Positions 1-13,376 of a stretch of DNA of 13,376 nucleotides are shown here, in pieces. Below the pieces are notes generated by a model. That model saw nothing but the letters and a program-made list of their open reading frames with translations. It made no database searches and had not been told where the DNA came from. Numbering within the stretch: the first letter of the stretch is position 1; the number at the start of each line of letters is the position of its first letter. A program made the translations under genes and the position numbers. Source of the stretch: a virus; the IMG/VR virus record IMGVR_UViG_3300031760_000017; one strand, 5' to 3'.

Positions 1-12
1 TCTTATAAGAAT

Positions 13-891
13 ATGGAAGTTATCGGTGAGCCGTTCGAGAATGAAAAAGGCAAAATGGTAATTAAGGTAAAAGAGCCGTGCGATCGCTGCTCAGGACTTG
101 GCTTTATTGTTTCTCATGTAAATAATGGTAAGTATGTTCCGATTCCTGTTGATGGCGGCGTCTGCTATAAGTGCGGTGGTGCAAAGGTTGTGACCAAAGT
201 AGTCCGCGCCTATACGGAAAAGGAATATAATGCCCTTCAGCGAGCAAAAACAAGAGCTGCGGAGAAGCGTGAAGCTGCGGAAGCCGCAAGAATTCAGGAT
301 GCTATTGACCATGCTGATGAATATAAGCATGAAGTAGCTCTTAAGCGCGGTTTCAGCGAAGATGAAAAAATCTATCTTGTTTATGGTGATGATACTTACG
401 CAATCAAAGATGAGTTGAAGAAGCTTGGTGGGAAATTTGACCCGACTTTTAAGTGGTTCTTTTCAAAAGAAGTAGAGCTTCCGGAAGGCTACAATCTTTG
501 TGAACTTGCTTTTGATGAAGTTTTTGACTATAATCCTGAATCAAAGTGGGCAAGTTTTAAGGAAGATGCAAAAAATATTGTAGCTCGTAAGATTGCTGAA
601 CTTAAGGGGCCGTCTACTTCAGAATTCTATCCTGGAACCGAGAAAGAAAGACTCCGTAACATTACAGCAAAGGTTACAAGTATCCGTGGGTTTGAAGGTA
701 TTTATGGTTATACTCATGTATATACCTTCACTTCTGGAAATTATGTTTTTGTATGGATGACATCAAAGACTCTTACTGTTGCGGTTGGTGAGACTGTAGA
801 CCTTACAGGCACTATTAAGAAATTTGATGAATATATGGGAGTTAATCAGACTCATCTTACAAGATGTGTCGTAAATAAGATAGGAGAATAA
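13..891 (+). CDS. Hypothetical protein with an N-terminal CxxC...CxxC zinc-ribbon motif and a beta-rich, possibly OB-fold-like C-terminus; may be 5'-partial
   Basis: 292-codon ORF ending in TAA. The frame is open back to the window edge (codons 1-12 have no stop), so the true start may lie upstream. Motifs CDRCSG and CYKCGG are seen in the translation. The next gene starts 2 nt after the stop. Confidence 0.6.
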   Translation: MEVIGEPFENEKGKMVIKVKEPCDRCSGLGFIVSHVNNGKYVPIPVDGGVCYKCGGAKVVTKVVRAYTEKEYNALQRAKTRAAEKREAAEAARIQDAIDHADEYKHEVALKRGFSEDEKIYLVYGDDTYAIKDELKKLGGKFDPTFKWFFSKEVELPEGYNLCELAFDEVFDYNPESKWASFKEDAKNIVARKIAELKGPSTSEFYPGTEKERLRNITAKVTSIRGFEGIYGYTHVYTFTSGNYVFVWMTSKTLTVAVGETVDLTGTIKKFDEYMGVNQTHLTRCVVNKIGE

Positions 892-892
892 T

Positions 893-1099
893 ATGAAAGA
901 CAGAGAGATTGCTTGTGTTTTTTATGAATATGAGGGTAGTTGTCTGAAGGGAAAAGCAGGTACTTTTAGAAAAGTTTGCCAAACTTGCGGTAAATATAAG
1001 CCTAAGCTTGGCAGCTCTCCTGCTCGTCAAAATCTAAAGAAACAAAAGATGGAAAAAAATAGAATTAGAGATATGAAACAGCAGATGAAAGAATATTAA
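893..1099 (+). CDS. Small Cys-containing protein (68 aa), hypothetical
   Basis: ATG preceded by TAGGAGAATAAT; TAA stop. Four Cys in CxxC-like spacing (C8, C17, C29, C32). The N-terminus resembles that of ORF 1716-1922 (CxFYEYE motif). Confidence 0.55.
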   Translation: MKDREIACVFYEYEGSCLKGKAGTFRKVCQTCGKYKPKLGSSPARQNLKKQKMEKNRIRDMKQQMKEY

Positions 1100-1111
1100 A
1101 GGAGAATAATT

Positions 1112-1639
1112 ATGAGTAGAAGTCCATTCTTTTTTATTGAAAATTTTGATGGTTATGCTAATAAATATGAAATGTATCATCCGTTAGTTTGGGATTCTAG
1201 ACATACTAAGCGAGTCCCTGCAGAACTTTTTCCTTACAACGGTTGTTATGACCTTTTTTCTATTGTAGAGGATAATGCAGGAGACTTTCCAAGTATGCAT
1301 GGAATTCATTATGGATTACCTAAAGATGTTTCAGAAGAAATAAAAACTATTTATAACGAGCATTGTTATGAAATTGACGAAAAACATACTTATACTCCCA
1401 CCGTTCGTTGGTTTACTTATGCTGATATGTATATTTATTGTCTTGAGCATCCAGAAGTTTCTGATTATGAAGCTATGGACGAAGCTTATTATGATAATGA
1501 ACCTGTAACTAAAATTATGAAGCCGACTCCTCTTATGGCACTTAAAGAACGTGTTGATGCTTTTCTTGATGTTATGGGAAACGGGGATTCCTGGAAAGAT
1601 GATTACAGTACAATTAGAATCGTTTACTGGATTAGTTAA
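1112..1639 (+). CDS. Hypothetical protein (175 aa)
   Basis: Strong RBS AAAGGAGAATAATT then ATG; 528-nt ORF; TAA stop. Confidence 0.65.
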   Translation: MSRSPFFFIENFDGYANKYEMYHPLVWDSRHTKRVPAELFPYNGCYDLFSIVEDNAGDFPSMHGIHYGLPKDVSEEIKTIYNEHCYEIDEKHTYTPTVRWFTYADMYIYCLEHPEVSDYEAMDEAYYDNEPVTKIMKPTPLMALKERVDAFLDVMGNGDSWKDDYSTIRIVYWIS

Positions 1640-1655
1640 AACTTATTAAAAACAT

Positions 1656-1684
1656 TTGATTTTTAACAAAATTTTTGATATAAT
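1656..1684 (+). promoter_or_regulatory. Sigma-70-type promoter P1 (-35 TTGATT, 17-bp spacer, extended -10 TGaTATAAT)
   Basis: TTGATT at 1656-1661 and TATAAT at 1679-1684, with TG at 1676-1677. First of 11 near-identical promoter copies sharing the core TTGATTTTT(T)A..AAA(A)TTTTTGATATAATATATA. Drives ORF 1716. Confidence 0.7.
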
Positions 1685-1715
1685 ATATACATAATAAAGG
1701 AAAGGAAATATTAAA

Positions 1716-1922
1716 ATGTATAAAAGAGATTGCTTTTTTTATGATGAAGACCAAGATATGAGTGCTACTCTACCTGAGTGTAAATATGATAATACTTGGG
1801 GAACAATTTATTGTGAAGGATGCCCTAATTATTTTGATAAACAAGATGGTATTAGTATTATAAGACAATATGTAAATGAATTAAAATCATATCCTAAAAC
1901 AAGATTAATGTTTATATCCTAA
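1716..1922 (+). CDS. Small Cys-rich protein (68 aa), hypothetical
   Basis: Lies downstream of promoter copy P1 with RBS AAAGGAAAGGAAAT; Cys at 6, 22, 33, 36; TAA stop overlaps the next start (TAATG). Confidence 0.55.
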   Translation: MYKRDCFFYDEDQDMSATLPECKYDNTWGTIYCEGCPNYFDKQDGISIIRQYVNELKSYPKTRLMFIS

Positions 1923-2158
1923 TGGGGGCTAATGTTTATATGATAAATTTTCCAGAAATGTTATATTACATGGAATGTGAAGGAGATATTCCTACTAGAA
2001 CAGGTAGAATAAATGCCATAATTAAAGAAATAAGGAATACTCCACCGCATCATATTAGTGACGATGAATTTGAGCAGGTACTAAACAATCACGGTCTTTC
2101 ATATGAAGAACTTACTAATCGAGAACTTTTATTTATTGTTCAAAGCATAAATAAATAA
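1922..2158 (+). CDS. Hypothetical protein (78 aa)
   Basis: ATG overlaps the preceding stop (TAATGG); ends in TAATAA. Confidence 0.5.
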   Translation: MGANVYMINFPEMLYYMECEGDIPTRTGRINAIIKEIRNTPPHHISDDEFEQVLNNHGLSYEELTNRELLFIVQSINK

Positions 2159-2168
2159 TAAAAAATAT

Positions 2169-2197
2169 TTGCAACTTTAAAAAATTTTTGATATAAT
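2169..2197 (+). promoter_or_regulatory. Promoter P2 (-35 TTGCAA, 17 bp, TGaTATAAT)
   Basis: TTGCAA at 2169-2174; TATAAT at 2192-2197 with TG at 2189-2190. Drives ORF 2262. Confidence 0.65.
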
Positions 2198-2261
2198 AGA
2201 TACATAAGATAAAGAGAACATAAAAAACAAATTAACAATCATTTATTAAGGAGAAAACACT

Positions 2262-2660
2262 ATGGAAAAGAAAACTAAGGCTATGTATTTTGCAGAACTT
2301 CGTGAGATGGTTACAGCAGCAGTTGAGGATGAAGCTCGTAGAAATGAGCTTGTAGAGTTCATTGATAAGCAGGTTGAAGCACTTGAGAAACGTAAGGTTG
2401 CGGCAGCCGCTCGTGCTGAGAAGAAGAAAGCCGAGTCTGACGCTCTGACAGAGGAAATCTTCGAGAGAATTGGCGATGAACTTATCACAGTCGATGAAAT
2501 TGTTGTTACATTTGACGAGGAAGAGGAAGTAAGTCGTGCAAAGGTAACTGCTAGACTTGGCAAGCTTGTCAATGCGGGTCGTATTGAAAAGGAAGCTGTA
2601 AAGGTTGACGGCAAGAAGAGAATGGCTTATAGACTTCCGAAAGCAGCAGACGCTGAGTAA
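2262..2660 (+). CDS. Lys/Ala/Glu-rich small protein (132 aa), possibly a nucleic-acid-binding or histone-like abundant protein
   Basis: Has its own promoter copy P2 and RBS AAGGAGAAAACACT. GC content is noticeably higher than in neighbouring genes. It is followed directly by a strong intrinsic terminator. The composition includes KVAAAARAEKKKAE. Confidence 0.65.
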   Translation: MEKKTKAMYFAELREMVTAAVEDEARRNELVEFIDKQVEALEKRKVAAAARAEKKKAESDALTEEIFERIGDELITVDEIVVTFDEEEEVSRAKVTARLGKLVNAGRIEKEAVKVDGKKRMAYRLPKAADAE

Positions 2661-2677
2661 GAATTACAACTAACTAT

Positions 2678-2706
2678 AAGGGGGATTTATATCCCCCTTA
2701 TTTTTA
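2678..2706 (+). terminator. Rho-independent terminator
   Basis: 9-bp stem AAGGGGGAT / ATCCCCCTT with loop TTAT, followed by ATTTTTA. Confidence 0.8.
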
Positions 2707-2721
2707 TCTAAGGAGATTTAT

Positions 2722-3477
2722 ATGTTTTGTTTAAATTATTATCCACATGAAAAATATCTTAATGATGCGGATTAGTTAAAAATCAAATATCGTCCTGCAG
2801 ACCGCACATTAGAAGATTTTTTAAAAACTTATCAAAATATTTCAATAATTATAGACGTATCTGAGGCTTTTGAAGAAACTGATGCCGAATTATTAAAAGC
2901 ATTGTATGATAAATATTCTAATTTTAAAATAATCTTTGATTTTAATAATAAAGAACATTTATCAAGAGCAGAAAAATATCAAATTCCGCATTTCTTCTTG
3001 AACCCAGTTACAAGTTTTGATCAACTTCATGGATTAATTCAATATCATCCAACAGATATGTATATTTGTGAAGAAATGGGGTTCTATATCTTTTGGATTA
3101 GTAAATTATTGCATGAAAATAATATAAAAGTTAGAGTGTTTCCTAATATTTGTCAATCTAGTTTTGCGGAAACTCCTAGTATAAAGACTTTCTTTGTCAG
3201 ACCAGAAGATATATCTATCTATTCAAATTATGTAGATGTGTTTGAATTAGTTTCAGATAAAGATAGACAGAAAGTTTTATTTAAAATTTATAAACAGCAA
3301 AAATGGTTTGGTAAATTACAGGAGGTAATTCCATCATTTAAAGACGATGTTGATAACAGATGTCTTATGAGCGCTTTTGGAAACCTTCGGACTAGATGTA
3401 AAAAACGATGTATGTATAATCCTAATGGGTGTAAGACTTGTGATCGTTTTGTTGAATTAGCAAACTCTTTAAAGTAG
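2722..3477 (+). CDS. Hypothetical protein (about 251 aa if read through) with an in-frame TAG at codon 18 (2773-2775) and a C-terminal Cys-rich segment (RCKKRCMYNPNGCKTCDRF)
   Basis: ATG at 2722 has a very good SD (TAAGGAGA, 6-nt spacer). The frame stays open for 251 codons apart from the single TAG at 2773-2775. The six-frame track instead starts this ORF at an internal TTG (2902), which has no SD and no upstream ATG. The gene itself ends in TAG (3475-3477); read-through there would add 13 codons up to a TGA at 3514-3516. Confidence 0.5.
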
Positions 3478-3512
3478 AATAGAATCATCGTTAAACGAGC
3501 TGAAAAGAAAAG

Positions 3513-3541
3513 TTGACATTTTTAATAATTTTTGATATAAT
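3513..3541 (+). promoter_or_regulatory. Promoter P3 (perfect consensus -35 TTGACA, 17 bp, TGaTATAAT)
   Basis: TTGACA at 3513-3518; TATAAT at 3536-3541 with TG at 3533-3534. Drives ORFs 3574 and 3904 and the tRNA-Arg/Ile pair. Confidence 0.75.
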
Positions 3542-3573
3542 ATATATACAATGATAAAGAAAGGATATAAAAA

Positions 3574-3891
3574 ATGGCGGCAAGAGGTAGCGTACTTAAA
3601 CAAGAGGTAGCAACAAAGATTTTGGCGGCGTTTCCAGGAAGCTTTTTATACAATGATGGAAAGGAAATCCGCATTAATGGTGTAGAAGATGGACAGAACC
3701 TACAGATTAAAGTAACTTTGACATGCGCGAAGGTTGCGGTTGAAGGCGGAGAAGATACAGTTCTACCAGGAGAGAATATTAAAACAGCATCTCCTGCACA
3801 GGCTATAACTACATCAGAAAAAGTTCCTCAGGAGCCTACTAACGAGGAAAAAGAAAGACTTAAAACATTGTTAAATCAGTTGGGTATGTAA
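3574..3891 (+). CDS. Hypothetical protein (105 aa)
   Basis: Promoter copy P3 upstream, RBS AAAGAAAGGATATAAAAA then ATG, TAA stop. Confidence 0.6.
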   Translation: MAARGSVLKQEVATKILAAFPGSFLYNDGKEIRINGVEDGQNLQIKVTLTCAKVAVEGGEDTVLPGENIKTASPAQAITTSEKVPQEPTNEEKERLKTLLNQLGM

Positions 3892-3903
3892 GGAAGTATT
3901 AGA

Positions 3904-4203
3904 ATGAGTGCTGGAGTACATCTTTATCAAATGACACATTGGGAAACCGCAGGAAAATGGCATGTTAATGATGTTAAAAATTTAAGTGGTCGTTCAGGTA
4001 AATGGTACACTCCAATGCGTATTCTTGATGTCTCTGTTGAAGAATATATCAATCTTTTAATAAATACTTTTAACGCAAAAGGAATTTACTATTATGAACA
4101 AACTGATTATTTAGCTTTCTATTTTCTAAAAGAATTTGAAGCTAAGAAATTTTGTTCTTATGTAAATAAAATAGCGCGACAAAAAAATTATTGTTGCGCT
4201 TAA
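3904..4203 (+). CDS. Hypothetical protein (99 aa)
   Basis: RBS GTAAGGAAGTATTAGA then ATG; TAA stop. Followed by a structured leader and two tRNAs. Confidence 0.6.
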   Translation: MSAGVHLYQMTHWETAGKWHVNDVKNLSGRSGKWYTPMRILDVSVEEYINLLINTFNAKGIYYYEQTDYLAFYFLKEFEAKKFCSYVNKIARQKNYCCA

Positions 4204-4305
4204 TTGAACCGAAAAAGGGGCTATAGTAGGGTCTACCAAACCAGAGCCCTTGAAACAGCCCACGGTCTAAATGACTAAGGAGTGCTGTTAGGGTAGACAT
4301 TATCA

Positions 4306-4377
4306 ATCTCATTAGTTTAATGGACAGAATATAACACTACGAATGTTAAGGTAGGGGTTCGATTCCCTTATGAGATA
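4306..4377 (+). tRNA. tRNA-Arg (anticodon ACG)
   Basis: Cloverleaf folded by eye. Acceptor ATCTCAT/ATGAGAT. Anticodon stem TAACA/TGTTA with loop CTACGAA. T-arm AGGGG-TTCGATT-CCCTT. D-stem has two G-U pairs. No CCA encoded. Confidence 0.75.
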
Positions 4378-4380
4378 TAT

Positions 4381-4452
4381 GGGGCATTAGCTCAGTGGTG
4401 AGAGCGCTGGTCTTATAAACCAGTGATACTGGTTCGACTCCATTATGCCCTA
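4381..4452 (+). tRNA. tRNA-Ile (anticodon UAU, AUA-decoding), an uncommon isoacceptor
   Basis: Acceptor GGGGCAT/ATGCCCT (G1-U72 wobble). D-arm GCTC-AGTGGTGA-GAGC. Anticodon stem CTGGT/ACCAG with loop CTTATAA. T-loop TTCGACT. Confidence 0.8.
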
Positions 4453-4467
4453 TTTAAAAAATCTTTT

Positions 4468-4496
4468 TTGATTTTTTATAAAATTTATTATATAAT
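4468..4496 (+). promoter_or_regulatory. Promoter P4 (-35 TTGATT, 17 bp, TATAAT) upstream of the sigma factor gene
   Basis: TTGATT at 4468-4473; TATAAT at 4491-4496. No TG extension in this copy. Confidence 0.65.
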
Positions 4497-4537
4497 ATAT
4501 ATACAGTAAAGATAGAAAAAACAAAAAGGAGTTTACT

Positions 4538-5389
4538 ATGGCAGAAATTAAAGCATCTGAAGCAACCACTGTTAATTCTATTAAAGTTTATCTCAATGAA
4601 ATTAGTCAGTATAATCTTCTTTCAAAAGAAGATGAAGTAAGATATGCGAAAGCTGCAGCAAATGGAAGTCAGGAAGCAAAGAATGCTCTGATTAACCACA
4701 ATCTCCGTCTTGTTGTTTCTATTGCTAAAAAGTATATGGGAAGAGGGCTTACTCTTTCTGACCTTATTCAGGAAGGTAATTTTGGTCTGATAAAGGCAAC
4801 AGAAAAGTATGATGTTGATAAGGGATTTAGATTTTCTACTTATGCAACCTATTGGATTAAGCAGTCTATTTCCCGTGCGGTTATGGACCAGACTAGAAAT
4901 ATCCGTATCCCTATTCATGTTATTGAGCTGATTAGTAAGATTAAGAAAGCTGAAAGAGATTTTCAGCAGTCTTATAACAGAGAGCCGAAAGAAGTGGATA
5001 TTGCGGCAGTTCTTGGAATTGATGTCAAGAAAATTAAAGAAGCGTATTCTTGGATGAAAGATACTTCTTCTCTTGATGTAGTCGTGGGAGATGATGAGGA
5101 TACCACTGTTGGTTCTTTTATTGAAGATGAGTCTGTTGCGGATTCTTTTATGAATATTGAGGATGATGAAAGAAAAGAAGCAGTTCAGAATATTCTTAAT
5201 ACCTTGAATGACCGTGAACAGCTTATTATTAAAAATAGATTTGGTATTGGCATGAATAGAGCAAAAACACTTGATGAAATTGGTAAGGAACTTGGTATTA
5301 GTAGAGAACGAGTTCGTCAGATTGAAGCGGCTGCTCTTAAGAAGCTCCGCAATCCGCGAAGAGCTGCTCTGCTAAAGGAATTTTTCTAA
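4538..5389 (+). CDS. Sigma-70 family RNA polymerase sigma factor (RpoD-like, regions 2-4 present, no region 1.1)
   Basis: Region 2 motifs are seen in the translation (LIQEGNFGLIKATEKYD..GFRFSTYATYWIKQSISRAV), with the RpoD-box-like YATYWIKQ. The region-4 helix-turn-helix is TLDEIGKELGISRERVRQIEAAALKKLRNP. Length is 283 aa. Promoter copy P4 and RBS AAAAAGGAG lie upstream. Confidence 0.85.
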   Translation: MAEIKASEATTVNSIKVYLNEISQYNLLSKEDEVRYAKAAANGSQEAKNALINHNLRLVVSIAKKYMGRGLTLSDLIQEGNFGLIKATEKYDVDKGFRFSTYATYWIKQSISRAVMDQTRNIRIPIHVIELISKIKKAERDFQQSYNREPKEVDIAAVLGIDVKKIKEAYSWMKDTSSLDVVVGDDEDTTVGSFIEDESVADSFMNIEDDERKEAVQNILNTLNDREQLIIKNRFGIGMNRAKTLDEIGKELGISRERVRQIEAAALKKLRNPRRAALLKEFF

Positions 5390-5459
5390 AATTTCTTGGG
5401 CGGGCTTGATTAAAGAATTTCTAAGAATTTTTATTAACATTAGATTCTTAAAAGATTTA

Positions 5460-5488
5460 TTGATTTTTTAAAAAATATATTATATAAT
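5460..5488 (+). promoter_or_regulatory. Promoter P5 (-35 TTGATT, 17 bp, TATAAT)
   Basis: TTGATT at 5460-5465; TATAAT at 5483-5488. Drives small ORF 5519. Confidence 0.65.
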
Positions 5489-5518
5489 ATATATGTAAGG
5501 TTAAGAAAGGATTATTAA

Positions 5519-5695
5519 ATGACAGTTAGAGAATTGTTAGAGGAAATTATTGAAGCAGCGCCTAATAGATTGGATTCAGAAATTTATTTTGAGACACCAA
5601 TGAATGATTATTCAGTTCAATGTTATGTGCTTGATGATATAACGAGTTATGGTAATAATGATGGTCTTTTCTTTGTACTTAAAGAAAATATTTGA
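5519..5695 (+). CDS. Small hypothetical protein (58 aa) not in the ORF track
   Basis: Promoter copy P5 lies upstream with RBS AAGAAAGGATTATTAA then ATG. Translation is MTVRELLEEIIEAAPNRLDSEIYFETPMNDYSVQCYVLDDITSYGNNDGLFFVLKENI. The TGA stop overlaps the -35 of promoter P6. Confidence 0.45.
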   Translation: MTVRELLEEIIEAAPNRLDSEIYFETPMNDYSVQCYVLDDITSYGNNDGLFFVLKENI

Positions 5696-5720
5696 TTTTT
5701 AAAAAAATATATGATATAAT
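5692..5720 (+). promoter_or_regulatory. Promoter P6 (-35 TTGATT, 17 bp, TGaTATAAT) heading a tRNA operon
   Basis: TTGATT at 5692-5697 overlaps the TGA stop of ORF 5519. TATAAT at 5715-5720 with TG at 5712-5713. A roughly 180-nt ORF-free leader runs to tRNA-Asn. Confidence 0.65.
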
Positions 5721-5900
5721 ATATATATAATAAAGATAGTAGAACAGCAATTTAAGAAAATCTTGATGATATAATTTTAAAAAAATTGAAATTCACTGGA
5801 AAACTAATAAAGAACTAAAGTTTTTTGTGGCTCATATTTTTTTGATAAAGTTGCCTACCTATAAAAGGAATTTAGAAAAAGAGCTTACTATCTTGTTTAA

Positions 5901-5973
5901 GGCTCCTTAGCTCAGTTGGCAGAGCAGCTGGCTGTTAACCAGCGTGTCGAAGGTTCGAGTCCTCCAGGAGCCG
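5901..5973 (+). tRNA. tRNA-Asn (anticodon GUU)
   Basis: Acceptor GGCTCCT/AGGAGCC. D-arm GCTC-AGTTGGCA-GAGC. Anticodon stem GCTGG/CCAGC with loop CTGTTAA. T-arm GAAGG-TTCGAGT-CCTCC. Confidence 0.85.
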
Positions 5974-6429
5974 CGCCGGCTTCACGCCGATATAGTGAGG
6001 TGTTCTTCCTACCAAAAAGGAATAGTGTAAAAGAACGGTTCATAAAAGAAGGTAAGTCCCAAAGGGCACAGAAATTATGAAAAGTACGTACACGTTTGCA
6101 TTTGAGATACGCGGCTCAAATGATGCACGCCCGCGGTATGGGACAGGTCAGATTCTAGTAAGTGAGCTAGAATTGTGGGTTCAAGCCCCACTGCTGCACT
6201 TAGAGTTGATTTACCTCTTGCCAATGTAAATCTAAGCTGTTGAGGATACAGCCGCGAGCGCCATCGGGGGAGTAAAGGACGAGTGGTCAGGCATTCTTGG
6301 TGCCTGGTAAAAGTCAAGTATCTTTGAAAGGTTATAAAGGTGAAACCTTTCTCGCATCTCAGATAGTGAGAGTAAGGTATAGTAGATACCTGAGCAGGGC
6401 TGAAAGGGTGGCACCTATCTACTAAATAT
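5974..6429 (+). ncRNA. Candidate structured non-coding RNA or spacer (about 455 nt) between tRNA-Asn and the UAG-anticodon tRNA
   Basis: No ORF with an RBS on either strand. GC is clearly higher than in coding DNA. Several local helices, including a perfect T-arm-like hairpin GTGGG-TTCAAGC-CCCAC at 6175-6191 that lacks the rest of a cloverleaf. Co-transcribed from P6. Confidence 0.35.
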
Positions 6430-6504
6430 GCTCCAGTAGCCCAATTGGCATGAGGCGTCTGACTTAGGATCAGAATCGTGTGGGTTCGAGTCCCTCCTGG
6501 AGTA
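6430..6504 (+). tRNA. Class-I tRNA with anticodon UAG (a Leu CUA/CUG-reading anticodon on a short-variable-arm body); identity uncertain
   Basis: Acceptor GCTCCAG/CTGGAGT (G1-U72). D-loop CAATTGGCA. Anticodon stem TCTGA/TCAGA with loop CTTAGGA. 5-nt variable loop ATCGT. T-arm GTGGG-TTCGAGT-CCCTC. Discriminator A. The body closely resembles tRNA-Thr at 9054. Confidence 0.6.
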
Positions 6505-6536
6505 TTTAATATTTATAAATATGGAGAATAAAATTT

Positions 6537-6719
6537 ATGAAAACTGTTTATGAATTAACAGAACAAGATATTATAATTATTATAGCGAATCATTTTTCCG
6601 TTCCATTGGATTCTGTTGAACTAGAACATTATAAATCTATGGAAGGGTTCTATACAGATGAGCATTATGTTGACTATGTAAAAGGGAAAGTCACAATAGA
6701 AGGAAAAGCAAATAAGTAA
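6537..6719 (+). CDS. Small hypothetical protein (60 aa) embedded between tRNAs
   Basis: RBS GGAGAATAAAATTT then ATG; TAA stop. Flanked by the UAG-anticodon tRNA and tRNA-Asp. Confidence 0.45.
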   Translation: MKTVYELTEQDIIIIIANHFSVPLDSVELEHYKSMEGFYTDEHYVDYVKGKVTIEGKANK

Positions 6720-6724
6720 TATAT

Positions 6725-6798
6725 GGCTCTGTGGTGCAGAAGAGTAGCACGCGTGCCTGTCACGCACGAGGTCGAGGGTTCGAGTCCCTTCAGAGTCG
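6725..6798 (+). tRNA. tRNA-Asp (anticodon GUC)
   Basis: Acceptor GGCTCTG/CAGAGTC. D-arm GTGC-AGAAGAGTA-GCAC. Anticodon stem CGTGC/GCACG with loop CTGTCAC. T-arm GAGGG-TTCGAGT-CCCTT. Discriminator G. Confidence 0.85.
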
Positions 6799-7224
6799 CT
6801 AGAGGAAATGGCATCGCCTCTCTAAATATAGACTGCAGGGTTCGCCACTCGGATCAGAAAAACGAGCTTGTAGCAAGGCGTAATGACTACACGAGCCATA
6901 AAACGTGCATCCATCTTCGTGTGTGCTTATTATTATAAGTAAGTGTGGAAGAAGTATGAGTGGAAGTCTCATAAAACTAAGTTCCCGAGGCTCAAACTAC
7001 AAATCGGATTTGTCAGATAAGACATTAAAATCGACGTTAACATGGATTAGAGTTAAACTACCACTGGCATGACCAAATATTCAGGCTTTTCAATTCTAAA
7101 CAGCCTGCCTGAAGGCGCATGATATGTGGCTTTGTGGCAAACGTCTAATAAGAAGGCAAAGTAAACTCAGTTATCAGTATTTATCGCGCCTCTTGATAAT
7201 GCGTACCAAGATAAATCTTTTTAT
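6799..7224 (+). ncRNA. Candidate structured non-coding spacer (about 425 nt) after tRNA-Asp
   Basis: ORF-free and GC-richer than coding DNA. Hairpins include ACAAAT-CGG-ATTTGT and CAGGC...GCCTG. Confidence 0.3.
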
Positions 7225-7253
7225 TTGATATTTATAAAAAAATATAATATAAT
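7225..7253 (+). promoter_or_regulatory. Promoter P7 (-35 TTGATA, 17 bp, TATAAT)
   Basis: TTGATA at 7225-7230; TATAAT at 7248-7253 within a TATAATATAATAT run. Drives ORF 7301 and tRNA-Glu. Confidence 0.55.
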
Positions 7254-7300
7254 ATTATTGTAAGTTAAAAAACAATCTTTTTAAGAAAAGGAGAGTAGCT

Positions 7301-7429
7301 ATGCTTTATATTGTATATTACAGAGATGATGACAAAGTAAGACATATGACTTTCGTTAGAACTTATAAAGAAGTTCTTTTTATTCAGGAAAGATTTGATT
7401 TTGTTACAGTAGAATGTTGCGGTAAGTAA
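7301..7429 (+). CDS. Very small hypothetical protein (42 aa) not in the ORF track
   Basis: Promoter copy P7 lies upstream with RBS AAAAGGAGAGTAGCT then ATG; TAA stop 5 nt before tRNA-Glu. Translation is MLYIVYYRDDDKVRHMTFVRTYKEVLFIQERFDFVTVECCGK. Confidence 0.35.
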   Translation: MLYIVYYRDDDKVRHMTFVRTYKEVLFIQERFDFVTVECCGK

Positions 7430-7434
7430 ATAAT

Positions 7435-7507
7435 GCCCCGTTAGGCAAGCGGTTTAAGCCATCGCCCTTTCACGGCGAAGACGGGAGTTCAACTCTCCCA
7501 CGGGGTA
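7435..7507 (+). tRNA. tRNA-Glu (anticodon UUC)
   Basis: Acceptor GCCCCGT/ACGGGGT. Anticodon stem TCGCC/GGCGA with loop CTTTCAC. T-arm GGGAG-TTCAACT-CTCCC. Confidence 0.8.
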
Positions 7508-7676
7508 TTAATCGTTGATAGACAAGTATTAAAAGTCGATAAGAAAATAAAGCCGAATTACATAGGGACATTGAGGAGAGACACCTCATAGAGCGGGGGA
7601 AGATCCATAAGATACTCTAAAAATCATCTATGCAACCCTATACGGATGCGTGTGATTGAAACTGCACACTCAGCGA

Positions 7677-7705
7677 TTGATTTTTATAAAAAATTTTGTT
7701 ATAAT
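7677..7705 (+). promoter_or_regulatory. Promoter P8 (-35 TTGATT, 17 bp, TGtTATAAT)
   Basis: TTGATT at 7677-7682; TATAAT at 7700-7705 with TG at 7697-7698. Drives ORF 7730. Confidence 0.7.
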
Positions 7706-7729
7706 ATTTATATGAGAAAAGGAGAAAAA

Positions 7730-7885
7730 ATGAGAAGAATTAATTATACAGCGACAATATTAGGAACAATATTTGTTGAAGACTGGCGAGATGATGATGA
7801 AATTTCTTCTCTTATTGATGAAGACCTTGAGGATAGAGGAGTTCCTTTTCTAGAAATTAATGAAATTGAATTTGATGAAAATTAA
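7730..7885 (+). CDS. Small acidic protein (51 aa)
   Basis: Promoter copy P8 lies upstream with RBS AAAAGGAGAAAAA then ATG at 7730. The track's longer ORF from 7646 would start inside the promoter, so the 7730 start is preferred. The C-terminal half is Asp/Glu-rich; ends in TAATAA. Confidence 0.5.
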   Translation: MRRINYTATILGTIFVEDWRDDDEISSLIDEDLEDRGVPFLEINEIEFDEN

Positions 7886-8401
7886 TAATAAAGACAGATA
7901 CAGCAAGATATTTTGTAAATAAAAATAATCCAAATTTTTATACTATGAAGATTACCTGTCTTGGGCGAATAAAAAACAAAATATAGCAATGGTGATTAAA
8001 GAAAATAGTGTACATAAAACTTTAAAGAGTCCACCACACTGCGGCGGTCGGTAGGGAGAGACCATAGCAGACTACCTAGTATAGCTGGAGTCATGACCAG
8101 CGGAATTCAGGCTATAGTGTAAAAAGGGAGCCTCGAAATGGACAAAGCTATATTTATATAAATTTGTTGAAACTCTTGGCTATGCATCTACTTGTAAAAA
8201 TAGCGGGATTTATAAATGATAGACTGATTTTATAAATGGATTGAAAGCAAGATACGGTCAACAAGGTGGGACAGGCAGAGAGAGAACATTTACCCACGTT
8301 AATTATAGTGGCGATTAGAGTTGGTTACCTAGGCAAAATGATTTTTATTCAAAAGTATGGTGGTAAGCTTTGTTTCCACGCCGAGTCACTATAATTTCTA
8401 G
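7886..8401 (+). ncRNA. Candidate structured non-coding region (about 515 nt) upstream of the suppressor tRNA
   Basis: ORF-free. Begins with the conserved 17-mer AAAGACAGATACAGCAA also found at the P9 transcript start. Contains several 5-9 bp helices (GGTAG...CTACC, GCTGG...CCAGC). Confidence 0.3.
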
Positions 8402-8475
8402 CGCCCGATAGTGGAGTGGCTTAACACAGCGGTCTCTAAAACCGCGGATCCTGGGTTCGAATCCCAGTCGGGTGA
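8402..8475 (+). tRNA. Suppressor tRNA, anticodon CUA (reads the UAG amber codon); class I, amino-acid identity undetermined
   Basis: Acceptor CGCCCGA/TCGGGTG (one G-U). Anticodon stem GCGGT/ACCGC with loop CTCTAAA, giving U33, C34 U35 A36 and A37. Variable loop GGATC. T-arm CTGGG-TTCGAAT-CCCAG is perfect. Discriminator A. The anticodon arm differs from a Trp(CCA)-type loop CTCCAAA by a single nucleotide. Confidence 0.8.
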
Positions 8476-8571
8476 TAGATATATGAAAGAGAGGTATGGT
8501 CCATTGGACAATTAAGCCCCACAAGTTAGGATAGGAGTTCCCGAACCTTCTATAATAAAATCGGATGCTGC

Positions 8572-8645
8572 AGCGGGTTAGTAGCAGAGGTCAGCTCGTC
8601 TCCCTCATAAGGAGAAGGTCATGGGTTCGAATCCCATACCCGCCA
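8572..8645 (+). tRNA. tRNA-Met (anticodon CAU); could instead be an Ile2(LAU)-type or initiator-like tRNA
   Basis: Anticodon stem TCTCC/GGAGA with loop CTCATAA. T-arm ATGGG-TTCGAAT-CCCAT. Acceptor AGCGGGT/ACCCGCC has an A1-C72 mismatch. There is no run of three G-C pairs in the anticodon stem. Confidence 0.6.
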
Positions 8646-9053
8646 TCACGGATGCACTTTCGTGTAAGAAAAATGGTGCAACCTACATCTGGGTTAAACG
8701 AGGGTGTGCTTTTGGAGAATTTCTATAGAGAAAAATTCTCCCTACTAATCAGGGTAATGATTAGCCAGCGGTTTGGTAAACACGCAGCCCCAGCCAAAGG
8801 GTAGTTAAAATAAGAGGTGGTTTGATGCAAGCCTAAGCATCCAAGACGAGTGATCATAGTCTTGCTAAATGCGGGATCCACGATACCAAATAGTGTAAAG
8901 ACGTAGCATACCGAGCTTTAACTCGGAGATTCAAAGTAACGCAATGATTTGGTGGGCGTGCAGCCGCAATCCTTTATAATCTGAGCAAGTAGTTAAGACG
9001 AAAATGCTCAGTTGTAATATAGACTGCGGTTTATAGAGAATATAAGCCGCTTT
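8646..9053 (+). ncRNA. Candidate structured non-coding spacer (about 408 nt) between tRNA-Met and tRNA-Thr
   Basis: ORF-free apart from antisense shadow ORFs. Perfect 9-bp hairpin GGAGAATTT-CTATAGAGAA-AAATTCTCC at 8713-8740, plus TAATCA-GGGTAA-TGATTA and CCGAG-CTTTAA-CTCGG. Confidence 0.3.
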
Positions 9054-9126
9054 GCCTTTCTGGCGCAATTGGCAGCGCATCTGATTTGTAATCAGACGGT
9101 TAAGGGTTCGAGTCCCTTGGGAGGCT
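9054..9126 (+). tRNA. tRNA-Thr (anticodon UGU)
   Basis: Acceptor GCCTTTC/GGGAGGC (two G-U). D-arm GCGC-AATTGGCA-GCGC. Anticodon stem TCTGA/TCAGA with loop TTTGTAA. T-arm AAGGG-TTCGAGT-CCCTT. Confidence 0.8.
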
Positions 9127-9154
9127 CTACACGATAGCAAATAAGTGTATAAAC

Positions 9155-9338
9155 GGATGTGCGGTTAGCTGACCTTAAAGTGAAGTATGCCCTATTCCGA
9201 GGAGGCGATTTCGGGAGTAGTTATTTTGGTTAGTTGACGAAACTGTAAAACTACGAAATATCGGATGACCAAAAAGCTTCCTCCAGAGAACAAATGTCGG
9301 GAGGTTAAACGTGGATGGGTGGTTGGCTGACCTTAAAG
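9155..9338 (+). repeat. Imperfect 26-nt direct repeat (23/26): GGATGTGCGGTTAGCTGACCTTAAAG at 9155-9180 and GGATGGGTGGTTGGCTGACCTTAAAG at 9313-9338
   Basis: Seen by eye. The second copy lies immediately 5' of the CAA-anticodon tRNA at 9344. The first is followed by degenerate, non-folding sequence. Confidence 0.5.
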
Positions 9339-9343
9339 CTTAT

Positions 9344-9417
9344 GCGGAGATGACGCAATTGGCAGACGTGACAACCTCAAAAGTTGTATAGTTAGAGTTC
9401 GAATCTCTTTCTCCGTA
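9344..9417 (+). tRNA. Class-I tRNA with anticodon CAA (a Leu UUG-reading anticodon on a short-variable-arm body); identity uncertain
   Basis: Acceptor GCGGAGA/TCTCCGT (G1-U72). D-loop CAATTGGCAGA. Anticodon stem ACAAC/GTTGT with loop CTCAAAA. 5-nt variable loop. T-arm AGAG-TTCGAAT-CTCT. Discriminator A. Confidence 0.6.
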
Positions 9418-9421
9418 TTAT

Positions 9422-9496
9422 GTAGGGATGATGCAGACGTGGGAAACATGATAATTTAGAAAATTATTTATGAAGGTTCGAGCCCTTCACCCTACT
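9422..9496 (+). pseudogene. tRNA-like element, probable pseudo-tRNA (anticodon loop reads AGA on an all-A/U stem; acceptor has an A-A mismatch)
   Basis: Acceptor GTAGGGA/ACCCTAC with 6 of 7 positions paired. Anticodon stem ATAAT/ATTAT with loop TTAGAAA. T-arm GAAGG-TTCGAGC-CCTTC is perfect. The element abuts the -35 of promoter P9. Confidence 0.35.
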
Positions 9497-9497
9497 T

Positions 9498-9526
9498 TTG
9501 ATTTTTTATAAAAATTATAATATAAT
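9498..9526 (+). promoter_or_regulatory. Promoter P9 (-35 TTGATT, 17 bp, TATAAT)
   Basis: TTGATT at 9498-9503; TATAAT at 9521-9526. The transcript begins with the conserved AAAGACAGATACAGCAA motif and runs into the tRNA-like fragment and tRNA-Leu(UAA). Confidence 0.65.
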
Positions 9527-9579
9527 ATATATGTAAGATAAAAAGACAGATACAGCAAACTTTCTTTCAAGAATATTAA

Positions 9580-9633
9580 GTGATATGGTTCACAAATTGT
9601 CTGTAAAACAATGTTAGCTGGTTCGAGTCCAGT
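9580..9633 (+). pseudogene. Truncated tRNA-like fragment with a Tyr-type anticodon arm (GUA); no pairable acceptor stem found
   Basis: D-arm GTGA-TATGGT-TCAC. Anticodon stem ATTGT/ACAAT with loop CTGTAAA. T-arm GCTGG-TTCGAGT-CCAGT. The flanking 7-mers (GAATATT / ATAAAAG) do not pair. Lies about 40 nt downstream of the P9 transcription start. Confidence 0.3.
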
Positions 9634-9788
9634 ATAAAAGGTATAATTGAGCTGTCTTGATTAAAAAATAGCGCCGATGAAGGTCGGTTTGGGAATTAAC
9701 CCAAATAAGATGCAAAACAGGCGGGGGTCGCGCCCCTACAAAACTTCAGATATAGGCGAGGGACTGACTGAAGGGAAGCTATTTATTA

Positions 9789-9871
9789 GCGGGTATGGCG
9801 GAATGGCAGACGCATGGGACTTAAAATCCCTGGGGCGCAAGCTCGTGCGAGTTCAAGTCTCGCTACCCGCA
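9789..9871 (+). tRNA. tRNA-Leu (anticodon UAA), canonical class II
   Basis: Acceptor GCGGGTA/TACCCGC is perfect. Anticodon loop CTTAAAA. 15-nt variable arm GGGGCGCAAGCTCGT. T-arm GCGAG-TTCAAGT-CTCGC. Discriminator A. Confidence 0.85.
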
Positions 9872-10043
9872 TTGCACATTTTTATAAAAATGCCCATTCT
9901 ACATAAAGAGCTTGTAGACGATGGTTTGGCATCGTAAAAATCTAGTTGGAACTGTTACGGTGGCAGGATAAAATAGCCGTAGGTGGCTAGACACTTATAA
10001 CCAAACAATATAATCTTTTGAACGAAAACTGGAGAAGTTTTCA

Positions 10044-10078
10044 GGGGATTCAGATGCCCGCATCAATCCCTGTTTTTA
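10044..10078 (+). terminator. Probable rho-independent terminator
   Basis: Stem GGGGATT / AATCCCT with a 14-nt loop, followed by GTTTTTA. Confidence 0.5.
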
Positions 10079-10209
10079 CTTACGAGTCTTTCTGGATGCT
10101 GCAGAAGAAAGAAAGACAATATTAAGTTGCTTGGTGTGTGCCGTTGAACACACTGATAATAAAAGATTTAATTTCAAAGATTTAGAATGAAATTGAAAGG
10201 AGAATTATT

Positions 10210-10506
10210 ATGCAGATTTTGTATAAAAGTGATGTAACAGGAAAAACTTATAAGTCTGAGGAAGCACTTTTGGAAGCGGAAGCTAAGGTATCAGAAGCTA
10301 AGAAACAGGAAGAGCTTGAAAAGAAAGCAAGAGCAGAAGCTGCTAAGTATGTTCAGGATAAGCTGACTGCCGCATCTACCGCACAGAAGGAAGCTCAGAA
10401 AGCGTTAAGTGAATTTTGTAAGAAATATGGAACATTTAAAACCTCTCTAAAGAGAGATGAAGACCCGTGGAGTTTTTTCGATTTTTTATTTAATCCTTTT
10501 GAGTAA
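10210..10506 (+). CDS. Lys/Ala/Glu-rich small protein (98 aa), hypothetical
   Basis: RBS AAAGGAGAATTATT then ATG; TAA stop followed at once by a clear intrinsic terminator. Charged, coiled-coil-like composition similar to 2262-2660. Confidence 0.6.
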   Translation: MQILYKSDVTGKTYKSEEALLEAEAKVSEAKKQEELEKKARAEAAKYVQDKLTAASTAQKEAQKALSEFCKKYGTFKTSLKRDEDPWSFFDFLFNPFE

Positions 10507-10518
10507 TTTTTTAATTAG

Positions 10519-10550
10519 ATGGAAGGATTAAATATCCTTCCATTTTTTAT
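10519..10550 (+). terminator. Rho-independent terminator after ORF 10210-10506
   Basis: 10-bp stem ATGGAAGGAT / ATCCTTCCAT with loop TAAAT, followed by TTTTTTAT. Confidence 0.8.
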
Positions 10551-10622
10551 TGGTTCTTAGTGTTAGCGGAAGCACGTTGGTCTCCAAAACCAAAAGGACT
10601 GGTTCGAATCCAGTAGTTCCTG
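10551..10622 (+). tRNA. tRNA-Trp-like (anticodon CCA) with a non-pairing acceptor stem; possibly aberrant or pseudo
   Basis: D-arm GTGT-TAGCGGAA-GCAC. Anticodon stem TTGGT/ACCAA with loop CTCCAAA. T-arm ACTGG-TTCGAAT-CCAGT is perfect. The flanking 7-mers TGGTTCT and AGTTCCT are not complementary. Begins right at the T-tract of the upstream terminator. Confidence 0.45.
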
Positions 10623-10800
10623 CTACTATATCTTGAGCGGTTTGGAATCCGCTACTATTAATTTTATTGTTGGTTGGTTAAAATGTAGGTAAACCCATCC
10701 ATAGGGCAAGATATAATTTTAATAAGGTTTTGCAAAACTTATATATTCGTCGATGACGAAAGAAAAATGTTCAATAGCAAATGATTAGGAATGAACAATC

Positions 10801-10873
10801 TGATGGGTAGCTCAATTGGGAGAAGCAACGCCATGTGGCGGCGTGGATAGAGATTCGAATTCTCTCCCATCAA
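10801..10873 (+). tRNA. tRNA-His (anticodon GUG), copy 1; no G-1 encoded
   Basis: Acceptor TGATGGG/CCCATCA is perfect. Anticodon stem ACGCC/GGCGT with loop ATGTGGC. T-arm AGAGA-TTCGAAT-TCTCT. Discriminator A, with C at position -1. Confidence 0.7.
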
Positions 10874-10879
10874 CTATTA

Positions 10880-10965
10880 GGTGCGGATCTGGCTGGATGA
10901 AGACGCGGTCTTGAAAACCGTCGGGCGTGATGAGCGCCTTGGGGGTTCGAGTCCCTCCCGCATCG
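10880..10965 (+). tRNA. tRNA-Ser (anticodon UGA), class II
   Basis: Acceptor GGTGCGG/CCGCATC (one G-U). Anticodon stem GCGGT/ACCGT with loop CTTGAAA. Long variable arm CGGGCGTGATGAGCGCC. T-arm GGGGG-TTCGAGT-CCCTC. Discriminator G. Confidence 0.75.
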
Positions 10966-10979
10966 CTAAGGAGAATAAT

Positions 10980-11291
10980 ATGAGAAAAGATAAAAGATTT
11001 AAAACAGCGAATCCTATTTTATTATATTCAGATATATCGGCACAATATGATTTATTATTAAAAGAATATAACGAATTAGGACATAATTATATTGAAGTAT
11101 CCCAAGATTATATTAAACTTGCTAATTGTTATAAAGAATTAAAAAAAGAAAATACTGAACTTAAAGAAGAAATTTCTGAATGGAAAAAGGTTTCTGAATG
11201 TGATACTCCATTTCAATTAAATCATTTATTAACTGAAATTAATAAAAAGCTTCAAAGATTAAATCAAGAATTAAGAAAATTATTTTGTTAA
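10980..11291 (+). CDS. Hypothetical coiled-coil protein (103 aa)
   Basis: RBS CTAAGGAGAATAAT then ATG at 10980. The track ORF from 10881 overlaps tRNA-Ser(UGA), so the internal start is preferred. Heptad-like LKKENTELKEEISEWKK region; TAA stop. Confidence 0.55.
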   Translation: MRKDKRFKTANPILLYSDISAQYDLLLKEYNELGHNYIEVSQDYIKLANCYKELKKENTELKEEISEWKKVSECDTPFQLNHLLTEINKKLQRLNQELRKLFC

Positions 11292-11384
11292 GGCGGAATG
11301 GCAGAGTCTGGTTTAATGCACCTTCCTGCTAAGAAGGCGACCGCTGTAAAAAGCGGTCCGAAGGTTCAAATCCTTCTTCCGTCG
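11292..11384 (+). tRNA. tRNA-Ser (anticodon GCU), class II
   Basis: Acceptor GGCGGAA/TTCCGTC (one G-U). Anticodon stem CCTTC/GAAGG with loop CTGCTAA. 22-nt variable arm containing the hairpin ACCGCT-GTAAAAA-AGCGGT. T-arm GAAGG-TTCAAAT-CCTTC. Discriminator G. Confidence 0.85.
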
Positions 11385-11390
11385 TTTCAT

Positions 11391-11474
11391 CCCCTATTAA
11401 ACCGTTAAGGAGGCGGGCGGGGCTGTAAACTCCGCATCGGAAGATTCGAGTGGGTTCGATACCCTCATGGGGGA
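11391..11474 (+). tRNA. tRNA-Tyr (anticodon GUA), class II
   Basis: Acceptor CCCCTAT/ATGGGGG (one G-U). Anticodon stem CGGGG/CTCCG with loop CTGTAAA. About 15-nt variable arm. T-arm GTGGG-TTCGATA-CCCTC. Discriminator A. Confidence 0.7.
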
Positions 11475-11539
11475 CTGTGTATACACATTAGATCCTCAGG
11501 TTTGGTAGTTTCAGCGAGCAGAGATGGAAACTACCTATA

Positions 11540-11612
11540 GGCTCGATTAACTCAGCTGGGAGAGTGCGACTCTTACAAAGTCGAAGTCGTTGGTTCAAGT
11601 CCAACATTGAGT
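11540..11612 (+). tRNA. tRNA-Val (anticodon UAC); 3' CCA is genomically encoded (11613-11615)
   Basis: Acceptor GCTCGAT/ATTGAGT (two G-U). D-arm ACTC-AGCTGGGA-GAGT. Anticodon stem CGACT/AGTCG with loop CTTACAA. T-arm GTTGG-TTCAAGT-CCAAC. Discriminator A, then CCA. Confidence 0.8.
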
Positions 11613-11685
11613 ACCATTTGCGGGACCGGCGTATAAAGGGTCCTACCACCCGACTCGTAGTAAACATGGAACGCTGAAAGGTCTT

Positions 11686-11743
11686 GGGGAACTCCAGGGT
11701 AAGATACTCTGCAGGAGAGGTTGTGCTCCCCACTTTATTTTTT
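11686..11743 (+). terminator. Terminator-like GC-clamped hairpin with U-tract at the end of the tRNA-Ser/Tyr/Val operon
   Basis: GGGGA at 11686-11690 pairs with TCCCC at 11727-11731 around an internal CTCC/GGAG helix, followed by ACTTTATTTTTT. Confidence 0.4.
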
Positions 11744-11762
11744 ATAAAAAATATGATATAAT
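11734..11762 (+). promoter_or_regulatory. Promoter P10 (weak -35 TTTATT, 17 bp, extended -10 TGaTATAAT)
   Basis: TTTATT at 11734-11739 lies within the T-tract of the upstream terminator-like hairpin. TATAAT at 11757-11762 with TG at 11754-11755. Drives ORF 11794. Confidence 0.55.
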
Positions 11763-11793
11763 ATATTTATAAAAGATAAGGGAGAAAAATATT

Positions 11794-12018
11794 ATGAAAA
11801 AAGCTATTGCAGATTTTAATAAAGCATATGAAACAGACGATATGTTTCATGAATATTTGGCTTTTAGCCAGTTTTTTCAAAGAGCTTTTATAAGTAAGGG
11901 CGGATATATAATTGATACAGGTAATTTTGAAACTTGCAATAGAGAATTGATAGATTTAGTTGAAGCAAAAATTCATAAACATCCTTTGTTATGGAAATTG
12001 TTTTTTATGGTGGCATAA
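11794..12018 (+). CDS. Hypothetical protein (74 aa)
   Basis: Promoter copy P10 lies upstream with RBS AAGGGAGAAAAATATT then ATG; TAA stop immediately followed by the ATG of the next gene. Confidence 0.55.
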   Translation: MKKAIADFNKAYETDDMFHEYLAFSQFFQRAFISKGGYIIDTGNFETCNRELIDLVEAKIHKHPLLWKLFFMVA

Positions 12019-12513
12019 ATGATACAATTATATACAAGTTATTTTTATCAAATCCGCCACTTTAAAAAGAATATGGTGCCTATTTCGACAGCAATGTGGG
12101 ATCCAAAATGGTATCATGATTGGATGGGTCATGATTATACTTTTAAGGACAAGAGGGGAATATATAATGGTATTCGCGCAGAATGTTTTCATTTTGATGG
12201 AGAAGATCATGGATGCGGCGATCAATGTTTACTCTCACCCAAAGATCCGTCTAAATGTGAATTTTTGCGGCGTCTCCGCCAACAATATAATAAATTAAAT
12301 TTTCAAGATATTATGACTCGATGTGAAAGGTTAGCTTCTTACATTCAGTCTATTGAAAATTTACAAGAATTACCTATTTTAGTTTTTGTTTTTTATGAAA
12401 CTCCTACAAACTTATGTTCAGAAAGAAAAACTTTACAAAATTGGTTTAAAGATAATGGATATGATTTACAAGAATTGAAATATCCAATAAAAGATAATTA
12501 TATTGATATTTAA
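12019..12513 (+). CDS. Hypothetical protein (164 aa) with an HxD/CGD Cys/His cluster
   Basis: ATG directly after the previous TAA, in the same frame. 495-nt ORF ending in TAATAA; the stop overlaps promoter copy P11. Confidence 0.6.
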   Translation: MIQLYTSYFYQIRHFKKNMVPISTAMWDPKWYHDWMGHDYTFKDKRGIYNGIRAECFHFDGEDHGCGDQCLLSPKDPSKCEFLRRLRQQYNKLNFQDIMTRCERLASYIQSIENLQELPILVFVFYETPTNLCSERKTLQNWFKDNGYDLQELKYPIKDNYIDI

Positions 12514-12531
12514 TAAAAATTTTGATATAAT
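12503..12531 (+). promoter_or_regulatory. Promoter P11 (-35 TTGATA, 17 bp, TGaTATAAT)
   Basis: TTGATA at 12503-12508 overlaps the end of ORF 12019-12513. TATAAT at 12526-12531 with TG at 12523-12524. Drives the tRNA-Ile/Pro/His cluster. Confidence 0.65.
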
Positions 12532-12546
12532 ATATAAGTAAGGTAA

Positions 12547-12620
<74 letters not shown>

Positions 12621-12624
12621 TCCT

Positions 12625-12700
12625 CGGGGCGTAGCGAAGTTTGGTTTATCGCGCCTGATTTGGGTTCAGGAGACCGCAGGTTCAAATCCTGTCGCCCCGA
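12625..12700 (+). tRNA. tRNA-Pro (anticodon UGG)
   Basis: Acceptor CGGGGCG/CGCCCCG is perfect. D-arm GCGA-11-nt loop-TCGC. Anticodon stem CCTGA/TCAGG with loop TTTGGGT. T-arm GCAGG-TTCAAAT-CCTGT. Confidence 0.85.
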
Positions 12701-12702
12701 CT

Positions 12703-12775
12703 GTGGATATAGCATAATTGGTAATGCAGCGGATTGTGGATCCGCCGAGTGAGGGTTCAATCCCCTCTATCCACC
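12703..12775 (+). tRNA. tRNA-His (anticodon GUG), copy 2; C73 discriminator but no G-1 encoded
   Basis: Acceptor GTGGATA/TATCCAC is perfect. D-arm GCAT-AATTGGTAA-TGC. Anticodon stem GCGGA/TCCGC with loop TTGTGGA. T-arm GAGGG-TTCAATC-CCCTC. Discriminator C. Confidence 0.75.
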
Positions 12776-12804
12776 TGACTTAATTATAAAAAGGAGAAAA
12801 TAAA

Positions 12805-13209
12805 ATGGGTTATTATGCAATATATGCTTATGAAAATATGTATGGCGGTCTTCATGGAATAAATGATTATGCAGTAGTAGAAGCTGATTCTTATGAAATG
12901 GCAGAGAAATTTGCTGCAGAACTTTCAAGTGATGTTATAGACTCCTATCTTGACGATGAAGAAATTCGTGAAGCTGCGGGGATTGATGAAGATGATGTCT
13001 TTTTTACAGATGAAGATGATAAGCTTGATGATTTTTATGCAGAAGATATTGCATATGACATTTACACTCTGGATGAATCTAAAATTAGAGATGAAATATC
13101 ATTAAATTCTTATGCAGATGAATTTAGAGACGACCCGCATGAATTTATTGAAAAATATAAAGTTAAAGGAGAAGATAAATTTTATGAATTTTATGATAGT
13201 CTCTTTTAA
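12805..13209 (+). CDS. Highly acidic protein (134 aa), candidate DNA-mimic or anti-restriction-like protein
   Basis: RBS AAAAAGGAGAAAATAAA then ATG; TAA stop. The translation is Asp/Glu-rich throughout, with stretches such as DEDDVFFTDEDDKLDDFYAEDIAYD. Confidence 0.6.
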   Translation: MGYYAIYAYENMYGGLHGINDYAVVEADSYEMAEKFAAELSSDVIDSYLDDEEIREAAGIDEDDVFFTDEDDKLDDFYAEDIAYDIYTLDESKIRDEISLNSYADEFRDDPHEFIEKYKVKGEDKFYEFYDSLF

Positions 13210-13220
13210 CTATCTAATTA

Positions 13221-13293
<73 letters not shown>

Positions 13294-13326
13294 TAAGTAA
13301 GTTTTTTATAGAAAAGGAGATAAAAA

Positions 13327-13376
13327 TGAGCCGTTCTTATAAGAAAACTGCGTATTGTGGAGACCACAAAGGAAAA
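13327..13376 (+). CDS. 5' end of a CDS running off the window (MSRSYKKTAYCGDHKGK...)
   Basis: RBS GAAAAGGAGATAAAA then ATG at 13327; open to the window end. Confidence 0.4.

Follow-up and report, generated by a model that had tools for sequence, protein, structure and literature searches.

The 13,376-nucleotide stretch of viral DNA analysed here (IMGVR_UViG_3300031760_000017; hereafter the window) very probably belongs to an uncultivated gut or rumen phage of ~140 kb in which the amber codon has been reassigned. Comparative sequence evidence shows that its gene at 2722-3516 comprises 264 codons and that the UAGs within it are decoded by the phage's own tRNA(CUA), likely as glutamate; a UAG close to the start codon may act as a gate on translation. 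Amber reassignment by means of a phage-borne suppressor is an already known phenomenon; what our comparisons suggest beyond it is evidence for glutamate as the meaning of TAG, and the conservation of an early TAG. We lean modestly towards the view that these two elements together define a phage code with UAG as glutamate that is undescribed for any virus or bacterium, combined with an always present, positionally flexible UAG gate within the first 18 codons, in a clade of ~125-145 kb that probably infects Bacillota.

Translation of the frame opening at ATG 2722 gave a TAG at codon 18, a second TAG at codon 252 and a TGA at codon 265. The following features were assigned to the gene:

2710..2715, plus strand: Shine-Dalgarno sequence AAGGAG, 6 nt before the ATG, with similar GGAG motifs ahead of the homologue genes
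2722..3516, plus strand: predicted coding sequence of 264 codons plus TGA stop, for a TIM-barrel-like protein
2773..2775, plus strand: in-frame TAG at codon 18, read as sense and most likely as Glu; this lineage's member of the conserved set of early TAGs
3475..3477, plus strand: in-frame TAG at codon 252, read as sense and non-terminating, the homologues being 264 aa long with a conserved tail
3514..3516, plus strand: TGA, the true stop according to the translation and the homologue genes

The ribosome binding site lies in TAAGGAGA (2709-2716), which contains AAGGAG at 2710-2715, and the ATG at 2722-2724 follows six bases further. A preliminary description of this DNA had proposed a well-spaced binding site before ATG 2722 and an in-frame TAG at codon 18, and both are present as described. 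It had also stated that an ORF in the standard code would need a TTG start lacking a Shine-Dalgarno sequence; the list of standard-code ORFs at this place holds solely 2902..3477, starting at TTG and encoding 191 aa. Its assignment of the TAG at 3475 as the terminator did not stand: this TAG, too, is sense, which makes the protein 264 aa long instead of 251. Judged from translation and homologues, 2722-3516 is a single gene that runs through two TAG sense codons to its true stop, the TGA.

Among ~5.8 billion proteins searched, 214 homologues were found. Almost all of them have 100% coverage and a length of 264 aa, exactly what is obtained by reading both TAGs through to the TGA. Invariant residues occur inside the first 60 codons (F2, C3, P8, Y12, I21, Y23, D27, L30 and F33, among others). 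The preliminary description had judged the open frame upstream of the TTG improbable by chance, and the homologues together with these residues place it far beyond chance. It had further suggested that homologues be aligned over codon 18: the alignments run across this position, and the residue found there is glutamate in all 24 distinct homologues without a TAG (GAA 23, GAG 1). The opposite pattern, homologues starting at the TTG and 60 unconserved upstream codons, was not seen, since the N-terminal 60 residues are conserved. Likewise, the 12-residue tail past codon 252 is conserved (consensus N-K-I-V-x-x-x-K-K), and the residues aligned at codon 252 itself are E (13), K (5), T (5), N (3), D (2) and Q (1). 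TAGs in the homologue genes occur at codons 18 and 252 and at others, for example 36, 38, 87 and 101, so that the database proteins cannot be translated from their own DNA in the standard code.

For comparison within the clade we used a set of 34 IMG/VR loci; L numbers below denote loci of this set and of the enlarged one. All 29 genes of the close clade that were examined (26 distinct sequences, 53-97% identity) contain one to seven in-frame TAGs. They end in TGA, or in TAA at a few loci, and none of 37 focal-family genes ends in TAG. The homologue genes of an outgroup branch (L033-L040, ~30% identity) contain no TAG.

An AlphaFold model from the 23 close homologues alone reached a pLDDT of 52. 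Adding the distant branch raised the quality and gave a confident barrel (pLDDT 92) with the first 60 residues as integral strands and helices. Four invariant C-terminal cysteines (Cys226/230/237/240) constitute a CX3CX6CX2C motif. By this model the focal protein is of TIM-barrel-like fold with a C-terminal four-cysteine motif; no family was found for it in searches of Pfam, PHROGs, NCBIfam, PADLOC and PDB sequences.

Among the 16 supported plus-strand genes of the window, 14 stop in TAA, two in TGA (one of them the gene at 2722-3516) and none in TAG. The gene at 2722-3516 is the sole supported gene of the window with in-frame TAGs, and comparing ORF sets under alternative stop assignments revealed no gain across the whole window. 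One other standard-code ORF has a TAG end, 8559-8804; it is no gene, as tRNA-Met (8572-8645) lies within it. The nearest relative is a 139,781-bp IMG/VR contig to which the window DNA is 94% identical, and ~40 kb of this roughly 140-kb genome were read. Walking upstream led to genes of DNA-metabolism type with few TAGs. The downstream walk led into a recoded tail module: just past the tRNA array lie a 942-aa ORF with 18 TAGs and a 670-aa ORF with 10 TAGs, the latter matching a tail-protein PHROG.

TAG density across gene families is bimodal, at 0 versus 0.7-2 per 100 codons. The sigma factor, a DUF2828 protein and several other families are free of TAG; the focal gene belongs to the dense group, together with a 248-aa protein and the proteins of the tail module. 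TAA is the terminator in 501 of 651 gene copies, and at most 17 of the 651 are compatible with termination at TAG. TAG density and the tail PHROG match point to a recoding biased to late or structural genes, with other modules in the standard code. By the evidence of these gene families, amber reassignment is lineage-wide and the TAGs of the focal gene are read through. Of the read-through first proposed for this gene, the sense reading of TAG holds; a leaky process in a single gene gives way to reassignment throughout the lineage, and the 251-aa product to the longer one.

The read-through is further borne out by an amber-suppressor tRNA of the phage itself in the same window, 4.9 kb downstream, which the preliminary description had not included:

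8402..8475, plus strand: amber-suppressor tRNA, anticodon CUA, canonical cloverleaf (ARAGORN; Rfam RF00005, 62.8 bits, E 1.6e-13, full length)
4306..13293, plus strand: array of 22 tRNA genes among small ORFs, holding the suppressor (tRNA scan; syntenic arrays in relatives)

The label 'Pyl' given by ARAGORN to this tRNA reflects its anticodon alone. Identical copies occur in L003, L007 and L028 and homologous copies in syntenic arrays at 21 clade loci, and tRNA(CUA) was not found in the outgroup loci L033-L040.

Several other genes of these arrays are unusual. The tRNA at 10801-10874 of the window has anticodon GTG (His), and its orthologs read GTA (Tyr) in L007 (17928-18001), a relative 94% identical to the window, and TTG (Gln) in L003 (17595-17668); all occupy the same slot before tRNA-Ser(UGA) with a mean identity of 92%, the anticodon having shifted on a conserved body. 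L025, which also carries a tRNA(CTA), has an ochre-suppressor-like tRNA with anticodon TTA (15980-16054) beside tRNA-Leu(TAA); TAA is nevertheless the main terminator of the clade. Syntenic tRNA-like genes with a four-base anticodon 'atca' in an 8-nt loop were called by ARAGORN in L018 (15329-15403), L021 (13780-13854) and L026 (14447-14521), and the array of L030 contains a tmRNA-like gene (16329-16606) with the tag peptide ADNYTYQMAA*. In the window, the gene called tRNA-Ser(AGA) at 9422-9496 is of doubtful identity, as it is 75 nt long and has no long variable arm of the kind expected for bacterial tRNA-Ser.

The amino acid inserted at UAG was examined in an enlarged set of 70 loci (1.17 Mb) with the tail module added, which gave 73 accepted families, 19 of them TAG-rich. 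Columns were regarded as conserved if otherwise at least 90% one residue. TAG was found in 29 of 102 conserved-Glu columns (28%) as against 5 of 56 conserved-Gln columns (9%), and in at most 3% of those of any other residue. In the same families the control codon CAG occurred in none of 102 Glu columns and in 24 of 42 Gln columns (57%), and GAG in 19 of 81 Glu columns and none of 56 Gln columns. The TAG-bearing Glu columns are spread over at least nine families and many genomes, the window's lineage included. We then calculated likelihoods over 318 columns, using substitution probabilities learned from the same families. The empirical log-likelihood per column was -2.571 for E and -3.032 for Q; the bootstrapped difference amounted to 147 log-units (95% CI 109-183), with E winning in 2000 of 2000 resamples. 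When codon identities were blinded, the inference was right for 18 of 18 control codons, and the procedure still returned E without the two largest families and on the window's lineage alone. Based on these comparisons we consider it probable that UAG inserts glutamate and not the glutamine of code 15. No phage code in which amber is read as Glu emerged from a literature search.

Smaller data sets were less clear. The first column analyses, on loci of +/-10 kb, put Gln slightly ahead and then gave a tie of Gln and Glu; well-conserved proteins of these loci contain few TAGs, and some shadow ORFs had entered the set. In the focal family itself, E is found in TAG columns no less often than Q; stored database homologues show Q at TAG by convention alone. 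Residues opposite TAG in the standard-code outgroup were E in 32%, D in 19% and Q in 3%, figures that derive from raw, pseudo-replicated BLAST pairs and are ambiguous.

The principal alternative is ordinary genetic code 15, in which the same suppressor would insert glutamine and the excess of Glu would stem from GAG-to-TAG mutation (a tolerated E-to-Q change) or from selection of TAG at tolerant Glu sites. For amber-recoded phages, no reassignment other than glutamine has been reported (PMC9523058; bioRxiv 10.1101/2021.08.26.457843; PMC10607447), and occasional TAG/E alignments in Lak phages have been explained as GAG-to-TAG mutations (PMC8346664). Comparison at the closest range also speaks for it: of 13 events, 9 pair TAG with CAG or CAA, and at 90% identity or above the nearest non-TAG partners are CAG (8), TGG (3) and CAA (1), with GAG at 0. 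Such partners would suit a synonymous Gln reading and keep it alive. Mutation bias can account for them, however, as 11 of the 13 close-range events are transitions, and these recent changes include some to Trp that are radical under either reading. Focal codons 10 and 14 alternate between TAG and CAA, and 6 of 17 TAG-bearing families, all small, weakly favour Gln. Against glutamine stand, apart from the likelihoods and the blinded controls, the conserved columns themselves: CAG, the genuine Gln codon, is missing from the conserved-Glu columns, in which TAG occurs, and abundant in the conserved-Gln columns, where TAG is scarce. For CAG, Lys columns exchange with Gln just as easily as Glu columns, and they display no enrichment of TAG. 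Glu codons are over-represented in Gln-majority columns that bear TAG (OR 12, p 2e-4), whereas the Gln codons CAA and CAG show no excess in Glu-majority columns that bear TAG.

The structure of the suppressor bears on the same question. The acceptor stem of the window copy reads C1-G72, G2.U71 and C3-G70, followed by A73, and does not have the tRNA-Gln acceptor set found in the phages' own tRNA-Gln (a weak 1-72 pair, that is U1-A72 or A1-U72, with G2-C71, G3-C70 and G73). We compared 14 suppressor copies, leaving out two divergent ones from L071/L073. Features that also occur in phage tRNA-Glu genes were frequent (D-loop insertion in 12 of 14, A73 in 11, U71 in 10), G73 was present in 0 of 14, and a weak 1-72 pair was never found. 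The anticodon stem, in contrast, is Gln-like at pairs 30-40 and 31-39, and the Glu/Gln-discriminating cells of the 14 suppressors divide into 46 Glu-like, 54 Gln-like and 26 that are neither. Whole-molecule identity to isotype-labelled phage tRNAs was ~0.7 for many isotypes and thus uninformative. In E. coli, amber suppressors are often charged by GlnRS, a CUA anticodon lacks the anticodon determinants known for GluRS, and engineered tRNA-Glu amber suppressors are mostly charged with Gln. Weighing both sides, we regard the code-15 explanation as possible but unlikely; the same holds for glutamine as the meaning of UAG in general, with a mixed or other meaning taking up what is left beside glutamate.

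Far less probable is leaky, gene-specific read-through of UAG by near-cognate host tRNAs with the code unchanged. The restriction of in-frame TAGs to one gene of the 13.4-kb window would suit it; the window nevertheless encodes a dedicated tRNA(CUA) that is conserved across the clade, TAG positions change freely from gene to gene and share no conserved context for read-through, and low-efficiency read-through is incompatible with relatives that have up to seven TAGs in the focal gene and 10-18 in tail genes. A pseudogene, or TAGs due to sequencing or assembly errors, would fit the fact that each TAG is one step from CAG or GAG, and is practically dismissed: assemblies made independently for several samples (L001, L002, L007) show the same TAGs, and the frame is otherwise unbroken throughout 26 distinct sequences, at identities as low as 53%, along with strongly conserved residues and a confident fold. 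Hardly any weight attaches to the ORF 2902-3477 as the real gene with a fortuitous frame upstream, the sole ORF offered here by a standard-code scan, as its TTG has no Shine-Dalgarno sequence ahead of it, residues 1-60 hold many invariant positions and make up the initial beta-alpha units of the barrel (pLDDT 92-97), and homologues including those of the standard-code outgroup begin at the equivalent of ATG 2722. The structure of tRNA-Pyl is atypical. Pyrrolysine as the meaning of UAG has the CUA anticodon alone in its favour and is scarcely credible for a tRNA that the general model matches from end to end (62.8 bits) and that has a normal D-loop with GG, a variable loop of 5 nt and a T-loop; TAG columns align with Glu and not with Lys, and no pyl genes were noticed in an unsystematic look through ~1.2 Mb of related loci. 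On the homologues, the tRNA(CUA) and the TAG columns we rejected all four: leaky host read-through, pseudogene or error, the TTG-start ORF and pyrrolysine.

The surroundings of the focal gene contain three further elements:

2676..2701, plus strand: GC-rich hairpin with T-run, terminator-like; 11-pair stem with 5 GC pairs, ending 8 nt before the Shine-Dalgarno sequence
3513..3541, plus strand: predicted promoter for the downstream genes, perfect sigma-70 consensus TTGACA, 17 nt, TG-TATAAT (12/12 matches)
4538..5389, plus strand: gene for a sigma-70-family factor (Pfam Sigma70_r1_2/r2/r3/r4 on a homologue; 0 TAG in 15-16 members)

A hairpin is found at the same position before the focal gene in every lineage, the standard-code outgroup included, with a dG of -14 to -25 kcal/mol. 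Its stems differ wholly in sequence between lineages, the changes being compensatory, and the element at 2676-2701 may be a terminator or part of the 5'-UTR. The -35 hexamer of the promoter contains the TGA stop of the focal gene, and the promoter is kept in L001, L003 and L007, which form the window's subclade, in L019 and in most outgroup loci. As predicted from these two elements, the focal gene is insulated, with a hairpin upstream and a promoter over its stop. In two 91%-identical relatives, a gene for a GIY-YIG homing endonuclease is located between the focal gene and the next (L001 1870-2685, L002 1896-2696); it is absent from the window.

Related contigs measure 118-144 kb. The INPHARED phage collection contained no match for the region (megablast) or the protein (tblastn), and distant matches only for neighbour proteins. 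Most MAG bins in which relatives occur belong to Bacillota of the rumen and the rabbit gut (Ruminococcus, Clostridia, Bacilli, Erysipelotrichaceae, Lachnospiraceae), and one is an Endomicrobiaceae bin. The clade probably infects Bacillota, MAG binning being weak evidence of a host.

At least one TAG at codon 10, 14, 17 or 18 was present in all 26 distinct genes of the clade, which represent 14 lineages at 80% identity. The sets differ between lineages ({18}, {14}, {10}, {10,14}, {10,18}, {10,14,18} and {17,18}): the position of the early TAG turns over, but one is always retained. Of all CAA, CAG and TAG codons taken together, TAG accounts for 65% within codons 1-20 and for 16% in the rest of the gene (Fisher p 2e-11, uncorrected for phylogeny), and conserved neighbour families on either side of the focal gene have ~0 TAG. 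This pattern suggests that the early TAG is a suppressor-dependent translational gate; a mutational or compositional hotspot at codons 10-18 may alternatively be its source. Other families show a weak enrichment of 5'-proximal TAG (OR 1.7, p 0.01), with start codons that are uncertain, and this was not relied on. A conserved 248-aa protein with weak PHROG matches only (L041 10001-10747, corresponding to L007 1364-2110 on the minus strand) has 2-6 in-frame TAGs, the first of which falls within codons 5-20 in 7 of 10 members; it is possibly a second case of an early-TAG gate.

On the comparative evidence, the UAGs of gene 2722-3516 are decoded by the tRNA(CUA) encoded at 8402-8475, and translation ends at UGA 3514-3516. 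In the mechanism we propose, the suppressor, Glu-like in its G2.U71, A73 and enlarged D-loop and devoid of the tRNA-Gln acceptor identity set, would be charged by the host GluRS. By what is established about these enzymes, a non-discriminating GluRS could charge it, and the G1-C72/C1-G72 pair together with the D-loop insertion would exclude GatCAB. If the host reads UAG as stop, sufficient suppressor tRNA would be needed to keep the ribosome from terminating at codon 18 and freeing a peptide of 17 residues. Judging by the pattern of conservation, the early UAG might thereby limit the protein to the phase in which the tRNA array is expressed, and the dense UAGs of the tail genes may do likewise for the tail proteins.

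The Gln meaning of UAG in phages is taken for granted everywhere and, as 'table 15', built into gene callers and databases. If UAG is glutamate in this clade, the diversity of phage codes exceeds what has been assumed, and aminoacylation runs via GluRS rather than GlnRS. Automated translations of the clade would then be wrong at ~15% of the Glu positions in late genes, and pipelines that read TAG as Gln would mistranslate hundreds of residues per genome. With an early TAG in 14 of 14 lineages, neighbours free of TAG and the suppressor a few kb downstream, the focal gene offers a simple, testable case for the long-standing hypothesis that recoding times protein production.

Among known systems, amber-recoded phages were described by Borges et al. 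(bioRxiv 10.1101/2021.08.26.457843), who proposed for late genes the same logic of a gate that depends on the code switch, and TAG as Gln has been validated by proteomics in crAss-like phages (PMC9523058). Our clade resembles such code-15 phages (crAss-like, Lak) in the in-frame TAGs of conserved genes of a phage whose host presumably uses the standard code, in the phage tRNA(CUA), in the concentration of recoding in structural, late genes and in the rarity or absence of TAG as terminator. It differs in TAG columns that are Glu-like and in a suppressor without the tRNA-Gln acceptor set, and it consists of contigs of 125-145 kb that are binned with Bacillota MAGs and have no close INPHARED relative. 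Code-switch accessories such as RF2 and aaRS are reported in only some recoded phages (bioRxiv 10.1101/2021.08.26.457843). The phage phAss-1 of the proposed Phassvirus (OQ749652; Babkin et al. 2023, PMC10607447), from gut viromes, has ~136 kb, 36 tRNA genes, tRNA-Sup-CTA genes and TAG in 28% of its ORFs including structural genes. By this description, it is similar in genome size, the many tRNAs, the suppressor and TAG in structural ORFs; its authors infer Gln from a TerL alignment and tRNAscan-SE (PMC10607447), whereas Glu is favoured here. In Agate phages, a homing-endonuclease gene recoded from TGA to Trp sits inside a standard-code early gene, which was interpreted as delaying the protein until the code switch (bioRxiv 10.1101/2021.08.26.457843). 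The two cases share a single stop-recoded gene in an otherwise standard-code region. They differ in that the recoded gene is an intron endonuclease there, whereas the product here is a TIM-barrel-like protein whose gene has an early TAG conserved in position.

Outside phages, UAG is glutamate in the nuclear code of peritrich ciliates (NCBI table 30). That code is eukaryotic and also reads UAA as Glu, whereas TAA is the main terminator in our clade. In the classical amber suppressors, E. coli supE/glnV and psu1 of phage T4, a CUA tRNA competes with RF1 at UAG. Those are mutant alleles that partially suppress accidental nonsense codons; the suppressor described here is a conserved gene that would serve hundreds of in-frame TAGs.

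Follow-up and report, generated by a model that had tools for sequence, protein, structure and literature searches.

The window analysed here is a 13,376-nt stretch of the IMG/VR virus record IMGVR_UViG_3300031760_000017, and it encodes a sigma-70-type factor, small ORFs and 22 tRNAs, one of which is an amber suppressor, together with 11 copies of one promoter. The viral origin of the element is supported, since an 84-kb metagenome contig contains an identical copy of the window, and a 98%-identical sigma factor was found on a 139.8-kb IMG/VR viral contig that carries tail-protein genes. The sigma gene, its domains and the suppressor tRNA are located as follows.

4538 to 5389, plus strand: phage sigma factor gene, 283 aa, stop codon TAA
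4577 to 4672, plus strand: sigma region 1.2, residues 14-45 (Pfam PF00140, Sigma70_r1_2; E 5e-10, 39.7 bits against a cut-off of 22)
4688 to 4897, plus strand: sigma region 2, residues 51-120 (Pfam Sigma70_r2; E 1e-20, 73.7 bits against a cut-off of 24)
4925 to 5146, plus strand: sigma region 3, residues 130-203 (Pfam Sigma70_r3; E 8e-21, 74.4 bits against a cut-off of 25.3)
5195 to 5353, plus strand: sigma region 4, residues 220-272 (Pfam Sigma70_r4; E 2e-18, 65.9 bits against a cut-off of 24.1)
8402 to 8475, plus strand: amber-suppressor tRNA, anticodon CTA

The preliminary description had taken the 283-aa ORF for a sigma-70 factor with regions 2 and 4 and without region 1.1, and the HMM search bears this out, as all four sigma-70 regions exceed the curated Pfam cut-offs. 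In addition, the ORF scores 123.7 against a cut-off of 42.9 in the TIGR02937 superfamily, and matches PHROG 351 'RNA polymerase sigma factor' (E 4.1e-90, 304.6 bits). Region 2 contains the −10 reading and melting segment FSTYATYWIKQSISR, and residues 99-115 read FSTYATYWIKQSISRAV. Residues 14-282 align to residues 101-369 of B. subtilis SigA and to residues 371-610 of E. coli sigma-70, so that the protein lacks about 100 residues at its N-terminus, region 1.1 among them, and has just 13 ahead of region 1.2. The nearest solved structures are Firmicutes SigA proteins (E about 1e-77 to 1e-79), namely 7ckq, which we take to be B. subtilis SigA, and two chains labelled only 'SigA'.

The same description had called the factor primary-like, which is correct as far as its sigma-A-like base-reading residues are concerned, these being the canonical ones of group 1. 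Region 1.1 and the Trp-Trp dyad of group 1 (E. coli W433 and W434) are missing, the dyad being replaced by Y105 and W106, and the protein stays below the RpoD equivalog cut-offs (330 vs 555 for NF004208; 309 vs 572 for NF006666) and below that of TIGR02393 RpoD_Cterm (303.5 vs 354). The RpoS equivalog is not reached either (295 vs 379), and the RpoS models score nearly equal to the RpoD models. The architecture is that of group 2, with regions 1.2-4.2 close to group 1, no full region 1.1 and an overlapping promoter code. With all RpoD and RpoS equivalog scores below their cut-offs and YW in place of WW at the melting wedge, the factor is, judged from its sequence, sigma-A/RpoD-like and group-2-like rather than primary-like. 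Group 2 factors ('primary-like, non-essential'), such as RpoS, mycobacterial SigB and cyanobacterial SigB-E, likewise consist of regions 1.2-4.2 with region 1.1 absent or reduced, and their −35 and −10 readers are almost identical to those of the primary sigma, so that promoter specificities overlap. Unlike them, the factor described here is phage-encoded, stands behind a predicted early phage promoter, reaches no equivalog and has a YW wedge, whereas RpoS keeps the WW wedge.

The −35 readers R256, E257, R260 and Q261 (E. coli R584, E585, R588 and Q589) are kept in region 4, the extended −10 readers H127 and E130 (E. coli H455 and E458) at the N-terminal edge of region 3, and the −10 readers Q109 and R113 (Q437 and R441 in E. 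coli numbering) together with W106, the equivalent of W434. Among the 150 nearest representatives, the equivalents of the −35 and extended −10 readers and of Q437 and R441 hardly vary. Since all base-reading residues are retained, the phage sigma should read the same code as the host sigma, and the proposal that either of the two could read the promoters of the window holds. Substitutions relative to E. coli are Y105 for W433, S112 for T440, which is conservative, and Lys for R436, through which kinetics or fine specificity may differ from sigma-A. Furthermore, surface residues of region 4.2 that contact other factors in E. coli sigma-70 are changed (K593 to A, R596 to K, H600 to N), and the H600-to-N change is kept in nearly all examined sigmas of the phage clade.

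The Trp-to-Tyr change of the wedge (WW to YW) is the most distinctive feature of the predicted protein, and marks a clade of short sigmas without region 1.1. In a seed-free HMMER search, the W433 position was non-W (Y/F/H/N) in 15 of 28 short proteins as opposed to 3 of 121 long ones (Fisher p = 1.6e-10); W occupies it in 118 of 122 long relatives, a gap accounting for one of the four exceptions. A neighbour-joining tree contains a short-sigma clade of 19 tips, 16 of which are non-W, and the longer RpoD-like genes in phage records keep WW. YW was considered as a phage-exclusive marker and rejected, as sigma paralogs that occur in several copies in MAGs of Deltaproteobacteria and Planctomycetes have it too. 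The viral loci of the relatives are 20-kb stretches collected with protein seeds that YWIRQ variants escape, and the invariance of 'FSTYATYWIKQ' across them is no evidence, since YATYWIKQ was one of the seeds.

The pattern TTGAYW-N17-TATAAT with at most one mismatch has 13 matches in the window against 1.1 expected, a number reached in none of 200 shuffles. With a 45-nt weight matrix, exactly 11 copies, all of them on the plus strand, score 41-54 bits and nothing else exceeds 12 bits, which agrees with the 11 copies of one sigma-70-type promoter reported before. An in-ORF match at 506 and a minus-strand match at 11135, both below 12 bits, were not accepted as family members. The copies and their predicted targets are the following.

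1656 to 1684, plus strand: predicted early promoter, TTGATT-17-TGA-TATAAT, for ORFs 1716-1922 and 1922-2158
2169 to 2197, plus strand: predicted early promoter, TTGCAA-17-TGA-TATAAT, for ORF 2262-2660
3513 to 3541, plus strand: predicted early promoter, TTGACA-17-TGA-TATAAT, a perfect 12/12 consensus with TG, for ORFs 3574-3891 and 3904-4203, tRNA-Arg and tRNA-Ile
4468 to 4496, plus strand: predicted early promoter directly 5' of the sigma gene, TTGATT-17-TATAAT without TG, its −10 box followed after 42 nt by the ATG
5460 to 5488, plus strand: predicted early promoter for ORF 5519-5695
5692 to 5720, plus strand: predicted early promoter with a 181-nt leader, for tRNA-Asn, tRNA-Leu, ORF 6537-6719 and tRNA-Asp
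7225 to 7253, plus strand: predicted early promoter for ORF 7301-7429 and tRNA-Glu
7677 to 7705, plus strand: predicted early promoter for a small ORF (ATG 7731), tRNA(CTA), tRNA-Met, tRNA-Thr, tRNA-Leu and tRNA-Ser
9498 to 9526, plus strand: predicted early promoter for tRNA-Leu, ORF 10210-10506 and six more tRNAs
11734 to 11762, plus strand: predicted early promoter, TTTATT-17-TGA-TATAAT, for ORFs 11794-12018 and 12019-12513
12503 to 12531, plus strand: predicted early promoter for tRNA-Ile, which starts 16 nt past the −10 box, then tRNA-Pro, tRNA-His, ORF 12805-13209 and tRNA-Phe

These elements have the anatomy of sigma-A-type promoters, that is, a TTGACA-like −35 box, a spacer of 17±1 bp and a TATAAT −10 box. 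The exact 17-bp spacer and TATAAT are present in 11/11, the former as first described. The −35 box had been given as TTGATT or TTGACA, which is true of seven copies (six and one, respectively), the others having TTGATA (two), TTGCAA (one) and TTTATT (one); TTGnnn is shared by 10 of the 11. The extended TGn, said to be usual, precedes TATAAT in seven. Every copy is intergenic or touches only the last codons of the upstream ORF, and nine lie 16-65 nt 5' of a tRNA or of an ORF start that a strong Shine-Dalgarno sequence precedes, the two others having longer leaders of 181 and 263 nt. The likeness extends past the hexamers to the spacer, in which a T-tract is followed by an A-tract, to the discriminator, which is AT-only, and to a common leader, RTAAGAT...AAGGA. 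This stereotypy of spacer tracts and discriminator exceeds what sigma-A needs and could reflect another reader, a point that we count against the explanation favoured below.

The family is not confined to the window. Counts of the core TTGA-N19-TATAAT over 116 related loci are 806 for the gene strand against 48 for the other strand, and a collection-wide scan for the promoter pattern yielded more than 120 stretches among the matches listed, spread over many large phages. The family is present in a very broad set of 100-200-kb phages. Among 519 non-redundant sites, T has a frequency of 0.92 at −17 and 0.93 at −15, G of 0.59 at −14, and A of about 0.5 at −47 to −43. With TTGAnn, a TRTG "−16" motif, TATAAT and an upstream A-tract, the predicted promoters bear the hallmarks of Gram-positive sigma-A recognition. 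In 20 of 31 lineages the sigma gene has a family promoter within about 200 nt on its 5' side. The TG content of the promoters does not appear to track the TG-reading residues of the sigma (H455/E458 equivalents) in the few lineages compared: the sigma of lineage L018 carries H127N, E130K and R113Y, yet 9 of its 10 promoters have TG, and that of L028 keeps both H and E, yet TG is found in 0 of its 12 promoters.

On a sister contig, which was mapped in stretches by four protein-seeded scans, the family spans 65.2-89.2 kb, all on the plus strand, and no copy is present in the adjacent 21 kb (89.2-110.2 kb), where the tail and structural genes are TAG-recoded. The family is thus, from its distribution, a putative early-promoter class limited to the standard-code early region. 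Two early classes stand side by side, one with TTGACAAA and the A-tract and another with TTGATTTTT...AAAAA; the second carries the same leader and Shine-Dalgarno sequence as the family, which explains the downstream conservation of the latter. Perfect TTGACA-17-TATAAT promoters also occur in the late region of this contig, at 104,703 (plus strand) and 110,092 (minus strand). In addition, a boundary element, TTGGKCAAR...RAWTAA-N12-AWTTTnWATATATAWT (TTGGKCAA...TATATAAT), is situated just 5' of the first TAG-recoded operon and is kept in at least eight related phages, with further copies at 104,694 (minus strand) and L004:4205. There are 2-3 copies in 48 kb, and their sequence variation does not follow that of the sigma. 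As nothing is conserved at −35, and the conserved upstream block and the TATAAT-like box are some 34 nt apart, the element fits an activator site better than a sigma contact. The presence of this separate conserved motif at the early/late boundary is likewise counted against the favoured explanation.

The window is therefore the standard-code early region of an uncultured phage of about 140 kb whose late genes are TAG-recoded. The phage probably infects Firmicutes, as suggested by the style of promoter and Shine-Dalgarno sequence, by sigma similarity and by the MAG labels of related contigs, which are Acutalibacteraceae, Erysipelotrichaceae, Bacilli and Lachnospiraceae. Megablast of 3 kb around the sigma gene against 50,697 phage records gave no match, and every tblastn match was below 60% identity. 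Gene, position and promoter are kept among lineages whose identity falls to about 42%. No anti-sigma factor or regulator was recognised when the small ORFs nearby were scanned with Pfam and PHROG, the regions examined held no CRISPR and no anti-sigma gene, and Rfam hits were confined to tRNAs in the window, the upstream early region giving no credible ones. The amber-suppressor tRNA is part of the early transcription programme, and ties this programme to the recoded late genes. Phages of gut and rumen that combine TAG recoding with suppressor tRNAs are known (Borges et al. 2022, cited in PMC10879173), and share the standard-code early genes, the in-frame TAG codons throughout late structural genes and the early amber-suppressor tRNA; as far as it was covered here, that literature does not describe an early promoter family or a sigma as belonging to the switch.

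From the domain content, the conserved residues, the anatomy, distribution and conservation of the promoters and the recoding, we infer which factor would read each promoter. Our preferred reading, to which we give a probability of about one half, is that the 11 repeats form one class of strong early promoters, and that the phage sigma replaces or boosts sigma-A while using the same code. After injection, the host sigma-A holoenzyme would fire the family promoters, each giving a short transcript with the stereotyped leader and a strong ribosome-binding site. The products would be small putative takeover genes, about 22 tRNAs including the amber suppressor for the recoded late genes, and the phage sigma itself. 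The latter, presumably a sigma-A derivative that has lost region 1.1 and kept the readers of the TTGACA-like −35 box, the extended −10 TG and TATAAT, would bind the host core polymerase, use the host promoter code and keep consensus-type promoters active later, namely both early classes and the few perfect ones of the late region. The timing of the late genes would then depend mostly on the change of genetic code rather than on any new promoter specificity. Since the sigma gene lies behind a family promoter in most lineages, and no terminator is predicted between it and the perfect copy at 3513, the host holoenzyme must fire the family first, and the evidence says that the host sigma would be the first to read the 11 promoters. 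The preliminary description had suggested a transcription programme dedicated to the phage sigma. Such a private programme is unlikely given the early class with its sigma-A hallmarks, the position of the sigma gene, the TG content that does not track the sigma, and the perfect consensus promoters that also occur late.

The phage sigma might instead be a middle or late factor that is made early and directs the host core to the boundary element, the 11 repeats being purely host sigma-A promoters. SPO1 gp28 and T4 gp55, which are classic phage sigma cascades, work likewise, and this possibility agrees with the early position of the sigma gene, with the TG content of the family and with a second conserved promoter-like motif 5' of the recoded operon. 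However, an intact region 4.2 with all canonical −35 readers, next to the preserved extended −10 readers, is hard to reconcile with an element that has no conserved −35, is better explained as an activator site, occurs in so few copies and varies independently of the sigma, and we regard this alternative as unlikely, though not negligible. It is distinctly improbable that the promoter set is tuned to the phage sigma and that host sigma-A only primes it, for instance by read-through from the perfect copy at 3513, with the weak Tyr-Trp wedge firing only near-perfect AT-rich promoters. Such a sigma would draw polymerase off imperfect host promoters with the promoter code unchanged, and the uniformity of the 519 sites, far beyond the needs of hexamer recognition, and the non-W wedge of the short-sigma clade are in line with it. 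The wedge of sigma-70 and sigma-38 is WW (PMC10216364), and the same article gives the order WW > HW > QR for the activity of sigma-32 wedges, weaker ones being proposed to tune specificity (citing Koo et al. 2009). Nevertheless, TTGAtt-17-TGnTATAAT is a strong sigma-A promoter by all known rules, from which the host polymerase cannot be kept off; TG content and TG readers do not covary, the same family serves a very broad set of phages, its downstream conservation recurs in the second early class, and a literature search for Tyr-wedge biochemistry (W433Y or W433F sigma mutants) gave unrelated proteins only.

The related idea that region-1.1-less sigma-A mimics with a weakened YW wedge keep the host code but fire only perfect, AT-rich, easily opened promoters is equally doubtful. 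If true, specificity would come from melting stringency, not from a new recognition sequence, with the phage supplying dozens of stereotyped copies, and RNA polymerase would be diverted to early genes and tRNA genes of the phage, among them the suppressor tRNA that makes the recoded late genes translatable. Very improbable, finally, is an accessory or decoy function, in which the sigma titrates host core polymerase or a host or phage anti-sigma, or sustains sigma-A-type transcription in stationary or sporulating hosts. The altered surface of region 4.2 would suit it, and phage sigmas of the sporulation type have been reported to be accessory and non-essential (bioRxiv 10.1101/2021.11.12.468384); a pure decoy could do without the clearly constrained DNA-reading residues, and the conservation of gene, position and promoter across distant lineages also speaks against it.

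The layout, read as host-code promoters with a sigma substitute or booster among the genes they serve, is a good example of a known phage arrangement and not a new system. The host-takeover module of SPO1, a large virulent phage of Bacillus and thus of Firmicutes, consists of many small early genes, a sigma among them, each with a strong sigma-A promoter and a strong ribosome-binding site, and the early-gene cluster described here is laid out similarly. SPO1 gp28 has diverged strongly and recognises another promoter consensus, whereas the sigma of the window keeps the sigma-A code, its early region adds a set of 22 tRNAs and the late genes are TAG-recoded. The early promoters of T4 and T5, for example T5 PN25, are many near-consensus copies of host type that are read by the unmodified host holoenzyme, and in them, too, conservation takes in the A-tract upstream, the AT-rich spacer and the first transcribed nucleotides; the differences are the Gram-positive type with its TRTG −16 motif and the two early classes side by side. 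A huge phage with its own sigma-70-type factor reportedly also targets the host sigma-70 gene, which implies that the host factor would be replaced (Al-Shayeb et al. 2020, PMC7162821). That genome exceeds 200 kb and the present one is about 140 kb.

The phage sigmas studied so far, to our knowledge, change promoter specificity (T4 gp55, SPO1 gp28 and gp34, phiEco32 gp36). The sigma described here keeps the host housekeeping code, and does so in a lineage of abundant uncultured rumen or gut phages that also switch the genetic code. The promoter set offers ready-made, very strong and compact promoter-leader modules for low-GC Gram-positive hosts, and the Tyr-for-Trp wedge is a simple mutational handle on melting capacity versus promoter stringency. 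If the phage sigma substitutes for sigma-A, one promoter code would be used throughout infection, and timing would be delegated to translation by means of the amber suppressor.

The 11 promoters of the window, named here by the start of their −35 boxes, are set apart by a 45-nt weight matrix that finds exactly 11 copies at 41–54 bits, with the next best match at 12 bits, and a consensus scan of the window gave 13 matches against 1.1 expected. All 11 copies are intergenic and on the plus strand, they share TATAAT and a spacer of 17 bp, and nine of them are followed by a start codon or tRNA within 16–65 nt. The copy number and exact spacing claimed in the preliminary description are thus borne out; its −35 box, given as TTGATT or TTGACA, is mostly TTGATT, the commonest form, and the TGn said to be usual precedes the −10 box in seven of the 11 copies.

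The credible genes of the window all lie on the plus strand. About 18 small ORFs carry strong ribosome-binding sites of the AAGGAG type, TAA is the stop codon in 16 of these 18, and one of the 22 tRNA genes has the anticodon CTA of an amber suppressor. Most ORFs neighbouring the sigma gene had no match to a family of known function in Pfam and PHROG. Positions 1993–15368 of an 84-kb ENA metagenome contig match the window at 100% identity. The IMG/VR viral contig IMGVR_UViG_3300021400_001206 (139,781 bp; the sister contig) has the same gene order and a sigma 98% identical; more distant relatives (35–95% identity) are found on viral contigs of ~100–240 kb.

Features of the window
2722–3477, early-region gene; ATG at 2722, in-frame TAG at codon 18 (~2773–2775), 'ends' in TAG, preceded by a hairpin terminator at 2676–2701
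4538–5389, plus strand, phage sigma gene (283 aa)
7646–7885, listed 79-aa ORF, spanning promoter copy 7677
8402–8475, amber-suppressor tRNA(CTA), early region
12503, plus strand, promoter copy; tRNA-Ile begins 16 nt past its −10 box

Within 7646–7885, ATG 7731, which follows AAAGGAG, is the likelier start of the true gene, which would encode ~51 aa. Long, GC-richer stretches without ORFs separate the tRNA genes (~5975–6428, 6800–7220, 7510–7670, 7890–8400, 8646–9053 and 9128–9342), and none of them matched Rfam; folding z-scores are −1.7 for 5975–6428 and −3.1 for 8646–9053. Possible identities are structured RNAs of an unknown kind, degenerate tRNAs, or elements for tRNA processing, for example theta (HDV-like) ribozymes, which have been reported beside phage suppressor tRNAs (PMC10879173).

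The promoter family is conserved well beyond the window. Relatives with a sigma 60–98% identical carry 7–15 copies per 20 kb; these lie on the strand of the sigma gene, with a single exception in the related viral locus L018. Sites chosen by the core TTGA-N19-TATAAT alone in 116 related loci number 806 on the gene strand versus 48 on the other, and in 519 non-redundant family sites the unselected positions are strongly conserved: a T-tract 3′ of the −35 box, a mid-spacer A-tract (0.82–0.91), T(−17) (0.92), T(−15) (0.93), G(−14) (0.59), an AT-only discriminator and an A-rich tract at −47 to −43. A TRTG −16 region and an A-tract farther upstream characterize the sigma-A promoters of Gram-positive bacteria.

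On the sister contig, of which 61,834–110,153 was assembled from four overlapping loci, the family spans 65.2–89.2 kb, always on the gene strand, and its range ends at a strong terminator 3′ of a DUF2828/Ro-like gene. Past this terminator, ORFs are broken up in the standard code and become long once TAG is read as sense; the late tail and structural ORFs (91.1–110.2 kb; sister-contig loci L157 and L237) hold 7–31 in-frame TAG codons, and one of the long recoded ORFs has a PHROG tail-protein match. These 21 kb of recoded ORFs are free of family copies. The family is thus the class of promoter that serves the early, standard-code region, and the same region encodes the suppressor tRNA on behalf of the recoded late genes. 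Since the gene at window 2722 has TAG both at codon 18 and at its end, its expression may depend on this tRNA as well.

Features of the early/late boundary and late region
~91,022 of the sister contig (L157 11710–11760), promoter-like boundary element just 5′ of the first TAG-recoded operon
104,694 of the sister contig, minus strand, further copy of the boundary element
4205 of the related viral locus L004, further copy of the boundary element
recoded ORF, 947 aa, 18 TAG
recoded ORF, 678 aa, 11 TAG
recoded ORF, 981 aa, 7 TAG
recoded ORF, 1491 aa, 31 TAG

The final early gene, downstream of the window, encodes a 516-aa DUF2828/DUF7788 (Ro60/TROVE-like RNA-binding) protein (related viral loci L007, 19081–20631, and L001, 16859 onward). 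At 50–100% identity it is shared by no fewer than 80 viral contigs, the longest of them ~200 kb, with 175 relatives confirmed in a scan, and is ~40% identical to proteins of the large Bacillus siphophages Tsamsa and PBC2; it is suggestive that the gene adjoins a large tRNA island. A possible small RNA is a ~90-nt block (…GACGGCTCGGCGCGCAGACACCCG…GGATTTTTT; L157 ~11600–11700), located between the terminator of the early region and the boundary element and conserved in related phages.

A second stereotyped early class, consisting of an A-tract, cTTGACAAA, a variable spacer and TGnTATAAT, lies upstream at 62.5–68 kb of the sister contig, and outside the window about 12 copies occur in its locus L239 1–6400 (61.8–68.2 kb). 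Both early classes share the leader RTAAGATAAAGGAAAGG, which explains the downstream conservation as a 5′UTR plus Shine–Dalgarno module. Five second-class copies (three on the minus strand, two on the plus) are predicted to drive very short GC-rich hairpin transcripts, such as GGAATTTCGGCGCGAGGCGACGGCTCGCGCC followed by a terminator; this repeated small-RNA-like family had no match in Rfam.

The sigma itself exceeds the curated Pfam cut-offs for regions 1.2, 2, 3 and 4, in agreement with the regions 2 and 4.2 described before. Its residues 14–282 align to B. subtilis SigA 101–369 and E. coli sigma-70 371–610; region 1.1 is therefore absent, as had been proposed. The closest solved relatives are three chains labelled SigA, including 7ckq, which we take to be B. 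subtilis SigA. The residues of sigma-70 that read promoter bases are established by structural work, and with the register of this alignment (phage residue + 328 = E. coli residue) all of them are retained: R584, E585, R588 and Q589 for the −35 box, H455 and E458 for the extended −10 TG, and Q437 and R441 for −12, with T440 replaced by Ser and R436 by Lys. The DNA-reading residues are clearly under constraint.

The sole striking change is W433 to Tyr, within the Trp-Trp wedge that nucleates DNA melting in sigma-70. FSTYATYWIKQ is present in every viral locus retrieved, an invariance owed in part to ascertainment bias, YATYWIKQ having itself been a search seed. The best 150 proteins of a seed-free HMMER search over 1.84 billion representatives, when aligned, include 122 that exceed 315 aa; 118 of these have Trp at position 433, and one of the remaining four has a gap there. 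Of the 28 short proteins, 15 have Y, F, H or N instead (Fisher p = 1.6e-10). A neighbour-joining tree places the window sigma in a clade of 19 tips, all short and 16 non-Trp; one non-Trp cluster is labelled Caudoviricetes, on ~136-kb contigs, and longer RpoD-like genes of phage records keep WW. In sigma-32, wedge activity ranks WW > HW > QR, and weaker wedges have been argued to tune specificity (PMC10216364). The Tyr wedge thus marks the phage sigma as alternative-type rather than housekeeping. Its description as primary-like stands only in part: RpoD models rank first in NCBIfam and RpoS models only slightly lower, but the sigma reaches none of the equivalog cut-offs. The Tyr-Trp wedge fails as a phage-only marker, as YATYWIKQ is shared by sigma paralogs that are present in multiple copies in MAGs of Deltaproteobacteria and Planctomycetes. 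Several Deltaproteobacteria/Thermodesulfobacteriota MAGs (L245–L290) carry multiple such paralogs, an expanded alternative-sigma family that may be a deeper relative of the phage clade.

Either the host or the phage sigma had been thought able to read the family. We favour host sigma-A as the primary reader, because the promoters are early and only unmodified host holoenzyme is on hand at injection, because the family has the anatomy of strong sigma-A promoters, and because the sigma gene itself stands behind a family promoter (within ~200 nt in 20 of 31 lineages); in the window, the perfect consensus copy 3513 also lies upstream of it, with no terminator predicted between. A covariation test points the same way: in L018 the sigma lacks both TG readers as well as R441 (H127N, E130K, R113Y), yet nine of its 10 promoters retain TG, whereas the sigma of the related locus L028 keeps the TG readers and none of its 12 promoters has TG; thus the phage sigma does not set promoter TG content. 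Judged from sequence, the phage sigma very probably can also use the family, since its readers are constrained and these consensus-type promoters are the only abundant ones in the genome that fit them.

In the model as a whole, to which we assign a probability of roughly 0.5, host sigma-A would start the early programme; the phage sigma, itself made early and using the same code, would then supplement or replace sigma-A on consensus-type phage promoters, and the code switch would mainly govern late timing. Host-sigma replacement has a precedent: a huge phage that targets the sigma-70 of its host carries one of its own (PMC7162821). It is unlikely, though the strongest of the rivals, that the phage sigma is a true middle or late factor acting at the boundary motif. 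This element, TTGGKCAAR...RAWTAA-N12-AWTTTnWATATATAWT, marks the early/late boundary in at least eight related phages and lacks a conserved −35 box at the canonical distance. Two perfect TTGACA-17-TATAAT promoters lie in the late region as well, at 104,703 (+) and 110,092 (−). The perfect promoter of the 1491-aa recoded gene (~110,050–110,110 (−), L237) lies inside a 16-nt inverted repeat, TTTGACAAGTGAAAAA … TTTTTCACTTGTCAAA, which looks like an operator or promoter-spanning hairpin.

The preliminary idea of a dedicated programme, read as a private channel of the phage sigma and sharpened here to a melting-stringency model, could draw on the altered wedge; it is disfavoured by the early timing of the class, the family promoter before the sigma gene, the sigma-A anatomy and a TG content that does not track the sigma, and appears rather improbable. 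Least probable of all is an accessory or decoy role of the phage sigma.

No observation requires a new kind of system, and phage-encoded sigma factors, stereotyped early-promoter arrays, tRNA islands and TAG recoding are each already known singly. The novelty lies in a well-delimited example that unites all four, and in recognizing a clade of short sigma-A-like proteins whose wedge is non-Trp.

Follow-up and report, generated by a model that had tools for sequence, protein, structure and literature searches.

Genes for at least seven conserved, structured non-coding RNAs in the tRNA array of an uncultivated phage

The tRNA array and its non-coding spacers

The window, that is, the whole 13,376 nt stretch of the viral record IMGVR_UViG_3300031760_000017, contains an array of tRNA genes, which ARAGORN and Rfam placed at 5901-5974, 6429-6505, 6725-6799, 7434-7508, 8402-8475, 8572-8645, 9054-9127 and 9343-9418. 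According to the same two programs, the five tRNA-bounded segments listed in the original prediction are present at 5974-6429, 6799-7224, 7886-8401, 8646-9053 and 9127-9343. All five are real, but the list was incomplete, as similar spacers are found at 7509-7690, 9660-9788, 10633-10786 and 11618-11740. The segments had been described as GC-richer than their surroundings, which held for four of them (0.46, 0.40, 0.42 and 0.43 against a window mean of 0.36) but not for 7886-8401 (0.357), which is GC-richer in its core only. The two local structures pointed out there were also found, namely the T-arm at 6175-6191 and, at 8713-8740, a hairpin whose 9-bp stem is perfect. Folding energy by itself was unremarkable or modest for the segments (z = -1.7, -3.1, -1.2 and -1.2); it is conservation and covariation, and not the local helices, that show the segments to be more than chance.

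Besides tRNAs, the array carries genes for conserved non-coding RNAs that fold, at least seven in all. Seven modules, A, B0, B, C, D, E1 and E2, are supported, all with compensatory base-pair changes. The idea that the spacers are structured RNAs was borne out, but not in the form of single units: each spacer is a mosaic of several independent modules, which are separate units of 40-235 nt. These RNAs are conserved and modular, do not code for protein, fold on the + strand and are linked to tRNA arrays; the features described below between 5692 and 9526 all lie on the + strand.

No credible ORF was present in any of the five spacers, as predicted, and no reading frame ran through a whole spacer, whether in the standard code or when TAG, TGA or TAA was read through. 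A protein-coding function in an alternative code, with TAG read by a phage suppressor tRNA, has virtually no probability, even though the array holds a suppressor tRNA(CUA) and recoding of TAG leaves stretches of as many as 85 codons open in some frames of module D sequences. The indels are not in multiples of three, RNA covariation is strong, and no TAG-recoded ORF spans the spacers. Variation in the homologous alignments lacked codon periodicity, being flat over the three positions in all modules, whereas a real gene of the window at 2262-2660, serving as the positive control, had 70/51/121 variable columns by codon position. The protein-coding reading was ruled out by the lack of an open frame in any code and by this flat variation.

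The repeated promoters that had been claimed do exist on the + strand. A near-consensus sigma-70-type promoter, TTGATT-17-TATAAT, is predicted at 5692-5720, and sister copies lie at 7225-7253, 7677-7705 and 9498-9526; the repeat family containing them, D1, has 12 copies. The promoter at 5692 likely starts a unit composed of tRNA-Asn, A0, a pseudo-tRNA, module A, tRNA-Leu, a small ORF, tRNA-Asp, B0 and B, and an arrangement of this kind suggests that modules and tRNAs are co-transcribed.

Rfam 15 has no family for the spacers, the only match being a sub-threshold hit to abiF at one hairpin. As originally stated, neither tmRNA nor RNase P RNA was matched in the spacers by ARAGORN or Rfam, and ARAGORN called no tmRNA in the whole window. 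No Rfam match to 6S RNA, SRP RNA, known self-cleaving ribozymes or riboswitches was obtained at E <= 10 in 5900-9450, and mascRNA matches in the region were confined to true tRNAs. Among GenBank phages, the whole region was unmatched except for its tRNAs, and neither module B nor module D had a sequence match.

Conserved modules in related phages

Related uncultivated phages from rumen and gut, the hosts of which are probably Clostridia, carry the modules in their tRNA arrays too, in shuffled order and in different combinations. The modules are 72-95% identical in related genomes in which the sigma factor protein is only 47-74% identical, and module B is present even in phages with 35-47% sigma factor identity. 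Pair counts with controls supported the structures of A, B0, B, C, D and E2, these structures having been derived from the same alignments in which pair changes were then counted, and several of the alignments being small (5-10 sequences, 3-5 lineages). Summed over modules A, B and D, G.U pairs numbered 98 and A.C pairs 12; this excess of G.U indicates that the + strand is the folding strand.

Spacer 1 consists of three parts. The first, A0 (5975-6131), matches only L001 and L002, has a folding z-score of -1.17, and has no comparative support as a structured RNA beyond these close relatives. The second, at 6132-6198, is a tRNA-derived element that neither ARAGORN nor the Rfam tRNA model called; it has an acceptor stem (GCGGUA/UGCUGC), the T arm at 6175-6191 and an anticodon-like stem over-long at 7 bp, but the normal D arm is missing. 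It can be aligned, column for column, to a genuine tRNA-Asn(GUU) of L004, and the pairing of its stems is preserved despite changes in L001 and L002. This pseudo-tRNA arose recently from a phage tRNA-Asn. The third part is module A, an RNA of about 230 nt (6200-6428) with homologues in L001-L007, L061, L085 and L180, which is flanked at every locus by a tRNA or pseudo-tRNA on either side. Its fold has ten helices, and a loop pairs with the tail in a pseudoknot (6380-6386 with 6418-6424). In alignment A11, 94.8% of cells were paired and both sides had changed in 19 of 58 pairs, a level reached by 0/500 shuffles, while slid controls gave 35-46%; G.U outnumbered A.C by 74 to 7, and codon periodicity was absent.

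Spacer 2 begins with module B0, an RNA of about 160 nt directly 3' of tRNA-Asp (6800-6961), with homologues in L001, L009 (95% identical), L180 and L064; in only five sequences, 95% of cells were paired and 17/36 pairs had changed on both sides (0/500 shuffles). It is followed by module B (7012-7174), a pseudoknotted RNA composed of a 5' hairpin (7012-7023), helix H1 (7033-7038 with 7140-7145), helix H3 (7050-7054 with 7164-7168), which crosses H1, and helix H4 (7061-7064 with 7126-7129), which bears a variable hairpin; the unpaired joining strands are near-invariant. A pattern scan of viral contigs yielded 35 stretches and the covariance model R1 39 matches, six MAG contigs were found, and the module occurs on at least 36 phage or MAG contigs. 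H1 and H4 were paired in 98.5% of cells (0/500 shuffles), and H3 was represented by 18 different helices of 5-8 bp. Module B was single-copy in 35/36 loci, with up to 21 kb examined around each match; its 5' half is repeated in L011, and one 402-kb contig has two copies. The promoter and terminator scan revealed a hairpin 3' of module B.

The sub-threshold match to Rfam abiF (RF03085) corresponds to a hairpin at 7180-7216 and is a full-length alignment covering all 37 positions of the model. Its score was 24.1 bits in the window, and 32.6, 30.2 and 30.1 bits in L116, L084 and L186, all below the gathering score of 37 bits. The loop GCCUCUU.A.AAUG is conserved, and the outer stem exists in four covarying versions. 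Downstream follow a promoter, a 42-aa ORF and tRNA-Glu, with no adjoining Abi gene, and a scan of the ten larger ORFs of the window gave no Abi_2 domain.

Module C, directly 3' of tRNA-Glu (7510-7680, core 7515-7659), lies in a spacer missing from the earlier list and has homologues in L001, L002, L009, L011, L012, L042, L047, L064, L084, L186 and others; 91.8% of cells were paired, and both sides had changed in 9/27 pairs. Module D, an RNA of about 177 nt (7979-8155), is closed by helix P1 (7979-7987 with 8147-8155) and contains several internal helices and conserved loops. In its 16-sequence alignment, A9, 96.7% of cells were paired and 22 of 30 pairs had changed on both sides (0/500 shuffles; slid controls 27-44%), with 21 G.U against 5 A.C. 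Further downstream are a candidate hairpin D2 (8265-8297, GGUGGG...CCCAC), which is kept in L010, L012, L013 and L085 and whose stem letters differ in L013, and a conserved stretch running into the suppressor tRNA (8302-8397) that matches L009.

Module E1 (8745-8845) is the weakest of the supported modules, with homologues in L013 (88%) and L084; it comprises a covarying hairpin at 8745-8764 and the strongly conserved CAGCGGUUUGGUAA.CACGC.GCC...GGUAG.UAAAAU, and 5/30 predicted pairs had changed on both sides. Module E2 (8870-8968) is about 100 nt long, is closed by UGCGG/CCGCA and has homologues in L010, L084, L085 and L180; 98.4% of cells were paired and 12/26 pairs had changed on both sides (0/500 shuffles). 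A 10-bp hairpin at 9026-9050, adjoining tRNA-Thr and kept in L084, gave a terminator-like match and is a candidate terminator or processing signal. An exact 10-mer, AUAGUGUAAA, is common to three different modules. Spacer 5 (F, 9128-9342) is an unsupported candidate, being of full length in L002 only and having no comparative support beyond close relatives. L001 is without 9128-9274, the first ~50 nt recur 3' of tRNAs in L163 and L063, and a 26-nt direct repeat is present at the two ends (9155-9180 and 9313-9338); the folding z-score is -1.24. The sequence at about 9575-9637 is tRNA-derived.

That the spacers are decayed tRNAs, mobile-element relics or other junk, conserved merely through close kinship, seems very unlikely. 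It would suit the tRNA-derived elements at 6132-6198 and about 9575-9637, as well as A0 and spacer 5, which occur in the closest relatives only, spacer 5 being an indel bounded by the direct repeat. The suggestion of decayed tRNAs in the original prediction applied to one sub-element, 6132-6198, but not to A, B0, B, C, D and E2, which are unlike tRNA by ARAGORN and Rfam and have homologues in distant phages with compensatory changes. Single-copy module B also argues against a mobile element, and terminal inverted repeats were not seen. This reading is ruled out for the seven supported modules.

Position next to tRNAs and possible release

Module B lies on the tRNA strand in 36/36 copies and adjoins a tRNA 5' end in 13/36, while many copies are 16-45 nt 3' of a tRNA. 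Its neighbors vary: the tRNA on its 3' side may be Asp, Asn, Leu, Lys, Glu or Ala, and that on its 5' side Glu, Lys, Met, Asp or another. Some copies are more than 200 nt from any tRNA, that of the window being 231 nt from the upstream and 259 nt from the downstream one, and thus tRNA cleavage alone cannot define all ends.

The modules might be purely cis-acting parts of tRNA operons, i.e. leaders, trailers or spacers that guide or time cleavage by RNase P/Z, shield precursors from exonucleases, or terminate or attenuate transcription, with no function after excision. The tight adjoining of modules to tRNA ends, the terminator-like hairpin at 9026-9050 together with the hairpin 3' of module B, and the degenerate tRNA retained beside module A are all compatible with such roles. 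However, we regard this as unlikely, for the modules move independently of particular tRNAs, as seen with the many partners of module B, many tRNAs in these arrays are just 2-10 nt apart without such a spacer, and near-invariant unpaired strands and pseudoknots of 100-230 nt exceed the needs of processing spacers.

In our view the spacers probably carry a battery of small, structured and mutually independent non-coding RNAs, comprising A, B0, B, C, D, E1, E2 and the abiF-like hairpin. The strong repeated sigma-70-type promoters would place modules and tRNAs in common polycistronic transcripts from one strand. Most modules start no more than a few bases from a tRNA 3' end or stop no more than a few bases before a tRNA 5' end, and one of the neighbors is a degenerate tRNA that may have been retained as a handle. 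Since the modules adjoin tRNA ends, host enzymes of tRNA maturation, RNase P at the 5' ends and RNase Z or exonucleases at the 3' ends, would free each as a discrete RNA, and the compact pseudoknotted folds could confer stability on the released RNAs; excision and stability are suggested by position. The near-invariant unpaired strands, above all those of module B, would fit a dedicated partner, perhaps a protein, a ligand or a second RNA, and therefore suggest that the modules act in trans during infection. One may speculate that they are decoys against host defence, for which the abiF-like hairpin is the sole lead.

Comparison with known systems

tRNA-like processing handles of the MALAT1 mascRNA type are known from eukaryotic or viral cases. 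The pseudo-tRNA at 6132-6198 resembles them as a non-working tRNA-shaped element adjoining another RNA, module A, and by analogy RNase P/Z cleavage there could define an end of module A. It differs in that the handle derives recently from a phage tRNA-Asn and in that the cleavage is putative.

The abiF motif is an RCd22-type RNA antitoxin of AbiF/Abi_2 abortive-infection toxins, and AbiF is common in Bacillota (PMC12373285), which are also the likely hosts here. The hairpin at 7180-7216 shares a 6-bp outer stem, a bulge, a 3-bp inner stem and the loop GCCUCU..A..AUGC with this motif. In contrast, it is a single copy instead of the two of RCd22, and scores 24-33 bits against the gathering score of 37; its place is not a 5' UTR but a lytic-phage-like tRNA array, where no abiF gene follows it.

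A catalogue of 10,006 csRNAs with an average length of 67 nt (29-151 nt) has been drawn from IMG/VR intergenic regions (PMC10690425). It shares its data source and the use of covariation as evidence with our analysis, but, compared by description only, describes no tRNA-array battery; it may already contain certain modules described here, whole or in part.

GOLLD and ROOL are structured phage or prophage RNAs, often located by tRNA islands and possibly co-transcribed with them; pseudoknots and covariation support them, and their sources include rumen and Firmicutes (PMC5737381, PMC12286853). The modules might accordingly be imagined to build a larger assembly, of RNA alone or of RNA and protein, that resembles the ROOL/GOLLD nanocages but is split into co-expressed pieces. 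This analogy draws on the shared genomic niche (PMC12286853, PMC5737381), the co-occurrence of several modules in one array and the 10-mer in three different modules, but we find it distinctly improbable. The Rfam models of GOLLD, including its conserved 3' half, and of ROOL, a multi-pseudoknot RNA of about 580 nt, gave no match at the gathering score, nor at E <= 10 on 5900-9450, nor in 10 related loci. Moreover, module content varies among phages with no fixed set kept, and an unsystematic look noticed no between-module covariation.

The reading of a battery of independent RNAs finds its nearest parallels, by analogy, in T4 RNAC/RNAD and in GOLLD/ROOL. Like GOLLD and ROOL, all modules here sit with tRNA genes, inside the arrays of phage contigs, but they are several small shuffling units, the largest of about 230 nt, in place of one RNA of 580-800 nt. 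RNAC and RNAD are small stable RNAs from the tRNA gene cluster of phage T4, and their role is unknown (PMC3014915). The modules described here are likewise small non-coding RNAs among phage tRNA genes on the tRNA strand, whereas they number at least seven per array and several of them are pseudoknotted, with lengths of 100-230 nt.

Conservation and coding potential of the spacers

Comparative evidence lends good support to the existence of separate conserved folded RNA units, designated modules A, B0, B, C, D, E1 and E2, in the tRNA array, and the original prediction that its spacers contain novel structured RNAs is both supported and sharpened. The window is phage-like in overall appearance and carries 22 tRNA genes, all on the + strand, together with a sigma-70-family gene (4538-5389) in which regions 1.2, 2, 3 and 4 are present. 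A near-consensus promoter family, TTGATT-17-TATAAT, occurs in 12 copies (e.g. at 5460, 5692, 7225, 7677 and 9498) and precedes small ORFs and tRNA/RNA units. A search of IMG/VR with the sigma protein yielded 30 related loci with 35-98% protein identity, most of them on contigs of 100-190 kb. The tRNA arrays of these relatives are oriented on a single strand and contain a tRNA(CUA). This amber suppressor tRNA is located at 8402-8475 on the + strand of the window, and tRNA scans of 13 relatives (L001-L013) found it in each; L010 has an additional tRNA(UUA) at 14099-14173, which would read the ochre codon, and the two tRNAs hint that this group of phages recodes stop codons. Between the suppressor tRNA and tRNA-Met, the 96-nt spacer 8476-8571 is an indel, kept in L001 and missing from L002, where the tRNAs are 3 nt apart. 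In a pattern scan of species-representative genomes, one module was matched in MAG contigs labelled Clostridia (sheep rumen), Bacillota and Eubacteriales, which agrees with the strong Shine-Dalgarno sites and AT-rich promoters.

The five spacers (5974-6429, 6799-7224, 7886-8401, 8646-9053 and 9127-9343) are bounded by tRNAs, as had been proposed, and no open frame spans any of them, whether under the standard code or under reassignment of TAG, TGA or TAA, in line with the earlier view that they hold no credible ORF. Their GC contents are 0.46, 0.40, 0.36, 0.42 and 0.43, respectively, against 0.36 for the window, so that the predicted GC enrichment holds for four spacers and, in 7886-8401, for the core only. 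The predicted hairpin and T arm are both present. The folding energies give z-scores against shuffles of -1.7 for 5975-6428 and -3.1 for 8646-9053, and of -1.2 each for A0 (5975-6131, the start of the first spacer) and F (9128-9342, the fifth spacer), which cannot be separated from shuffles by folding energy alone. As the energies are only mildly better than those of shuffles, local helices by themselves are an insufficient case for spacer RNAs.

We compared each spacer with the related loci by blastn and nhmmer. Positions 6170-6428 are ~80% identical in L003-L007, the sigma proteins of which are 71-74% identical; 6800-7070 shares 95.6% identity with L009 (sigma, 67%) and 7012-7172 shares 88% with L013 (sigma, 63%). 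In the third spacer, 7973-8300 is 76-82% identical in L009, L010, L012 and L013, and in the fourth, 8720-8875 is matched in L013 and 8843-8996 in L010, L084, L085 and L180. The spacers are thus conserved in related genomes, but piecewise, and because the order and combination of the pieces vary from phage to phage, a spacer is best described as a mosaic of independent modules. The AT-rich promoter and leader DNA between the modules gave no alignment at these distances by blastn or nhmmer. In blastn searches of GenBank phages, the whole region matched by its tRNAs only and modules B and D had no match, and an exact 23-mer from module A retrieved no contigs beyond the related loci already in the set. 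A0 was matched only in L001 and L002. F is full-length in L002 only; in L001, the segment that separates two copies of a 26-nt repeat (9128-9274) is missing, and the sole part of F recurring elsewhere is its first ~50 nt, found after tRNAs in L163 and L063.

A protein-coding origin of this conservation, in particular through TAG-recoded ORFs, was rejected, since no frame remains open throughout the homologues, whether or not TAG is read through, and variation is flat over the codon positions. The variable columns at codon positions 1/2/3 number 46/46/54 in module A, 31/25/22 in B0, 36/38/35 in B, 44/45/47 in C, 61/67/62 in D, 35/34/33 in E1 and 47/43/48 in E2, and indels in the module alignments are frequently of 1-2 bases. 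The GC-rich stretch 2262-2660 of the same window served as the coding control: its ORF is kept in all relatives, with counts of 70/51/121. Compared with this gene, the flat counts mean that the modules are not protein-coding. The control stretch has open frames on both strands, and the GC-rich segment 2160-2900 around it was considered as another RNA; this was rejected, as the dominance of third-position variation identifies a conserved gene for a 132-aa protein.

Covarying structures of the modules

Compensatory pair changes were found in the modules, and shuffles did not reach the observed level in modules A, B and D. Module B (7012-7174, + strand) is the most widely sampled: a degenerate pattern built from its invariant strands matched 35 stretches in IMG/VR, on contigs of 5-402 kb, and the covariance model R1 gave 39 matches in 55 loci; those in L005, L008, L011 and L044 are weaker copies. 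Overall, it occurs in at least 36 contigs, one of which is from a 402-kb phage (IMGVR_UViG_3300032167_000002, comprising L043 and L053) that carries two copies; in L011, the 5′ half is in tandem duplicate (9485-9770). Helices H1 (7033-7038 with 7140-7145) and H4 (7061-7064 with 7126-7129) covary to a level reached by 0 of 500 shuffles, and one H1 pair appears as G-C in 15, C-G in 11, A-U in 5 and U-A in 1 sequence. Helix H3 (7050-7054 with 7164-7168) takes the form of 18 different Watson-Crick helices of 5-8 bp among 28 distinct sequences, and its 3′ strand falls outside H1, hence module B is pseudoknotted. The joining strands are near-invariant, and at a few unpaired positions the changes are correlated without following Watson-Crick rules, pointing to tertiary contacts or a binding pocket. 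Module B lies on the tRNA strand in 36 of 36 copies; its end is within 4 nt of a tRNA 5′ end in 13 copies, and many copies start 16-45 nt after a tRNA.

Module D (7979-8155, + strand) is closed by helix P1 (7979-7987 with 8147-8155). Its alignment contains 16 sequences from separate contigs after HMM filtering of loose-pattern matches, most of which were chance; in 22 of 30 pairs both sides have changed, a level that none of 500 shuffles reached. As the structures were predicted from the same alignments used for the pair counts, the contrast between the paired fractions, 98.5% for H1 and H4 of module B and 96.7% for module D, and the slid controls (30-60% and 27-44%, respectively) is inflated.

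The pair counts of the remaining modules come from small alignments, only those of B and D being larger. Module A (6200-6428, + strand), with ten helices from nine sequences, has 94.8% of its cells paired and changes on both sides in 19 of 58 pairs (0/500 shuffles). One of its helices is a pseudoknot between a loop and the tail (6380-6386 with 6418-6424), with five of seven pairs covarying, and the module adjoins tRNA-Leu(UAG) at its 3′ end in every locus. Pairs changed on both sides number 17 of 36 in module B0 (6800-6961; 95% of cells paired), 12 of 26 in E2 (8870-8968; 98.4%), 9 of 27 in C (7510-7680; 91.8%) and 5 of 30 in E1 (8745-8845). Module C occupies the spacer between tRNA-Glu and a small ORF, which was absent from the original prediction, and was found in more than 10 related loci. 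Over modules A, B and D, G.U pairs outnumber A.C by 98 to 12; therefore, the folding strand is the + strand, that of the tRNAs.

The 10-mer ATAGTGTAAA has three exact + strand copies (6022, 8114 and 8890), each within an RNA module, and a fourth copy, at 8005, that differs by one mismatch; homologues keep the 8005 and 8890 copies, and the sequence may be a shared loop motif. Three other ORF-free stretches adjoining tRNAs, 9660-9788 (conserved in the distant relative L012), 10633-10786 (in L006 and L010) and 11618-11740 (in L010 and L084), are probably further RNA modules.

tRNA relics and relationship to known RNA families

The alternative that the spacers are decayed tRNAs applies to 6132-6198, which can be aligned with a genuine tRNA-Asn(GUU) of L004 and a damaged copy in L005 and L007; the supported modules are instead covarying RNAs. 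This element retains the T arm (6175-6191), an acceptor stem (GCGGUA/UGCUGC; CGCGAUA/UGUCGCG in L002) and a 7-bp anticodon-like stem with compensatory changes in L001, has no D arm, and received no tRNA call from ARAGORN or Rfam. It lies directly 5′ of module A, and we infer that it is a retained processing handle. A second tRNA-derived element at ~9575-9637, likewise without a call from ARAGORN or Rfam, has D, anticodon and T arms, no acceptor stem and the anticodon loop CUGUAAA (GUA, Tyr-like); similar sequences occur in several other loci.

Rfam runs covered the region, module B alone and 10 related loci. At the gathering score, Rfam 15 reported no catalogued family in the spacers, only tRNAs in the window and, across seven related loci, a single tmRNA besides tRNAs; this tmRNA is a full gene inside the tRNA array of L013 (14782-15062; tag peptide ADNYTYQMAA). 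Even at E ≤ 10, the region gave no match to GOLLD, ROOL, RNase P, tmRNA, 6S, SRP, ribozymes or riboswitches. By eye, strings of modules A and E1 resemble conserved regions of RNase P, and module B resembles the 23S L11-binding region, T-box and HDV-ribozyme topology; these likenesses were rejected, as no model matched and the helices differ.

The sole exception at E ≤ 10 is a hairpin just downstream of module B (7180-7216), of which 37/37 positions align with the abiF motif at a sub-threshold 24.1 bits (gathering score, 37). Homologous hairpins score 32.6 bits in L116 (8185-8221), 30.2 in L084 (309-350) and 30.1 in L186 (1770-1806), and the outer stem has four covarying versions around a conserved loop. 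It is a candidate, sub-threshold member of the family, and repeated matching by chance is unlikely. In Clostridioides difficile, the AbiF toxin is bound by the abiF motif RNA, which acts in trans as an antitoxin (PMC12373285). The hairpin has no neighbouring Abi gene in the window, and this orphan element may be an antitoxin mimic.

Possible release, function and comparison with known systems

The strong early-type promoters recognizable at 5692, 7225 and 7677 would drive polycistronic transcripts containing small ORFs, tRNAs and modules, so that the modules are presumably co-transcribed with the tRNAs. RNase P and RNase Z or exonuclease would then cut at the flanking tRNAs and the pseudo-tRNA and free the modules, a release that we infer from the tRNA abutment statistics. 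The compact pseudoknotted folds would then survive, acting in trans by way of conserved unpaired surfaces. We lean toward this scheme of co-transcription, release and trans action as a whole.

Phage tRNA arrays are commonly seen as codon-supply or anti-nuclease devices; in this widespread group of uncultivated phages from rumen and gut, much of the array is given over to other conserved RNAs with intricate folds. It is conceivable, if rather improbable, that the array is an RNA-based counter-defence island, the modules of which are trans-acting decoys that bind host proteins relevant to immunity or takeover and disarm them. Under this speculative reading, the abiF-like hairpin would act as an orphan mimic of the antitoxin and neutralize AbiF/Abi_2 abortive-infection toxins, and module B would be a new pseudoknot class with high-affinity protein or ligand binding or catalysis. 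Only two things point to a decoy role: the hairpin, and the general deployment of phage tRNA arrays to counter defences that target tRNAs. The recurrence of this orphan hairpin raises the idea, open to direct testing, that RNA mimics of antitoxins are carried by phages.

Together, the modules make up new families of structured RNA within a genomic niche that is already known, and several of these families, with defined boundaries and secondary structures, are ready for biochemistry. They may overlap with the ~8,500 short candidate RNAs catalogued from IMG/VR (PMC10690425). Closest in kind are RNAC and RNAD, the small RNAs of the T4 tRNA region, the roles of which are unknown (PMC3014915), and the large structured RNAs GOLLD and ROOL, frequently found beside phage tRNA islands (PMC5737381, PMC12286853); the link of large structured RNAs with phage tRNA islands, first seen with GOLLD, ROOL and RNAC/RNAD, is widened by the modules described here.

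Follow-up and report, generated by a model that had tools for sequence, protein, structure and literature searches.

Two tRNA genes in a phage tRNA array carry the leucine anticodons UAG and CAA on class I bodies. Judged from their sequences, both most likely act as leucine tRNAs that the host LeuRS would charge, by way of A73 and the D-arm/tertiary core, and that decode CUN and UUG. The window, by which we mean the whole stretch of 13,376 nucleotides analysed here, is phage DNA. A first-pass annotation of this DNA had read the two genes as threonine-type bodies with changed anticodons, and our result is mainly a correction of that reading: for these genes we find no edited threonine bodies and no sign of codon reassignment, and both can be annotated as tRNA-Leu. 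Comparison with their relatives places them in a known, widespread and little-discussed lineage of arm-less tRNA-Leu, found in phage arrays and on many Actinomycetota chromosomes.

The window holds three genes with leucine anticodons:
6430-6504, + strand: tRNA-Leu(UAG), class I (type I, short variable loop), predicted to read CUN codons; ARAGORN and Rfam RF00005
9344-9417, + strand: tRNA-Leu(CAA), class I, predicted to read UUG; ARAGORN and Rfam RF00005
9789-9871, + strand: tRNA-Leu(UAA), canonical class II with a 15-nt variable arm; ARAGORN and Rfam (56.2 bits)

ARAGORN, Rfam and a cloverleaf parse agree with the first description of the two short genes as class I tRNAs with leucine anticodons, and the parse confirms the 5-nt variable loops and A73 that it had given for both. 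The canonical class II tRNA-Leu(UAA) that it had placed in the same array also stands, with its 15-nt arm. Both short genes exceed the RF00005 gathering threshold of 29 bits and align at full length over model positions 1-71, with 54.0 bits (E 1.6e-9, Rfam search of the whole window) for tRNA-Leu(UAG) and 49.7 bits (E 2.6e-8) for tRNA-Leu(CAA). ARAGORN and Rfam place the anticodon loops, CUUAGGA (UAG) and CUCAAAA (CAA), in one and the same register, and neither program offers the alternative anticodon-stem register for which the first-pass annotation had allowed. On the minus strand at 6430-6505, Rfam returned only Plastid-ycf2 at 19 bits against a gathering threshold of 65.7, which is chance level. 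No ORF of at least 50 aa overlaps either gene.

The cloverleaf parse gives the following layouts:
tRNA-Leu(UAG): GCTCCAG TA GCCCAATTGGCATGAGGC G TCTGA CTTAGGA TCAGA ATCGT GTGGG TTCGAGT CCCTC CTGGAGT A
tRNA-Leu(CAA): GCGGAGA TG ACGCAATTGGCAGACGT G ACAAC CTCAAAA GTTGT ATAGT TAGAG TTCGAAT CTCTT TCTCCGT A

The variable loops are ATCGT in the UAG tRNA and ATAGT in the CAA tRNA, both 5 nt long, whereas a class II tRNA has an arm of at least 10 nt with a stem. Both tRNAs carry A73 as well as U8, A14, A15, G18G19 and U48. Their acceptor stems, GCTCCAG/CTGGAGT (UAG) and GCGGAGA/TCTCCGT (CAA), each contain a G1.U72 pair, and neither gene encodes CCA. The D arms, GCCCAATTGGCATGAGGC and ACGCAATTGGCAGACGT respectively, are 17-18 nt long with 3-bp stems, and C13 and A22 form no pair in either. 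The D loop reads GG-CATG-A in the UAG tRNA, with 4 nt separating G19 from position 22, and GG-CAG-A in the CAA tRNA, with 3 nt. The anticodon loop of the CAA tRNA carries A36A37A38. The long-armed tRNA-Leu(UAA) has the D arm GCGGAATGGCAGACGC (GCGG-AATGGCAG-A-CGC), with a 3-bp stem, unpaired G13 and A22, A15, U48 and A73, and the parse gives it the same D-arm architecture as both class I genes. Type I (UAG, CAA) and type II (UAA) tRNA-Leu coexist in the window, and together the three form a complete leucine set for all six leucine codons.

The likeness to tRNA-Thr that had suggested edited bodies holds in part. The tRNA-Thr(UGU) gene at 9054 shares the string CAATTGGCA with both Leu-anticodon tRNAs, but the architecture of the D arm around that string differs. 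In the tRNA-Thr at 9054, the D arm GCGC-AATTGGCA-GCGC spans 16 nt with a 4-bp stem and a paired 13-22, only 2 nt separate G19 from position 22, and the discriminator is U73. The Leu-anticodon pair instead has a 3-bp D stem (10-25, 11-24, 12-23), 3 or 4 nt after G19 and A73. The anticodon stem TCTGA/TCAGA, said to be common to all three tRNAs, is indeed shared between the UAG tRNA and tRNA-Thr, but not by the CAA tRNA, which has ACAAC/GTTGT. Thr tRNAs of related phages lack this anticodon-stem identity to the UAG tRNA. At positions 35-36, the pair carries A35 with G36 or A36, and the Thr-type anticodon NGU (G35, U36) is absent.

Raw D-arm sequence does little to settle the question. Nearest-neighbour scoring of raw D arms among 185 array tRNAs put class II Leu (mean 4.15) barely ahead of Thr (3.74), and the window tRNA-Thr scores slightly higher than class II Leu for the CAA tRNA. 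The D-arm likeness to tRNA-Thr thus appears real and not diagnostic. Because raw D-arm similarity separates Thr from class II Leu poorly, our assignment is built on architecture, on joint signatures and on the association with anticodons. The UAG tRNA found no blastn match in 28 Gb of E. coli genomes, even with the E cutoff at 10, and this search is uninformative on isotype.

We defined a joint Leu signature as A73, unpaired 13 and 22, A15, U48 and at least 3 nt between G19 and position 22. Among the tRNAs of the collected loci, it is present in 380 of the 403 unique class I Leu-anticodon tRNAs and in none of the 136 Thr tRNAs. Among the other isotypes, it stays at or below 3% wherever more than six tRNAs were available, and it occurs in one of six short Tyr-anticodon tRNAs. 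The window tRNA-Thr lies outside the signature on three counts, with U73, a paired 13-22 and 2 nt after G19.

We also scanned public collections with the D arms alone, leaving the anticodon unspecified (UAG-type pattern, TAGCCCAAYTGGYAN{0,1}GAGGC; CAA-type pattern, TGACGSAAYTGGYAKACGT). Bacterial genomes and viral contigs each contain the UAG-type D arm in at least 120 stretches. Among the matches listed, a Leu anticodon was present in 116/116 genome and 117/117 viral-contig tRNA calls, all 74-78 nt long, and the anticodons found were UAA, UAG, CAA, CAG, GAG and AAG. The CAA-type D arm was found at 123 sites in viral contigs, which yielded 107 tRNA calls; 103 of these have Leu anticodons (87 class I and 16 class II of 83-87 nt), and none has a Thr anticodon. 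With both D arms pooled, 336 of 340 tRNA calls among the matches listed carry a Leu anticodon, six anticodons in all, and Thr is represented by zero. One body that bears six anticodons from two unrelated codon boxes, and that is shared with class II Leu, argues for leucine identity and against an edited Thr body. The claim of Thr-type bodies with changed anticodons does not survive these comparisons: the Leu signature is present in both tRNAs and in 0/136 Thr tRNAs, and the D-arm scans return no Thr anticodons among the matches listed.

The identity positions are nearly invariant across the family. The counts below come from loci fetched with family-derived D-arm patterns and so fall short of an unbiased census; the patterns themselves specified neither the anticodon nor positions 73 and 48 nor the length of the variable loop:
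403 unique class I Leu tRNAs: A73 in 402, unpaired 13 and 22 in 393, A14 in 400, A15 in 399, U48 in 394
131 class I Leu tRNAs selected by neither pattern: A73 in 130, unpaired 13 and 22 in 121, A15 in 127, U48 in 127
104 class II Leu tRNAs from the same loci: A73 in 103, unpaired 13 and 22 in 102, A15 in 102, U48 in 103

Pairs of class I and class II Leu tRNAs from phages reach 85.5% identity when the variable region is left out. The lengths of the variable region are graded (5, 7, 10, 11, 13 and 15 nt), which is consistent with repeated shortening of the arm. CCA is encoded in 207 of the 403 class I members, including the Enterobacter and Cronobacter phage copies. Position 37 is mixed in members with NAG anticodons (G in 82, A in 110), and we accordingly dropped a uniform G37 in CUN readers as an argument. 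In an alignment of 22 diverse members, 92.8% of cells are paired, compared with about 62% in shuffles and 36-47% in slid controls, and 18 of 22 pairs show changes on both sides. The same alignment has 13-22 unpaired in 20/22, A15-U48 in 19/22, G1.U72 in 17/22 and A73 in 22/22. Judging by this covariation, the class I cloverleaf of the family is a structure under selection.

The array that holds the two genes contains 22 tRNA genes, all called on the + strand by ARAGORN, and 20 of them are confirmed at the RF00005 gathering threshold. Outside the tRNAs, the G+C content is about 33% and the small ORFs are of unknown function, one of them matching phrog_30451. Some tRNA-like genes of the array are doubtful, namely a class I "Ser(AGA)" at 35.8 bits and a sub-threshold element at 9574-9636, and a gene with a His/Tyr anticodon at 10801-10874 has a Leu-type body. 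These degenerate or odd genes suggest some decay in the region. The TAG codon is reassigned in the window phage.

A complete sigma-70-type factor is encoded at 4538-5389. Its closest solved relatives are the SigA proteins of PDB entries 8x6f, 7ckq and 7l7b (E near 1e-78), two of which we take to be those of B. subtilis and C. difficile. This likeness to SigA points tentatively to a Bacillota host. When the whole window was compared with cultured phages at near identity, only short tRNA-Phe matches and no cultured close relative came back. The same sigma factor is found on many metagenomic contigs (84-140 kb); contig L014 belongs to the window phage itself, and L003/L004 and L012 to relatives. 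The best 120 homologues of the sigma factor were close phage relatives only, without a diverse bacterial set, and the solved SigA structures replaced a bacterial homologue set as the alignment reference.

The phage's own codon usage speaks to the meaning of CUN and UUG. Among codons of the sigma factor, 3 of 3 CTC, 8 of 13 CTT, 2 of 4 CTG, the single TTG and the single CTA (1/1 each) align with Leu in both the B. subtilis and the C. difficile SigA, and the remaining CTT codons align to M, F or one variable position. CTN and TTG codons mostly face Leu in 13 orthologous ORF pairs of the window phage and its sister clade. Where these codons exchange, they do so with TTA, Met, Phe, Ile and Val, while the exchange partners of ACN are Ser and Ala. 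CTN makes up about 72% of the leucine codons counted in the phage. The presence of CTN and TTG at conserved Leu positions, together with their hydrophobic exchanges, indicates that CUN and UUG mean leucine here. A tRNA that inserted Thr at these codons would be harmful.

These data bear directly on the possibility that another synthetase, such as ThrRS, charges the two bodies, with CUN and UUG partly read as another amino acid. Yeast mitochondria, in which CUN has passed from leucine to threonine, provide a precedent, and the window phage has one reassigned codon already in TAG. The possibility also draws on CAATTGGCA and the anticodon stem of the UAG tRNA, both common to the window tRNA-Thr, and on the rank of that tRNA-Thr as the nearest raw D-arm neighbour of the CAA tRNA. 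However, the D stems of the Thr tRNAs in these phage arrays are 4 bp long, their D loops are shorter and most carry U73, the Leu signature is found in 0/136 Thr tRNAs, and the D-arm-only scans never returned a Thr anticodon among the matches listed. The anticodon-stem identity is absent from the Thr tRNAs of related phages, and CUN and UUG, which stand where leucine is conserved, trade places with TTA, Met, Phe and Ile but not with Ser, Ala or Thr. E. coli ThrRS reads the anticodon bases G35 and U36, which neither tRNA carries. Mischarging or reassignment fits the data poorly, and we consider it extremely improbable.

The leucine identity of the two genes agrees with the annotation of their relatives. 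A search of cultured phages with the UAG tRNA matched 111 records; in 106, the match covers at least 80% of the tRNA, and tRNA-Leu is the GenBank annotation of the matches listed. The tRNA-Leu(tag) of Gordonia phage Sixama is 89% identical to the UAG tRNA, tRNA-Leu genes of Certrevirus phages (Enterobacter, Cronobacter, Klebsiella) are 79-83% identical, and those of Mycobacterium Bxz1-like phages 77%; M. abscessus prophages were also matched. The D arm of the CAA tRNA recurs in the tRNA-Leu(caa) of Cronobacter phage S13. Short UAG and CAA tRNAs are also present in the viral contigs L001 (269 kb) and L002 (40 kb). The UAG tRNA is retained by the sister clade (sigma factor 74% identical) in L012 at positions 11663-11739, with compensatory changes at the acceptor- and D-stem pairs 2-71, 6-67 and 12-23.

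Short tRNA-Leu genes of cultured phages come from Gordonia phage Sixama, Cronobacter phages CR3/CR8/CR9 and Enterobacter phage F1M1E (Certrevirus), Cronobacter phage S13 (Straboviridae), Mycobacterium Bixzunavirus (Cali/Bxz1), M. abscessus prophi86-1 and crAss-like Kehishuvirus. They resemble the window genes in length (73-77 nt) and in having A73, a 3-bp D stem and A15-U48; their anticodons are UAG, CAA, UAA, CAG and GAG. The acceptor GCTCCNG with G1.U72 is frequent among them, as in the window UAG tRNA. They differ from the window genes in that the enterobacterial and mycobacterial phage copies often encode CCA, which the window genes do not, and the window UAG tRNA has one D-loop nucleotide more (an 18-nt D arm) than the cultured-phage copies. 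Their carriers belong to phage families and hosts other than those of the window phage.

Arm-less tRNA-Leu is common both in phage tRNA arrays, including those of enterobacterial phages, and on Actinomycetota chromosomes. Among bacterial genomes, Actinomycetota account for about 85% of 80 listed records with class I tRNA-Leu, and a few cyanobacteria and Planctomycetota make up part of the rest. In the genome loci, 89 of 123 matches stand in loci that hold a single tRNA. The chromosomal actinobacterial copies indicate that the arm-less architecture is not phage-specific. In the literature searched, we found no paper describing a phage class I (type I) tRNA-Leu or its function.

Loss of the arm is confined to leucine among the three class II types in phages. 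Across ten phage lineages, Leu tRNAs are 74-80 nt long, compared with 81-95 nt for Ser and 82-88 nt for Tyr, which keep their long arms. A length of at least 80 nt is also the rule in the viral loci scanned, for Ser (156 of 158 tRNAs) as for Tyr (64 of 69). Leucine probably stands apart because the arm is used by SerRS and TyrRS but not by LeuRS. This family-level pattern of arm loss in leucine only merits biochemical follow-up.

Known identity rules support the same assignment. E. coli LeuRS needs A73, A15-U48, G18G19 and A20a; neither the sequence nor the fold of the long arm correlates with leucylation, and minimal arm-less tRNA-Leu variants stay active (PMC9976931). The leucine set defined in E. 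coli (A73; U8-A14, A15-U48 and G18G19; extra D-loop nucleotides and a 3-bp D stem) is present in both window tRNAs. As far as sequence can tell, this supports an option already raised in the first-pass annotation, that the two tRNAs could be charged with Leu and that A73 matters. Canonical bacterial class II tRNA-Leu, such as that of E. coli, has the same identity set and anticodons as the window pair but a variable arm of 10-17 nt with a stem in place of the 5-nt loop. Class I tRNA-Leu is textbook knowledge for animal mitochondria. The mitochondrial tRNAs resemble the window pair in class I architecture and Leu anticodons, with no sequence relationship claimed, and they differ in being organellar and structurally relaxed and in having their own dedicated LeuRS. 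In human mt-tRNA-Leu(UUR), A73 and A14 are identity elements (PMC9976931).

A bacterial counterpart has been characterized in S. coelicolor. Bacterial tRNA-Leu is described as almost always type II, but the tRNA-Leu(CAA) of S. coelicolor is type I (5-nt variable loop), and both ScoLeuRS and human mitochondrial LeuRS leucylate it (PMC6614811). Like the window genes, it has a Leu anticodon, depends on U8-A14 and coexists with class II tRNA-Leu. The 5-nt variable loops are also alike, with ACAGC in S. coelicolor, ATAGT and ATCGT in the window and ACAGT in phage Sixama. The S. coelicolor tRNA is chromosomal with C48, whereas the window genes are phage-borne with U48, and the two are likened here by description. 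In the S. coelicolor system, A73 is no determinant and a particular leucine-specific domain of LeuRS is required (PMC6614811). In vitro, E. coli LeuRS left the type I tRNA-Leu(CAA) of S. coelicolor uncharged (PMC6614811), which indicates that not every bacterial LeuRS accepts arm-less tRNA-Leu.

The rejection of a natural type I tRNA-Leu by E. coli LeuRS could also be taken to favor the view that the window genes are decoys or decaying pseudogenes, tRNA-shaped and uncharged, which either soak up anticodon nucleases or tRNA-binding toxins or are simply degenerate. The other doubtful genes of the array, namely "Ser(AGA)", the element at 9574-9636 and the His/Tyr-anticodon gene with its Leu body, lend this view some plausibility. 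Yet the covariation is strong, and the identity positions are near-invariant over hundreds of diverged copies in unrelated phages and bacteria. The compensatory changes with which the sister clade keeps its UAG tRNA and the CCA encoded in 207/403 family members likewise weigh against it. The anticodon loops suit decoding, with U33 in place and A36A37A38 in the CAA tRNA, and the anticodons complete a leucine set with tRNA-Leu(UAA). A decoy, moreover, would have no need of A73 plus the LeuRS core elements. We regard this view as very unlikely and its fit to the data as poor.

For functional leucine tRNAs, the array itself suggests a route to expression. A promoter-like repeat family, D1 (TTGATT, 17 nt, TATAAT), is present in eight copies, all on the + strand. 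Two of the copies concern the genes described here:
5692-5720, + strand: candidate promoter (TTGATT-17 nt-TATAAT, with a TG extension), a D1 copy; consensus scan 10/12
7677-7705, + strand: candidate promoter of the D1 family; repeat family and consensus scan

The first is the nearest D1 copy upstream of tRNA-Asn, tRNA-Leu(UAG), a small ORF and tRNA-Asp, and by its position it probably drives them. The second is the nearest D1 copy upstream of the suppressor tRNA(CUA), tRNA-Met, tRNA-Thr and tRNA-Leu(CAA), which it may serve in the same way. Since the eight copies punctuate the array, the tRNAs would lie in several short transcription units. In our proposed mechanism, the repeated sigma-A-type promoters of the array would transcribe the tRNAs on the + strand, and the transcripts would be processed and then receive CCA from a host enzyme. 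The host LeuRS would add leucine, reading A73 and the tertiary core (U8-A14, A15-U48, G18G19 and the extra D-loop nucleotides), and, going by the established identity rules, would ignore the anticodon and the long arm. The UAG tRNA would then decode CUN, and the CAA tRNA UUG, as leucine. Gene lists for about 20 kb around the array showed no aaRS gene.

Arm loss may also be adaptive, a refinement of the leucine-acceptor reading that we consider unlikely. The short variable loop would let these tRNAs evade host nucleases or toxins that recognize class II variable arms, and the arm-less tRNAs would sustain leucine decoding once the host tRNA-Leu had been destroyed. A precedent, by analogy, is the cleavage of the tRNA-Tyr variable loop by Septu and retron-Eco7, which the T5 tRNA-Tyr resists (PMC13096335). 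The T5 tRNA-Tyr resembles the window pair in being a phage copy of a class II tRNA with a variable region unlike the host's, but it keeps its long arm, and its resistance to retron-Eco7 and Septu was shown experimentally (PMC13096335, PMC11555353). Two papers describe the evasion of tRNA-targeting defences by phage tRNAs (PMC10264068, PMC11555353), and a third cites the preference of human SLFN11 for type II tRNAs (PMC13462974), both in line with such a role. Furthermore, only the class II isotype with a synthetase tolerant of arm loss has lost the arm, and the class I form is very frequent in phage arrays. On the other hand, we found no bacterial defence nuclease aimed at tRNA-Leu or its variable arm in the literature searched. 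The window phage keeps its class II tRNA-Leu(UAA), and many Actinomycetota carry a lone chromosomal class I tRNA-Leu (89/123 matches), for which a role in counter-defence is not obvious.

If true, an adaptive role in counter-defence would explain why hundreds of phage arrays combine arm-less Leu with long-armed Ser and Tyr tRNAs. The leucine-acceptor reading, with or without this refinement, raises the questions of which LeuRS enzymes accept arm-less tRNA-Leu and whether loss of the arm shields a tRNA from tRNA-targeting defences. As a corollary of the counter-defence idea, the Leu-type body with a His/Tyr anticodon at 10801-10874 could put leucine at non-leucine codons.

Genes for leucine tRNAs with a short variable loop (class I) extend well beyond the phage array, in which they occur as tRNA-Leu(UAG) at 6430-6504 and tRNA-Leu(CAA) at 9344-9417. 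Our scan with the class I tRNA-Leu D arm alone, leaving the anticodon free, recovered at least 120 bacterial genomes carrying this arm (loci L016-L135). Among the matches listed, most are Actinomycetota, including Nocardia, Corynebacterium, Mycobacterium, Amycolatopsis, Gordonia, and the Arthrobacter group; the class I tRNA-Leu is usually the only tRNA in its 8-kb locus, and UAA is a frequent anticodon. Because these matches recur across Actinomycetota genomes, usually as a lone tRNA, the arm-less tRNA-Leu looks like a normal chromosomal gene of many members of this phylum. Its spread in Actinomycetota would thus exceed the one studied Streptomyces case.

Further unusual tRNA genes lie in the same phage array, scored here with Rfam RF00005 (gathering threshold, 29 bits) or called by ARAGORN.

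Unusual tRNA genes and tRNA-like elements in the window
4380-4453, +, tRNA-Ile with anticodon UAU, 68.4 bits
8402-8475, +, suppressor tRNA (CUA anticodon), 62.8 bits
9422-9496, +, class I "tRNA-Ser(AGA)", only 35.8 bits
9574-9636, tRNA-like element below the gathering score, 25.4 bits
10801-10874, +, class I tRNA, anticodon GUG (His)
10886-10966, +, tRNA-Ser(UGA), called by ARAGORN
11391-11475, +, tRNA-Tyr(GUA), called by ARAGORN, beginning with C1

The GUG tRNA carries the complete leucine-type signature, namely, a 3-bp D stem, A15, U48, and A73. It lacks G-1 (base 10800 is C), and a separate canonical tRNA-His is located at 12703-12775. Its orthologue in a related phage (contig L004, 2557-2630) has the Tyr anticodon GUA, a single-base anticodon difference accompanied by several others outside the anticodon. 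Identity features for HisRS and TyrRS are missing from this GUG/GUA tRNA. The gene could encode a leucine acceptor with a nonleucine anticodon or else be a copy in decay.

Other members of the array are odd or degenerate. In the "tRNA-Ser(AGA)", the variable loop is 4 nt long, position 73 is U, and A7 and A66 are mismatched; ARAGORN did not call this tRNA in L004. Bacterial SerRS requires a long arm and G73, which makes this tRNA an unlikely serine acceptor. The sub-threshold element at 9574-9636 combines a good T arm and the anticodon loop CUGUAAA (GUA) with a defective acceptor stem and is probably the remnant of a tRNA. At its gathering score, Rfam reported neither tRNA-Ser(UGA), with its short, aberrant D arm and anticodon at position 27, nor tRNA-Tyr(GUA); L004 has conserved versions of the two genes.

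AUA is normally decoded in bacteria by a lysidine-modified CAU tRNA, and the UAU anticodon of tRNA-Ile is unusual there; it is likewise annotated in Gordonia phage Sixama. Besides the suppressor tRNA, the window has in-frame TAG at codons 18 and 253 of the ORF at 2722-3516, whose reading frame is maintained across both. The sister-clade orthologue (contig L012, 6544-7338) encodes Glu and Thr at these positions and contains its own TAG, at codon 14. Together, these observations make readthrough or recoding of TAG probable in this phage.

Homing-endonuclease genes lie within and adjoining the sister clade's tRNA array (GIY-YIG and HNH/NUMOD4; L012 7395-8192 and 13123-13668), and the arrays of Sixama and a crAss-like phage also contain HNH genes. 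This recurrence suggests that endonucleases drive the shuffling of tRNA genes among phages.

The window also contains three kinds of repeats.

Repeats in the window
4466-4516, 5458-5508, 5690-5740, 7223-7273, 7675-7725, 9496-9546, 11732-11782, and 12501-12551, all +, eight copies of a ~50-nt repeat
6380-6424, inverted repeat with perfectly matching 9-bp arms (TAGTAGATA, 27 nt, TATCTACTA), immediately upstream of tRNA-Leu(UAG)
9155-9180 and 9313-9338, two copies of the 26-nt direct repeat GGATGNGNGGTTRGCTGACCTTAAAG, upstream of tRNA-Leu(CAA)

Each ~50-nt copy holds TTGATT (or TTGATA), 17 nt, and TATAAT, a motif arrangement from which the repeat is apparently a strong, reiterated promoter that would divide the array's tRNA genes among short transcription units. 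The inverted and direct repeats may be regulatory or processing elements.

Follow-up and report, generated by a model that had tools for sequence, protein, structure and literature searches.

In phages that use genetic code 15, a phage-encoded CUA tRNA accompanies TAG codons that are concentrated in structural genes, the recoding machinery lies in a block compatible with the standard code, TAG does not serve as a terminator, and TAG is read as Gln (10.1101/2021.08.26.457843; PMC9523058; PMC11210395). The validated or published phage amber reassignments are all to Gln (PMC9523058; 10.1101/2021.08.26.457843; PMC10607447). The same treatment runs through the searchable literature, in translation table 15, in the prodigal-gv and Pharokka-gv pipelines and in crAss-like metaproteomics, and isotype surveys report Gln, Trp, Ile and Tyr and no Glu (PMC9523058, PMC11210395, PMC10879173, PMC13037316, PMC10607447). 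Among recoded gut phages, the Agate clade has genomes of ~154 kb, Firmicutes hosts and TGA- or TAG-recoded lineages (Borges et al., 10.1101/2021.08.26.457843). phAss-1, of the proposed Phassvirus, has a 136-kb genome with 36 tRNAs, three of them Sup-CTA, and 41 TAG-containing ORFs; its authors chose Gln from a TerL alignment together with the tRNAscan-SE isotype call (PMC10607447).

The window analyzed here is a stretch of 13,376 nucleotides (IMG/VR record IMGVR_UViG_3300031760_000017) and is a piece of an 84-kb metagenomic phage contig. It carries a CUA tRNA, and comparison with related loci indicates that this tRNA functions in phage recoding and that TAG in the clade to which the phage belongs probably means glutamate rather than glutamine. 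As in the code 15 phages, TAGs are concentrated in structural genes, the recoding machinery lies in a standard-code-compatible block and TAG is not a terminator. The locus departs from those phages in that both the comparison with homologues and the body of the tRNA favor Glu, the 25 kb examined showed neither a release-factor nor a synthetase gene, and no theta/HDV-like ribozyme or other RNA was found beside the CUA tRNA. Likened by description, the Agate clade shares the size class (relatives of the window phage are 130-144 kb), Firmicute-like Shine-Dalgarno use and the coexistence of standard-code and recoded close relatives, but the amino acid inferred here differs. The Shine-Dalgarno use of the window genes is Firmicute-like, the phage is taken to be of roughly 140 kb, and the host is probably a low-GC Firmicute with Shine-Dalgarno-type ribosome-binding sites. 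phAss-1 is similar in genome size, large tRNA array, Sup-CTA tRNAs, the absence of any dedicated aaRS among the genes found and suspected Clostridia-type hosts, yet it has no detectable sequence similarity: a megablast search with the entire window against 50,697 GenBank phages returned tRNA-Phe fragments only, and tblastn of a 264-aa window protein against the same number of GenBank phage records returned no match. Most window ORFs have no Pfam or PHROG match. The features used below are as follows.

2722..3516, + strand: gene of 264 aa with two sense TAG codons, an AAGGAG ribosome-binding site upstream and a TGA end
2773..2775, + strand: in-frame TAG, codon 18 of that gene, at a Glu-conserved column
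3475..3477, + strand: the other in-frame TAG of the gene (codon 252); its column is polar but variable, with E/K/D/T/N in relatives
4306..13293, + strand: array of 22 tRNA genes among small TAG-free ORFs (ARAGORN)
4538..5389, + strand: Sigma-70 family sigma factor (Pfam Sigma70 r1_2, r2, r3 and r4; PHROG 351 at E = 4e-90)
8402..8475, + strand: amber-decoding tRNA, anticodon CUA (ARAGORN, Rfam, sequence, covariation, isotype models)
8436..8438, + strand: anticodon CTA, within the invariant loop CTCTAAA (8434-8440)
8572..8645, + strand: tRNA-Met (CAT), the conserved downstream neighbor of the CUA tRNA in relatives

Of the 22 tRNAs in the array, 20 of which also exceed the Rfam gathering score, the CUA tRNA comes seventh. 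ARAGORN calls a 74-nt tRNA at 8402-8475(+) with the anticodon CTA at tRNA position 35, and Rfam (RF00005) matches the same interval over the full model (positions 1-71 of 71) at 62.8 bits (E = 6e-12 when the whole window is searched), well above the gathering threshold of 29. Both results bear out a preliminary description of this DNA, made from the sequence alone, which had proposed a class-I tRNA with the loop CTCTAAA, a perfect T arm and a 7-bp acceptor stem and had expected tRNA predictors to return a CTA anticodon; one of the acceptor pairs is a wobble. Read from the sequence, the acceptor stem is CGCCCGA/TCGGGTG, with C1-G72, the wobble G2.U71, C3-G70 and the discriminator A73. U8 is present, the D loop contains GG, and the D arm is of Glu/Asp type with U11-A24. 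The anticodon stem GCGGT/ACCGC (5 bp) closes a loop of 7 nt in which position 33 is U and position 37 a purine, the variable loop is GGATC (5 nt), and the T arm is CTGGG-TTCGAAT-CCCAG. CCA is not encoded at the 3' end, where the following bases are TAGATA. The minimum free energy fold is cloverleaf-like (-28 kcal/mol, z = -2.0). A consensus scan for a sigma-70 promoter of this tRNA gave no significant match; 6 nt upstream of the gene there is a perfect TATAAT, and CTATAAT is not enriched in the window.

The same 75 nt occur unchanged in two IMG/VR phage contigs of 140-144 kb, and related phages carry orthologous CUA tRNAs in 14 distinct variants. The loop CTCTAAA is invariant in all 14, compensatory double changes are found at 15 of 20 stem pairs, and in most related loci that have the CTA tRNA the CAT tRNA follows it. 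The compensatory stem changes and the invariant loop show that the CUA tRNA has been kept by selection; it is a real, conserved gene, far beyond what chance would produce.

TAG is a sense codon in this phage. The 264-aa gene has more than 200 homologues of ~264 aa, in which conservation covers the 17 residues that precede the first TAG and the 12 that follow the second, and it terminates with TGA at 3514-3516; it has no Pfam or PHROG match. The preliminary description had placed this gene at 2722-3477 with one in-frame TAG, and the TAG at 2773-2775 is real, but 3477 is the end of the second TAG and the ORF runs on to 3516. The broader proposals made there, that the element uses or suppresses TAG as sense and that late or structural genes elsewhere are interrupted by TAG, agree with what lies just downstream of the window, where four genes contain in-frame TAGs: g161 has 1, g639 has 11, g638 has 15 and a recombinase has 10. 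At least one of these is a tail gene (g638, which matches a PHROG tail protein family), and in the recombinase Pfam recognizes Phage_integrase domains, and Xer homologues from the PDB align along its length. Among close relatives the tail genes are divergent. The 264-aa gene, g638 (against five standard-code homologues), the tail-protein family and the recombinase all have uninterrupted homologues that are conserved on both sides of the TAGs.

Termination follows the complementary pattern. The stops of 19 well-supported window genes are TAA in 17 cases, TGA in two and TAG in none, and TAA or TGA likewise closes every gene called in the 25 kb examined. TAG usage is split between two gene blocks: within the 25 of 84 kb that these counts cover, the tRNA/sigma block has ~2 TAGs among its 2,850 codons, as against 37 among the 1,775 codons of g161, g639, g638 and the recombinase. 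The sigma factor gene has no internal TAG and, with the tRNA array, forms the standard-code-compatible block. Recoding is thus confirmed for a hitherto undescribed phage lineage, although this kind of phenomenon is established already.

Two explanations that leave TAG unassigned, or the tRNA outside recoding, fare poorly against these data. Leaky suppression, in which TAG would still be a stop for some genes with occasional regulatory read-through, is very improbable: short and long products of the 264-aa gene are conceivable and the early block has almost no TAG, but genes with 10-15 TAGs would yield essentially no full-length protein at low read-through efficiency, no well-supported gene in the 25 kb ends in TAG, and the sequence past each TAG is conserved. 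We give hardly any credence to a pyrrolysine tRNA or a decayed, non-functional tRNA copy. The 'Pyl' label comes from ARAGORN, which prints it for any CTA anticodon, and the anticodon is the sole reason for it here. In a tRNA-Pyl the anticodon stem has 6 bp and the variable loop 3 nt, the D loop is small and lacks G18G19, and the T-psi-C consensus is missing. In the CUA tRNA, G18G19 and the T loop TTCGAAT are present, the anticodon stem has 5 bp and the variable loop 5 nt, and the residues aligned with TAG are E, Q and D rather than K. Decay does not fit the strong covariation or a loop that is invariant across 14 variants.

Evidence on the amino acid comes in part from the body of the tRNA. 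The window CUA tRNA scores 64.4 bits with a Glu covariance model, 53.7 with Gln and 50.2 with Trp, and among these three isotype models the Glu model scores highest for 7 of 8 CUA tRNAs. In bacterial genomes, its D-arm motif occurs in tRNA-Asp (34), tRNA-Glu (16) and tRNA-Cys (4) and in no tRNA-Gln or tRNA-Trp, and U11-A24 is present in 14/14 variants. In L012-type CUA variants, the D loop AAGCGGTTTAAG is that of the window's own tRNA-Glu and the variable loop is the 4-nt AGAC. A tRNA-Glu body typically combines U11-A24, a 3-bp D stem with a 13.22 mismatch and a long D loop with a short variable loop. The Glu-like features of the window tRNA are mixed, as the exact D-arm type of the window tRNA is commoner in tRNA-Asp than in tRNA-Glu, and its 5-nt variable loop and C1-G72 differ from textbook tRNA-Glu. 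The identity set of tRNA-Gln, for E. coli GlnRS and bacterial GatCAB, consists of U1-A72, G2-C71, G3-C70, G73 and a short D loop. The phages' own tRNA-Gln has U1-A72, G73 and a shorter D loop, none of which the CUA tRNA has. A tRNA-Gln-derived (supE-like) suppressor was rejected on these differences, C1-G72, G2.U71, C3-G70, A73 and the longer D loop, and on the lower Gln-model score. A tRNA-Trp-derived suppressor was rejected on its model score and because TAG never occurs in conserved W columns (0/35 and 0/5); the likeness to tRNA-Trp is limited to the anticodon arm. The preliminary description of the body as Gln/Trp-like does not survive this comparison. Its statement that the sequence does not tell which amino acid is carried holds for the tRNA alone, but not once the comparative data, which point to glutamate, are taken into account.

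At codon 18 of the 264-aa gene, an alignment of 27 sequences (26 IMG/VR relatives and the window) has GAA in 18, GAG in 1, TAG in 8 and CAA or CAG in none; a 30-locus list agrees. In the tail-protein family, for which 13 standard-code homologues and 15 TAG users were compared, TAG occupies 6 of 15 conserved E columns, 6 of 8 Q columns, 2 of 14 D, 1 of 19 S and 1 of 18 L columns, and none of 37 Y or 22 G columns. Pooled over all loci, the counts looked as if E-like and Q-like sites were mixed 50:50, and this apparent mixture was resolved when the occurrences were split by phage lineage. Within the window clade (every phage, window included), 28 TAG occurrences fall at E-conserved columns and 2 at Q-conserved ones, whereas in two distant relatives, L183 and L185 (IMGVR_UViG_3300003155_000119 and 3300035498_000744), 8 TAG occurrences fall at Q-conserved columns and none at E-conserved ones. 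Restricted to strongly conserved columns, the contrast is 9 E to 1 Q in the clade against 0 E to 6 Q in L183 and L185 (Fisher p ~0.0009, many of the counted TAG occurrences sharing ancestry). TAG thus appears, from these alignments, to mean Gln in at least these two distant relatives. Leave-one-out controls gave ratios of E-type to Q-type columns of 100:2 for GAG, 661:1 for GAA, 1:55 for CAG and 15:261 for CAA.

Individual genes of the window contig follow the clade. In g638, TAG stands at five Glu-conserved residues (71, 158, 234, 454 and 514) and at no Gln-conserved residue, as judged against the five standard-code homologues, and one further TAG aligns with an invariant Tyr. Residue 132 of g639 is a TAG within an FSEWS motif whose E is invariant in 13/13 standard-code homologues. 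Of the ten TAGs in the recombinase, three or four fall where D/E is conserved, and no Q column is among their positions. Protein databases could not be used in the same way: the nearest database homologues have 'Q' precisely at the DNA TAG sites, which is the code-15 translation of TAG. The likelihood derived from those homologues was circular and was set aside, and codon-level analysis of the DNA loci replaced it.

Codon-substitution models preferred E over Q by 127 lnL (M0), 84 lnL (general nucleotide rates with pair-specific omega) and 107 lnL (three omega classes), all of these models being mis-specified in that they assume stationarity and use NJ trees. Applied to codons of known meaning, the method returned Q for CAG and CAA, E for GAG, K for AAG, N for AAT, Y for TAT and L for TTG. 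Trp, Tyr, Leu, Ser, Lys and Asp were rejected as meanings of TAG by the column statistics and the codon models, each being at least 89 lnL below Glu. Ala, through a G.U pair, was rejected as well; U8 and the T arm fix the canonical register, in which the wobble is at 2:71 and not 3:70, and the alignments are a poor match for Ala. In free-rate fits, TAG-GAG exchange (1.0-1.6) and TAG-CAG exchange (1.0-1.1) were both synonymous-like (1.59 and 1.13; 1.00 and 1.01), which may reflect mixed lineages or ambiguous decoding. Real E-Q exchange runs at just 1.3 times the family omega (~0.06). With the G-T rate set at 1, the C-T rate was 1.93 and the A-G rate 2.48, so that these genomes show no raised rate of G-T exchange.

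Against glutamate stands ordinary genetic code 15, in which the CUA tRNA would carry Gln by way of host GlnRS (through U35) or GluRS/GatCAB, as in crAss-like phages. We consider this unlikely. All published cases are assigned to Gln, with mass spectrometry validation in crAss-like phages (PMC9523058), and Gln is also the residue found 'in most cases' in terminase alignments (10.1101/2021.08.26.457843). Where close relatives are compared (protein identity of 85% or more), TAG stands against CAG in 8 columns and against GAG in 1, as a synonymous C/T transition would give; the L034-L037 lineage, in whose sampled loci no CUA tRNA was seen, supplies 4 of these 8, and the clade itself the other 4. 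Since these exchanges point to Gln, glutamate is only probable and not proven. At 70-85% identity the pair counts for partners of TAG are 97 for Q and 70 for E, a ratio near that of CAG, and one family, fam6, prefers Q, by 4 lnL; L183 and L185 clearly behave as if TAG were Gln. To accommodate the Glu columns, code 15 would need frequent GAG-to-TAG mutation at Gln-tolerant sites, or selection seeding late genes with TAG. The clade has TAG at invariant-Glu columns without any real Gln codon, at a ratio (28:2, or 9 columns against 1) opposite to those of CAG and CAA, mutation bias alone cannot yield the lineage contrast with L183 and L185, the G-T rate is unexceptional, and Q is disfavored by 84-127 lnL. 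The Gln identity features missing from the tRNA and its lower Gln-model score also speak against this reading. A mixture of Glu and Gln, produced by a non-discriminating GluRS with partial GatCAB amidation or by two synthetases and tolerated where either residue fits, seems to us a distinctly long shot. It would explain why TAG exchanges almost synonymously with GAG as well as with CAG, and in the tail family the model with both exchanges synonymous is the best (-35, against -89 for E alone and -146 for Q alone). That family, however, mixes two lineages of opposite preference, which is enough to make such a model fit best, and a half-Gln product should be selected against at the invariant Glu columns of the clade.

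We therefore return to glutamate as the probable meaning of TAG in the clade. The fuller account, which we regard as reasonably likely on the comparative data, is that a phage clade of ~130-145 kb and gut/rumen type has reassigned amber to Glu by means of a Glu/Asp-like tRNA that would be charged by GluRS and ignored by GatCAB and GlnRS, while relatives with the same tail module read TAG as Gln or keep the standard code. The CUA tRNA is placed in a TAG-free block with the sigma factor and 21 other tRNAs, and unaided host ribosomes should be able to express that block. Aminoacylated by a host enzyme, it would compete with release factor 1 at UAG, and full-length tail proteins, the recombinase of the tail module and the product of gene 2722-3516 would then become possible; read-through would be harmless because the window genes stop at TAA or TGA. 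Host GluRS would presumably charge the tRNA through its tRNA-Glu-like D arm (U11-A24) and U35, a base common to Glu, Gln and amber anticodons, and without U1-A72 the charged tRNA may escape conversion to Gln.

Precedents for parts of this scheme exist outside phages. In the nuclear code of peritrich ciliates (NCBI table 30), TAA and TAG both mean Glu, and there too a dedicated tRNA reads amber as glutamate; that code differs in belonging to a eukaryotic nuclear genome, in reassigning both codons and in involving no conflict between the codes of virus and host. Laboratory amber suppressors built from E. coli tRNA-Glu and tRNA-Trp, in work attributed to Normanly, Abelson, Miller et al. in 1990, are reportedly largely mischarged with Gln by GlnRS. 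They likewise place a CUA anticodon on a Glu-like or Trp-like body, but those suppressors acted in E. coli, and the outcome here depends on the host's own set of GluRS, GlnRS and GatCAB.

Suppressor-tRNA recoding in phages being already established, the main significance lies in the identity of the amino acid. If glutamate is correct, database proteins of the clade would be wrong at up to ~3% of late-gene positions, as table-15 gene callers write Gln at every such TAG, and one stop codon would differ in meaning among related viruses of standard-code hosts, within a single phage group. It would also provide a natural tRNA(CUA) that is a substrate of GluRS, whereas engineered ones are hard to obtain. 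Glu and Gln differ by 0.98 Da, so the assignment is directly testable by metaproteomics. The recombinase, with its ten TAGs, also sets this phage apart from the Garnet and Topaz prophages, whose integrases avoid recoded stops (10.1101/2021.08.26.457843).

ARAGORN called 22 tRNA genes in the window, on the + strand between 4306 and 13293, among them the following:

8402-8475, + strand, tRNA with anticodon CTA (ARAGORN; Rfam tRNA)

The Rfam tRNA model matched this gene end-to-end over all 74 bases with 62.8 bits (gathering score 29). Read directly from the sequence, the acceptor stem (CGCCCGA/TCGGGTG) has 7 bp, including a G2.U71 wobble; U8 and the GG of the D arm are present, the anticodon stem-loop is GCGGT-CTCTAAA-ACCGC, the variable loop has 5 nt, the T arm is CTGGG-TTCGAAT-CCCAG and the discriminator is A73, with CCA not encoded. 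This is the structure of an ordinary elongator tRNA. ARAGORN's label for it, "Pyl", derives from the anticodon alone. Two IMG/VR phage contigs, of 144 and 140 kb, contain the identical 75 nt, and in related phages there are 14 distinct orthologous variants, usually with a tRNA-Met downstream. Across these variants the loop CTCTAAA is invariant, and 15 of the 20 stem pairs show compensatory double substitutions. The gene is real and under selection, and the amber tRNA with a CUA anticodon described earlier from the sequence is confirmed. A perfect CTATAAT (8389-8395, + strand) lies 6 nt 5' of it and a second (8550-8556, + strand) 15 nt 5' of the neighbouring tRNA-Met; across the window the motif is not enriched (6 occurrences against 4.2 expected), and the search for a -35 box gave none.

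The ENA metagenome contig ERZ27256908 k141_3321089 (84,156 bp), of whose 84 kb a stretch of 25 was read, contains the window with 100% identity at positions 1993-15368. DNA identity to the window's IMG/VR relatives is about 93%, and no close GenBank phage was found for the window. AAGGAG-type ribosome-binding sites lie ahead of the gene starts, G+C is 30-43%, and a sigma-70 family sigma factor is encoded.

TAG is a sense codon in this phage. The preliminary description had reported an in-frame TAG in a gene ending at 3477; the TAG, at codon 18, stood, but the supposed stop is another TAG, and the frame stays open to a TGA at 3516. This gene (2722-3516) starts with an ATG 6 nt 3' of AAGGAG and has more than 200 homologues of about 264 aa, in which conservation covers the 17 residues ahead of the first TAG and the 12 that follow the second. 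The 19 well-supported window genes end in TAA (17) or TGA (2), never in TAG. Directly downstream of the window, in-frame TAGs number 1, 11, 15 and 10 in genes of 161, 639, 638 and 337 aa. The 638-aa protein matches a PHROG tail family; the 639-aa protein falls in a large family, of proteins with 860-1060 aa from the same gene cluster, which, functional annotation being absent, we call the tail-protein family by position; and the gene of 337 aa encodes a XerC/D-like tyrosine recombinase. The block with the tRNA array, the sigma factor and a DUF2828 RNA-binding protein holds about 2 TAGs in 2,850 codons. This split between a TAG-poor tRNA/sigma block and TAG-bearing late genes is the layout known from recoded phages, in which a standard-code block carries the code-change machinery and late genes are recoded (10.1101/2021.08.26.457843). 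Together, the readthrough gene, the TAA/TGA terminators, the TAG-rich downstream genes and the partition between blocks bear out the central interpretation of the preliminary description. The DUF2828/DUF7788 protein itself (507 aa, no TAG; PHROG 850, "RNA-binding protein") is found where the tRNA array ends, about 1.5 kb downstream of the window (12063-13586, + strand, of L006, the locus with the downstream genes); its closest matches, at about 40% identity, come from Bacillus siphophages of 160-170 kb, for example Tsamsa and PBC2.

Amber recoding by phage Sup-CTA tRNAs is a well-known phenomenon, and Gln has been assigned or assumed as the amino acid (10.1101/2021.08.26.457843; PMC9523058; PMC10607447; PMC11210395; PMC10879173; PMC13037316); isotypes given for 180 phage suppressor tRNAs are Gln, Trp, Ile and Tyr, with Glu not reported (PMC10879173). 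In the literature searched, whose coverage is incomplete so that absence is not proof, no report of phage TAG read as Glu was found, and Glu as the amino acid would be new. The nearest database homologues have Q at every TAG position. DNA of the relatives revealed these residues to be TAG codons translated with table 15, which makes them circular as evidence for Gln, and the analysis was therefore moved to the codon level with DNA loci from IMG/VR. Of 27 aligned sequences (26 relatives and the window), 18 have GAA, 1 has GAG and 8 have TAG at codon 18 of gene 2722-3516; none has CAA or CAG. Across 17 ortholog families, the otherwise invariant columns in which TAG appears are those of E (15/104) and Q (4/30) and hardly any others, counts that exclude Trp, Tyr, Leu, Ser and the rest.

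A 62-state codon-substitution model (NJ trees; scale, kappa and omega per family; stationarity assumed) favoured Glu over Lys by 89 lnL and over Gln by 127 lnL. The advantage over Gln was 84 lnL with general nucleotide exchangeabilities and pair-specific omegas, and 107 lnL with three omega classes. In a masking control the model correctly recovered the meanings of CAG, CAA, GAG, AAG, AAT, TAT and TTG. G-T exchange is not exceptionally rapid, and the rate of real E-Q exchange is only some 1.3 times the non-synonymous average, so a mutational excess of GAG-to-TAG changes does not explain the Glu signal. Among close relatives, however, TAG is found against CAG in 8 columns and against GAG in 1, a real counter-signal to Glu, and free-rate fits make TAG exchange synonymous-like with both GAG and CAG. 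On balance Glu is the probable meaning of TAG in the window clade (the window phage and its relatives with TAG at Glu columns); we consider Gln unlikely, and ambiguous decoding more doubtful still. Window-clade proteins in public collections (P0001-P0003, P0121, P0122) are translated by table 15 with Q at each TAG; if TAG means Glu in the clade, these entries are systematically wrong at those residues.

The phage's own downstream genes point to Glu as well. Aligned with five uninterrupted standard-code homologues (51-57% identity), the 638-aa protein has TAG on E in 5/5 at TFH-x-IED and at KN-x-WPK, and three more TAGs on E in 4/5, the fifth homologue having D at two sites and T at one; none of its TAGs falls on an invariant Gln of these homologues. 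In the 639-aa protein a TAG lies in the motif FSEWS, where E is invariant in 13/13 standard-code homologues. At residue 72 of the 638-aa protein (L006 16328-18244), a TAG sits at a Tyr invariant in the five homologues and adjoins a TAG at a conserved Glu (K-TAG-TAG-DYN vs EYEND); either a shift in the alignment or a genuine change from Tyr to Glu could account for this.

The tail-protein family, sampled as 13 standard-code homologues without any TAG and 15 TAG users, gave a mixed picture.

Columns with TAG in the tail-protein family, by the residue conserved in the standard-code homologues
Glu-conserved: 6/15
Gln-conserved: 6/8
Asp-conserved: 2/14
Ser-conserved: 1/19
Leu-conserved: 1/18
Tyr-conserved: 0/37
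Gly-conserved: 0/22

The pooled 50:50 profile arises because two lineages are mixed. In the window clade, TAG stands at Glu-conserved columns 28 times and at Gln-conserved columns twice, with a Glu-column TAG in every phage, among them the window contig and the two relatives at 93% identity to it, and a syntenic CUA tRNA in every member whose tRNA region was sampled. By contrast, two distant relatives (L183 and L185) have TAG at Gln-conserved columns 8 times and at Glu-conserved columns never. For strongly conserved columns the split is 9 E : 1 Q against 0 E : 6 Q (Fisher's exact p ~0.0009 by our own arithmetic, on phylogenetically correlated occurrences). Leave-one-out controls gave E:Q columns of 100:2 for GAG, 661:1 for GAA, 1:55 for CAG and 15:261 for CAA. 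Judged by these columns, TAG acts as a Glu codon within the window clade. A model with TAG-GAG and TAG-CAG both synonymous fits the tail family best, as would suit ambiguous decoding; the same mixing of lineages accounts for this fit. The tail module is common to standard-code, Glu-like and Gln-like lineages. In three further relatives (L173, L175, L176) the tail-protein ORF (start 6001) ends after 128-135 codons even with TAG as sense, which suggests that TGA is recoded or the gene disrupted; TGA-recoded lineages may share the module too.

The tRNA body had been described as Gln/Trp-like, which did not hold. Covariance models were built from Glu, Gln and Trp tRNAs of the phages; against them the window CUA tRNA scored 64.4, 53.7 and 50.2 bits, respectively. 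Among these models Glu was best for 7/8 CUA tRNAs, and its top three non-Glu matches were CUA tRNAs, that of the window included. Only the anticodon arm is Trp-like (CUCUAAA vs CUCCAAA), which accounts for a blastn match to phage tRNA-Trp. The phages' own tRNA-Gln has U1-A72, G73 and a short D loop, and the CUA tRNAs have C-G, G-C or G.U at 1:72, usually G2.U71, A73 or C73, an invariant U11-A24 and a long D loop. Several variants match the D loop of the window tRNA-Glu (AAGCGGTTTAAG) exactly and have the 4-nt variable loop AGAC. A degenerate D-arm motif spanning all CUA variants, searched in one genome per GTDB species, matched 34 tRNA-Asp, 16 tRNA-Glu, 4 tRNA-Cys and two others (one with anticodon TTA, one called tRNA-Ser(ACT)), and never tRNA-Gln or tRNA-Trp. 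In E. coli, recognition by GluRS depends on U35 and on the augmented D helix with its U11-A24, and U1-A72 is a requirement of bacterial GatCAB. A Glu-like CUA tRNA lacking U1-A72 would plausibly be glutamylated and stay so.

Under such a scheme, host ribosomes would translate the TAG-free block with the standard code, presumably early in infection, as the tRNA array is transcribed. The CUA tRNA would gain CCA, be charged by a host synthetase, most likely GluRS, and compete with RF1 for UAG. Translation of tail genes and others with TAG would thereby become possible, tying late expression to accumulation of the tRNA.

The recombinase (L006 18262-19275, - strand) lies about 5 kb downstream of the window inside the tail module; 3 or 4 of its 10 TAGs are at D/E-conserved columns and 0 at Q columns. 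Two standard-code phages have homologues in the same place (L041 10001-11011, L042 10001-11008), after tail-fibre-type genes and shortly 5' of holin/endolysin genes, and each has a second integrase. The enzyme may be a tail-gene invertase rather than a lysogeny integrase. Integrases of the Garnet and Topaz prophages avoid recoded stops (Borges et al., 10.1101/2021.08.26.457843).

Elsewhere in the array, one orthologous 74-nt tRNA slot (window 10801-10874, + strand; L002 2557-2630; L001 3446-3519, - strand; L029 17594-17667; ~91% identical) carries three different anticodons: the window has GTG (His), the 140-kb relative GTA (Tyr, despite its class-I length) and the 144-kb relative TTG (Gln). 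Since these are single base changes apart, they suggest anticodon switching within the phage tRNA array. Odd window tRNAs lie at 6429-6505, 9343-9418, 9422-9496 and 10886-10966: tRNA-Leu(TAG) and tRNA-Leu(CAA) have only 76-77 nt, a class-I length unusual for bacterial Leu; "tRNA-Ser(AGA)" has 75 nt and only 35.8 bits; and for tRNA-Ser(TGA) the anticodon call falls at position 27 and the Rfam threshold is not exceeded. A related phage (L026) has an ochre-reading TTA-anticodon tRNA about 1.3 kb from its CTA tRNA (15980-16054 and 14614-14689), and a Halobacillus genome (L072) has a tRNA-Glu-like tRNA with anticodon TTA. ARAGORN also called tRNA-like genes with the 4-base anticodon ATCA in three relatives (L018 15329-15403, L021 13780-13854, L025 14447-14521), 99-nt genes with TAAA in two more (L034 20413-20511, L036 14512-14610) and a phage-encoded tmRNA (L031 16329-16606) with tag peptide ADNYTYQMAA.
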